Positions 1-64,000 of a stretch of 64,000 nt of DNA are shown piece after piece. The stretch covers positions 62,001 through 126,000 of the forward strand of contig CDMY01000295.1 of assembly GCA_001179505.1 (NCBI GenBank), in the 5' to 3' direction. The position numbers were made by a program, and so were the translations under genes. The notes under the pieces are model-generated. The model was not told where the DNA came from. It searched no databases and worked only from the letters and a program-made list of their open reading frames with translations. The first letter of the stretch is position 1. The number at the start of each line of letters is the position of its first letter. This DNA comes from Vitrella brassicaformis CCMP3155 (lineage: Eukaryota > Protista > Chromerida).

Positions 1-3000
1 CCAGCTGCTGCAGGTCCAGGTCCGCCGTCAGCCGCCGCCGCTGCAGGTGCCGCCCGGTCCCTCTCGCCCTCCTCCATCTCGACCCCCCACACCTCCACTA
101 ATTTGGGCGACAGTAGGGGGTTGCCGCCACGCTCCGTCTGGCGCTGCACGTTGAAGCCCATCAGGTACTGACGACACACACAACACACGCAGCGGTTCGT
201 GAGAGAGTGAGGGAGGTCTGTGTGTGTGTGTGTGTGAATGTGGGATGCACCTCTCCCGCCGCTGCCTCGGAAGGCGCCGCCTGGTTGGCCGTGGGCTTGA
301 CGGCCCGGTCGCCGGCCTCATAGAGGTCCAGGGAGCGGACGTCGGGGGGCGTCCCACGAGGCTGGCCTTGACGCCACCCCTGACACACACACACTCTTCT
401 CTCCCCTTTCTGAGTGTGTGTGTGTGTGTGTGTGGTTGCATTGCACTCCTGACGTGGCAGCTGAACTTGAGCCTTGGGATGTTGAACCCCTTGGTCTTGT
501 GGATCGTGATGTTGACTGTCTCCTCGTGGGTCCGCATCAGGACCCACTGGTCGACGCCCATCCCCAGGCTGTCGGCTGTGAAGTGGAACCCCGCATTCGG
601 GCCGCCGACGTTGACGCCACCCTGCCGCGTGAAGTGCTCCCGCAAGCCAAACTCACGGCGGATCAGGACGCCCTGGAGCGATGGGGAGTCGCTGGGCCGC
701 CAGAGGAGCAGCCGGGCAGAGTGGGGGGCGGGGAGGGGGGGGCTGACTGTGATGGCTGGGGCGTTGGGGTCGACGGTGGTCTGGCCTGCATACGGATGGA
801 TGGATGGATGTGTGTGTGTGTGTGTGTCTGTCGCGTGTGTGTTGGGGAGGGGGCGTCTTACTGGCAGAGGTGGCTTTGGAGGCTTTGTCTCCGTCTCTGA
901 TCCTGCGGTAGGACGCACCACCACGGAAGGCGCTCAGCAGGTTGCCGACGCTCTCACGGTGCCACGCGCGCCTGAGCCCACCACACCAACACGGCAATGT
1001 GGCTACCTGTTGGTGTGTGGCGTGTGAAGGGTTTTCTCACTTACTTGTAGAGGCATCTCATTTCCCGAATAGTGCACTTGGTCGAGTCCTCGATGGTCGT
1101 GACCTGCAGACAGACAGACAGTCCACAACACATACATACCAACAAATGCCGATTTCCTCCCTCTGTGTGGTGTGGTGTGGTGTGGTGTGGTGTCCTCCTC
1201 CTCTCTGTGTTTCTTACCACTTGCGTGAAGAGGTCTCGTTTGCCCAGCATGCCGTGGTGCTCGCCTCTGGTCATGTGGAAGGGCGCCACCTTCTGAACCC
1301 GCGACGTTATGCTGTACATGTCCAGACACATCTGCACCTGCACACATACATTCCGACACGCAGATAGACAGGCATCTCACAGGCAGGTGTAGGGGTGTGT
1401 GTGTGTGTGTGTGCTAAGTGGATCCTCACCTCTCGCTTGACGGCTTCGGCAGATGATGGCAGAAAGAGCGTGGCAGTGGGGTCGTATCTATTGCGGCGGC
1501 AGAAGTCCAGCACGTACGAGAACACGTGCGGCGCCACGTTGTCGATGTACCTCAACGCATACCTAACACACACACCACCACACCACCACGACGCTCAAAG
1601 CATCGCTTCCGCCTCCCCGTCTCCCCATGGCAAGTATGCTCACTTGTCGAACCGATTGTAGATTGCCGACTCCTCCCCACAGGCGATCAGGGTGGAGAGG
1701 CACGTGGCGAAGGGCCGGCCCACGACCACCAGCTTCAGCACCTCGTCCTCCCTCTCGCCCTCGCGCAAAGCCACCTTCTGCTGGAAGTACGGCTCCATCG
1801 CCTTCAGGGCGGCCTTCCACCGCTTCTTGAGCTCCGTCGCCTCCGCGATGGCCACGTCCAGCTGCGTCAGGCGGCTCTCTACAGTGCTCCTGATCTCCTG
1901 CACGCACCCACCACACACAAGCAAGGAAAGAGAGAGGTGTGAAGTGGTGTTTCGTGTGGTGTGGTTTAGGCGGCCACCTGTAGCTGTGCGAAGGCGTTGC
2001 TGATGGCGTCATTGAGGTTGGTGGGGTGCGGCTGGTTGGCTGGCTGCTGCAGGTCGCTGGTCTGCACGGCCTTGCTCTCCTTACGAACAAAGGTATCCAA
2101 CGAAACTGACTCAGGGACAGACACAAAGACAAAGCCACTGACCTGTGTGTTTTCTCTCCCTCCCTCCCTCCCTGCACCCCTGCCTCCCTCTGTCTGTCCG
2201 GATGTCTGCCTCTGACTGTGTACCAGAGCGCTGAAACATTTCGTAGTAGAAGCGATGTCGCGCATCGGACGGCTCCACGGTGGTGGCGTTGCACCCCAGA
2301 ATCATGAGGTCATTGAGGAAGCTGCCGAACGCCTCAGGGTCGACATCCAGGAAGATGCGGCCCTCAGAATCGCGCTGACAGAAGATACGTAGCGACACAA
2401 CAAGACACAACGGACACGAGAGAGAGAGAGAGAGAGAGAGAATGGGGCAATGATGCAAACGTCCATTTGTGTGATTGGTGTGTATGTGCAGACCTTCAGT
2501 CTGTGCTCCCAGTGACCAGCTGAAGGCGCACACACGACGGACGGGCAGACACACACATGAGGCCTCCTGTCTGTCCTTTGCGCCTGCCTGCTTGTGCCCG
2601 TTAGCTTACAGAAGAGCTCGGCAAAGAGGGTGCCCTTCTGCTTGGTCAAGATGGCCCTCGTAATCCCCTCCTCCATCAGCAGCCCGCCCACGTTGAGCAG
2701 CACCCTCTCACTCACGATAGTGGGCTCGCGATAGTCGTTCTCAGTCTTGATGCGATGCAGCTCCTCAGTCAGCTTCTTCAGCCCCGCTTCTTTCTCGTTG
2801 ACGGCCTCGGCCGCCCCGTTGATGCTTTCGTTGAGAGTGGTACGCAGCGCGTCGACCTCGGGCATGACTGACGGCGTCCGACCGGCTGCTGCTTCCGCTG
2901 CTGCGCCTTGAGGCTCGTCTTCGATGCGGCGCTTCTTGCTCGTGTCTGCGGATGCTGCCGAGTAGTCAGGCGCCGAGCGCTTGGCCCTCACTGCGTCCTC

Positions 3001-3009
3001 CTCGTCCAT
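1..3009 (-). CDS. Multi-exon tandem BTB/POZ (KCTD-type) domain protein, 3' end runs off the window
   Basis: ATG at 3009 (MDEEDAVR). GT-AG splicing (exon to 2610, micro-exon 2494-2519, exon from 2374) gives ERVLLNVGGLLMEEGITRAILTKQKGTLFAELF...RDSEGRIFLDVDPEAFGSFLNDL, a KCTD-like BTB. A second BTB-like segment follows (EVLKLVVVGRPFATCLSTLIAC...YIDNVAPHVFSYVLDFCRR). The last visible exon (YLMGFNVQRQ...KLVEVWGVE) stays open to base 1. Confidence 0.75.
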
Positions 3010-3469
3010 TCCCTCTTCTCCCCCCTTCGTGCGAGCCGAGGAAGCGATCGGGATCAGGAAAGAGGGAGAGGAGAAATCATTGCAAAGGGCAGTTAGAGTG
3101 AGAGGAGCACCCCCTCGTGTATGACCTGAACTCACGTGCCGGCGAGAATTCGCGATGGCGAGGAGAATTCGCGATGGTGAGACAATTCAACGACTCGGAA
3201 GAAACATTTGAGAGCGTCATTCGTTCACTTAACCGCTATCCCCCGCTCCCTCACCTGCCCGCGTCTTTGTTTGTGTCAGCACCACCTCTCATGAAAGCCT
3301 ATTCCGCCCACCCGAGCAGATGTCGGGTGTGGATGACGCTGAGTGAGGATGCAGACGTCTATACGCAGACCATCCGCGCCCCACGACTCCATCCGCACCG
3401 ATGTGGCCCCTCTAACTGTAAGTAAAAGACACGTCGATGCGTTCTGTCTCTACTGCATCGATCAATGTA

Positions 3470-5840
3470 GGAGACGCTACGTCGCTTAATTGACGAATCG
3501 TCGCGAGAAGAGGCCGCCTTCAACCTCTACAAGACAGACCCATGGAGCCGCACCGACGAAAAATTGAATTACTGGGAGGTGAGATGCATGTATTATCACT
3601 CTTCACGGATTCATCTATATTTGTCTCTCTTCTATCAGGGAAATGCCAACACACTGGAGCACCACCTGGGGGAAGTAGTGTCTGCAGTTCGACTTATGCT
3701 GGCCGTCTGATCTGCACTGGCTGCTGATCTGCCAGGTCCGTACCTGTCCACGCACCTGTCCTCGCTGCCATCAGTGTTCTGTCTGGTATATGTGCTGTTT
3801 GCTGCAGGGCTGAATGTTCCACTCACTGGGGGGATGGGGGGTGGAGGCTACGGCGTGCGTGTTTCGTTCTCTGTATTTTTTCTGCCCAACGTGTGTTGGT
3901 GGGCACGTGAGGGGCAGCCAGGAAGCGGTCGGTCGAGTGGCCGTGCGGCGTGTTTTGACGTCAGCCTGAGGGGGGCAGTGAGTTCGGTGTCTGTCTGTCT
4001 GCCTGTCTGTCTGTCTGTCTGTCTGCCCGGCTGCAACGCAGTGTCGGTGTAGGTGAGGGTGAGGGCATAGCAGTGGGATAGGGTGCTCTTTGTACACACA
4101 CACACACACACACACGTGTCCAGTTTTGTCCACCATTACTTTCCTCAGCTGGGGAAAGTGTCAGCTGAGGAAAGTAATGGTGGACGATCCATGTATTTTC
4201 TAAATTGATCATTGTCTATCAATGTAGTAAAAAGACACGTCCATGCATTCGTTTGTGTGATATGTGCTTGCCGGATGGATGTCTCTGTCTCTATTGCATC
4301 GATCAATGCAGGAGACGCTGCGTCGACTGATAGACGAGTCGGCGCCTGAGGAGATCGACAGCAAGGCGAGAGTCGCGGCGTTCCACCTTTACCAAGCAGA
4401 CCACAGCCGCACCCAGGAAAAACTTAACTACTGGGAGGTGAGATGCATTCATTATCGATCTTCATGGATTCATCTGCGTGTATTTGTGCCTCTTGTATCA
4501 GAGTAAAGCCAACAGCCTTGAGCACCACCTGGGGGAAGTAATCTCGGAAGTTCGACATATTTTGGCGTGCTGATTCGCGTTCTTGCCTGTCTGCCATCGT
4601 TGTTCATTGCCTACATCGTTGTCCTTTGTTGCCATCGACTACATGTAGGGAGTCCCTTACTCGGCGACGACATAGTAAGAGGTCGACGCGAGAGCGAGAC
4701 TGGCGGCTTTTCACATCTACAAGGCGTACCACAGGCGTACCGACGAGAGACCAAATTTTCGGGAGGTGAGATGCATCTATTAATCTTCAAGCCGAACTCA
4801 AGGCATTGCGCCTCAGGGGTACACAGGATGATATGTCGCCGGCCATCAAGGGCAGTCGCAGCGCAATAGCCATCGAGGATGAGATCGAGATCCTGCGTGA
4901 AACTTGCAAGGTGCGTGAAGGAGGGGGGCAGCCTTGACGGTTACGTGTTTATGCCTCAGGAGCTGGAGCGGAGGAAGGAGGAACTAGAACGGGACAATGA
5001 AGAGCTACAAGCTGAGGTTGATGATTTGCTGGATGAAATTGAGGACCTTCGTGCCGCGCCCCCTCTCCCCGCCCCCTCAGGGGTCAATGTCGACAGCGAC
5101 ACCCCTCACTCGCAGGAAGAGGGTCAGTCACACTTGCCTTTATTGTACCTGAATGAATCTGAATATATATGTGTGTCTCCTGTATGAATGGTCAGAGGGC
5201 GTCAGCCAGCCACCCCGTCCTCTGGTCCCGCAGCTCAAGCTCGGCGGCGCCCAGGATTCATGGATTCACGTATGCGTGTATTTGTGTGTCTTGTGACAGG
5301 GCAAAACCAACACCGTCGAGCCCCACCTGGGGGAAGTAATTTTGGCAGTTCAACAGATACTCGATGCCTCTCCCCACGAGAAAACAACTTCAGCCTCAAC
5401 CAATGTCCGCACGGCCCCTTGTGCCCTTCCTCAAGCTGAAGCTTCAGGAGGGAGATTCGACCGCCTCCCTGAACGCCTCACGCACTAGCAACACCCCCGC
5501 CGATGACACGACTAGGAACGAGCGACGCGAACGAGTCGAGGTGGGGGACCTGAGAGGGGTACAGACAGGCCCCACGCACGACACATCATCGCCTGTTGCC
5601 TGTTGTCGCGCAGAAAAAATCTGCGCCCCCCTCCCCCCTCTCCCCACGAGAAAACAACTTCAGCCTCAACCAATGTCCGCATTGCCCCTTGTGCCGGTGC
5701 TCAAGCTAAGGGAAGGAGAGTCGGCCCTCTTCCTCAACGCCTCCCGCGGGAGCAGCCACAGCCCCGATGCCACGCGCAACGAACGACGAGAACGAGTCGA
5801 GGTGGGGGACCTGAGAGGGATACAGACAGGCCCCACGGCA
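3470..5840 (+). pseudogene. Scrambled, degenerate exon copies of the coiled-coil gene at 18284-23587
   Basis: Three copies of its penultimate exon (about 3475-3578, 4313-4437, 4680-4766; cf. 23320-23446). Copies of its middle exons at 4865-5240 (AIEDEIEILRETCK; ELQAEVDDLLDEIEDLRA; about 75 bp of intron at 5122-5195 identical to 21017-21090). Two copies of its first exons (5402-5580, 5672-5838). The order is not collinear with the parent, and stops and frameshifts are present. Confidence 0.7.
3728..4115 (+). repeat. Inverted copy of 6990-7450 (3' flank of the 7455-8324 ORF)
   Basis: ctgccaggtccgtacctgtccacgcacc...gccatcagtgttctgtctgg...gctgcaacgcagtgtcggtgtaggtgaggg is the reverse complement of 6990-7450, with small indels. 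Confidence 0.85.
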
Positions 5841-6001
5841 CATCCCAGGTCATCCATCGCTGCGTACATTTTATATTATGATGAGGCATGGGACTTTCCA
5901 AGCACGGATGACACGACCAAGCTGGCTGGGTTGTATGCATGAAGTGAAGTGGATTAAGAGTGATGGAAAGAGAGGGATGCATCAGATATAGATGGCGAGT
6001 G

Positions 6002-6939
6002 TGTGCATTGCAGGATTGGTGGACACTTGATGCCATGCCGTGGCTGTCATGACTGTGCGCTTTCATTCATCAATGGACCACCGAATGTCTGTGTGTGTCT
6101 TTGTGGCCAACAGAAGACCATGTGCAAACAAAACAATCCATCCATCCATCAAACAAAGCTGTGTCAGCCCACCGCCCCGCCCCTCCCACTCAGTGTTGTT
6201 GATCTCTCCATGTCACCCACCCACCCACTGCTGACACATGTGTGTGTGTATGTGTGTGTGTGTGAAAAGGACCCCCCGCCCACTGCTATGCCCTCACCTC
6301 GGCCTACACCGACACTTCGTTGCAGCCGGGCAGACAGACAGACAGACAGACAGAGAGACAAAAAGACAGGCAAGACAGACAGGCAGACAGGCACCGAACT
6401 CACTCCGTCGGTCAGTCGACACGCAATCCATGCGCCCGTGACCCTTGAAACACTCTCCCATTCGCCCACCCCCCCGTCCCTCTCTGGCTGTGTGGCTCTC
6501 TCACAGGCAATCCATTCATGAAGGCATCGGCTAGCGACGCGCACACACACACACATGGAGTCATCCCGCCCACCTGACTGCCCGAGAAACAAAGTCTCAC
6601 GACCCACACACACACACACACAAACACTCACCCAGGCACCCACCCACCCACGTGGCCCAGCCAACACGCACACGACCGACAGACTGCGAAAGAGAGAAAG
6701 GGATCACTACAAAAAGAGAGTGCGGGTCCGTCGGCTCTCGTCAGCCTCTTGGCCGCACAGGAGATCTCCTCCCCCAGTCAGCCAGTCAGTCAGTCAGTCG
6801 GACAGCCAGCAGCCAGCCATGCACACCAATCAACCAAGTATCCATCCATCCATCCATTCATCCATCCACAAGGCACATGATTCACACATGCATCAGCTGC
6901 CCTGCCTGCCCACAGCTACTAGAAATGAGACAAAAAGAC
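6002..6939. repeat. Outer inverted repeat, left arm (pairs with 16160-17630)
   Basis: 6002-6070 is the reverse complement of about 17563-17630, 6720-6780 of 16440-16500, and 6890-6939 of 16160-16215. The arm is microsatellite-rich. Confidence 0.85.
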
Positions 6940-7454
6940 TCCCCACTCAGTGTTGTTGATCTCTCCATGTCACCCACCCACTGCTGACGTGTGTGTGGGT
7001 GTGGGTGTGCAAAGAGATTCCCAGCCCACTGCTATGCCCTCACCCTCACCTACACTGACACTGCGTTGCAGCCGGAGAGACAGACAGACAAACAGACAAA
7101 CAGACAGAGACAGACAGACAGACAGACAGCCGGCCAGCCAGACAGACACCGAACTCACTGCCCCCCTCAGACTGACGTCAAAAGACAGCCGCACGACCAC
7201 TCGACCGACCACTTCCTGGCTGCCCCTCACGTGCCACGGTGCCCACCAACAGAGAACGAAACACGCACGCCGTAGCCTCCACCCCCAACCCCCCCAGCCA
7301 TCCCAAGTGAGTGGAATGGCAATAAAGTCGTGTGTGGTATCATTCAGCCCTGCAGCAAACAGCACATACACCAGACAGAACACTGATGGCAGCGAGAATG
7401 TGTGAGCCGTTGCTGGTGTTGCTGGTGCGTGGACAGGTGCGGACCTGGCAATTT

Positions 7455-8324
7455 TCAGAAGTGCCTGGTCTTCCTCTGAATCCAGACCGGCCCTACCTGG
7501 ACACACACGTAGAACTCCAGGCACCCATACGTGTGGAAGGGCCCGCTCGTGCCCGTCCCGTTGGCCCAGAACCACCCGACGGCACGGATGGTGCCGTAGT
7601 GAGCGCCCTCGACCTCGATTGTGGCGTTGTGGTGCGGCGCCGTCGCCGCCTCCATCTCCTCATGAGTGGCTGGGCGAATCATCATGCTCCCCTCCATGGG
7701 CCCGGCCGCCTCGGTGAGGTTGCCCTGCTCATGCTGGTGACGCAGGACGATGCCGTAGTCCTCGGTCATGTTTCTGTCGTCCATTGCCTTGTGCAGCGAC
7801 GCGAGGAAGGGCTTGTCGGCCAGCAGCGCCTTGTAGCTGGTGCGGAAGGCGTCGAGGTGCTCCGGGCAGGGCATCATGTACTCGAGTGGCACCACATCAC
7901 CTCCCTCGCCCAGCTTCATCTTGTAGGGAAAGGCCTTCGACAGGTCCAGAGAGGCAAAGCTTGCTGGCAGCAGGATGGGCCGGGAATACTCGGCGCCATA
8001 GCAGTCGGTCCGCAGCAGGACCTCTCCCTCCTGAAGCTTCTCATGGTGGTGTGGGAGGTGGATGCCCAGCACCTTGCCGTGGCGAGATGGGCCGACGATG
8101 GTCGTCAAGACGTCCCTGACGGCCTCCTCGCCTCCTGCCGTTGCTCCTTTGTCGCTCAGCGAGGCGAACGCAGGCAGATCGTTGAACACGGACGTGTTCC
8201 AGGTGTTCGAGGTGGGCACGACGGCCGAGTTGGGCTTCCAGCCCGGGCCATGGTGAAGTAGCACCACACTCACGAGGACCGCGCCGACAGCCGCCGCACT
8301 CGCGCCGATGGTCAGGTGCTTCAT
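7455..8324 (-). CDS. Intronless hypothetical protein (about 289 aa) with N-terminal signal/anchor, His-rich motif and Cys-containing tail
   Basis: Uninterrupted GC-rich ORF MKHLTIGASAAAVGAVLVSVVLLHHG...GKVLGIHLPHHHEKLQEGEVLL...GCLEFYVCVQVGPVWIQRKTRHF*. It contains no intron-type microsatellites, unlike its neighbours. Confidence 0.75.
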   Translation of the reverse strand: MKHLTIGASAAAVGAVLVSVVLLHHGPGWKPNSAVVPTSNTWNTSVFNDLPAFASLSDKGATAGGEEAVRDVLTTIVGPSRHGKVLGIHLPHHHEKLQEGEVLLRTDCYGAEYSRPILLPASFASLDLSKAFPYKMKLGEGGDVVPLEYMMPCPEHLDAFRTSYKALLADKPFLASLHKAMDDRNMTEDYGIVLRHQHEQGNLTEAAGPMEGSMMIRPATHEEMEAATAPHHNATIEVEGAHYGTIRAVGWFWANGTGTSGPFHTYGCLEFYVCVQVGPVWIQRKTRHF

Positions 8325-8387
8325 GTCTGGAAGGGAAGGGACGAGAGGATGAATCAACACGACGGACAAACGAGGCAGCTGGAACCC

Positions 8388-9032
8388 GCTGAGGGCCCTT
8401 CATGGTGCTCTAAAGCGGGTCCACTCACAAGTGTTTCTCGGGATCCACGATTTCCGAGAAAAGCTCGCAGATGAGACTAGGGTACTTCACGAAACCGCTG
8501 CCAGAGTGAACAAGCTCGCGCGAAAATGAGCCATCCCCGGGCAATGAGCCATTCATCATCGGTAAGAATGAGTTGCCTTGGCCGCTGGCGTCGTTTTCTG
8601 TGCGCTCCGAAGGTGGATTGTCATCCATCGCCCTGAGATCTCTTGTGCGCTGAGGAGGCCGGTCGGCAGATCTGCACCGACCAGAGACCGTGCACGGCCC
8701 GCTCACGTAAGCCAGCAGAAAAGACAACACAAATCACAAACAGCACTAAATGGCTTCGTCATGTCTGTCCTCGCCGCAGTGCGATGGCCACCTCACACAC
8801 CTCCTCGCGGCAATCGCAGCCTGACCATCCTCAGGCAAGTCAGAAGGAGAGGTCTGTCACGTCTGTGTGCCTTTAGGTGGTTTGTGTGTGGTTTTAGGAG
8901 TCGGGTGCGATGGCTCATTCAGAATCGGCTGGACCTCAACCACACACACACACACAGGTACCCAACCGCCCCACACACAGAAACACCACACACGATGTGA
9001 GCATCTGTCTGCGTGTCCCCGTGCTGCAGGCC
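8388..9032. repeat. Inner inverted repeat, left arm (about 645 bp; pairs with 14532-15162)
   Basis: Near-identical reverse complement of 14532-15162. The ORF track shows matching mirror ORFs (8425-8730 minus / 14828-15127 plus; 8578-9000 plus / 14414-14980 minus). Confidence 0.92.
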
Positions 9033-9708
9033 CGAAGGCGGTGGAAGAAACGAAGGGACAGAAGAAGAGCACTGTGGCGCATCCCAGGCAGCAGAGAGAG
9101 CCGCAGTGAGAAGCACACATGCGGCCATCGGGGTGGGGGGAGTGGATGGTGGGGTCATTTTTCATCAGGTGTACACGCCATTCGCAGCGGTTCTTTTGTT
9201 CTTGTGCGTTCAGTCATACACCGATGTGTGCACGTGTGCATACGCTGTCACTTCCGTCGTCTGAAGTGTGTTGTGCTATCGCTGAGCTGACTCTTATGCG
9301 GGTGCGTGGTTTTGGTGGGGGAGGTGTACATGCACAGGCAGACAGGGAACAGACGACCAGAAGCAGGAGAGGTGCTGGTGTGTCGCACGTGAATGCGCGC
9401 TCATGCGAGGAATCAATGAAGACGAATGCAATTAGGTAGGGAATGATACCCTCCATGAACGTCAGTCACGTCAGATATCACAGTCACAGTCGCACTTCAT
9501 AGCCTTGTGCCTCGCGTGTGTGTGATGTGTGATGGCCTCCAGCACGAATCTATCAATTGGCACAAGCCGACACAGCCGGGCAAAACGGCGTCACGCGAAA
9601 GCCGATCGAACTAGCCAACATGCAGACTTGCAAAGCGGCTTCAACCTGCAATCTGCGGTGCCAGTGGGTCGAGTACCTGCCAAACAACAATAACTCATCC
9701 ATCAGGCG

Positions 9709-11640
9709 TCAGAGCAGGATCGCCATCTGATGTACCCAATCTGAGAGTCGCGATAGCGGTACGTAGTCCTGGATTCGGAAAACCTCAACCTCTCGAGCGC
9801 GAAATACATCTTGCCCTTCAAAAAGGGCGTACCCCGCCACCCTTGCTCCCCGATAACCTTTCGGGAGAGCGCTGAGGAGGATGTTGTGATAGCAGCTCCT
9901 CAGTTTCCCATCGCCGTAACCCAGTTTTTGAGAAATCAAGCCCCCTGGGCCGTCGGAGCTACCAAAGATCAAGCTCCCGCGGTCAGACACTTGCATGCTC
10001 TGGCCGGACAAGGCAATTTGCGTCGCTTTGTCGAAGTGGTGGTGGGATAGAGAGAAAAGCCGTAGACCGCAGGCGAAATTCGAGGCTTCGTACGCACCGA
10101 AAGGGCCGACGTCCGGAGCCTCAGGATAGATAAGAAACACCAGGTTGCTCCGCATTTGCAAATGGGGCAAGAAGGCGCTAAGCTGCTCTCCATCAGACGC
10201 CCTGACGTAAGAGCGCGAAAGCACACAAAGTGCACGCAGCGTCTTCTGCTGTGAGCACACGCACATACCTGTGCAGCAGCGTGAAGGTGCACTCGCGGTC
10301 CGACGGCACAATCAGCGATTTGAGTGCAGCAAAGTGCAATGCACTCATCCTGCTGCCAGCAGGCACCTGTAGACAGCACGAGACAGACAGACGGACATCA
10401 GGGATCGTCACGTGCTGTGGGAGTCTCACGTACATCGTGAGTGGGCTCGGGCACCACATCAACGGCCACGCTGTGACTCGCTACACTGTCATCGTCACTC
10501 TGACGACAGTGCAGAACGAAAGGAATGAAAGAGACGTGTAGGGTCTGATGCTCTGGTGGTTACTGACCCCTTCGGATTGGTGGTCTGAATCGGTCGCCAG
10601 GTCCTCCGTGAGAGTGAGTTCAGCCATGGATCGACCGAGGTCCTCAATCTGAGAGAAACCATTGAACAAATGGTTGGACAATTACTTGCATCTGTCTCCC
10701 TTACCATCCAGGGGACGCTTGCTTTCTGGTTTTCCTCCAGAACCACTTCTTCCGGCTCCTGCTGCGTCCTTCGTCGCATGTTGGTCAATCTGTCCACTTG
10801 AGAAGAATGTTGCTGAAACGAGGCAAGAAGCGCACGAGAACCTTCCACAGTGACATAGCCTGTCGGCCGCTTACATCCACGCTGCTGTTTGGCCGTTTGC
10901 TCGGCTGTGTCGTCGGGGAAGGCGGTCGGAGGGAGAACCCGGAGTTCCGTCCAGGACCCAGATAGACACAGGGAGACCAGAGGAAGTCGGAAGAACCACC
11001 GACTTTGAAGGAGTCACACGACTGTGAAGCACCCTGCAGAAATCCAAAAAGAGTGACACGCAATTATCTCGTCCCATCAGCATCGGCGTGTAAAACGCAC
11101 CTGGAGATGCTGCTCAGCAGAGCCTTCCGCCGCCTCTGGCGCTCCAACAGCAACCTCTTCTCGGGTCTGAAACAAGCATCGATGCAAAACGCTTTGCGTG
11201 TCTAATTTGTCTCTCACCTTTGTGTCATCCGATTTCTCAGATTCGGGTATAATATCGAGCTACTCCTGGAGAAGCGGGTCGCTCAACTGCACGCAAAAGC
11301 ATACGATGCTCATGGGACTTGGTGATCCGATGTACATCGACTCTTCTCTTCGCTTACCGTCACGTCAGTGCCTGCAGCTGCTGCTGCTGCCGGAGCGGGA
11401 GCAATAGCAAGTGGCTTAGAAGCAGGCACAGTATTGATCTCTTCCTGGGCGGGCGGCTGGCCCATCAACTGCACCAAACAGCATACCAAGCTCACGCTCA
11501 TGTCACTCGGTGAGCGTCCGATGCACAGGCACTTTCCCTTCCCTACCGCCATTCCAGTGGAGTCGCCAGTGGCTGCTGCGGGAGCAGCAACACGTGGCTC
11601 AGAACCCGGGAGACGACTCTGATAAGCACGCACGAATCGA
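9709..11640 (-). CDS. TLDc (TLD) domain protein, C-terminal exons; may be the 3' end of one long gene starting near 14.6 kb
   Basis: Splicing 10269 to 10201 gives FTLLHR|ASDGEQLSAFLPHL...NLVFLIY...FGAY...RLFSLS...FEGQDVFRAREVEVFRI*, matching the TLDc pattern LLYRASxDG...F.GAY...EVEVF. Upstream exons are low complexity. Confidence 0.7.
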
Positions 11641-12060
11641 TGAATAGCCAGTGCCTCACCGATTCAAAGCGACTGTGTTCTCTCGATTCACCGTTTGGTT
11701 GTCTGACGTGGCATCGCCGACTGCTGAAGATGCGCACCCTTGCTCTAATGCAGCATATGGCACGCGCCCCGATCGGCCAGCAGACATCCGTGGCGATTGG
11801 CCTACACACCAGGCAGCAGCAGAAACACAGACACACGTGCTTGCGCACATCATTTTGGTACCCGAGCGGACTGGTTGAGTGGCTGCGGGTCGACCTGCGC
11901 ATTACACAGCAGCAGAGAGAGAAATGCGGGAAAATCGCCCGCCATTCACCCAGCCCATGGTGTACCAAGGGCATGTGAAGGCGATCCACGAGGAAAAAAG
12001 GGAGGGCGGTGTGCGGGCGGGAAGGAGGGAGGCAAGCTGAGGGCCGCCGCACCGCCACCG
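11424..12060. repeat. Direct repeat unit 1 (copy at about 13169-13812, offset about 1745 bp)
   Basis: gcacagtattgatctcttcctgggcgggcggctggcccatcaactgcaccaaacagcatacc... recurs at about 13170. The sub-block around 11940-12230 also recurs at about 12500-12800. Confidence 0.9.
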
Positions 12061-13168
12061 CTGCGCAGCAATGGACTCAGTGAATGCGATGGACCTGCAC
12101 ACAGCACACGACAACAGAAAAACCTGCATGCACATGCACACGTGCAACAGACGTGTACCTGTGGCGGGGAAATGCGGTCCATGGCGACGTGCCGCACCAC
12201 CGCCTGTGACTGCAGCTGCAGGAAGGGCCTGACGAGCGAGATAACATGAATCGATCATATACACAGTCTCTGTGTGCCTGCTGCTGACTCTCCCACCTGC
12301 TCGTCGACGCCGCCAGGGGTCCCTTGACCCAAACCTTGACCCACCACCCTGGCGGCAAAGATGACACAGCCCTGATGGTTGCAGTGTATCTATTGGCATA
12401 TATGCCTACCCTTCCGGCGGCAAAGATGGCGTGGACAAGGGCATCTGCAGTGGTCGACCTGCACATTACACACAGCAGAGAGACGAATGCGGAAACCCAC
12501 CCGCCATTCACCCAGCCCATGGTGTACCAGGGGCATGTGAAGGCGGTCCGGGAGGGAAGAAGGAAGGGCGTTTTGCTGCAGGTGGGTATCCGGGTGGCCA
12601 AGACGAAGAAACGGGGGGTGGCGCAAAGGGATTTGTGGGGCTGCATGGGCCTGCGGCCGCCGCACCGCCACTGCTGCTGTGTGGACCGGGCAGCCTCTGC
12701 AGCAATGGATCCGCTGCATGCGATGGACCTGCACACAACACACGACAACAGACAAACATGGATGCACGTGCAGCGGACATGTACCTGTGGCGCTGATCCC
12801 ACAAAGGAGCCGGCCAATGATGCCAGATGCAAGACAACGCACCTGCGAGAGGCAGACAGAGATACACATCAAGCACACGTCTGACACACTTACGGCATTG
12901 CTCTGTGACGCATCGGCGCACAGGGCATCCAGCCAGTATTTCAGCCGCACAGCCTCCTGATTGCCACACACCACACACACTCGCCCCCTGCCTCTGTGTG
13001 CGTGTGGCTGTGTCACCTGTTGGGTAAGAAGGGCTGCACTAAGCGCCTGCAGGTACTCAAGCGTCTCAAGCGTCTGCAGGATGGACACACCTAAGCTATA
13101 AAAGCAGGAGAGGTGTTGGCAAATCATAATACGTGTGGTGGATGCACCGTTGCCAACATAGCGGCTCC

Positions 13169-13812
13169 AGGCACAGTGTTGATCTCTTCCTGGGCGGGCG
13201 GCTGGCCCATCAACTGCACCAAACAGCATACCAAGCCCACGCTCATGTCACTCGGTGAGCGTCCGATGCACAGGCACTTTCCCTTCCCTACCGCCATTCC
13301 AGTGGAGTCGCCAGTGGCTGCTGCGGGAGCAGCAACACGTGACTCAGAAGCCGGGAGACGACTCTGATAGGCACGCACGAATCGATGAATAGCGAGTGCC
13401 TCACCGACTCAAACCGACTGTGTTCTCTCGATTCACCGTGTGGTTGTCTGAGGAGAGCTCTGCAGCGGCACCGCCGACTGCTGAAGATGCGCACCCTTGC
13501 TCTAATGCAGCATATGGCACGCGACCCGGTCCGACAGCAGACATCTGTGGCGGTTGGCCTACACACCAGGCAGCAGCAGAAACACAGACACACGTGCTTG
13601 CGCACATCATGTTGGTACCCAAGCGGACTGGTTGAGTGGCTGCGGGTCGCCGTGCACAGTACACAGCAGCAGAGAGATGAATGCATGAAACCCGCCCAGC
13701 CACCCACCTACCCCATGGTGTACCAGGGGCATTTGGAGGCCTTCCAGGAGGAAAAAAGGGAGGGGGGTGTGCGGGCGGGAACAAGGGAGGGAAGCTGAGG
13801 GCCGCCGCACCG
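13169..13812. repeat. Direct repeat unit 2 of 11424-12060
   Basis: The same exon/intron block is repeated, and the paired ORFs 11310-11633 and 13124-13378 are nearly identical. Confidence 0.9.
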
Positions 13813-14500
13813 CCACTGCCCATCCGACGGGAACCCTGACTTGTCGGTTGGCTGGCCTGTCGCTTCGCTTTGCATTTCGTATTGTGCTTCTGATTGTATG
13901 CGACCCACTCGCCGCAATCGTCACAGCGATAGACCTTCCTCAGATGATCGTCGAACTGGGAATCGGCCAAGTGCTCCTTGTTGAAGGCGTACAGGAATTT
14001 GAACTCTTCCTCCTTGTCCTCCTTCCCGTCCTCCTTCACTGTGACGATCAGGGTCACTCCTGGCTCTACACCGAGGTCTGCTACTTGCTGAAGCTGCAAG
14101 CTGGCGTTGGCGTTGGGCCGAACAGTGGCAAATGTAGTGGCTGAAGCGGAGAAAAGACACATAATCAAGGGATGACTCTTCGGCCTTCATTCGCTGCGAT
14201 TCTCACTCGATGCCTTTTTCCCCTCGCGCCTAGTCGGAACGTATCGGAGCCACGCCTCCTCGACCTTGACGGTGCGCCCGTCACTGGTCCGCTCATCCGG
14301 CAGCTGCCATAACACTGCTCCAGGAGCTGATGAAAGAGGGACGTCGATGGCCTTCGTGATGCCATTGTCCATCACTTCCTTGATGCCTGCCGGGGCATAG
14401 GTTTCCGTGAACTTCACGATCGCCATCTTCTTCTTCTTCTCCTCCTCCTTCTCCTTCTCCTTCTCCTCCTCCTCCATCCTGGGCCAATGTCTGTGCAGAC
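13700..14500 (-). CDS. Hypothetical protein exons with acidic/basic run, C-x2-C...H-x3-C motif and Pro-rich exon
   Basis: MAIVKFTETY...RREGKKAS|TTTFATVRPN...YRCDDCGEWVAYNQKHNTKCKAK. A GTGAG...TTCAG intron near 14140-14205 removes the stop and restores the frame. Confidence 0.55.
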
Positions 14501-14531
14501 GCTCCACCAGGAGCTGTGCTGCAGCAGCGGC

Positions 14532-15162
14532 GGCCTGCAGCACGGGGACACGCAAACAGATGCTCGGTTCGTGTGTGGTGTTTCTGTGTGTGGGGCGGGT
14601 GGGTACCTGTGTGTGCGTGTGTGGTTGAGGTCCAGCCGAATGAGCCATCGCACCCGACTCCTAAAACCACACACAAACCACCTAAAGGCACACAGACGTG
14701 ACAGACTCTTCCTGCTGACTTGCCTGAGGATGGTCAGGCTGCGATTGCCGCGAGGAGGTGTGTGAGGTGGCCATCGCACTGCGGCGAGGACAGACATGAC
14801 GCAGCCATTTAGTGCTGTTTGTGATTTGTGTTGTCTTTTCTGCTGGCTTACGTGAGCGGGCCGTGCACGGTCTCTGGTCGGTGCAGATCTGCCGACCGGC
14901 CTCCTCAGCGCACAAGAGATCTCAGGGCGATGGATGACAATCCACCTTCGAAGCGCACAGAAAACGACGCCAGCGGCCAAGGCAGCTCATTCTTACTGAC
15001 GATGAATGGCTCATTGCCCGGGGATGGCTCATTTTCGCGCGAGCTTGTTCACTCTGGCAGCGGTTTCACGGAGCACCCTACCTGCGAGCTTTTCTCGGAA
15101 ATCGTGGATCCCGAGAAACACTTGTGAGTGGACCCGCTTTAGAGCACCATGAAGGGCTCAGC
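14532..15162. repeat. Inner inverted repeat, right arm
   Basis: Reverse complement of 8388-9032. Confidence 0.92.
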
Positions 15163-15273
15163 GCCGAGCCAGAAAGAACGGCTTCTTCGGCGAAAGCTTG
15201 TCGAGCAGCCTCGCGTTTGTTCCTCTCTTTGTTTTCACTTCGTTCCTCCATTTCCGTCCGAGCCTCATCCACC

Positions 15274-15872
15274 ATGGCCTCCTTCAAGCCCAACCTCTCC
15301 CCCCTCAAGCCCTCTTTCGACGCCGGCGGCAACAGCAAAGGAGGCCATCACTTTGACCTGTCGGTCCCCACTCATGACGGGCCGACTGTCGGAGTGGGCG
15401 TGGCCACCAAACCCACGCAGTTCAACGCCTCCGTGGCTGGCAACATCGCCCCCAATGGTACGCACGGGGATAGAAAAGGCGCCACGCACTGCCTCGCACG
15501 TTGACGCGCATCAATATATCTGTGTGCGTGTGTCTCAGTGACCGGCAGCGCAGCACTCTCCACGAACCGTCACCTCCACCCCACCGGCGCGGAGTTCAGC
15601 ATCGCTGCCAACAACAACAACCATGGAGGTACGCACACGGGACAGTGAAGAGGGAATACAGACATCTTTGTGCGGGGCGTGTATGTCTGTGTGTGGGATG
15701 CGTCTCAGTGACCGGCAGTGCCGGCGTCCTCACCAACGGCCACTTCAAGCCTACCGGCGCCCAGTTCAGCGTCGGCAAGACCATCGGCGACGCGACTGTG
15801 TCCCTGACCACGACCACCAACCGCCACTTCAAGCCCAATAGCGTGGGCCTCCGCGGCGAGCTGCGCTTCTAG
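15274..15872 (+). CDS. Small (145 aa) Gly/Thr-rich beta-strand-repeat protein ending in Phe; 3 exons
   Basis: ACCATGG start. Exons 15274-15457, 15539-15628 and 15709-15872, with phase-1 GT-AG introns, give one open frame: MASFKPNLSP...NVTGSAALSTNRHLHPTGAEFSIA...GVTGSAGVLTNGHFKPTGAQFSVG...TNRHFKPNSVGLRGELRF*. Confidence 0.8.
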
Positions 15873-16159
15873 GAAGGTACATGCACACCACAACGCGTCA
15901 CACGAATGTTCGTTGAACCTCTGCACAATGCCTTTGTCTCTCTCTCTCTCTCTCTCCCCCCCTCTCTCTCTCTCTCTCTGTGGGTGTGTGTGTGTCTCTG
16001 TGTGTCTCCGTGTGGCTGTCTGTGTGTGTGTAGTGCAGGTTGAGTGTCTGTCTGCGTCGACTAACCAGACCACGAGGCGAGACAAGAAGGCACCCCACTT
16101 CACACGACACCGCACCACACCACAGCCCACCACACCGCAGGGAGGCGGCAATGACGGCT

Positions 16160-17348
16160 GTCTTTTTGTCTCATTTCTAGCAGCTGTGGGCAGTCAGGGC
16201 AGCTGATGCATGTGTAAATCGTGTGCCTTGTGGATGGATGGATGAATGGTTGATTGATGTGCATGTCTGACTGGCTGGCTGTCTGTCTGACTGACTGTCT
16301 GACTGACTGACTGGCCGGCTGGCTGGCTGTCTGTCTGACTGACTGTCTGACTGACTGACTGGCCGGCTGGCTGGCTGGCTGTCTGTCTGACTGACTGTCT
16401 GACTGACTGGCCGGCTGGCTGGCTGGCTGGCTGGCTGGCTGGGGGAGGGGATCTCCTGTGCGGCCGAGAGGCTGACAAGAGCCGACGGACCCGCACTCTC
16501 TTTTTGTAGTGATCCCTTTCTCTCTGACGCAGTCTGTTGGCCGTGTGCGTGTTGACTCTGGGCCACCTTGGTGGCTGGGTGGGTGGCTGGGTGAGTGTTT
16601 GTGCTCTGTGTGTGGATCGTGAGACTTTGTTTGTCTGGCAGTCGGGTGGGGCGGGATGACTCCATGTGTGTGTGTGTGCGCGTCGCTAGCCGATGCCTTC
16701 GTGGATGGATTGCCTGTGAGAGAGCCACACAGCCAGAGAGGGACGGGGGGGTGGGCGAATGGGAGAGTGTTTCAAGGGTCACGGGCGCATGGATTGCGTG
16801 TCGACTGACTGACGGAGTGAGTTCGGTGCCTGTCTGCCTGTCTTTTTGTCTGTCTGTCTGTCTACCCGGCTGCAACGCAGTGTCGGTGTAGGCCGGGGTG
16901 AGGGCATAGCAGTGGGCTGGGGGTCTCTTTTCACACACACAGACACACACACACACGTCAGCACTGAGTGGGTGACATGGAGAGATCAGCAGCACCGAGT
17001 GGGGTGGGGTGGGTTGGGCGAGGGGTGAGAAACAGCTTGTTGTGTGTTTCATTCTAAGTCTTTTTGCTGCCCAACGTGTCTTGGTGGGCGGGTGAGAGGT
17101 CGAGTGGTCGTGCGGGTGTGGGCTGAGGCAGTGGGGGGCATGGTGTGTTTCGTACACACACACGATCGAGGCGAACAGAGAGTTACAGAGACAGAGAGCG
17201 ACAGGCAGGTTGAGAGAGAGAAAGGGGGGGGGAGCGGGGAGAGTCTTTTTGTCTGGCTGCCTGTCTTTTTGTCTGTCTGTGTGTCTGCCCGGCTGCAACG
17301 CAGTGTCGGTGCAGGGGAGAGTGAGGGCATAGCAGTGGGCTGGGATCT

Positions 17349-17384
<36 letters not shown>

Positions 17385-17630
17385 GCACTGAGTGGGTGGG
17401 TGACACGGGGAGATCAGCAGCACCGAGTGGCTGGGGCGGGGCGGGGCGGTGGGCTCACACAGGTTGTTTGATCAATGGATTGTTTTGTTTGCACATGGTC
17501 TTGTGTTGGCCACCTGTTTTCGGCTTGTCATGCCACAAAGACACACACAGACAGTCCACCGATGAGTGAAAGCGCACAGTCATGACAGCCACGGCATGGC
17601 ATCAACCGTCCACCAAATCTGCAATGCACA
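16160..17630. repeat. Outer inverted repeat, right arm, with an extra internal duplication and a compound (CTGA/CTGG/CTGT) microsatellite at 16268-16440
   Basis: Reverse complement of 6002-6939. The core ggctgcaacgcagtgtcggtg...gagggcatagcagtggg occurs twice here (about 16868 and 17290). Confidence 0.85.
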
Positions 17631-18283
17631 AAGCCGAACGCACTCCCACGGCAGACACTCTGGCTGGCCTGCCATGCCTCTGTGGCACATCTCAAAGCAA
17701 GTCTCAGGGGCTTCTGCAAACAACCCATCAAGGGGCTTCTTTGACACAGACAAGAGCGTGTGCAAAGCTCCTTTGTGCACGTCTCCGCCCCAACCCGAGT
17801 TCATGCACAAAGGAGCAAGCACACGGCACAAAGGAGATCGGCCACAAACATACCAAAGGACGTACCTCACAATATAAAATGTAAGCAGCGTTGGATGGCC
17901 TGCGGATGCAAACATATGAGAGATGGTCACTGTCTGTGTCAAAGATATGTATCCATACTTACCCATCTTATCAGGCGCTGGCCGCCTCTTTGTTTCTTTG
18001 CCTATAGCTGCCCCACTCTACTGGCTGTCTGCAGATGGAGGACAGGCATCTCACACAGAGACACGCATGGCATGGCATCAAGTGTCCACCAAACTTCCAA
18101 TGCACAAAGCCGAACGCAGAGTCCAATCACTCTTAGCGCGCAAGGCCGAAACGGGGGAGAGCGGCCCCAAACCGAGTTCAAGAAGCCCTTCAGCCCCTTT
18201 TTGCTGCCCACCAAGACAACTACGCCCTACCACTCCTCCCCCCCACCACTCTCCCCCTTCTCGTTCCCCCCACCCCCTCCCCA

Positions 18284-21200
18284 ATGTCCGCACCCCCACA
18301 GGTGGCATTCAGCGGAATTGAGTCTACCTGCCGTTGCATTATGCGTTCGTGTTTCTCTATCAGGTGCCCGTCCTCAAGCTGACGGGAGGAGATTCGGCCG
18401 GCTCACTCAACGCCTCGCGCACCAGCAGCCATACCCCCGCCGATGACACCACTCGTCACGAACGACGCGAACGCGTCGAGGTAGGTGACCTGGGAGCGAT
18501 TCAGACAGGCCCCACGACACATTATCGCCTGTTACCGTTGTCACGCAGAAACTCAGACGAGAGCGGACACAGAGGCTTCGGGAGCGGCAATCTCGCGTGG
18601 GGCAGCTCACAGTGCCTCAGAACGAGCCCGGAGTCCAGCGTCCGATCACGCCCCGAGAGAAGCTGCAGCAGTCCGTGCGGGGCATCACGTCGGCCAGCTA
18701 CCTGAATTCACTGCTTCGGGGTAAGGGACGGGTGAAGAAGGCCACGGGATCGGCCACCGGGGCGGTGATGCCACCGCACCTGACGGAAGAAGAGGCATCC
18801 CCTTCAAGCAGAGTAAGTCAGCTCCACGCAGCGGTCCCAGAGAAGTCTCATGTCTCGTGTGTTTATCGACAGCCACCGAAGGCTCCTGGGCCGCTGAGAT
18901 CGGCTTCCCGTCGCGTCTCTCAGTCGCCCAACATTGGGGCACTAGGTGTCGGAACCATCCCAGAGCATGACGAAAGCAAAGTGGGCAAAGGGCACTTGCA
19001 TGTCGGGTGAACGGAAAGGCCGTGCTGTGCTGCTATCTCTTTGTTCAGTTCGGGACTGTACCGGCGAGTCTCTCTGGCGCTCGTTCTCGTCGCACATCTA
19101 GAATGACTCCATTGCCGCCGTTGCCATCCGTGACTCGTTGTATTCGTAACGGATACGGATGTGCATGCGATCGTGTGTGTGTGTCTGCATGTTGATCAGA
19201 CCAAGGAAGCTGTTCAGCAATCGATGCCAATGTCGTCCAAGGGCTCGTCTGTCATGCCCACCTCATCTGCAGACAAAGAAGCAGACACACCTTCATCAGC
19301 GGTGAGGCGAAGAGAGCATGTTGACATCTTGCCTTTCTTCCTCTCATCCCTATGCCATGCCTCTACCTATGCATCCTGCTTCTTAGACGCGCAAAGATGA
19401 GCAAGTACGTCCGCGTGCTCCGCCACTGCCCGTGCCTCCCAGGTATGTACCGCCTGAGCTCCGAGAGTGGGTGCCAGAAGCCCTCATACCCAAGCAAGTG
19501 CCCAAGCCTGCGGAAGAAGATGTGCGTCGCGGGTCGATTGCGTTTACGTCCGGGCCCGGTGAGGGTCAGAAGGCGCGAGGGACGAAGGGTTTCGAGGAGT
19601 TCAGACAGCAACAAGTGGAGGGCGAGTCGTCAAGGAGACATAGCGGTCAGGGCCGACAGAGAAACACCATGGAAGACCTCAGACGTCAGGTAGCCCTTCT
19701 TCAACTCATGTCCATCTGTCATCCAACCAGTGTCTGCTTTAGGTGTCTTACCTCGAGCATTGTGTTGAGGATCTCGAAGGAGAGTTGCAAGCCAAGGACG
19801 ACGAAATCGACATGCTCAACCGAAGGGGTGCTGGCGAGATTCTCAAGAAACGACAGGTGCACCGCGACAGACCGGAAAACATCCATTCTCCCGTTGTCAC
19901 GTGTGTGTGTGTGTGTGTGTGTCTCACAGGACCTGGATGAAGACATAGCTGCTGAATGGGACGAGATGGTTGAGGAGATCACAGTGTTGCGGAAGCAGCT
20001 GGAGCTGCACCGCACTGCACAGGAGGCACACCAGGCCGAAAGCGAAAAGAACCTGACTCTCCTCGAAGAAGCACAAAAGGTGACCGACAGTGACCGATTG
20101 ACACTTTCGTCTTATCCCTCAATGATTCGCTGCTGGCGTGCCAACGGCTGGCATCAGGAGCTGGAGATTGTGAGAGAGGAGAAGGCGGCACTCAAGCGGA
20201 GTCTGCAGGAGGTAAAGCAGGAGGTCAAGACCAAGGAGAAGGAGGAAAAGAAGGCTGCCAAGGAGGAGCAGCAACAGCAGGAGCAGCAGCAGGCCGCAGC
20301 TGGACGTATACAGACCCCCAGAACGGCCAGAGGACCCGACACGCAAGTCCTGTAAGGAGAACACATATAGAGACACACGGCAAGCCAAGAGCACAGTGAC
20401 ATCGTGAAGTGAGTGTTTGTTGTCAGGGAGTTGAAGATGAAGGCGCTGAACTCAACCGTGCTGGCCCTTGAGAAGAAGTGCGAGGCCCTCGAGACACAAG
20501 TCACCTATCTGACGGAGGAGAAGGAGGAGCTTCAGAGCCTCCTGGAGGCCTCACGCAGGGATCGATTCAACCAGCAGTCCACACACCAGCTGCAACTCGT
20601 CTCCAAGAAATCCGACGTACATGAGGATACAAAACCATGCAGAAAAGAATGAAACAAAGGACAGCATCTCAAATTGTGCTCCGTCGTTTTGTGTTCGTGT
20701 GTCAGGTGAAGGAGGCCGACATAAATTTTGCCAAGGAGCTCAAGTTCCGTTCCAAATGGGATGATGCGTCGCCGCAGTCGAGATTGGGCAGCCGAAGCCA
20801 GGTGGCCATCGAAGACGAATGCGAGATACTCAGAGAAAACTGCAAAGTAAGCATGCACAGCACATACTCAAGGGGAGTGTGCATCACATCACGTGTCTTT
20901 CGGTTCGTTTATTCAGGACCTGGAAGAGGAAAATGACGAGCTGAAACAAGAGGTAGATGACCTGCTAGACGAGATTGAAGACCTCCGGGCACAGATCGAG
21001 CAGCAGAAGCAACAAGGTCAGTCACACTTGCCTTTATTGTACCTGAATGAATCTGAATATATATGTGTGTCTCCTGTATGAATGGTCAGACTCCGCTGCA
21101 TCGGCCCAGCCACCCCGTCCTCTGGTCCCACAACTGAAGCTCGGCGGCGTTGAAGAGAATGTGCGGGCCATGGTTCAGAAGCATGAGGATTTCATAGAGC

Positions 21201-23587
21201 GCGCCAGCCCCCCACCGTCGCCAACCAACACGAGCAAAGCCGCCAACAAGACCAGCTCGGCGTCATTGCGGTCAACTGCAGGACAAGGGGTGCTGGACGC
21301 TGCGGACACCCAGAAGACGATCAGTGGCCTGCCTCAGCAGGTTGAAGAAGGAAACAGGACCATCGAGGCTCTGAGAGCGAGAGAGGGAGAGCTTGAAAGG
21401 GAATTGCAGAAGACACAAGAGGAAAGACAGGTACGTAACCACAAAAAGCAAGACGTCAAGAGGACCAGTAGCGAGAGACACCATGCACCTCTACTGTCCT
21501 CCTTGGTCCTTTCAGGCTACTGAAGGGGCGGAAAAGTCTTCTGCAGCCAAGACAGCCGAGGCAAGATAGATACACAATGTGGTGTCTCACGCTGTATTCG
21601 TTCTCTGCTGTGGATTTGTCAGCTGCAGGAGAAGCTCCGTCTGCTGGAGGACAAGAATCAGTCTCTGGAGAGTGAAGCGGCCAGACTCTCTGGCCTTCAA
21701 GACACTCTCAAGAAGATGGAAGACGAGCTCATCACCAAGACGGAGGCCGCGCAGCAGCTGGCAAAGCAGCGCGACGAGCTGCAGCAACAGCTGGACCAGG
21801 GGGAGGGGGTGGCAGGCAAGCTCAGGGAGCAGCTGACAAGCAAGAGCGATGAGATCGAAAAGCTTACGACGACGATCTCGGTGGGATGACATGCTGCGCG
21901 CAAGGTTTTGACGCTGCAGCCGTCATGTGCTCTGTGTGCATATCTCCCTTTGCAGACAATCGAAGAAGACAAGAGGAAACTGCAGGAGTCGACAAGCAAA
22001 CTGCAGCTAGAGAACGAAGAGCTGACGGCGACGATCGCGTCTCTAAAGTCTTCATGCTCCGCGCTTGAATCACAGCTGTCGGCAGAAAAGCAAGTACGTA
22101 GGCTCTATCTGCAAATGTGTTCGCGTCTTATATGGCATGTCCTTTCTGTGGCTGCATCGGTTGATGTCAGGGAGCCCAGCAGGGAGTAGAGACGGCAGAA
22201 AAGCAGCTCTCCAAGCTGCGGGCCGACATGGACGAAGTCACGCTACAAAACAACGTAATACGCTCCTTGTCCCTTCACTCACATCTGTGCGCGCATAAAC
22301 GACCATTCTGGTTTCCAACAGGCGGCGACAGACGAGCTCAAGAGACTCCACGAGAGCCAGATAGAGCAGGACAAAGCCCAGCAGCAGCTTACGGCTGACC
22401 TCGCAGCCGCAAACTCTGCCAAGAGTCTCTTGGAGGCCGAACTATCCGCTGCGAAGGCAGCTGCCAGTGCCACTTCAGAGGAGCGCGCGAACGCAATGGC
22501 GGAAGTGGAGAGCGCACTGGCGAGTGCGCAGCAAGCCGTGGCTGAGAAGGAAAGGGAAATCGAGACACTAAAGACAGAAAGGAAGGTATTACCAATCACT
22601 AGTCCAGCGGCCAAGAGCCATTCGCCATCCCTCTGTCTGTCATTGCTGCTTGCAGACTGTGGACGACCAACTGGCGGCCGCCCTTTCGGCCAAGAAGGAT
22701 CTGGAGTTGGAAGTTTCGTCATTGAAGTCAGCTGCAGGACAAGGGGTGCTGGACGCTGCGGACTCCCAGAAGACGATCAGTGGCCGGACCAACCAGATCG
22801 AAGAAGGAAACAGGACCATCGAGGCGCTGAAAACGAGAGAGGGAGAGCTTCAACGGGAATTGCAGAAGACGCAAGAGGAAAGACAGGTACGTAGGCACAA
22901 AACGGCATGCGAGCGAAGCAAAGCGTGCATGGTTGTGGGTTGCCGATGATGTCTCTCCTTCAGGAGCTCCAAGCTCAGTTTGAAAAATCCCAGGAGGAGA
23001 GCGCCCACTACAAGGCTGCACACGATGAGACCGTGCAGAGGATTCACACACTGACCGGGGAGAAGCAGGTAAGCCTAACATCAATGGATGGATGAAAAGA
23101 GACACGATTGACGCTTGTGTGTATGTGTGTGAGTGTGCTCTAGGCGCTTGAGTCAGAGATTGGCCGCATTACAGCGGAGAAGGAGAATCTGCAGAGTCAA
23201 GTCACTGCCGCATCCGCCCACACAGCCCCTTCCACCGTAAGTAAAAAAACACGCTCCTCCATGCATTCATTTGTGTGGTAAGTGCTTGCCGGATGGATGT
23301 CTCTGTCTCTATTGCAGGCCACGCTGCGTCGACTCATGGCCGAGTCGGCGCCTGAGGGGATCGACGCGAGGGCGAGAGTCGCGGCTTTCAACTTGTACAA
23401 GACCGACCCATGGAGCCGCACCGACGAGAAGTTGAACTACTGGGAGGTGAGGTGCATTCATTAACATTCTTCACGGATTCATGTATGCCTGTATTTGTGT
23501 CCCATATTGTATCAGGGGAAGTCGAATGTTCTTGAACATTACCTGGGGGAAGTAGTTGTGGAAGTCCGACACATTTTTGCATTTTGA
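18284..23587 (+). CDS. Very long multi-exon coiled-coil protein (about 25 exons)
   Basis: MSAPPQ|VPVLKL... followed by many short GT-AG-flanked heptad-rich exons (e.g. DLEEENDELKQEVDDLLDEIEDLRAQIEQQ; LQEKLRLLEDKNQSLESEAARL). Terminal exons are ATLRRLMAESAPEG...TDEKLNYWE|GKSNVLEHYLGEVVVEVRHIFAF*. No catalytic domain was recognised. Confidence 0.75.
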
Positions 23588-24522
23588 CTTCTCCATACGC
23601 CTGCTGTCACTCTGTATTGTATGTGTGTGTGTGTGTGTGTGTACTTGCTCCTGAGAACGGACGGACCCCTTTTGTTGTTTCCTCTTGTCAAGCCTGGATG
23701 GGTGGGCGGATGGATGGATGGATGGTGTGTCTGTCTGGTTTGTTCTTTCTCTCTCTCTGGCTAGAGACTGCGTCGGCGGGAGCGGGGAAGGTGTCCGCCT
23801 GTCCGTCCGTCTGTCTGTCTGTCTGTGTTGGTTCTCTTGTACCATACACCATGTTAAGATGATTCACGCGCACCCACCCATCCACGCACAACACGCAACA
23901 CACGCAGGCAGACGTACAAACACACACACACACACACACACCTTCCAGCGTATGCGCAGACGTATTTTGTCCGCCTGTTTGGATAATTGGTCGATGTACA
24001 CGTGCCACCCCCGTGTATGCGTGTGTGTGTGTGCGTGAGAGAGAGAGAGAGAGAGAGAGTGTGTGTGTGTGTGTGTGTGTGGAGTGAGTGAGTGAGTGAG
24101 TGGACGAATGAAAACGCGCCAGCACTGCTGATGTTCCATAGTATTGCTGGCTGGCTCGCTACACGTGCCGAATAGACGGTCGCCGACGTATGTCTGTCTG
24201 CCTGTGTCTGCGCATGGCATCCGGTAGATAACGATGCGCACTCTCACTCCCTCGTGTATGGATCGATCCACCTGGCCGTGACTGATGGTGTCGTCGTTTT
24301 TTTCCCATGATGAGTGTAATGACGCACACACCACCACACCACCACACAGTCTGGCCGGCCACCCCCTCCCCCTCCTCGTGTCTGTCTGCCTGTCTCTCTG
24401 TTCATCTCTTCTAGCTAGTGCCTGCGCCCGTGCGTGTCGGCTGGCCGGTGGACGGACACGTACCTATCTACTCGGTTGGCAGAGAGACAGCAGAGGTCAG
24501 GACAACCCGGTTTGACTATCTT

Positions 24523-27500
24523 TCAAAAGTGAGTGAGTGAGTGAGTGAGTGAGGGATGCTGCGTGGGGATGGCTGTTTTGATAGAAACGGACAGAGAAAC
24601 GTGTCCAGTTTTGCCTGCTGATTCGTGAGAGACACCGCTATCTGAATCGTTGCCCCCCAATGACTCTCTTATTGTTCTCATCGTGCTACTCAAGTTCACC
24701 TCGTCTACGCACACCGCACGGATACACACGGGATGCCTACCTGCTTCGATAACTACACATCCAATGCGATACCCGCCTTGCTGTACCCGCCTTGCTGTCT
24801 ACCGTGATCCATGGACAATGCCCCTCGCCCTCCTCATTCCTCAGTCAGCTGCCTGCCTTCCTGTCTCCTGTGTTGTCTCTCTTCTTCCAGAAAGACAGCA
24901 AGCTGTCAACTATCCCCATGCGCGAGTTACTCGACGGCACTCCAGCTGCTGACGCGACGCCATCCCCATGCTGCGCTGGCGTCATGTCATCGGGCACGGT
25001 GACGGACCTGCCTGGGAGACTCTGCGACTCCTCTTCATCCGTCTCGCTATCCACAACCTCTGACTCCTCATCCTCGTCTTCATCATACTCGTCCTCGTCC
25101 TGCTCATCTTCGCCTCCGTCTGCTGGCTGCATCTCGTTGTACACCGTCTTGCCCTCCTGCACAGCATGTGTCTCCACCCAGTGGAAGTCCTCCCACACTA
25201 TCGTCTCCTTTGACGGATCGCTCGGGTCGAGTATAACCGCACCGGATATCCTGCCTTGTTCGCGGGGTAGGGTTGGTGTGCCTGAGAATGCAGGCATCTG
25301 TCGGAAGACCATGCCGCTGTCCTTGGGGACGTTGTCGGGTGGAGGCTGCTGGTGATGATCAACAATGTGGCTCTTGGGGGTGTGGAAGGGCTGCTCGTCT
25401 GATGTGGACGAGAAGGCTGGCCCGCCAGAAGAGAATGGGTTTGGGTCCGTTGCGAACTTGAGGAGAGATGGGCTGCAGACAAAGAGACACAGATGGATTG
25501 ACATGCATGTGTGTGGGATGGACCTTGCTGGTGTCTCTGTGCATATCCATACCGATCATTCTCTCTGCTTGCAGAGGCAGCGAGCTTCTGGGCCTCTCTC
25601 AGCAAAGCCGGGAATCCGTCATTGCTCACGGGTGGCCTGAGACGAGCTGGCTCGTCATTTGACCGGCTCCGTCTCAGCAGCGACAACGTCTCCTTGTGTA
25701 ACCGGGGCACATTCGTCTCGTCAGCTGCCGGCTTGCCCTCCCTCTGCGTCGACAATTTGGCCCTCGACGGCCTCGACTTCCCGCGGCCTTCCTTGGTCGT
25801 CGCACCGCCCACATGCGACTTGCGATGCCTCCCAGCTGCTGCAGCGCTGGAGCTATCGAAGATCGCCGGTGTGGAAACCGTGTCGAGATGAATGGTCTTC
25901 GACTGGGCGATGATTCGCCCGCTGCCCGCGACGCTGACGGTCGGGTATCGGCTCTTCTTGCCGCTTTTGGGAGCAGGGATGTCGGCCATGAAGTGGCGGC
26001 CGCGCTTGATGTTGCGGGTCAGCTGGATGGCGTGCAGCAGCGGCACCTCGAGGGACTCATCTTCCGGCCGTCCATCCACGTCGTTGGTCTGGTCGGTGAG
26101 GGTCGAGCGGATGTCCGTGTCGGAGGGGAGGGCGTAGGTGAAGTGGCGAACGAAGTTGAAGCAGCCGTCGCACACAGGATACCAGATGGAGACATTGGGG
26201 GAACCTGCAAAGGCGGCAAAGGGACTACAATGTGTCTCTGTAGACAGCATGGAGGGAGGTGGTTGACAATGCGTACTGGATGAGGTGGCTTGGCTGATGG
26301 CCGGTGGGGGTGCGGGTGAGTTGCCGCGGTGCAAAGGCGCCCGTTTGCCACAGCACGAAACGCACAGGATCAGCCCACACCTCCCACAACACCTGATAAA
26401 CACACACACATGCACATCTGCACTGTAGGAGTGGTGTCTCCGACGCCCCAATCTCGCACACACCTCCTCCTTGGGTTTGGTTGTGTGAAGGGAAATGCGC
26501 AGATCTGGCATCTCTTCTGCCGCAGCACTCGAGCTGGATCGGGGAGGGGCGAGGCTGCCAGAGGCGTGACGGCCCACCACTGCAGCTGCTGTCTCTCAGG
26601 GTCGTGCGGGTCATATGACAAACACCTGTCCACGCAAACGGAAGGACGCACTCGTGAGTCGATGGGTGATTGCCAGAGACGTGGGCATGCTGCTCACCGG
26701 TACGTGTCGAGATACCGTTCGACGATCTCCAGCTGCAGGTGGTAGATGCCCCGCGACGCCAGGGAGCCACGAATCCCCCTACTCTTCCAACCTCTGCCGC
26801 CATACTGGGCCAACAGTCGGGCCACATCAATACTCTAAATTGAGAGACACACCGCATCATATCCAGACGTCACAAATAATGTGCCTGTACATTTGCTCAC
26901 CTTGACCATCGCTGCTGGTGGCCTGGCGTAGCCGTCAACCTGCGCACATGCGGACCAACCAGCCAGTCAGTAAGCCACATTGCATTGTCACAAAGGCGTT
27001 CGTACCGAACGTGGGAAAGAGAGTGAGGGCTCTCCCGCTTTTACCTTGTTGGGCTGCGCGCCAAACCTCAGCATGAGTTCGACCATCTCCTTGTCATCTG
27101 ACTCCACTGCAAAGTGAACCACCGTGCGATATGTACCGTCGCGAGCAGGCACATTCGGGTCCTTCTCCATACCAGACAACACACACAGACACGCAGACAG
27201 GGATGGAGATTGCCGTCATACAGTATTCAGCGCAGCGCCGGCCACTCACCGCTCCGCATCTGAGCAGCCGCTCTGCTGCCGTGATGTCCCCTGCCTTGAC
27301 ACATGCTTGCAGTGCCGTCAGGGATTGGTAGGGCACCACCCGGGAGACCTTGCGAGAACACGGGAACATGACGCCGCCCTCCACCCGCCCTGTCCCGCTG
27401 CCGTAGGACGACCCACTGGCGAAGAGAGGCTCAACTGGCCGCGTGTTGGTCGTGTTGAAGTTGATGCGGAGAAGCTGATGAAACAGAGACACAGACAGAT

Positions 27501-28844
27501 GCAAACACAGAAAGATCCATGCATACTTTGACACCTTTTCTTACCTTGAGTTGTTTGAGTGTGGACATGGCGACTTTCTCGTCCTCTTGAAGGGCTGCCA
27601 GGTGGAGGACAGAGCGGCCGGTGGCGTCTCGCAACAAAGGGCTGGCCCCCCTTCTGAGCAGGAGGCGACACAGGTCGGGACGCCCAAGCCTCGCTGCGGT
27701 GAGGATGGGTGTCTCATAGAGGAAATTCACCGTATCGAGCTGTAAGGAAATCACGCACAAACAAGAGTGCCTGCCTGCTGTTTGGCAGACGACGGGCAAG
27801 TATGCACAAATGTACCTGCAGGTTAGGAACCTTCACGAGAAGTTGCAGCGTCCTGAGGCTGCCACTGAGTGCACTCATGTGTAGAGGTGTATTGCCCCAC
27901 TCGTCGCACTCCTCAACGTCATGATGCGTCATGATGAGCTCCTTCAACACTGCCACATCGTCAATCATGCACCTGGAAGAATTAAAGGGAGATGACTCAC
28001 AGTCCATCCTTGTCCCCGGCACCCCACAGCCAAAACTTACGCATAATGTACAGTGCCCTTCACCTGCATTCACGAAGACGCACGCTCCAGATGTGCCTTT
28101 CAGATATGTCTCTTTGTGGTGTGGTGTACGCACTTGTTGGTGTGCGATGAGCGGCGTCAGCTCCGATGGGCTCATAATGGGCCGCCCGGTCAGCCACTCG
28201 CATATCGCCCTTCTCAGGAACATGACCCACGCTGATCTGTCGGGATGGCTGGCAAAGCACACCACAGCGCTGCCCTGCCGACTCGACAGCTCCAGACCGG
28301 AAAACGTCCCAGCCACCTGATTCATACACGGACACATCCATCCATCCGTTTATCCAATATTGTCTGTGCATCCCGTGCTCACGGCTTCATGAAGGCAGAT
28401 GAAGGTGCTTTCGTTGAATGGGAAGGCCTGCTCCAGCTTGTACAGGCCAAATTCGTTCAGCGCATTCGTCAACAGAAGACAGTCACTGCACACAAACAGC
28501 CCGCCGCGATGGAACTCACGCCGAAACATGCCTTTCGACGGCCGCAGGACAGTGCCATGCAGAAGACACTCCCTGCCGTCCACCGGGGTAAGGATGGCCT
28601 CACTGCTGGCCTCTTGAATGCGCCCCAGCACACCCGCTGAGGCCCCCGCCCCTCTTTTTTGCGATAGCTCGTCAAAGTATTGCTGCGCGAGAGCAGGGGA
28701 GGAGAACTGAGCCGTCTTTGTCCAGGAGAATCGTGCTGAGTCGAGGAGGGCCTTGAGGGAGGACTGACGACGGCGGGAGCTGCTCATGATGGAGAGGACA
28801 GGCAAGACGGGGGCGGTGGGGGGAGAGACGGAGTTTGCATGCAT
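24523..28844 (-). CDS. PH-like + ankyrin-repeat + FYVE-like zinc-finger protein with acidic low-complexity tail
   Basis: PH-like exons (ECLLHGTVLR...LFVCSDCLLLT; VVCFASHPDRSAWVMFLRRAI). Ankyrin motifs (DEWGNTPLHMSALSG; YETPILTAARLG; DATGRSVLHLAA; RTVVHFAVESDD). The splice 26464 to 26392 builds CQICAFPF...RRRCCGRCGLILCVSCC...VCDGCF. The 3' end is uncertain. Confidence 0.75.
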
Positions 28845-29249
28845 GCGACCAGGATGTCTTCCCGGCCAAGAACGGCGGATTCATCTCTCCCGATGGTGCG
28901 GTAAGAGAGAGGTCCGGCTGGCTTCGATCACCAGTGTGTGCCCGTCTGCATGATGTAGACATCATGTCATGATCATGATGTCAGCTGACATTTGTATGTA
29001 TCGACACAGACATGAATATGTAGCGTCTTCACAGAAAACAGGGCCCAGCACACACGCACAGTCACCCACCCACGAGAGAGAATAACTGACCGATCGCGTC
29101 CGATCCGTCCACTCGCTTGTCCACACATCACTCGTCCCCATGACATGATGAGAACACCCCAGCAGTACGCCATGACTGCCTCCCGCCCCTCAAAAACAGG
29201 CTACCAGCCGGCACCAATGCAACAGACAAACTATGACACAGCCGACCAT

Positions 29250-29800
29250 CCACCCGCACTGAGGGCTCGTTGCGCCGGCCAGCTCGTCGGCGAAGCGCTC
29301 TTTGGCCTGTGCGTCCGCCCGCCTCTTCCCCTCGGGAATCGCGTGCTGAATGGCGGTGACGAGCACGTTGGTGCCCTGGATGGACGTCTCGTACGCCTCA
29401 GCGACCCGCTCGGTCGGATCGCGCACCCCTGTGCCGCCATACCGCGCCGGCAGCAGCATGATCGTGGCCTCGGTCTCGTCGATGGACTTGCCGCAGAGGC
29501 CGGGCAGGTACGTCGTGGTGAGTAGGTGGCGAAGGGGCTGGAAGGTCTCCTTCTCCTCGCGGATTACGCGCATGACGAAGCCCCACTCGGCCTGGGCGAC
29601 TTTGTCATGACGGCGTGGGCCTGCTGCGGGCGCTTGGTCGCGGCACGTGCGACTTCCGTCATGCACTCCTCCCACCGCTCCACCTTGTGCCGATGTAGCC
29701 GCCCAGCTACCGGCTGCCTGTCGAACACCTCCACCCCCTCAAACACCTCCCGCGCCCTCTCCTCCAGCCACTCCCGCACCACCAAGATGCCCCACAAGCG
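29250..29800 (-). mobile_element. Degenerate fragment of a CRE/SLACS-like non-LTR retrotransposon (region C-terminal to the RT core)
   Basis: Frame-shifted pieces reconstruct GSR*LGGYIG (TAG at 29707-29709 replacing Tyr)...KVERWEECMTEVARAATKRPQQAHAVMTK/ (frameshift) AQAEWGFVMR...YLPGLCG...MLLPARYGGTGVRDP...AYETS, matching the known pattern RYLG.IG...PQAAYA...LP.R.GGLG..P. Confidence 0.7.
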
Positions 29801-29914
29801 GCGGCAGACGATCACCACCGCCCTAGGCATATCCAACACAACAGACTACCAGTCATCGTCGCTGCTGGGGCTGGGACGCCGCTGCCACTTCCCCCCCTCC
29901 TCACTGTCCTCCTC

Positions 29915-32900
29915 CTAAGCAATACACGCCTCCTCGTCCGCCTCGGTCACAGCACCCCCACACACCACCCCCACCACCACCGTCACGTCGTCCTTCTTGC
30001 CCCTCCCACCCAGACTCCGGCTGTAGGCGGCGCTCCCGATGGTCTGCGCGATGGCGTTGGCGTCGTTCCTGTCGTGCTCTTTGATGATGTCCAGCACGTC
30101 GTCCATTGTGATGTTATCGAAGACGCCGTCCGTCGCCGCTATCACAATATCCCCCTCCTGCACAGCAGCTGTGCAGCACTGCACCCCCAGTGGGCTCCGC
30201 TCCTCCGTCGCCTTGTCAATGAAGAAGCCTGGCGCACAAGGAGGGCGGGCCACCAGGTCCTCTGGGGTGGGGTCGACGATGATATTGGTCTCGTCGGCAC
30301 CCACAGAGGCAGGCAGTCTGCTGAGCTGGTAGGGGCAGTTGGTGCGGTTGGGCCGCTGCATTGGCGTCAGCTCGGCGATGACGACTGTGCTGCGCTCGGT
30401 CGAGCGGATGACAAAGGCGACGGAGTCGCCGAATGTGGCCAGCTCGATGCGCAGCTCATGCCCCCGCTGCATCAGCGCCGCCACTGTGGCCGTCGTCGAG
30501 CCCAGCGGACCCCGGCGCTCAGCACCATACCAGGCCTTGGTGAGCGTCGCCATCGCCCGGTTGTCGGCCTGGCGGGTGCTGATGCGGTGGTCGATGCCCG
30601 ACAACCACCAGCAGCGGGCCATGAGGTCCTGTGCCAGGTCTCTGGCGGAGAACTTGAAGGACTTCATGACGCCGCTGACGCCGTCTGCCACCCCGAAGGC
30701 GCCGTGTCTCGGTGCCATGAAGAGGGCATCCTCGTTGCCCTCGCCTCCTTGCCGGCGCTTTGCTCGCGAGTATGCTGCGAGACGCAGCTTGAGCGAAGCT
30801 GGGGAGGGTGGGGGTGGCGATAGCGGCGGCTGGATGAATGACCCGCGGTAGAAGGGCGCGGCGTTGGGGTTCAGCTGCCTGCTGGAGGGTGAGGGCGTGC
30901 AGCCGCAAGTGGATGGCTCGGGGGGACAGGCGGGACAGGGCGGTGTGTGGACTGCCTCCCGCACAAGACAGTCGAGCAGCTCTGTCCCGGTGCTGTCCAG
31001 CAGCTCGTAAAGAAAGATAATCGCTGTCAGCGCGTCCGTCTGCAGCTGCTGGTGGTGCTGGTGTTGCGGGCCGGGTGTGGGTGTGGTTGATGTGTGGGTG
31101 TGGGGTCGGTGGGGCTGTTGGTCGAGAGAGAGGAACGGTGCTGGTTGGTCGGGGGCGCCTTGTGTGTGTGTTGGCGTGGGGACGGTGACGTCGTCGGCCT
31201 GTGACGATGAGGGCTTCTGGGTATGCGGCTGCGGCAGGACAGTGGTCGACGAGCTGGAGGTGGCCTCCGGCAACGCTGCGACAAGAAGGAAGGCAAACAA
31301 ACACCGAACATAGTCCTCATGTGGCTGCATGCCTGTCCTGTGCAATCCATTACCTGGTGCCTGTCCGTCTCCATCACACTTCTCCCCATCGGCCGCCATG
31401 GTCCTGACGGTCTNNNNNNNNNNNNNNNNNNNNNNNNNNNNNNNNNNNNNNNNNNNNNNNNNNNNNNNNNNNNNNNNNNNNNNNNNNNNNNNNNNNNNNN
31501 NNNNNNNNNNNNNNNNNNNNNNNNNNNNNNNNNNNNNNNNNNNNNNNNNNNNNNNNNNNNNNNNNNNNNNNNNNNNNNNNNNNNNNNNNNNNNNNNNNNN
31601 NNNNNNNNNNNNNNNNNNNNNNNNNNNNNNNNNNNNNNNNNNNNNNNNNNNNNNNNNNNNNNNNNNNNNNNNNNNNNNNNNNNNNNNNNNNNNNNNNNNN
31701 NNNNNNNNNNNNNCGCCTCATCCACCTCGCTATCGAAACACGAAGATCCATCCGTCGACCGCGAGTGACTCGACGGCATGGGGTGGCTGGATGGGGGTGC
31801 GGCGTCTGCTCCTGAGGTGGTGGTCATGTGTGGCGATGGAAGTGACGGGGCTGTGAGGGTGGCCGACGCTGTCGTCTGTGTCGGTGTGTGGCTGCGTGTG
31901 GAGGGCTCTGCAGGGGCAAGAGCCTCTTCGCTGACACCACATGGGTCGGCGTATTTCTTGAGCGCCACGCGGCCGTTCCTGTCCAGCACGAAGGTGTCGG
32001 CGGCCCGCGACAGGAACACGTCAAGCCTGCCACACATGCACAGATATCAATATGGGTGTTCTCTCTATCTCTGTCTGTGTGTGTGTGTGGACGTGGTTGT
32101 GTGGGTTGGTAACTGACCTTCCTCCGATGAGCGTCGATACGGCAATCTTGTGCTCCTCAATGAATCCGCCGCACAGCGCCGTGTGGTCCATCCGATAGAC
32201 ACAGTGGTCCTTAGCCATCTCGGTCAGGTACCGCTGCAGATCCTTGCGCACAATCCGCTCCTCCTCGGGTGTCAGCTGGCACGACACACCACCATCCTCA
32301 CCACCGCCACCATTGACATCCGACTCTGACTCACTCGCCAACCACACCTGCACACACACATACAAGAAGGATGTCACACCACAACCACAACCACGCACAT
32401 GCACTGCAGCATACCGTGTTGTTGACGAGCCTCAGCTCGTCCCGCGATCTGATGAACTCCCCAAACCCCCCATACTCGCTCCCCACCAGCCGCAGCGCGT
32501 CCTCGATGGTCGAGCCATACCGATAGCAAAACAGCAACGACAGCCCGTCCATCTGCGGGCCGTCGCCGACACGCCAAGTCGCCCGCTGGTGGTGCTGCAA
32601 AAGGTCGCGAAGCATGTGCGCCACGGTCCTGTCGGTGGCCGTGTCGTCCATCTCCATGTGCGTGCCATCGGTGAGCTTGGCTGTGCCAGGGAGGGTGGTC
32701 GACTCGAAATCAGTCAAACAACTGCATCCACACACACACACACACACAGTGATACCAAGACGCGTCCCTCGCCTACTCGCTGACCGTTTGGCGGTGGTGG
32801 CTGTAGCTATGCGGCATGACTTGCCGCCGGCCGTGGCGCTCACCACCTCCCATTGATCCAGCTCGTGAACTTGACTTACGCAGATCTCCAGCGACGACAC

Positions 32901-34670
32901 CAAGTACTGTAGGGACCCACATACACATACACATACACCCACATCCACACGCACCCCAAGGGCGCTGTGTGTCTGGTCATGTGCAGACTCACTCTGTACG
33001 GTGTAAAGGCCGTATGGAGGTACTCCCTCACTCGTGATGGCGACTCGCCCAGGCACTGCATGAGCTCGCCGTGGGTCTCAAACACGGGGGCGGCGTTGAC
33101 CGACACCGACAACATGCCCTTGTACTGACAACAGGCACACACAACATGGCGGCGTGGCTGCTTTGTGTGTATGTGTGTGTGCGTGTTGGTGGGGGGTGGA
33201 TGAATTGTCTACGGTGAAGGTGACGGCGTTTGGGAGTATATAGAGCTCAGTGACGTGTTCGGGTGGCAGCAGCATCGTCACCATGCCACCCAACACGCGA
33301 CACAACGGGGGGTACCTGTGCACACACACACAGCGGGTGAGGGGCAAGATGGCGGTGTTTTGTGATGGTATGCCGGGCCGACCGACCATGTGTCGAAGCT
33401 CTTGGTGGGCAGCCCCTCGGTGTTCGCGATAGGGTCATACTCAACTATCTCCCAACCTACCGCAGTGCCCTGCACCCATGCAGCCAGACAGACAGACAGG
33501 CAAATGGTATGTTGCTCGTTCCTGTGTGCGTGTGGTCCCCCCCTCCCTCCCTGAGTGACATGGCTGACATACGTTGTTAGCCGCCCCGCTTTTGCTGATG
33601 CTCTCCAAATTCAACCACGAATCGGACTCAAATCCCTGCACCCCCAAAAGCCGCGGACAGGAATACCATGCCGTCTGGCTGGCTTCCCACACGCGTACCT
33701 CCACGAGGGCCTTGACGTTCTGCGCCACCCTCAAGTTGAACGACTGCGATGATATCTTCAGGTGCAGCTCGCTGTACACCCCCTCAGCCACCTTGGCCTC
33801 ACCCACGCGCCGCACACAGGACGCACCAGCCACTGGCACAGCAACCGGCTGCTGCTGTGGCTGCTGCACTGGCCGCCACCACGTGACCGTGACGTCATGT
33901 GGATACTGCTGGTGCTGGTGCTGGTGCTGGTGTGTGGATGTGGGTGTGGTTGATGTGTGGGTGTGGGGTGGGTCGGGCTGTTGGTCGAGAGAGGGGAACG
34001 GTGCTGGTTGGTCGGGGGCGCCTTGTGTGTGTGTTGGCGTGGGGACGGTGACGTCGTCGGCCTGTGACGATGAGGGCTTCTGGGTATGCGGCTGCGGCAG
34101 GACAGTGGTCGACGAGCTGGAGGTGGCCTCCGGCAACGCTGCGACAAGAAGGAAGGCAAACAAACACCGAACATAGTCCTCCTGTGGCTGCATGCCTGTC
34201 CTGTGCAATCCATTACCTGGTGCCTGTCCGTCTCCATCACACTTCTCCCCATCGGCCGCCATGGTCCTGACGGTCTCCTCCGCCCCGCCCGGCTGACCCG
34301 CACTCTGACGCATCAACGCCTCATCCACCTCGCTATCGAAACACGAAGATCCATCCGTCGACCGCGAGTGACTCGACGGCATGGGGTGGCTGGATGGGGG
34401 TGCGGCGTCTGCTCCTGAGGTGGTGGTCATGTGTGGCGATGGAAGTGACGGGGCTGTGAGGGTGGCCGACGCTGTCGTCTGTGTCTGTGGGTGGGTGCGT
34501 GTGGAGGGCTCTGCGGGGGCAGAGGATTCGTCGCTGACATCACATAGGTCGGCGTATTCCTTGAGCGCCACGCGGCCGTTCCTGTCCAGCACGAAGGTGT
34601 CGGCGGCCCGCGACAAGAACACGTCAAGCCTGCCACACATCCACAGATATCAATATGGGTGTTCCTTCCT

Positions 34671-34709
<39 letters not shown>

Positions 34710-35092
34710 CTGTGTGTGTCTGTGGAGGTGGCTGTGTGGGTTGGTAACTGACCTTCCTCCGATGAGCGTCGACACGGCAACGTGGTGCTCCTCGATGAAT
34801 CCGCCGCACAGCACCGTGAGGTCCATCCGATAGACACACTTGTCCTCAGCCATCTCGGTCAGGTACCGCTCCAGCTCCTTGCGCACCCTCCGCTCCTCCA
34901 CACACTGGCGGGAGAAGCGCCGCCACGTCATAATTGCCTCAGCAATACGACGCGAGCGGCACCTCTCCATCTGACAGATGGGACACGGCGCGACGTCAAC
35001 AAGTGAGTGGAGAGAAGAGCATGGATATTGACCAACCAGGGCTACTTGTCGCCTGCGCCAAGCCACTCGCCGCTGAAAGGCCTCCACCCACC
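29915..35092 (-). CDS. Multi-exon protein: 3 LOTUS/OST-HTH-like domains + PAM2 motif + PTC7-type PP2C phosphatase (5' start uncertain)
   Basis: In-frame GT-AG joins were traced throughout (e.g. 34753 to 34629 LIGGR|LDVF; LVNNT|VWLA; 32118 to 32026). PP2C motifs are intact: GNEDA, GVADGVSG, GSTT, FGDS, ATDGVFDN, GKKDDVTVV. PAM2-like RQLNPNAAPFY lies at about 30850-30885. The gene crosses the gap at 31414-31713. Confidence 0.75.
31078..32250. repeat. Direct duplication of about 33940-34886 inside the phosphatase gene
   Basis: Near-identical exon and intron sequence, with offset 2863 before the N gap and 2603 after it. Confidence 0.9.
31414..31713. other. Assembly gap (300 N)
   Basis: Run of n. 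Confidence 1.
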
Positions 35093-35329
35093 CTACAACA
35101 GCACACATGAGGAATCCATTCATTAGAAGCACACACGACCCATTCATCTGGGAAAATATCATGCCCTTTAACTCACACATGAGGCCTTCACCCATATGCA
35201 TGCTACAAAAGCCTGCAGACAGACAGACAAAAGGAAGCGGAGTGACTGATCATCATCAATCAATCAATCATGAATCATCACGAAGCACCGCATATACGTG
35301 TGAGTGACAGGTCATTGCAAAACTATGTA

Positions 35330-35497
35330 TGAATGAATGAATGAATGAATGAAGGGTGAATGAGGGAATGGTTGAATGGCCGATGTCGACTGGCTATGTG
35401 AAATGAGTGAAATGATGAGTGAAATGATGAGTGAGATGAGTGGGATGAGTGGGATGAGTGGGATGAGTGGGATGAGTGAGATGAGTGAAATGAGTGT
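35330..35497. repeat. (GAAT)n followed by a 9-bp tandem repeat (GATGAGTGR / AATGAGTGA)n
   Basis: gatgagtgg repeated directly at about 35440-35480, flanked by variant units. Confidence 0.9.
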
Positions 35498-35774
35498 CAC
35501 TGTGGTGTGTATAAGTATTGTATAAGTATTGTGTATGTCGCTCATCGCAAAATGGCTGGCGACCGTTGAGTGTGTCGTTGGGAGGTGTCTCGGTGTGTGT
35601 GTGTGTGTGCTGATGGTGCGTGTATGGCTGACTGCTACACATTCACATGTGTATACCGGTACATATACATGTATGGGTCGAGATGCATCGACCATGTGGT
35701 GCATTCTGATGCATTTCCCTCACTTTTCTGTCTATCTGGCTTCGTATGCATCATGTACACACCTATGTACTTGA

Positions 35775-36130
35775 GAATGTGCATACGAACGTACCTCGTA
35801 TGATGTGTTGCGGCCGTGCCCTTCTGTGTGCGGCCTCTGCGGCTTCTTTCAGCATTTTTCGAGTTCGCGAGAATGGCAAACTGTCGGCTGTGGCCATGTT
35901 GACGGTGAATTCCTCGAGAAGCCTTGAGAAGAACGCCTCCTCCCGAGAAACTGCGTGAAAGCTCGCAAAACGACACAAACAGCAAACGACGGCTCAGCAG
36001 TCTTGATGGCTCTCGCTTTGCTCCCCTCGGCCGGTGTTCTTCGCCATCTGGCAGTGCACGAGCCCATTCGATGTGTCCACCGACACTGCAAAGTGGGCCC
36101 TGGCACATCCCGGCCGAAGTCTTCATCTTC
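35775..36130 (-). CDS. Probable coding exon(s) of unknown product; may be upstream exons of the LOTUS-PP2C gene
   Basis: SREEAFFSRLLEEFTVNMATADSLPFSRTRKMLKEAAEAAHRRARPQHIIR ends at a GTACGT donor-like site and has protein-like composition. Confidence 0.35.
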
Positions 36131-36716
36131 GCTTCATTCGCTGTCCTGCTCCTTCATCGGCAGCCGACGGCGCACACGACCATCACTGCAGTCCACTCGG
36201 CCAGTCAAGTGACGAGAGAAGGCGAGTCGGCGCGACGAGAGCGTTTCTGAAACACGCGCACACTTTCGGTCAGTCAAGATGCCATCTTCATCATCTGTGA
36301 CTCTGTGCTTCTCTGCGCCTCTCTGCTTCCCTGTCCATGATGGTTTTCGCTCATCAGGTGCGCCACATTTGACTCGCCCGAGCGAACGGCGCAGCTGCAG
36401 GACGACTTCGGAGCAGCAAGGTTCGGAGCAGCAAGGTGAGGTTCATCCCACTCAAGGGGAGTGGAAGGAGGAGGGAGGAGGGCGCGCCAAGCTAGCAGAT
36501 CTCCTCCTTGATCTCGCAGCCGCTCCTCGAAGCGTGACCTGAGCCATTCTGCTCACCAAGTACGCGTGTAAGATGCATCCCCGGCTGTACTTGCATCGCT
36601 TTTGCATCTGCTGATGTTGCGTGTGTGTGTGCAGGCCAAGTTCGGGACACCCCCGTGCTCTTCTGCCTTGTCGGCATTGGCTGATGCTGAACACGGTGGA
36701 GTGAGGTCCATTCACG

Positions 36717-38734
36717 ATGCATTCGGCGACCTTTGAGGTCCGACCCATCAGTGAAGAAAAGGGATCAGGTAGGTGTGGGATAGTCGAGAAAGACGCCTCT
36801 TTCTGTCTTGGTTGTGTCCTCTCCTTGCGATTCGGCAGGTCTGGTGGCTCTTCGCAACGTGGCAGCTGGAGAGGTTTTTCATTCAGAGTGGCCTTTCTGC
36901 GTCGTGCAGCACCCCGCAAAGTGAGCGAAATGAGTGAGCGAGCGAGTGAGAGCGTCACGATGTTTGCCTGTTCAGCTCAGCGTTCATCCGCGCGTGCACC
37001 CGCTGCTGCCGGTTTGCGGGCACGTGTGGCCTGCAGCTTGCGACGCTCTTCTCTGGCACTGTAGAGGAGGCTGTGTTGAACGAGCTGCCGTCGGTTTGGG
37101 GGCAGGAGAAGCTGTCAGATGTGGTGGAGTGCCCGCAGGGGTGTGGGGAGGTCTATTGTGGCCAGGAGTGCCGGGCTGCCGACTGGAAAGACAACCACAG
37201 TGAGCACCAAACAGCCAAAAGTGCCGATGTGCTGACAAGTCCATCTCTCTCTCTCTCTCTCATCGTTCAGACTTCATGTGCGTGGGGCCACTGGATGATG
37301 ATGCTCCACTGGTACGCCAACCACGTGTACAGCGTGTCCTGCCATTGGCTCGTGCATGCACCTTCTGTGTGCTTCCACGTGCAGGTGCAGTTCAAGCAGC
37401 TGGCGATCGAGTATGCAGACACGCTTCTGCTGGCGGGCAAGGTTTTTGCATCCCTCGTCAACCGTGCGCAGCAGAGGGGGCGCGGGGCGGAAGCTGTGCG
37501 GGAGGGAATGAACGAGCTCATGGGTTTCACCCAGGGGAAATGGGACGATGTGGCCAGGCCGGCGGGGGCTACAGACGAACATGGGGAAGGAGAGGTGGGC
37601 GCACACGCATTCACGTGGAGGATGAGGTGGAGCGGACTGTGCAGTGAGGTGTGTTGTGATGGTCAGACGCTGAGGCTGCAAGTGCTAGCAGAAGCCTTCG
37701 AGCTGCTCAAGGTCAGCACACACACAGAGAGAGAGGGAGGTGTGTGTGTGTGTCTGTCGGGCACCGTCCGTGAACATGCATTTGTTCAGGCTGCGTTGCT
37801 GCCCGCATCCCCTTTGTTCGCCCCCCTCTTCGAAAGCGACGAATTCCTCTCAAGACTGCTCGGTGACTGACGGACTCACAGACAGACAGGCAGAGGGAGG
37901 GCGGGATGATCCGCGTCTGTCCTCCTGCATGGCAGGTATGTTCGAGAGGAACAACATTGACGTTGAGATTCAGTCTCCCCTCAAGCAGCTCTGCCACTCA
38001 TGGGCACAGCAGCCACCGCCAGCAGCATCCTCATCCTCATCCTCATCAGTCGGAGCCGCAGCAGCCGGCCCCGCCAGCAATCCGGCCTTGCGACGGCTGC
38101 TGGAAGCAAAAACGGTCGTCATGCGGTGGGTCACACACACGAAGTGGATGGGTCGATGGGTCAACGAACAGACACAATGGTGTGTGTGAAGGTACGAGTG
38201 GGATGAGGACGAGACGGGCAACTACCAGTCGACTGCAGCAGACACCTCACCCGACGACGCACACATGGACGAAGAGACGGAAGATGACGATGAGGCCGAC
38301 GAGGCGGCCGACGAGCAGCGGCTGGCATCGATCCGGGAGGACGTCAGGAATCTCACCATGGAGCAGCTGCTGGCCGAGGAGTGGCCCAACTTCCACGGCA
38401 CGGCGTTCTTCCCCTCTGTGGCGCGCGTCAACCACTCGTGCGTGCCGAACATCAAGGTGTGTCAGAGAGCACCGCACACACGGCACGGCAATGTGTGTGC
38501 GCATGTTGTCTGCTGCTGTGTGATACGTGGGTGCAGATGGCCTATCCACGAGGCACGTGTGAGGTGTGCTTCGGTGCGCTGAGAGGCATCTCGTGTGGAG
38601 AGGAGATGTCCACCTCCTACATCGACAGCGAGGCGCCGCGCGACGTCAGACAGACGAACCTTCTGGAGTATGGCTTTGTGTGCCGGTGTGACAAGTGTGA
38701 GAGTGAGGCCGCGCGTGTCAACTTGAGGCGGTAG
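36717..38734 (+). CDS. SMYD5-like SET/MYND protein-lysine methyltransferase
   Basis: FEVRPISEEKGS|GLVALRNVAAGEVFHSEWP (SET-N). MYND-like CTRC...CPQGCGEVYCGQECRAADWKDNH. Acidic insertion. FFPSVARVNHSCVPN, GEEMSTSYID and post-SET YGFVCRCDKC. Confidence 0.88.
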
Positions 38735-39848
38735 GTAGCTGATTGATTTGAGAGGTTAGACTCAAGCGTAGGGCCCTCTTGCACCCGCGCGTGTGACTGT
38801 TGTGGTGATGGTTTGGCTGTGTCGCGTCGGGAGACTGACAACGTTCCTGCCTGCCTGCCTGCCTGCCTGCTCTATATGACACACGCAATTGAATGAATTG
38901 AGCCGAGTGTCAGTGTCAGATGGCCCCAGTCCCACAGTGCCAAACAACAGCCGTCCCCCAAGCACACCAATTTATGGCCTCCTCGCCCCTCCACCCCCAA
39001 GCACTCACCCATGACAGTCGAACACTAGGCAGTCAGACCAGCCGAGGCACCCAGCCGATGTGGACGTCAAGTCAGAGACAAACGCCATCACTCACCCGGC
39101 CGTCAACACATTACCCAGCCCACAGCCCAGTGCAGCCTTAGTGAGTGGAGTAGAATGAGGGCGGAATGGGCGTCTTGAGTCCCTCTCGTGTCATCACGTG
39201 CGTGTACGTCCCGTTTGTGGTGGATGGATGGATGGACGGACGGACGCCTCATAGTGTCTGCGTGTCTCACGCTTTTCTTTGAGATTTGAGATGGTGTGGA
39301 CACACGTCGGGTATGCGTCAGAAAATTGACTTGAAACGAAAGTCGGACGGATGACTCATGTCTGTCTGTCTCAGCCAACTTACCCCCCACCCCACACCCA
39401 AAGTGTCCAACCAACGAAACAGCCGACCCCCACAGCACCATGAATCCTACAGAAACATCCCCCCTCCCCTCTGTCAGTCACAAAGCAGGACAGGCGAGCA
39501 TCACAGGCCAGGCTAACGAATTAAGGCACACTGGCAGCCACCTATGAAAGAGCAACCGATCGGCCGGTCAGCCAGTCAGTCAGTCAATCAATCAATTCCG
39601 TCACACCCACAGTCGCTTTGGCCGTTGGTTGACAGACAAACGCCATTACCTACCAGCGACACATGACCGCTCCCCCACCCCTCAGAATACATTCCCCACC
39701 CACAGCCACCAACGCACTCACACCATAGGTAGCCAAGTCGAGTCCAGTGGCCTTCCTCCTCTCGCTCACGTGTGTGTATGCCTCAGGCGGGCGCAACGTA
39801 GGACGGTGGTGGGGATGGATACGCACTTATGCACCTCAGCCGATGTTC

Positions 39849-40640
39849 TCAAAGCAAGGCGTTGCTCACGCGCAGTGCCCAGATGCAGAAGGCGAGCGCA
39901 GCGGCCGCACCTATGATCAAGAAGACATGCTCCCAAAACGACATGAGCCTCCCCAATTCTCCGTGCATCAACATGAGGGGGGGTCCTAGCACCGCCACTA
40001 CGACTGCGCAAAAGCTGCAGAGGGTACCCATGAAGCTGAGGATCCAGAGGGGGACCATGGCCGCCTTCACGAACCCCCCACCGGCTTGGTACCACTTCTT
40101 CAGACGCTCATTCGCTCGGGCGAGGGCTCTCTCACTGGCCTGGAATCGGTCCTCGAGAGCCACGATGGCCTTGTCTCTCTGCTGCAGGGCCTCTGTGGTG
40201 TTGTGAAGGTCCTCCGTGAGGCGCGCGACCTGCTCGTGGAAGGCCGTGATTGCGGCAGTCTTATTCTTCAGATCCGCGGTGGCCGTTGCCAGATCCGCTG
40301 TGGCCGTTGCCAGCTGATCCTGGAGAAGCACGTTTGCCGCCTCCTTCTCACCCATGGCCACCTCGTGTTGGCCGATCAGTGCGTCCTTGTCCACCAGGTG
40401 CTGCTGCAGGGCCTTGATTGTTGCCTCGTGAGCCACCAGCTGCACACGGTTGATGTCGCCAATGACAACGTGAGCCCATGCGGCACCGCCAAGCACCACT
40501 AGTAGAAGGAACAGCAGGCAGTTGGCGCCGCCAGAGGCTGGGAGGGTGATGGTGATGCTGCCCTTGGCGGCTCTCTCCGCTCGAATGAGTTGATCTCCCG
40601 CCTCCTCCAGTGTCATGACGCGAGGCGACGAGCCCATCAT
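39849..40640 (-). CDS. Intronless membrane protein: TM - coiled coil - 2 TM
   Basis: 263-aa ORF with hydrophobic CLLFLLLVVLGGAAWAHVVI, heptad region LATATADLATATADLKNK..., and C-terminal hydrophobic segments. Confidence 0.65.
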   Translation of the reverse strand: MMGSSPRVMTLEEAGDQLIRAERAAKGSITITLPASGGANCLLFLLLVVLGGAAWAHVVIGDINRVQLVAHEATIKALQQHLVDKDALIGQHEVAMGEKEAANVLLQDQLATATADLATATADLKNKTAAITAFHEQVARLTEDLHNTTEALQQRDKAIVALEDRFQASERALARANERLKKWYQAGGGFVKAAMVPLWILSFMGTLCSFCAVVVAVLGPPLMLMHGELGRLMSFWEHVFLIIGAAAALAFCIWALRVSNALL

Positions 40641-41136
40641 AACACCTGAACCGACTCAGAGATGCATCCACACAAGCACAGCCGCCGCGCCTGAAATCAG
40701 GACCAAAGGTCAGACGAATTCATTTCAACAGCGTCCGATCTATCTCAGCGGCTCTGACCCGTCGGGCCGGGACCTCGGTGTCCGTTAACGAACGAACGAA
40801 TGAACGAACGTTCTTGGAGGGAAGGGTCGTTTGCGAGCTCGAGGATCTCTGCTGGCTTCTTCTCAGCTCGCTGTTCGTCCATTCCGTGTTGGATCTGAGG
40901 CGTCAGATAGCTCTCTTGTGCGCCGCGGCAGAATGGACCTGGAGCAGGTGAGGAAGATGGATGGACGGATGGATGAATGGGTGGGTGGGCGGCAGAGGGC
41001 AAGGAGGGATAGATCATGGGCACAGATACCACGGACGTCATCCATGGCAGCCGGCAGACAGACTCCCACCGTAGATCACCTCTCTTTCTCTTCCTGTGTG
41101 TGTGCAGGCGCGGAGAGACCTCTGGGCAAACAAGAC

Positions 41137-43070
41137 ATGAATCTCGTGAGGGCTCTGCAGTGCCTTTTCTCATGGGCGTGTCTGGGAGCATTCATTCCGC
41201 ATCTGCAAAACCACATTCGCCGGTCCCCGGCCGGCCAGCTGCTGTCCTTCATCGACAAGACCTTCCGCAGCATCCACAAGGGCACGCGAACAGCCGTTGA
41301 GCACCGCCGCCGTGGCAGCAGCGCGCTGCCGCGCCGCTGGAACGAGAAGCGCCGGGCTCCCGTGACCGATGTGTTGCCGCAATGCATTTGGCCCGCCTAC
41401 AACAGAACGGTAGCTCGTGCCGCCCTCAATGCAGGAAATACACAGACGGTAGGTAATCCGATCCACTAATGGACGCAGAATTGTCATGGATTGGATTGGA
41501 TGGTGGAAGACAGCATCTTCATGGATTGCTTTGATGGTTAATGGTTGTTGGTTTGGTCTTTGTGTCTTGTCCAGGTGCACGATGAAGATGTCTGCCCGCG
41601 CCGTGCCATGACCTATTTGTTCTTCTCGGACCGCCCCATCGCCAGTCCCGCCAAATCCCCGATCACCCAGGACGCACCATGCGACCATCACAGCGACCCC
41701 GAAGAGCCAATCCCAGCCATGAGACCTCGTCCGTTGCAGCGCCGTAGACACCCCCATGCCGTTCGCCGCCAAACTGACCCTCTGCAGCTGCGCATCGGGA
41801 GGGTCGTGTTTGAGCAGATAGGGGGCTTCGTCAAGAGGAGCAACACCGCAGCCAGTGGGCAGCAGCAGCATGACGAGCATGACCTTCTCATGGAGGAGGG
41901 AGGGGGGCTCAACAAGACATTGCCCAATGACACATCGGTGGAGAGCGTCATTGGCGGCCTGGCCACACTGCTGCGCAAGCATCAGGGGGAGGAGAGCCCA
42001 CACCACGATCACCTGGACGAAGAGATCCCGACTGCCAAGGGATGGGTCTCTGTGCCGATGTGCAGTACGGCTCTCCACCTCTCACGGGAGCTGATCTTCT
42101 ACATTTTGTCGGTGGTGGTGGTCGCTGGGGTCATTACCGCGGGCATCTTCTACGCCGTTGGCCGGCAGCAGAGAGGGTGGGATAGAGGGGGAGGCAGAGT
42201 CACCAGGCCGCCAGAGGCTGCTGCTGCTGCCATTGCAACTCGGCAGCGAAGGGGCCAGCCCGACGTGCCGTTCGGCCACCTGGCGCGGCACATCGTCAAG
42301 TTAGAGACACAACTGTAAGACGGAAAGGGCACCAAGCCGTCTACGCACGAGTGCGGGTCTGTTGTTGTGTCAGTAAGGAGCAGGAGAAACAGGCGGAGGA
42401 GATGCATCGGCGGAGCCTAGAGCCATATCGCAAGACGCTGTCTGTCCGAGAGCAGCAGATCCGGGAGCTGACGGAGCTGTGCTTCAAGCAGACAGAGGAG
42501 ATCCATAGCGAGAAGGCCAAGTACGAGACGCAGATCGACCGACTACACGCCGAGCTGGTCAGGGGTGACACACACACAGTTACAGCTGCATGCATGTCGC
42601 CTCTTATGCTCCTCAATTCCCACATGTGTCTGTCAGGAGCAGCAGAAGAAGAACTACGACTCCATCCTAGAGGTGAGCAGCACAGCCAGACCCGCACCCC
42701 TACTGCACAAAGCATCCTCATTTTCCCTGCCTCTTCACTTGTCTCAGTTTGCTGTCCATTCACTTCGTGTTGGATCTGAGGCGTCTGACCGCGCGGCGGC
42801 TGCTCTCGCCACCAGCGCGCCATCAGCAGCATATGGCACATACCACTACCACCAGCATCAGCACGGCAGCGGCGTGTTTCCCGCCCCAGCATACACACAG
42901 GTGGGTCGGTGGGATGGCACACGTGCAGACAGGCAAGGCGACCCAATACAAAGGCCTCTCTGTTCGCAGACGGCGGCTTGTGTTCGGCCGTATCGTATCG
43001 TATACAGAAGCGGCAACCCCGAGCCAAACGATGGACCGGTGCGCAATCAGTGCACAATGCAGAGAGGAAT
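41137..43070 (+). CDS. Hypothetical single-pass membrane protein with C-terminal coiled coil (multi-exon; ends uncertain)
   Basis: MNLVRALQCLFSWACLGAF... A long exon at 41575-42316 carries the TM segment LIFYILSVVVVAGVITAGIFYAV. Coiled-coil exon KEQEKQAEEMHRR...YETQIDRLHAELVR. Confidence 0.55.
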
Positions 43071-43120
43071 GGGAAGGTCGCCCAGCTCTGTCCCTCTGTG
43101 TGTCCTTTTTGCTCATTTAG

Positions 43121-45079
43121 GCTGTGCACCGTCTGTCGCGCGACAACCACGTGTGCATCTTCAGCCACTTCCACCCCTGGGAGTTCTCGCGCATGCGGTC
43201 GGCCATCGGCCCCGCCTTTGAGATCGATGCCGCCCAGCCGTACACCCAGCTGACCCTCGACTGCACCGACCAATCGGCCAGGCGGATGTGGGAGAACCTG
43301 TCGTGCGACGCGGCGTATCAGTGGGGCCACAGGGCCCGCAACATCAAAGAGCTGACGGTGCGGCATCCACATGACGATCTCCAGTGGTGTGTCCCGGCGT
43401 GGGTATCTTTAGTCGAGGGCCATGCACACGGCCACTTGAGCGACCAACAGCACCAGGCCAGCGATGAGGCGTCATCTACAGTCGCTCCCCCGCCCCTCTC
43501 CCAGCCCCCCTCTCACGCCACCCTGCAAACCATCCGATTCGAGGGGGTCAAGTGTGGTCGGTCACGAGGCCGGAACGATTGGTACGAGCGCCGGCCCCCT
43601 CCCCCCTCCTCCCCCGTCCATCTGCCGGCCCTCACCACCGTCACCAACATCCCGGCCCGCAGCGCGTGGGCGCGTGCCGGTCGGGGGTGGGTGACACCCA
43701 ATGTCACCACACTCACGTTCGAGGGCCGCTTCGTCGGCGAGGTCGAGTACGATGGGGCGCGCGAGTGGATCGGTGGCTGCGATCGGCTCGAGAAGCTCGA
43801 GTATGACACGGAGGGGTATAACGTCCAGGAAGGCAACGAGCGGCTGCTGACGGCCATGCCGGAGGGGCAGGGCCTGGCGAGCCTGCGGTCCCTCGGCCGT
43901 GTGCGAATGGCCGATGACATCGGTTTCTATTCGAGGTGGGATGTGGCAGAAGTGGACGAGTTTCGCCAGCTGTTGGTGCGGCGCGGGTGTGTGAGAAGCC
44001 TTCAGGAGATGGAGCTTGACGTAGGGGAGTATTTGGAGGACACCGCCGAAATGCGGCAGCTGATCGAAAACGCAGCAAAGCTCACGTAAGGATACAAGAA
44101 GAGACGAACCGGGCCAACAATACACATCGCCTCTTATGGTTTTTTTCTTTCCTGCCCGCTCTTTTCCAGTGACGCCGTGATGCATCCTGATGCCCGCCGC
44201 CAGCCGATCATGCCGTGCACTCGCGAGGACGGGCAGATCGACCTGCAGCTGGTCGCATGGAGCCGCCAGCACCCCTCCCCAACGCTGCAGAAGCTCGTGA
44301 ACGACTTCGCCGATGGTGCCGATGCAGTGGTATTCGACGAGCGGCCACGCGCGTCTTCTGCCCATCCCATGATCCCCCCGACCTTCCCCCATTCGACCAC
44401 GCTCATTCTCCCCGAGAGCTTCCTCGCACACGAGCAGGTCGGGCGTGCTGTGGAGGTGGCCATGAGAATGCCCCGGCTGAAGCGCATCGTGTGTGACGAG
44501 CATCGGGCGGCGATGGCCTTCTTGAAGGCATTGCACGCCGCGGCACCAGAGAAGAAACTGAAGTATTTGACTCTGCGACAGGATGTCGACAGCATCGTCA
44601 ACGCGACTTCTGCTGAATGTGGCGATTGGAGCAGGACGTGGATCGAGCATCTGAACAAGCTGCCGTCCATCAGGAGCGCGATGATACTCGTTCAGGGTCA
44701 GCAGAGAGAAAAGAGAGCCGTTCACATGTGCTGCTTTACATCTGGTGCGTACAGGGGTTTTGCTGGACGATTCTCGCTTCGAGTGTCTGTACAGCCGACT
44801 GACGACGCTGCTCGTCACTCTCAGCAAAGCAAAGGTTGGTTGGTCCGCGCATCCAACCGGGAGAACAGTCGGGACGGCGGGTGTATGTGTTCGTGTGGTT
44901 CCTCTGTGTTCTTGCAGGACACCGAGGACTCGTGTGTCGAGCTATGCTGTGAGGAACGACTACTCGAGCCCCTCCGCGAGAGGTTCATCGGTGCGATGGC
45001 CCTCTTCAACCTGGCCAGCACCACGCATCGGCTGGATGTTTCGGAGTCGGACACCATCACGCTGGAGAAGATCGACTGA
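43121..45079 (+). CDS. Member of the lineage-expanded Vitrella-type family with F-box-like N-terminus and LRR-like repeats
   Basis: HRLSRDNHVCIFSHFHPWEFSRMRS...LTLDCT...MWENLSCDAAYQWGHRARNIKELTVRHP...WCVPAWVSLVEGHAHG; LRR-like LPALTTV, CDRLEKL, LASLRSL. It splices in frame at KLT|DAVMHP and ends LEKID*. The family assignment is from recollection and was not searched. Confidence 0.65.
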
Positions 45080-45552
45080 GTAGCTATAGCTGCCGCTGGC
45101 AGGATGGGGGAGAGAGGGAGAGGGATGCTGACAGGGTTGTGCAGCTGACTGAGTGAGACTAGAGTGCTTGGAATGCCGGTGTGTAGACCTGATTAGGAAC
45201 GTGGGCACGTGTGTGGATGGGTGGTGCGATTGTATTCGAATGAATGAGTCGTGTCCAAGCCGCTGTCTCTCTCATCAGCAAGCGTCGGGCTCTGCAGGGT
45301 GGGAAATCCGACTGGCCCACAGCCACGATGGTGTGGCATTGGAGCAGTCGGCTTGCCCGAAACCTCACACACCCCGCCACCCAGCCATCTGCGCTTCGTC
45401 TACACTCATCAAAACTCGCACCCAAAACGGGGACACACTCACCTTCACTGCTCTTCGTTTACACACACAGGCCATCTGTACACATCACATCACATCACAG
45501 CCTGCCTCCTTCCAGCAGCAATCACGCACACACAATCGCACCAACACGCACG

Positions 45553-46391
45553 TCAGAACCGTTCCCCCAGGGCAGCGGCCGCCTTGCCCAGCATCTCACG
45601 AGGGAAGGCCGTCAGCGGACCCAGATCAAGCAGCCGCCGCCCGAACCACATCTCGCGGTGCAGCGATATCTTTCCTTCATCGTCAAATTGTATCCACACG
45701 CTGCATGGCAGAGGCACACTCAACAGGGCAGACGACGGCCGGGAAGGGCTGAAGGGCGACGCGCTGCTGCTGGTTGGCTGCGAGGCGGCTGATGCTGCTG
45801 TGGGGAGGGGCCTCTGCTCGTCACTGCCGTTGTCGTTGCTGTCGACGATCTCAGCCGCCCTCTTGGTGAAGGCATCTCTGCGGATGTGCCATATCATGTC
45901 CACGTCGATCAAGAAGCCTCGCTGATACTGATCCACAACCTGCACGCACCAGACAGACATGCACATCCGTAGAATAACAATGAGACCGCATTCTGCTCCC
46001 TTCTCCCCGCCTCACTCACCACAAACGACCGGACATCTGTCCGACATGCGCTCTTGACGAGAGCCAGCACACGGGCGAGGTCGGCGCGATTGGTGACACA
46101 CACAGAGGGGTCCTCGAAGGTCACGTCGTGACGATACACATCAAACAGGGAGTCGTGCGGGCCGCGGAAGTCGAGGGCGTAGATCCGCCTGACGCTGGCA
46201 GCTATGTTCTTGCGGTCATCGAGGTTCGTCACAGCACCCAGATAGGGATGGAACTTGCCCTGCGATGGGACGAACCGGGGCGTGAGAGGGCACATTGCGG
46301 CGGCAATGGAGGCTCCTCCCAGTACGGCACTCGCGCCACCGACAGCGATGACTGCACTGCCGAGAGCCGTCACACTGCTCAGCTCCGCCAT
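45553..46391 (-). CDS. NTF2/SnoaL-like fold protein (DUF2358-like), 2 exons, hydrophobic N-terminus
   Basis: VYRHDVTFEDPSVCVTNRADL...IDVDMIWHI...WIQFDDEGKISLHREMW fits the Y..DV.F.DP / D.EGKI..H.D.W pattern of this fold. Confidence 0.7.
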
Positions 46392-46631
46392 GGCTCACGC
46401 AGCAGGCGCAAGATGAGGTGATGACGAAAGAGAATGACGACTCAGCACTGAGTCAGCAGATCTCCTTGCAGCAGCGGTTTCAGGGAGCAGACCTCCTTGA
46501 AGCTGCGAGCTGTTGGGCTCACCTCAGAAACAGTGCTGCCATGCTGTCGCACTCCAGCTCTGCAAATCTAGGGGGTCGGAGCCGTCTGCCGCGCAGATCT
46601 CTCTATCGCTCGCCCCTACAATGAAGCAGCA

Positions 46632-46996
46632 ATGAGGCTGCCTTTGGTGAAGGTCTTCGGCAAGTAAGTAAGACGGAAGCCAACACGCACACATAACCAG
46701 AGTCAAACACGGTGCGTGCTTGCAGGCCGAATTGTTGCGTGTGCGACACGGCTGACTTCCTGCTGAGGCGGATCCAGCTGACGCTGCCGTTTCGCCTGGA
46801 GAAGGTGGACATCACCAAAGAGGCCAGCTTGTATGAGCGGTACAAGGAGGCCATTCCTGTGATTGTGGTGGATGGCGTAGAGGCCAGCAGACTCAAGATA
46901 GACAGCAAGGCGCTGAGGAGACGACTGACTGAAGCAACAGCAGCAGCTGGTGCTGGTGGTGGTGGTGGACCTGGTGGTGGAATGACAGAGTCGTGA
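46632..46996 (+). CDS. Glutaredoxin-like protein, DUF836 family
   Basis: Exons 46632-46663 and 46726-46996 give MRLPLVKVFGK|PNCCVCDTA...LEKVDITKEASLYERYKEAIPVIVVDG, with CxxC and the Y...IPV motif. Confidence 0.85.
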
Positions 46997-47105
46997 TGTT
47001 ATGTGTGTGGCAGTCAATGACTGATTTAGTTGTACACGCTGTGGCAGTCTCTCTCTGTCCGTCCATCAGCCATCCGACCATGCACAGACACACAGAGAGG
47101 GGGGG

Positions 47106-47405
47106 NNNNNNNNNNNNNNNNNNNNNNNNNNNNNNNNNNNNNNNNNNNNNNNNNNNNNNNNNNNNNNNNNNNNNNNNNNNNNNNNNNNNNNNNNNNNNNN
47201 NNNNNNNNNNNNNNNNNNNNNNNNNNNNNNNNNNNNNNNNNNNNNNNNNNNNNNNNNNNNNNNNNNNNNNNNNNNNNNNNNNNNNNNNNNNNNNNNNNNN
47301 NNNNNNNNNNNNNNNNNNNNNNNNNNNNNNNNNNNNNNNNNNNNNNNNNNNNNNNNNNNNNNNNNNNNNNNNNNNNNNNNNNNNNNNNNNNNNNNNNNNN
47401 NNNNN
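47106..47405. other. Assembly gap (300 N)
   Basis: Run of n. Confidence 1.
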
Positions 47406-49274
47406 CGACCGTGCCTCACACTAGCGTCTGTCTGACTGACTCGGATCACATTCACTCTCTCACTCAGCGAGTGCACTCCACGCAGCAATCACTCACTCAA
47501 TCGGTCAATCCATCAAATACGTCACTGTCACTGTCTTGGCTCCGCTGCGCTGATAGGTGCTGCTGGCAACGACTGGAAAAACAGACCTGCCTGCCTGAAG
47601 CGATAGACATGTCCCGTCCGTGCAGACAGCGCACCACAGGCACACGACTGCCATGATCATGTGACTGAGTGAATCCCTGACGGGACGGGTGGTGGCCAAA
47701 ATCGTTCGTTACACACAGACGTACTTGTGTTCATCATCAATCAATCAGTCGATCAATCGATGGCATCAGTCAGTGAGTGCACAAGCAGGCACACGTACAC
47801 ATATCAACATACATGTCAACACACACGGGGGCGGCGCAAGGAGAGGGGATCATCGCAGTCAGACAGTTGGAGGACAGCAGACCCACACACACACACACAC
47901 ACACACAAGGAGAAAAGGGGAAGCCCTCACCCCCCGTCACAAAAGTCTCGCTGACCATCACTCCAGCCCGAGAAAGCAACGGCAGCCTCACGTCTGTGTG
48001 TCCGACCAGCTCGCGAGCGCCCCTCCTCGCCTCCCCTCCTCCCCTCATCCCACCCCACCCCACCCACCATTGATGTACAAAACGAGGTGGCAAAAGTCAG
48101 GCAGACCAACCAGACGGAGAAAGCAACCACGCGCACACCCTTGCGCATTCCGCAGGCCGACTCTTAGCGCTAGAGTCGTGTATGTACCTGATTGAGACCG
48201 ATGCAGCCCCGAGGTCATTCGAGGCCGCTGCGGTCCCTCAGGCACTCCCGACGCCGAGCACCAAGATAGAGAGCACTGCAGGAAACACGAGACAGACAAC
48301 GCACCACGACGGCGAAAACGGTTTCTTCAAGAAATCATGATGCGTGTGCTGCGGCCGACCAGGGAAATGGGAAAGACGCAAAAAGGCTCTCCCACGCCCC
48401 CTGCAGGTCACGGCGGCTCGCAGCGACACATTTCCGAGAAACATAGGGGGCCGGGAGATGCATGGGTGGGTGGGTGCCCGCACATGGTCATGGTGGTCAA
48501 AATCGCTGGGACATGCAGACAGAGGACATCCGAGCGGGCAATGCAACAACCGACAGACAGACATGGGCACGCAGAGCATGAGTGAAAGTGTGTGTGTCAT
48601 TGTCCGTGAGCGTTACAGCATCGCCAGCTCGCAAAGGAGAAGACAAACAGGGCTACACCCCACCCTGTCTGTCCCTCTTCTCTCGCCATCCCTCCCCTCT
48701 CCCCTCCCCCTGTACACCGACCGACATTAGCATGACACCCCATATGCAGGCAGCAGCAGCAGCAGCGAGCACAAATGTTTACCCACTTACTCACTCAGCC
48801 ACTGATCCATCCGCACATTCAATTCAAGCACTTGTCTGTCAGACAGACCATGATTCCTACCGAGAAACCGCCGCATCCATCCATCGGTCCATCCGTCCAT
48901 CCACACACAGGAAAAACTGCAGTCAAGGCAGCAATGCAGCAAGCCAGCGACAGACAGACAGATCGACTGACATGGTAACGGACCAACGAGCGGACAGCCA
49001 ACAGCCAAAACACCGATCGGCGAAAAACAAACCCGGCCCCCTTTCTCGATATCCTTTGTCCAATAAAACGAAGGGCAGGCAAGACGATACGCGTCAATCA
49101 CTCTCAATTGGTCATCTGCCCTTCTTCAGACAGCGCAACGCCCACAGCACGCCGTTGACCGCGGAGACGGGGGGGACCGCAGGCGGCCGGGGAATGTGCT
49201 TATGCGTGTGCATGTGCATGTGCGTGGGAGTGGGTGTGGGAGTGGGTGTGGGTGTGGGTGTGGGCGGTCTCTTG

Positions 49275-52200
49275 CTATGCGCTGTGGCCCCAAATCTGGC
49301 GGTAGTACTCGAGCTCGTGGTTGGACTCGAACCCCAAACGGGCAGCGCCCGGCAACTGACACGCAGACGACGGACATAGAGGACACAGACATACACCATA
49401 TGAGTGTGTGTGTGGTCTGCTCGTCCTTGGTGCTGCCTGGCCTGGCTGTGTGTGGTTAACCACCTACCTCATCGAAAAGTGCCGCGTCGTCTGCGCACAC
49501 AGTGGATGTTGCGCAGCTAGTAGAGCACACCTCCAGGCCCCCGGCCTTGTAGCCCCCCTCCCGGGCCAGCCAACAGCGCGTGAAATCTTCTGAGGACACA
49601 ACAGACACAGCCTCTGGCCCGGTGGCGGGGGAGCCTGAGGCGTTGGGCGACGCCCCGGACGACCCCATGCCCACGCCGGCCGCAGAGAGGTGCCTGCTGG
49701 GTGAGGCGGGATGCATGAGTCGTCTGCTGTTGCTGATGGTGCTGCTGGGCGAGTTACCCCCCCTCCCTCCCTCGGTGTCGTTGACGATGCCTGCTGCTGC
49801 TGCGAGGGCTCCTGTGCCTGCTCCTGCAGACAGGGGCGGGAGGGAGGGGGGGCTGATTTTGATACGACTCGCCGCAAAGGGCGACAGGGGCGGCGAGGAC
49901 GGGTACGTCGGGATGCTGAAGGGCGGGGGCCGAAAGGAGGGGCGAAACGAGCCCAGGATCTCGGGAATGTGAATCTGACCTGCACAACAGACAGCACAGC
50001 ACAGCACAGGACAGCGGCGAACATGAGGGCTGACCGAGATTGTGAGGGCGTTGTGGCTTGTTGGTTTGTTTGTGTGGTTCGTTCGTTCGTACCGAATCCG
50101 ACTTTGGCGGCGAGGTCGGCGATTTCATAGCCGACGGCTGTGGGGACGACTGAGTCTTGCTGGTAGAGGGGGTGGGACTTCAAATACTGACGCAGGTAGC
50201 CCGCGGTGGTCATCAACTCACCTGCATGTCCCGACGGACAGACAGACAGACAGAAATGCGGTCAATGAGAAGGTCAGATGGGGTGCCGTGTTGTGTGGCT
50301 CACCGGTGCTTCTCTGTTCGATGAAGGCCATGTACTCGGATAGCCGCTCCAAAGTTGCGGCACTGCACTTGCCCGCCTCATGCTCACGCTGCAGAGAGTG
50401 GACACGCACACACACACGGCGTTGGTTGAGAGAGAGCGAGGGTGAGGGAGGGAGGGAGACTTCATGTGTGTGTTGTGTGTCGCAGCAAGCAGACCTGGAT
50501 GAACTCCTTGCACTTGTTCATGATGCCCGGGAAGCCCAATAACGCCTTGCCTGAACGACATTGACACAGAAGGGGCAAGGCAGACAGACGAGGATTGATG
50601 GTCAGCTCGCTGGTGTGATATACAATGTATTGGTCTGTGTGTGGTGTTCGCGTGCCTACCGAAGAGGATCTCGTTGAGTGTCATTTCCGAGTACTCCCGG
50701 TTGCTGGTGTTGTGGCCGATGTCGTGGCGAAACCAAAACCGCTGACTCAACACCGCATTCCGCTGGCTAGACCTGGACACAGACATACAGACATCACCAC
50801 GTACACACACACACGTGTCAATCCATCCATTCCCCAATACCCCACCCACCCGCCCGCCCCCCTGTCTGCGGCTCACCGGGCCATATTCTCGTCATTCTTT
50901 GACATGGGTATGTAGAGGTCCCATTTCTCGTCAATGATGACCCTTGCCAGCACCGCCACCACGGCGGCCACGGCGGCGTTCTCAAAGTCGGTGAGCTGCG
51001 CCTCGGGGGTGCGGAACTCCACCCGCCACCCGATCTGCGAGGGCGACGTGCCGTCGGGGGAGGGGGGCGGGGGCTTGAACCGCACTGAGTTCCAGTTGGT
51101 CGACTGGATGTTCTCGAAGTGGGCCGTGTTGGTGCGATGATCCATCTCAACCTTGTCTGCAGCGCAACACACGGCCAGAGAGGGGATTCGTTCTGTGTGC
51201 TGTGTGATGTGTGCGGGGTGGTGGATGGTGGGGGTGGGGTGTGGGGGTGTGCGGGTGTGGGGGTGTGGGTGCGCACCAGAGAAGATGACCATTGGGTCTC
51301 TGATGAAGAGGTAGGCGAAGTGTTTGGCGAGGATGGGGTCCAGCCCGCCGGCGACGAACTGCTGGTACGCCGACTCGTTGAGAGCCACGTCGACGTCGTT
51401 GTACTCAGACACACGCTGATACATACACAGTCCACCAAAGAGACAGAGAGAGAGATGCGTGCATTAGCTATCATGTGTGTGGTGGAGCTGGTGATGGTCA
51501 GTCGCATTGATCAAGCCGCCTCCTACCTGTGCGAGCGGCTCTTCGTTGGAGATGTAGAGGGACACGCCAGCGTACCTGTGAGGCCAAAGAGACGACAATG
51601 CGCGAATGCACACACGCCATGCATCACGGCTTTCTTCTGTGCTGCAGTGTGTGCTGCCTTACCGTGATTTGTGAATGGTGTCCATCTCCTCGACTGTGCG
51701 GCAGTCCACCGACATGCATATCGTGTCCCACCGCGTGTCCGTCGCCGCCACCAGCCCTCGCTGAAACGGAGCCGATGCCGTCAACTGCATCATAACCCAC
51801 ACCACACATCCATCCACACACACAAAGAACACACAAGGGAGACAACGAGCTATGACACTTCTGCATTTGTGGAAGTCTGTGTGTGGCCATAGCTCACTCA
51901 CCGCGAGGAACAGCGGTGCGAGTACGGTGAACTGGTCGAAGAGGTAGCGCGCCACGGTGACGTCCGGTGTGCCGAATGTGACTTGCAGGCAGCAGCAGCC
52001 CATGCCGAAGCCCATGGCGTCCATGTAGATGTAGTTGCGCAGCGGGTTGGCCGTCTGCTCACTCAGCTTCTCTATCTCATAACGACTCAACTCGCCACGC
52101 ACACGCGACAGCTGCATGACGGCATCAACCAAAATGAATGAGACATGCATGTGTATGTGTGCAGCGGTCTTGTGTCTTATGTGTTGTGTGGCTTCTTACG

Positions 52201-53279
52201 TCCCACTGCGACCGTTTCTGAGTGTTCTCGTCCTCCTCAAGAGGCACCAAAATCAGAACCTTAGCGCCACGGCGACTGATGGATGGGCAGAAACAGGGCA
52301 CAGCATGGATCCGTGTGTGCGTGTGTCGGTGTCAGCTCAGCTCACTCTCGTATGTTTCTGGTGAGCGTCCCAAATCTCGGGTGGGGCGACATGATCGCAT
52401 CCGGCAGAAAGACGCTATGAGAGCAACCACTGCACACACAACCACACCACACCACACACAGACGTCCACACAACAGCCATCAGCCATCTCCTGATCTCAC
52501 TCACCTGTGTGGGCAGGGCGGTGTCGGCGGTGCCATGAAGTCCTTGACGCCCATGTGTGGGAATGCGGTGAGTGAGACCAGCCGCTGGTTGGCGTTGAGG
52601 AGGGCGGCGATCTTGGACCGCCGCAGGTTCATCGACGGCTCGATCTCCAACACCTCATCCAAACTGCCAAAGTTGTACGGACTACCTGCAGACGCCACAC
52701 GCACACACCAACCAACCAAATGCAGACAGACAGACACGTGTGTGTGGCCACCTGTGTGTAGTGGGGCTAGCTGGTGCGTACCAGGTATGGCCTCGACCAT
52801 GAAGTTGGTGTATTCGGGTCGCCAGTCTGATTTGGACGACTTGTCGTCAGACGACATGCCCTCGCGAACCGTCAACTCGTCGATGATGTCTGATGCACAC
52901 AGAGATGGGACACACACCCATTTGTTATCGAGTGGTCGCCAAGTGCTCCTTGTTGTGTGTGTGCTTACGGTCAGCGTAGTTGGCCACGCGCGCCACTCTC
53001 TGCTGAGAGTCCAACTCAACCAAACTATACTCTGGTGACAGACACACAAGTCAGTCAACACAAGTCAGCCACAGAAGGATGAATGGCCTGCTCCTCCCTC
53101 TCCGTGAGCTCAGGGACGTACGTACCGATTTCCTCTCCCCACATGACGTCAGCGTCCTGTCTGTCCTTATTGAGGTGGTAGAGGTGCAGCAGCTGCCGGA
53201 TGCCCTCACCCTTGACATACGCCAACACCGCCTGAGACGACTCCCAGTCCAGCGGCGTCCCGGCCTCTAGGAATCCCAT
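49275..53279 (-). CDS. GCLC: Glutamate-cysteine ligase catalytic subunit (gamma-GCS, eukaryotic type) with long C-terminal extension
   Basis: MGFLEAGTPLDW...WGEEIEY; WRPEYTNFMVEAIPGSPY; HPRFGTLTRNIRERRG; IYMDAMGFGMGCCCLQVTF; DTRWDTICMSVDCRT; HFENIQSTNWNSVRFKPPP; IGWRVEFRTPEAQLTDFENAA; LMTTAGYLRQYLKSHPLYQQDS. All are hallmark GCLC/GSH1 motifs. Confidence 0.96.
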
Positions 53280-55037
53280 CACTGACGCAGAGCAAGTAGA
53301 AGACGCTCACACAGGCTGTTGAGGGCTATCGACGAGTGGCGCAGATGCCGCGCCGCTTGATATCCGATTCTCGGTTGAGACGAATAAAGCCAAAGAAGGC
53401 GAGATTTTCGTCAGGGGTTCAGCCGTTGACGATGTGCTGTCGTGGTGTGTGGTCTGCCTGGCTTATCTTCATCTTCTTGCCGGACATCATCCTTCACCTC
53501 CTTTCCAGGTTACACGCATCTTGTCCTAAACCCACAGGATCGACGCCGGCAGAAACTCATGCCGAGGCTCAGGCGCAAGAGGGACTGCATTGCAAAGGAC
53601 GTGTGTGCTCGTAATGTGCGTTTTGTTGCGTTATGTTTTGTTTGGGCTTTTTGAGAGCAGCACTGGGTATCAGCAGCAAATTGCAGTGAATTGCAGATGA
53701 ATGGTTTACGCGTAGCACTCACTCACGTCCATAGGCACTGCAATGAGGGTCGTTGCGTGGTGTGCACCTATGTATGTAATCAAGTCCAGGCAGTCGTGCA
53801 TGCCATGCAGCCATACAGACAAGCAGGTGCTCGCGCACTCACATACAGTAGACACTCACATGCAATGCGTGCGTGCGTGCGGGGAAGTCAGCGTCGATGG
53901 ATGACCTGCGCTCTTAAAGAGGAAGAGAATAAACACCGACACCGCCACACACTCACGAGCAGACACACTGACCGACTCACAGAGATCCCCAAGCAGCCAG
54001 GGTCATGCAGCCGCGCACAGACAGACAGACAGACAGGCGTACTCACTCTTGCATACACAGATACATTGGGAGGGCACATATCCCTGAAAGTGTTGGTATG
54101 CATCGCATCTGGCACTCTCTCTAACTCTCTACTTACTTCGGCCAGCCCGGCTACTGCGTGCCCCCATGCAGCATAAGTATGTTATGTTGTGGACAGACAC
54201 CATGCACACGCAAACAGCGATCGATGTGTTTGTGCGGTCATATCCTTGCTGTCGAGAGGCCGGTTTTTGGTCTCACCAACGCCCTCGCGACACCGCCCTG
54301 CCCTATTTGGCGTCGCGTCGCGCTCAGTAAGTAGGCACCCTACACACAAACAGGGCAGACAGCAGACAGCAGACAGGACCGACGAGCACGAGCAGGCAGG
54401 CAGACACAGAGAAGAAATAAAACAACCAAAAAAAGCGACACCGACACACACGCAGGGCAGGGCAGGGCAGGGCAAACACAGCCAGACGAGCAGGCAGGCA
54501 CACAGGCGGACAGACAGACACGCGAAAAGATAAAGACACTGAAAAACCAAAGAAAGCGAGAGCGCCCTGTGCTGTGCTGTGTGTGGCCGGACCTTTGTTG
54601 TCCCAGCCGCCTAACCCTTTCAACCCAGATCAAACCTCCTGGGTACGCACATCTGTATGCACATCGCCCCCCCTCCCTCTCTCTCTCCCTCCCTCTACCA
54701 TGACAGCCATTCTCGTGTTAACGTGGACTCACTCAGCTCAGCTCAGCTCATCACCGTTCGTTGCGTCTGTCTACAGTGCCAACCAGCCAGGCCGGCCGCC
54801 AGCCCCCCCGCTATGCCATCGAGCCTCGTGTCCGTCTGATGAACTCATTCGCACCTACTGTACTGATCCACACATGTGACTAGAAGGAAGAAAACACGGC
54901 TACGAACGACGGACAGACGCACTCAGCCCACACCGACTTGACTTACAGCACCCATCCATCCATCCATCCATCCATCGCAGTCACTAGGCACGCTCGGACG
55001 GATGGACAAGGGAGGGAGGTATGGATCGCTCCATTCC

Positions 55038-56524
55038 TTACAACAGACGCATCAGCATCACGGCCGCCGCCAGGGAAGCGACAAGCGACGCCATGCCCGT
55101 CGCCCTCACTGCCGCTGCCCCGCTGCTCATGCCCCCGAACCCAAAACCCACACCATCACCACCACGACCCGCCGCCTGGCCAGCTGACACTACCAGGGGG
55201 TCTTCCCCTACACACACACACACACACACAGAGGGAGAGAGTGTCCATACGAAGGGGGAGGCATGCACCGACCAGCGTCAGCTGACCTCTTCTGAGGCTT
55301 GATGAGCTCGAGAAGAGCGTCTGCGGGGTGCCCGATCCGAAGTCGGCCAGGCCGACGAGGTCTGATGTGTTGGTGTCTGGGTCATGCTCGCATATGTAGC
55401 GCCGCCTGGTGCCCCGGCACGACTCGACGCCCCACAGGCCCGCTGCCTCGGTCGTTGACTCGTCACGCGGCTGCATCGCACCCACCACACCACCCACACC
55501 CACACACACACACACACAGAGGTGTATTAGGGAGGGAGAGACGGTTGCGCAGTCTGACCCACCTCAAAAACGGCGCAGTAGACGCCCATGTCGGTTTCCT
55601 TGTTGGCCTTTAGTGTGTCTACGTCGTGTGGGCCCCACTGCGTGGCCTCGAGGCTCGTGCCGTCCACTGCCACCCAACCATTCTGGGATGACATGTCCTG
55701 CATTGCATGCACCAAAGGGCACTGACAATCGGCGGAAGCGCGTTGTGCGCGTGCGAGAGACCTTTTGTATTGAGGGCTTTGCAGCGGCTGTCCTGTTGGA
55801 GCCCATGAGGCCGATCCAGTAGCGGTTGCCGAGGGTCCCGCCCATCGGCACCGCACACACGCCGCCATCACCGTCGCAAAACAGAGACAACACCGCCTCA
55901 TTCTCCTCCTGCACACATCCATCCATCCATCCACACACACACCCCCATCCACTGACCTTAGTGCCAACGGTGGCGAGGTGTCCGCCCTCCGCCTCGCAGG
56001 TGTCCTCTGCCTCCTGCCACTCCATTGGCTCGAACCCCAGCCTGTAGCACTTGCTGCCCGAGTTGAAGTACCCCTTGGGGCAGCCCTCGGCGTCGCCAGC
56101 AGCTGATGTGGCGAACCGGCCGGGGCAGGCAGCGGGGCCGGACACCACCTTCGGCAAGGCCGGGTGGGTGTAGGTGCTCACCTGATGGATGCATGGATGG
56201 ATGTGTGGTCATGTAAGAGGTGTCTTCTGGTGCGTACCAGTGCGGCTTTCTTTGAGATGGTGACCAGGTCGCTGGGTTGGAGTTCGGCTTTGGTGGCAGT
56301 GTCGGTGGCGGTGTCCGTGTCATTGCCTGTTTCTGTGGCACCGCTTCTCTTCATCATGTTGCAGGTGGCGTCCTGGAAGCCGTAGAGCTGGCACTCGCCC
56401 ATCTGCGCACACATCTGCTCGCACACCGACTCGCTGTCGGCCGCTATCTCCAGCAACGCCGCGCTCTCCTTCTGCATGACAACCACACCATATCAACATC
56501 AACCGATATACCATGGTGTGTCTG

Positions 56525-56555
<31 letters not shown>

Positions 56556-59223
56556 AGAGGCAGGCAGGCAGGCAGGTTGGCTTACGTCTTTGTGCAAAGC
56601 GCAGAGTGACTGTGTCCAGGTGAAGAGCTCGCACTGGCCATCCTCCTTGCATAGCTCCTGGCACTCTTGGGGGGTCTTGGCGGTGCTCACGGACTTGACG
56701 GGGTCGCCCTGGTACGCAAACCCGGTGTCCACACACGTGCCATCTGCACACACATGCAGAGAGACAGACAGACAGACAGAATGTGCGCAAGGCGGAAGGG
56801 GGAAGGAAAAGGCGGCCACGCCACTACCCCCCACTCACTGCATGATCTCGGTCCGGCGAAGAAGCCCTCCTTGGTAGCGACGTCCTTGACGTCCCACGAC
56901 TTGAGGTAGCACCCGCCCCACTTGGGCGCATACACCACGTGGAAACACGCGGGGTCGTCCGCACACAGGGCCTGGCAGGCCGCCGCGTCCTTGACCTCGG
57001 TGTTCTGCCCTCCCATGCCCGTAGCCTTGATCTCGGTGTCAGCCGACAGACAGGAATAATCTGAGCCCACCCATCCCATCAACACAACACACCTAGGGAC
57101 GGTTGGTGCGTGTGTGGTGTCACCAAACTGACCTTCCTCTTCCTCGGTGTCCTCGGGGGACCAGTTGCAGGCGACCTTAAGGGCGCCCTTCAGGTTCGGC
57201 TCCTCATTCTGATTCACCCAACACACACACACACACACACAAAGAGAGGAGAGAGAGACAGAGACAGGGTGTCGACAAAGCGTCCATCCCGAATTTTTCT
57301 GTACCGTGACGTTGGCGGGCGTTGCGGGCCACTGCTTGAGCGCACAGGTGGCCTGGAGCAGGTCGGAGGCGTTGTAGACATAGCCGCTGCAGAGCTCCTC
57401 TTGCTTGCACTTCTCCATGCAGTCGGCCCGGGAGGCGGAGGGCTGCTCGGTGATCGAGTCGAAGCGGTTGATGTCAAACCCGTCCCCAAGCTCCTCGAAA
57501 CACCAATCAACTGACACCATTCGCCCATCCATCCATCCATCCATCCAGTGCGCTGCGTGCATACCGCAGTATTTCTCGCCCGAGACGGGCGTCATGCCGT
57601 CGCCCCTGTCTTCGACTTTCTCCTCATCGACAGTAGAGGCAAACAGGTGACAGGCCCCGATGACCTCGGGCAGCTGTCTCCTTCGTACGCTGCCGGATTC
57701 GGTGTCCGTGTCCGTGTCGGCGTCAATGGCGTCAATGTCGAGATCGGCGACATCGGTTGTTCCCTCCGCCGTCACTTTGGCCTGTGGGACCCATGAGAAG
57801 TGGTCGCAGTGCTCGCTGGTCTGGCAGAGCTTGTGGCACTCGACCGCCGAGCTCGTCATGGCCGGCTTGTCGCCGCCCTCGCTCTCGCCCTTATACAGCA
57901 CCCCCTGCTTGAAACACGCTGTTTGTGCTGCATCCAGACGCACACACAGCACCGAGAGGGAGGGAAAGGCGTACTGTACTGTGTGTGTCGATGATGTGAT
58001 GCGGGCGGGAGACTGACTGGCATCGGTCAGTCGGCCGACTGACCTTCCTGGTCTTGTTCGGGCGTTTCCCTCTTGTGCATTGTGAATTCGATGTGTCCGT
58101 CTTTGACGTCCTTGCCGTCCACGGTGACGGTGTGGTTATTGAGCTTGTGGTTGACACCCTTGCGCACAAACTGCACACGGTTCAGGCTGATCGTGTAGTC
58201 ACCCACAATCCAACGGCCATCTGACAAACACTCGACACACACACACACAGAAAGTGTTGCCGGCCGTCCTGTCTGTCTGTGCCCGCGTGTGTCGCACCTT
58301 CCCAGGCCTCTGTGAAAGTGTCGAAGTGCTCCGTCCACTTGGGGGTGAATTTCTGCGCCAGCACGTCGTAGCTCTCCACCTTGACATAGTCCACAAAGGC
58401 GCTCGAGGGAAGGCACTTCATGTCGAACTTGCCGAACTCCTCAACGGCATTGGGGCCGGGCGACCACAGGCTAATATATAACTGCATGGGCCGTCTGAGC
58501 GACCGCACCAAGTCGGGGTGCTCCTCGACCGTCAGCTTCCGCACCGTCACGTTGTTGATGGCCCACACCACTCTGTCGGGGGTCCACTCTATTTGGTACC
58601 TCTGGTAGTCGGCGGGCTTGGCTGCGATGGTTTCGTTGACCAGATGGGCCCCCAACACGTTCTCTGGCTCGCGCCCGAGACCTGGCGGCATAGCAGCTGA
58701 ATGGTGAGTGGGTGGGTGGCTTGTGTGGTGACTTGTTGTGGTACCGATGATGAGGCTTGACAGTGCCTCGGGTGTCCCGTAGGCATTGTTGCCCTTGCCG
58801 AGCACGGCGAAATCAATCTCCTGCCTGAATGAACCAACACACACACAGACACAGACACAGACAGACACCGCTTTGCCCAGTGTCCCCTTTTCTCTCTCTC
58901 TTTGTCGCGGGCTCAGCTCAGCTCAGCTCAGCTCAGGTAATTGAGCTGACTGACCAGGGGTGCCTGGGGTGTGTGGAGTTGGGGTAGAAGAGGAAGAACG
59001 ACATTATCTGCCCGCTGCACGCCGGCGCCATCATCCTCACCTCGAAACGCCCGTACGAAAACGCCTCATCGGTGGCGATGGACCCCGCGCCCCACACCTT
59101 CTGGCACGTTCCCAGCGTCGTGTCGAAGAAGTACTCACCTCGCTCGTGCGAATACGGGCACTGTGCGTGGGCTGCCGCCAGAAGGGCGGCCAGCAGGCCG
59201 ACACGATTGGTTGCCACAACCAT
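55038..59223 (-). CDS. Secreted, probably GPI-anchored protein: signal peptide - GH16 (circularly permuted, EIDFA) - 5 PAN/Apple - C-type lectin - GPI signal
   Basis: MVVATNRVGLLAALLAAAHAQ signal peptide. GH16: FSYGRFEVRMMAPACSGQIMSFFLF...W|QEIDFAVLGK...YQIEWTPDRVVWAIN...LYISLWS...VDYVKV. Five C-x3-C-x5-C Apple cores (CHKLCQTSEHC, CMEKCKQEELC, CQALCADDPAC, CQELCKEDGQC, CEQMCAQMGEC). CTLD: CPKGY...KCYR...WQEAEDTCEAEGGHLAT...YWIGL...WGVESC...YICE. Hydrophobic tail SSGAAAVRATGMASLVASLAAAVMLMRLL*. Confidence 0.88.
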
Positions 59224-59408
59224 TAGTCGGTCACTGCGACTGGCGGCGGGAGTGTGCAGCTGCCGGGGTTCCTTAAGGGAGGGAATTGCTCGCCCAGCCC
59301 AGAGCTTCGCCTGTACTATAATTTCCGCCCAACGGCCGGGGGGCTGGTCGGGGGGCCAGGGCCGTCTCACTGTCACCTCGGCCGAATTCTGAGAGCACAC
59401 GGTTTGCA

Positions 59409-60042
59409 ATGTCCGTCAACGTGTTAAAGATAGTGCGTCGTGGCGGTGGCCCCGCCCCGCTGGTCAACAACCCCGGCAAGGGCCACTGCTGGATGCAGGT
59501 GGGCCTCAACGCACTCATCACGGCCGTCTCGGGGCTGGGCATCGTTGCCGCACAGTGGGAGAATGCCAACTGCGGCGAGGAGGCCACGAGGTACCTGATC
59601 ACCATGGGCATCATGGCGCTCTTTTCGGCTGCGTTTTTCATCCTGCTGGGGACGCAGGCGGCGAGCGACACCGAGTGGTCGTGTTATCTGATGGTGATGA
59701 TTGCTATCGGGATTGTGGAGGGGGTGGGCGGGGCCTGGGGCGTGTGGATCTGCTACCGGGTGTACTCGCGGAGACACTTCAAGGGCACTCGCGAACACAA
59801 CTGCTGGACATCGGTGGGGTCTGTCGCACTCTTGAGTGCCGCGCAGCCGTGTGTTTACTGTGTGGTTCTCTCTGGTTCTTGTCTTGTTTGTGTCCCTCCC
59901 TCAGCCCAAGACGCTGTATTATGTGATTCAGACGATGTGCCTGGTCCACATCTTCACGACGGTGTATGCCATCTACATAACGCACATCAGCTTTCTCGTC
60001 GAACTCATCAGACAAATGGGATCGCTCAAGGAAGTACGCTGA
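59409..60042 (+). CDS. Four-TM membrane protein, TMEM272-like pattern; 2 exons
   Basis: Exons 59409-59813 and 59905-60042 are in frame. Four hydrophobic segments with the Cys pattern ...ANC...RYLITMG...GVWIC...NCWTS|PKTLYY. The family assignment is inference. Confidence 0.7.
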
Positions 60043-60452
60043 CTGGACTGACTTCTGACTTCTGACTGCTCGAGAGGGAATCAACTAACGGACAGATGAG
60101 ATGGATGGATGACCGATGCTAAGACAACCACTCGCCGCTCCCCAGAACTCACTGCTCATGCAGAGAGGTAGGTGGGCGTCAATCAAAACTGTCAATGTGT
60201 GTGGGCACTGCACTCAACTCAATCAGAAAAACACGACAATCCAATCCTGGCCCCTTCCTTGCCGCGGTGCAATCGCGTTCACACATGTAATTTACATACA
60301 CCACACCCTGCCCTGGCTCGATAAGCTACCACACGCCCAGACACGGCAAACTCACACACGAAAAAACCACACCCACCCAGACGGTCAGACATGCCTGATG
60401 GATGGATGGATGATGGGCTGACCCTTTAAAGCGACGCTTAGTAGTGCTGATC

Positions 60453-62600
60453 TCAATCACGCTCATGCCGCCCCCTCCCCCTCTCCCCCTCTCCCTCTCC
60501 CTCCTTGCTGGCAGAGGCCCGTCTCTCGGCCGCATCGGCAGCCAGGCGCCGCTTGTGCAGTGTCAAAGACCAGCCGGTTGGTTGCGCACCTTCTGACCCG
60601 CTGTCGCAACCAACCGGCACCGGCTGGTCGCTGGTCTTGGTGCTCTTGCTGCCGCTGCTCTTGCTGCTGAGGTTCTCCGCGGCCCGCTGGATGATGTCTG
60701 CCGGCATGAAGGGGTCATGCAGCGGCCCGCCTGCCTCCAAGTCGACCATCTGAACCTCAGTGTCGATCTCAGGAATATTCTCTTCCATAGCCGGAGGGGG
60801 CGAGGGCACCTGCACCGGTGAGGGCACCACAGACGGCGGGGCAGAGTTCTCAGGGGGCGGCTCGGAGCGGAGGTCGAGCGGCTCGGAGCAGACACGATTC
60901 ACCACAGCCCAGGCAGGCCGCTCGCGAGCCGTCATCGGCGCAGCGTCGCCCTCCCCCTCAGTCACGTCATCGTCGCACTGCTCGGGGTCGGTCCATCCAC
61001 CGTACTGGTGCGGATTCGCATAATGAGACGCCCGGGGCGCCGCACCAGCCCCCCCTTCGTCCGCCTGAGCGTCCTTGTTGCGTGCAGATCGTCGGGGCCG
61101 CACTGCTGCAGCGTCGCCAGGCTTGAACAGGTGATCGGTGATGGAGAAGGGCGGGACGAATGGCTGGCGATTCGCGTAGCATTCGACGATGAGGACCTTG
61201 CCCTGCCCGAGGGCATCGGCGGCCGCGTCGAGGCGCCTCTGCCGTCTGCTGGCCCGCTGGGGCGGGATGGTGGTGGGGGTGGTGGTAGTAGTGCCGGGGA
61301 GCTGCAGGGTGGTGGACCCATGGGTGGGCGACGAGGTGCCAGCGGGCTTGGCCACGTTGTTGCGGTTCTTGCGGCGTCTGACAGCAGATAGCATGACGAT
61401 GGAGCGATTGACTGACTGATGTGTCTGTCCTTCATCCACATACCTGTTTTGTTGCGGCTTGCTGTCGACATCTCCTCCTTCTTGCCCCTGGTCGTCATCC
61501 TGTTGGCACACCTCACGGGCTCGATCAGCTGACCAGCAGGAGGGAGACAAATCGTCGTTCATCCCGTGGGTCAGCCAGCCGTGAATCATGCATGGCTTAC
61601 AGTGTGTGTAGAAGACGTAAAGGGACGCCAGGTTGTGTGTGAGCTTGCGCTGCAGCCCGTCGAGGCCCCACAGCATGAGCGCCTCAGGGTACCGGTCGGC
61701 ATACTCCTGCTGGACCGAACTCATCATCGACACATCTAGAGCCAATAACACACACACACACGATGGAACACTCTTCACGTGGCTGCCCTGCTCTTCCGTA
61801 CCGGTCAAGTCGACGAATCCCTTGCCAGGCTGCCATTCCACCGCATTTGCCTTGTCAACCGCGCCCCCATCCCTCTCCCCCCGCTTATCCCTCGCAAACT
61901 GAATCAGGACATGCTCCACCGCCCCGAGGAACCGCTCCACAAAGCCCCCCTGACCGTCCTCCAGCAGCCGCTTCATGTGGTGGAACGTCTTGTGGATGGT
62001 CTTCTCGATGCGCTGCTCGATCGACGACCCGCCCCGCCCCTCCCCCGGGTGGTGGTGGCCCTTGGCCGCCTCCCGCTCTCTCTGCCGCTTGCGAATGTAG
62101 GTGTCCTCCTTGCAGCGGAGAAAAAGGTCGAGCAGGTCGACATCGGCAGACAGGCGCGCCCAGATGGAGACCCGCTGGCGCTCGTGGCCGTGGTCCTCCA
62201 ACTCGCCGTCGGTGTCGGTCAGCTCCTCGCCGGACTCGTACATGGCCCGACGCAGGTGACCCAACTGACACACACAAACAAGAGAAGAGAATCAGACAGA
62301 CCAGGTAAAAAGGCAGTGTGGTGGGGAAATGTCGCAGAATGCTCTCGCGTTGACGCGCTCACCAGCAGCTGATGGTTGAGCCATCTGGTCTGCTTGCGAT
62401 TGCCTCGGCGCCCCTGCCTTGACGGCTCCCGTCTTCTGGCGGCCTTGCTGCCCCTGGAGGGCAAGGCCGCTGATGAGTACTCGGCTGGGGGTGGTGCGGG
62501 AGGGCTGGGGGTGACGCTGACGATAGGCATCGGGCCAAATGCTGCGTCCTCGTACGCACGCCGGGTTGGGTCAGGCTGGTGGGGAGTGCTCATCGCCATG
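60453..62600 (-). CDS. Hypothetical multi-exon protein with helical central domain and low-complexity C-terminus
   Basis: Long ORF 60453-62273 with internal intron-like segments. Helical segment SIWARLSADVDLLDLFLRCKEDTY...QEYADRYPEALMLWGLDGLQRKL. The start is uncertain. Confidence 0.55.
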
Positions 62601-63217
62601 CTGACGGCTCGAGGGATGAGGAAAGAGGGCTCCTGTGCTTCTCCTTGCCTCTTCCTCTGTTTTGGCCTTCCCGGAAGGGATCGAACTCATTGCGAGCCTC
62701 TTCGATCCGTCTCTTCGTTCGTTAACCTCACGGGGACCTTGCCCCCGGCGGTCTCTTGGGCAGAGCTTTCTCCACAGTGCAGATATGGTCCACATCGCAC
62801 GAACAAGGGTCACTCTGCTTTTCGCCTTGACTTCTCTGACTCGCTACGCCCCCTTGCATGAAGACAACTGACCAGCATCCAATGCCTGTCGATGCATTGC
62901 TTCCCCGCCCTGGATCAGATCAGCACATACCTACACACACGCATGCAGCACGCACTACGGCACAGTCAGTGCATCCAAGTTCCGCCGATACGACAGAAGG
63001 ACGGGCAGACAGACAAACAAAAACCAACCTATGAAAGTAGATAGATACAACAATGACGAGTATATAGAGATACATACAGACAGAGAGGCGCAGAGATACA
63101 CGAGATAGATACAGAAAGAGCTGCCATCTCGGACATATATGAATCCACTACGCACCGGCCTCCGTCCGGGACGGCACCTGCACAAGGAAGGAGAGACAAG
63201 AAAGCCAGCGAGCGCCA

Positions 63218-64000
63218 CTAGCTGTGACTCCGACACCGAGCGTCGCGTGTCTTCTGTCTCTGACCGACCTCCTCTATTGTGTAGACCTCCAAGTCCGCAC
63301 ACACGAATGAATGAGTGGCCGACAGCGTGGCCGATCCGTACTTGCTGAAGCGGCCAATGTACCTCTGGCCGTCGAGGGGCAGATCTTTCTTCCCCAGACA
63401 GTGGTAGCACAGGCGAAGATCGCCGCCATAACCTAATTCCAGCCGGCCACCAAAGTATAACTCCCCGTTGTCTGCCACTCGCCGTGCACCGGCGACCTCC
63501 ACCCACTGCGCGGCCCGGGGAAGTGTGATCTTTGTGATGCGGCCGTCGTCGAATGCGCCGCTGATGGAGTAGAAGGTCACCGGGCAATTGGTCCTCTCCA
63601 CTGCCGTTGGGTCAGCTGGCTGCGTGAGCTGTCCCTTGATGTGGCTCGCAAAGATGCAGCCGCCCAGGTCCTTGATGACGAACAGCAGATTGGCCGCCTC
63701 GCCCACCTTAGCGAGCAGGCAGCCATGCATCCAGCCGTCGCGCTGACCCCTGACAGACACATCCGGATACAGACACAGAGGACAGGGAAAATGCACTCAT
63801 GGACCAGCTGGCAATAGCGTCGTGGCTTCGGTAGGTGCCCCACTCACTTGAAGAGGAGCTGTGCCGTCGATGGTCTGTCGGCCGCCATGTCGGTGAGGGC
63901 CTGCAGCTCATCGGCAGGGATGATAGGGTCGGCCGGACGGGTGCTCCACACCTGCACACACACACAGAGGTGATACATACAGCCCCAACACAGCCATGTG
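63218..64000 (-). CDS. TLDc-domain protein, 3' exons (5' part outside the window)
   Basis: AQLLFK|GQRDGWMHGCLLAKVGEAANLLFVIKD...CIFASHI...FYSISGAF...SFVCADLEVYTI fits the TLDc pattern LLY(R/K)GSRDG...LEVY. Confidence 0.8.

What the first reader, a model, noticed from the sequence alone, without database searches (positions are those of the whole stretch)
55038..59223. GPI-anchored pseudo-glucanase/Apple/C-type-lectin mosaic: candidate glycan-sensing adhesin
Seen: the active-site motif reads W-Q-E-I-D-F-A-V-L-G-K (Glu at 58818-58820, Ala GCC at 58806-58808). It is followed by five Apple domains, one C-type lectin domain and a GPI-type tail. Known: GH16 uses E-x-D-x-E, where the first Glu is the nucleophile and the last is the acid/base, and losing the latter cripples hydrolysis. 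Non-catalytic GH16 proteins serve as beta-glucan pattern-recognition receptors in invertebrates. PAN/Apple arrays are apicomplexan microneme adhesins (MIC4 type). Inference: a multivalent surface receptor for beta-glucans (laminarin, host, prey or own wall) in a free-living relative of parasites. I know of no description of this architecture.
Basis: partly seen in the sequence, partly recalled or inferred. Interest (0 to 1): 0.85.

Follow-up and report, generated by a model that had tools for sequence, protein, structure and literature searches.

The report
Dead glucanase on algal surface protein
The alga Vitrella brassicaformis expresses a 15-exon gene for a probably lipid-anchored surface protein whose bacterial-type beta-glucanase head has lost its acid/base residue and several conserved cleft residues, so it is most likely a binding or scaffold protein and not an enzyme; the gene is already in public databases and similar fusions recur in this genome.

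Summary
Window 59223-55038 (minus strand) holds a 15-exon gene whose 1009-aa product equals Vitrella brassicaformis CEM00455.1 / A0A0G4ERN6.

- **Domains:** Pfam finds one GH16 domain, five PAN/Apple domains and one C-type lectin-like domain. The only hydrophobic segments are an N-terminal signal and a C-terminal GPI-signal-like tail.
- **Motif:** it reads WQEIDFAVLGK. Ala (GCC, 58808-58806) replaces the acid/base Glu found in 98% of 92 non-Vitrella homologs.
- **Reads:** two genomic runs and one cDNA contig show no other letter. One 3112-nt spliced contig joins all domains.

- The GH16 domain is a circularly permuted, Fibrobacter-type lichenase, not a laminarinase.
- It has also lost other conserved residues (E48S, Q111L, N113S, H143Q, W198E) and is the most divergent of 96 aligned homologs. 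Ancestral-type glucan binding is therefore doubtful.
- The lectin-like domain lacks the EPN and WND calcium/sugar motifs.
- No signalling part exists, so "sensor" is unsupported.

Vitrella has paralogs with intact motifs (P0014, P0031, P0029) and a second dead one (P0009, Thr). This scan's notes report similar GH16-Apple-lectin genes at other Vitrella loci. I read it as a non-catalytic surface binding protein of unknown ligand. Interest is moderate.

The parts
55038..59223 (-). Whole CDS, 15 exons, 1009 aa. Exons as high-low coordinates: 59223-58955, 58824-58745, 58681-58298, 58220-58044, 57927-57565, 57510-57305, 57208-57133, 57060-56839, 56743-56586, 56471-56238, 56181-55957, 55908-55762, 55697-55563, 55470-55287, 55207-55038.
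   Evidence: Manual GT..AG model gives an open frame. It is identical to P0001 = CEM00455.1. The spliced cDNA contig in X7 matches the junctions.
59164..59223 (-). Signal peptide, residues 1-20 (MVVATNRVGLLAALLAAAHA, then Q).
   Evidence: N-terminal hydrophobic segment. The cleavage site is inferred by eye; no predictor was available.
58044..59160 (-). GH16 domain, residues about 22-300, on exons 1-4. It has the circularly permuted lichenase fold.
   Evidence: Pfam PF00722, 65.5 bits. phmmer against PDB: 3axd, E 1.8e-25. AF2 model pLDDT 86.7. Foldseek top hits are Fibrobacter 1,3-1,4-beta-glucanase, TMt 0.85.
58806..58820 (-). Catalytic motif E92-I-D94-F-A96. The nucleophile Glu and the Asp are kept. 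The acid/base Glu is replaced by Ala (GCC, 58808-58806).
   Evidence: Aligns to E56/D58/E60 of the Fibrobacter enzyme. The column is Glu in 98% of homologs. No variant letters in reads.
58437..59082 (-). Span holding further lost conserved residues: S48 (59082-59080), L111 (58763-58761), S113 (58757-58755), Q143 (58604-58602), S187 (58472-58470), E198 (58439-58437).
   Evidence: Column conservation in alignment A1. Residue mapping. Alignment to 3axd residues E11, Q70, N72, H99, N139, W148.
57565..57927 (-). PAN/Apple 1 (exon 5), six Cys, with a long acidic insert.
   Evidence: Pfam on the exon and on P0001. Self-alignment A3.
57305..57510 (-). PAN/Apple 2 (exon 6, continuing into exon 7, 57208-57133).
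56839..57060 (-). PAN/Apple 3 (exon 8).
56586..56743 (-). PAN 4 (exon 9), short form.
56238..56471 (-). PAN 5 (exon 10), four-Cys core followed by a Thr/Asp-rich linker.
55384..56082 (-). C-type lectin-like domain, residues 757-921, on exons 11-14. DVD (55625-55617) stands where EPN would be. WGV (55434-55426) stands where WND would be.
   Evidence: Pfam Lectin_C, 36.7 bits. BLASTP and MAFFT against amphioxus and other CTLDs. Low-confidence AF2 model (pLDDT 58) whose Foldseek hits are nearly all CTLDs.
55909..55956 (-). Intron 11, 48 nt, in frame, with no stop. It is spliced out in the deposited model but retained in the X7 cDNA contig. Retention would insert VSGWGCVCGWMDGCVQ into the lectin-like domain.
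   Evidence: In one search the piece 55761-56179 equals record positions 2115-2533 without a gap. Translation.
55041..55103 (-). C-terminal hydrophobic tail, residues 989-1009. It is preceded by small residues (GMSSGAAA). This looks like a GPI-attachment signal.
   Evidence: Hydropathy scan. There is no cytoplasmic residue after it. GPI attachment itself is inferred.

Best explanation
This is an expressed Vitrella brassicaformis gene for a secreted, probably GPI-anchored, modular surface glycoprotein.

The membrane-distal head is a GH16 domain of the circularly permuted, Fibrobacter-type lichenase lineage. It has become a pseudoenzyme. The general acid/base Glu is Ala, and several other conserved residues are replaced. 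The fold, the nucleophile Glu92 and Asp94 are kept. Five PAN/Apple modules follow, and then a C-type lectin-like domain without the canonical calcium/sugar site.

I infer that the protein acts by binding, not by catalysis. It would be an adhesin or matrix/wall-organising protein. Its ligand contacts most likely lie in the Apple array, in a remodelled GH16 groove, or in both. The ligand is unknown and is probably not mixed-linkage glucan bound in the ancestral way.

The protein belongs to a Vitrella-specific family. Some members keep the catalytic triad (P0014, P0031, P0029). Others, fused to Apple modules and membrane anchors, have lost the acid/base residue (P0001 Ala, P0009 Thr).

Shown: gene model, transcript, domains, residue losses.
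Inferred: loss of hydrolysis, GPI anchoring, binding role.
For: - Gene model and identity to CEM00455.1.
- One spliced cDNA contig across all domains, and no variant at the Ala codon in X1, X3 or X7.
- Domains.
- Closest solved relative is Fibrobacter 1,3-1,4-beta-glucanase by sequence (E 1.8e-25) and by fold (TMt 0.85). E56/D58/E60 align to E92/D94/A96.
- Glu at this column in 98% of homologs. P0001 mismatches 14 of 40 columns that are at least 80% conserved, the worst of 96 (median 2).
- Longest terminal branch, 2.78 against a median of 0.65.
- Lectin-like domain lacks EPN and WND.
- Only N- and C-terminal hydrophobic segments.
- Paralogs with intact and with lost motifs.
- EXDX(X)E glutamates are the catalytic residues in GH16, and an inactive GH16 that lacks binding residues also fails to bind glucan: PMC4606783.
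Against: - No biochemical data exist.
- Glu92, Asp94, Trp90, Trp149 and Trp189 are retained. This could mean the groove is still under selection for a sugar ligand or for residual chemistry.
- GPI anchoring rests on inspection only.
- The cDNA contig retains intron 11, so the main protein isoform of the lectin-like domain is uncertain.
- My list of which Fibrobacter residues contact substrate comes from memory, not from a paper I could open.
Confidence: 0.6

Rival explanations
1. Beta-glucan-specific recognition protein. The dead GH16 head still binds beta-glucan (laminarin, mixed-linkage glucan or wall glucan). It would act as a lectin displayed on an Apple/lectin stalk, like invertebrate beta-glucan recognition proteins.
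For: The acid/base residue is lost while the nucleophile Glu, the Asp and three invariant Trp are kept. Non-catalytic GH16 domains in binding proteins are an established precedent (general knowledge). There are two membrane-attached paralogs with a dead motif.
Against: P0001 has also lost E48, Q111, N113, H143 and W198, which are 82-93% conserved in the family. It is the most degenerate member. An inactive GH16 that lacks binding residues did not bind laminarin (PMC4606783). The subfamily is lichenase-type, not laminarinase-type. P0009 keeps most of these residues and is the better candidate for this role.
Confidence: 0.2
2. Still an enzyme. Hydrolysis or transglycosylation proceeds with a relocated acid/base (for example the new Glu198 or Glu234), with an external base, or on a substrate with a good leaving group.
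For: The nucleophile Glu92 and Asp94 are conserved. New carboxylates appear at 198 and 234. Natural retaining glycosidases without the acid/base Glu exist, such as myrosinase (my own knowledge).
Against: Glu at this column is near-invariant (98%). Other conserved residues are lost as well. The branch is the longest in the tree. Acid/base mutants of lichenases are strongly impaired (Viladot et al. 1998, as cited in PMC4606783).
Confidence: 0.08
3. Decaying relic. The GH16 domain has no ligand and serves only as a folded spacer or cap. All function lies in the Apple and lectin-like modules.
For: Highest count of mismatches at conserved columns and the longest branch. No ortholog was found that would show conservation.
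Against: The frame is open across four exons. The fold is predicted with high confidence (pLDDT 86.7). The fold core residues and the E-x-D pair are kept. The gene is transcribed.
Confidence: 0.12

Closest known systems
Fibrobacter succinogenes 1,3-1,4-beta-D-glucanase (PDB 1MVE, 1ZM1, 3AXD), the naturally circularly permuted GH16 lichenase
   Same: Same chain order and jelly-roll fold (E 1.8e-25; Foldseek E 1e-23, TMt 0.85; about 30% identity). The W-x-E-x-D part of the motif is the same.
   Different: The acid/base Glu60 is Ala here. The residues that align to E11, Q70, N72, H99, N139 and W148 are replaced. This protein is eukaryotic, intron-bearing and fused to Apple and lectin-like modules.
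Vitrella paralogs: P0009 (CEM00815.1), P0014 (A0A7S1PDF3 / CEM17572.1), P0031 (CEM31690.1), P0029 (CEM35486.1)
   Same: Same permuted GH16 subfamily. All five form one clade in the best tree, with weak support (78.9). P0009 and P0014 also carry PAN domains. P0009 also lacks the acid/base residue (Thr).
   Different: P0014, P0031 and P0029 keep E-x-D-x-E. P0009 has a transmembrane helix with a cytoplasmic tail of about 210 aa, and Pfam detected no lectin-like domain in it. Only P0001 combines five PAN domains, a lectin-like domain and a GPI-like tail.
Invertebrate beta-1,3-glucan recognition proteins (betaGRP / GNBP / LGBP)
   Same: A GH16-like domain without catalytic residues sits in a secreted recognition protein.
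   Different: In those proteins the GH16-like domain is of the laminarinase type, and glucan binding is carried largely by a separate N-terminal module (my own knowledge). Pfam reported no such module in P0001.
Mycobacterium tuberculosis Rv0315, an inactive GH16 (PMC4606783)
   Same: A GH16 fold that has lost function through changes in groove residues, with no glucan binding detected.
   Different: Rv0315 keeps both catalytic Glu residues, is a laminarinase type and is a single-domain bacterial protein.
Apicomplexan Apple-domain microneme adhesins (TgMIC4, EtMIC5)
   Same: Tandem PAN/Apple modules in a secreted protein of the same wider lineage.
   Different: Those proteins consist of Apple domains only and travel through micronemes. 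No GH16 or lectin-like domain is fused. No orthology was detected.

Membership tests
GH16 (sequence and fold) | Match to PF00722 above the gathering score, and a beta-jelly-roll fold. | tested here: met
   65.5 bits against a cut-off of 22. AF2 pLDDT 86.7, and the top 50 Foldseek hits are all GH16.
GH16 (active enzyme) | E-x-D-x(x)-E motif with both the nucleophile and the acid/base Glu. | tested here: not met
   The motif reads E92-I-D94-F-A96-V. There is no Glu in either register.
Circularly permuted lichenase lineage (Fibrobacter type) | Colinear alignment over the whole domain with 1MVE/3AXD, and not with Bacillus-order lichenases. | tested here: met
   phmmer aligns residues 26-249 of the domain query (P0001:20-300) to 8-218 of 3axd. 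TMt is 0.81-0.87 to Fibrobacter entries against 0.54-0.58 to Bacillus lichenases.
PAN/Apple | Pfam PAN_1 / PAN_4 matches and the conserved Cys core. | tested here: met
   Five stretches, 91.6 and 81.9 bits. Three Cys are invariant across the five copies. Copies 1-3 have six Cys and copies 4-5 are shorter.
C-type lectin-like domain (fold) | Pfam Lectin_C above threshold, the WIGL motif and the conserved Cys framework. | tested here: met
   36.7 bits over model positions 2-106 of 107. Alignment A2. Foldseek hits are CTLDs, TMt 0.7-0.8, but the model pLDDT is only 58.
Calcium-dependent carbohydrate-binding C-type lectin | EPN or QPD motif plus WND, and the Glu before the conserved Cys. | tested here: not met
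   DVD replaces EPN. WGV replaces WND. The Glu/Asp of the N-E-D stretch ahead of the conserved Cys has no clear counterpart.
GPI-anchored protein | N-terminal signal peptide, a C-terminal hydrophobic tail with no cytoplasmic residues, and small residues at a possible attachment site. | tested here: inconclusive
   The sequence features are present. No predictor or experiment was available.
Invertebrate betaGRP/GNBP | N-terminal beta-1,3-glucan-binding module plus a laminarinase-type GH16-like domain. | tested here: not met
   Pfam shows no such N-terminal module. The GH16 domain is lichenase-type.

The most novel reading that the evidence does not exclude
Vitrella has turned a bacterial-type permuted lichenase into the non-catalytic recognition head of a family of Apple/lectin surface proteins. 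This would be a protist counterpart of animal beta-glucan recognition proteins. P0001 would be a member whose remodelled groove binds a new, non-glucan ligand, such as a coral, bacterial or own-wall glycan. It would show enzyme-to-adhesin conversion in the free-living stock from which apicomplexan adhesins arose.
Probability: 0.25. Interest if true: 0.55.

Novelty: new variant of a known kind. Interest (0 to 1): 0.4.

Why it matters
Chromerids are the free-living reference point for how apicomplexan parasites acquired their adhesive surface proteins.

This gene shows a bacterial-type glycan enzyme fused to Apple and lectin-like modules and then stripped of its catalytic residue. Intact paralogs survive in the same genome. 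That makes it a compact natural series for studying enzyme-to-binder conversion, and a source of testable candidate adhesins in Vitrella.

The significance is limited. Pseudo-GH16 domains, Apple arrays and enzyme-Apple fusions are each already known. The protein is lineage-specific and has no known ligand.

Tried and rejected
- **Word-based homolog searches.** Searches with the whole protein, with its GH16 region and with the GH16 region of P0009 returned essentially only the queries themselves. I could not retrieve the larger GH16-Apple-lectin genes that the scan's notes mention. No ortholog with the same architecture was found. This is a limit of sensitivity, not proof of absence.
- **Literature on Fibrobacter residues.** Searches for substrate-contact residues of the Fibrobacter enzyme found nothing readable. 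I relied on family conservation instead.
- **Literature on this protein.** Searches for a description of this protein or of GH16 in chromerids found none. The extracellular-domain table of Woo et al. 2015 lists PAN-APPLE but neither GH16 nor C-type lectin.
- **Lectin-like domain.** Its C-terminal half alone finds no solved relative by sequence. Its AF2 model is low-confidence in the long-loop region, so the loss of EPN and WND rests on sequence alignments.
- **Tree.** It cannot resolve whether Ala96 and Thr in P0009 are one loss or two. The pair are sisters with support of only 20, and both have long branches.
- **Rejected readings.** Sequencing error, RNA editing and separate transcripts are all rejected.
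Full report
**Observation**

The minus strand between 59223 and 55038 carries many short ORFs broken by stretches rich in (GT)n and TGGA repeats, as expected for a eukaryotic gene with introns. Joining fifteen exons at GT..AG sites gives an open 3030-nt reading frame.

Its 1009-aa product is identical to database protein P0001. P0001 is CEM00455.1 / UniProt A0A0G4ERN6 of Vitrella brassicaformis CCMP3155, labelled automatically as a 'GH16 domain-containing protein'.

Window 58823-58791 (minus) translates to QEIDFAVLGKG. Glu92 lies at 58820-58818 and Ala96 is GCC at 58808-58806.

**Read evidence**

I laid four public runs on 54900-59450.

- Two runs of genomic type from different studies (X1, X3) cover the codon and show no other letters. 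X1 may be the assembly's own source.
- Run X7, from a third study, holds one 3112-nt contig on the minus strand running from about 59166 to about 54947.
- Seven splice joints of that contig are listed explicitly, including the 63-nt intron 2 just downstream of the motif. The remaining junctions fit my exon lengths exactly by record arithmetic and by depth per bin.
- Run X12 has three further spliced contigs over the 3' half.

The Ala codon is therefore neither a sequencing error nor edited. All domains lie on one mRNA.

One deviation stands out. The 48-nt intron 11 (55956-55909) is the shortest intron in the gene. It is retained in the X7 contig, in frame and without a stop. Retention would insert 16 residues into the lectin-like domain. 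The first 57 nt of the CDS are not covered by that contig.

**Domains**

Pfam on P0001 gives the following (per-exon results):

- GH16 at residues 44-200, 65.5 bits.
- Five PAN stretches: PAN_1 at 91.6 bits and PAN_4 at 81.9 bits.
- Lectin_C at residues 775-920, 36.7 bits against a cut-off of 22.6.

Each PAN module sits on its own exon (5, 6, 8, 9, 10). Copies 1-3 have six Cys and copies 4-5 are shorter.

The only hydrophobic segments are residues 1-18 and 989-1009. The last one ends the protein and follows a run of small residues, which is the pattern of a GPI-attachment signal. GPI attachment itself remains an inference.

**What kind of GH16**

By sequence, the closest solved protein is the truncated Fibrobacter succinogenes 1,3-1,4-beta-D-glucanase (3AXD, 1MVE, 1ZM1), with E 1.8e-25 and a colinear alignment over the whole domain.

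I built an AF2 model from a 96-sequence alignment; it has pLDDT 86.7. Its best structural matches are the same entries, at E 1e-23 and TMt 0.81-0.87. Bacillus-order lichenases and laminarinases match much less well.

The domain is therefore a naturally circularly permuted lichenase type.

In the alignment, E56/D58/E60 of the Fibrobacter enzyme correspond to E92/D94/A96. The two glutamates of EXDX(X)E are the catalytic residues of GH16 (PMC4606783, which cites Viladot et al. 1998).

**How unusual is the loss**

An exhaustive profile-free search of 1.84 billion representative proteins with exon 2 to exon 3 found 134 relatives. The best hit other than the protein itself had only 35% identity.

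Nearly all relatives carry W-x-E-[ILV]-D-[IFV]-E. The exceptions are P0001 (Ala), P0009 (Thr), P0005 (Asp) and P0105 (Asn). In alignment A1 the acid/base column is Glu in 98% of the 92 non-Vitrella rows.

P0001 also departs at other conserved columns:

| P0001 residue | Family consensus | Conservation | Aligned Fibrobacter residue |
|---|---|---|---|
| S48 | E | 88% | E11 |
| L111 | Q | 82% | Q70 |
| S113 | N | 89% | N72 |
| Q143 | H | 85% | H99 |
| S187 | N | 92% | N139 |
| E198 | W | 93% | W148 |
| G266 | N | 95% | not mapped |

From memory, several of these Fibrobacter residues line the substrate groove. I could not open a paper to confirm this.

P0001 mismatches 14 of the 40 columns that are at least 80% conserved. 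This is the worst of all 96 sequences, whose median is 2. It also has the longest terminal branch in the tree, 2.78 against a median of 0.65.

The fold core, Trp90, Glu92, Asp94, Trp149 and Trp189 are kept.

**Paralogs**

Vitrella has at least four more members of this subfamily.

| Protein | Accession | Acid/base position | Architecture |
|---|---|---|---|
| P0009 | CEM00815.1 | Thr | 954 aa; GH16, PAN, transmembrane helix, cytoplasmic tail of about 210 aa. It keeps E48, N113, H143 and W198. |
| P0014 | A0A7S1PDF3 / CEM17572.1 | Glu (intact EIDIE) | GH16 plus two or three PAN domains |
| P0031 | CEM31690.1 | Glu (intact EIDFE) | GH16 only |
| P0029 | CEM35486.1 | Glu (intact EIDFE) | GH16 only |

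In the best tree the five Vitrella rows form one clade, and P0001 pairs with P0009. Support is weak (78.9 and 20) and both are long branches, so one loss or two cannot be decided.

No protein with the same full architecture was found elsewhere. The word-based searches are insensitive for such a divergent query.

The scan's own notes, which are unchecked, report further Vitrella loci with a permuted GH16 plus Apple, C-type lectin, SEA and membrane anchors. They also state that enzyme-Apple fusions are common in this genome. I verified this only for P0009 and P0014.

**Lectin-like domain**

The Cys framework and the WIGL motif are present. BLASTP and MAFFT alignments to six CTLDs that carry EPN and WND give a different picture for the sugar site:

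- DVD (residues 872-874) stands at the EPN position.
- WGV (residues 905-907) stands at the WND position.
- There is no clear counterpart for the acidic residue ahead of the conserved Cys.

The AF2 model is confident only in the N-terminal half (mean pLDDT 58). Its Foldseek hits are nevertheless almost all CTLDs. It is therefore a CTLD fold without the canonical calcium/sugar site.

**Interpretation**

Three things are shown. The gene is real and transcribed. It encodes a secreted mosaic protein with a terminal hydrophobic tail. Its GH16 head lacks the acid/base residue and several other conserved residues.

I infer that it does not hydrolyse glucans and works by binding. I cannot name the ligand.

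It is weakened by four findings: the subfamily assignment, the extra residue losses, the non-canonical lectin-like domain, and the absence of any signalling part. The inactive GH16 Rv0315 lacks binding residues and does not bind laminarin, so a GH16 fold alone does not imply glucan binding (PMC4606783). P0009 keeps most groove residues and is a better candidate for a glucan-binding pseudoenzyme.

The rivals cannot be excluded without biochemistry. They are a residual or re-wired enzyme, a retained glucan lectin, and a functionless relic.

**Novelty**

The protein is already deposited and labelled by domain. I found no paper describing it, or GH16 in chromerids. The curated chromerid extracellular-domain table of Woo et al. 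2015 lists PAN-APPLE but neither GH16 nor C-type lectin.

Each ingredient is known: pseudo-GH16, Apple arrays and CTLDs without sugar sites. The combination, and the intact/dead paralog series, form a new variant and not a new kind.

Noticed in passing
window 55909-55956 (minus strand): The shortest intron of the gene (48 nt, in frame, no stop) is retained in the only full-length cDNA contig (X7), while the deposited protein model splices it out. The two forms differ by 16 residues inside the lectin-like domain.
   Followed up: partly
window 55000-59300: Several marine sediment metagenome runs from 2023-2025 (X11, X13-X16) hold 8-38% of the sampled words of this Vitrella gene. This suggests Vitrella or a very close relative in sediments.
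   Followed up: no
window 56183-56208 and 58234-58251 (introns 10 and 3), and other introns: Intron microsatellites of (GT)n and TGGATGGA type break the genomic contigs of X1 and X3 and give many loose ends. They are dispersed repeats shared with many other loci.
   Followed up: no
window 57927-56238 (exons 5-10): Each PAN/Apple module lies on its own exon. Exons 5 and 8, and exons 6+7 taken together, begin and end in phase 1, which fits module duplication or shuffling.
   Followed up: partly
window 59409-60065 (plus strand): A divergently oriented ORF of 218 aa with hydrophobic stretches starts about 190 nt upstream of this gene's start codon. It may be a neighbouring membrane-protein gene sharing the intergenic region.
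   Followed up: no
P0125 (768 aa, Logan assembly, origin unknown): This relative of the same permuted GH16 subfamily carries a weak PAN match and a C-terminal GH10 domain. It is another enzyme-Apple-enzyme mosaic, possibly from a chromerid-like organism.
   Followed up: no
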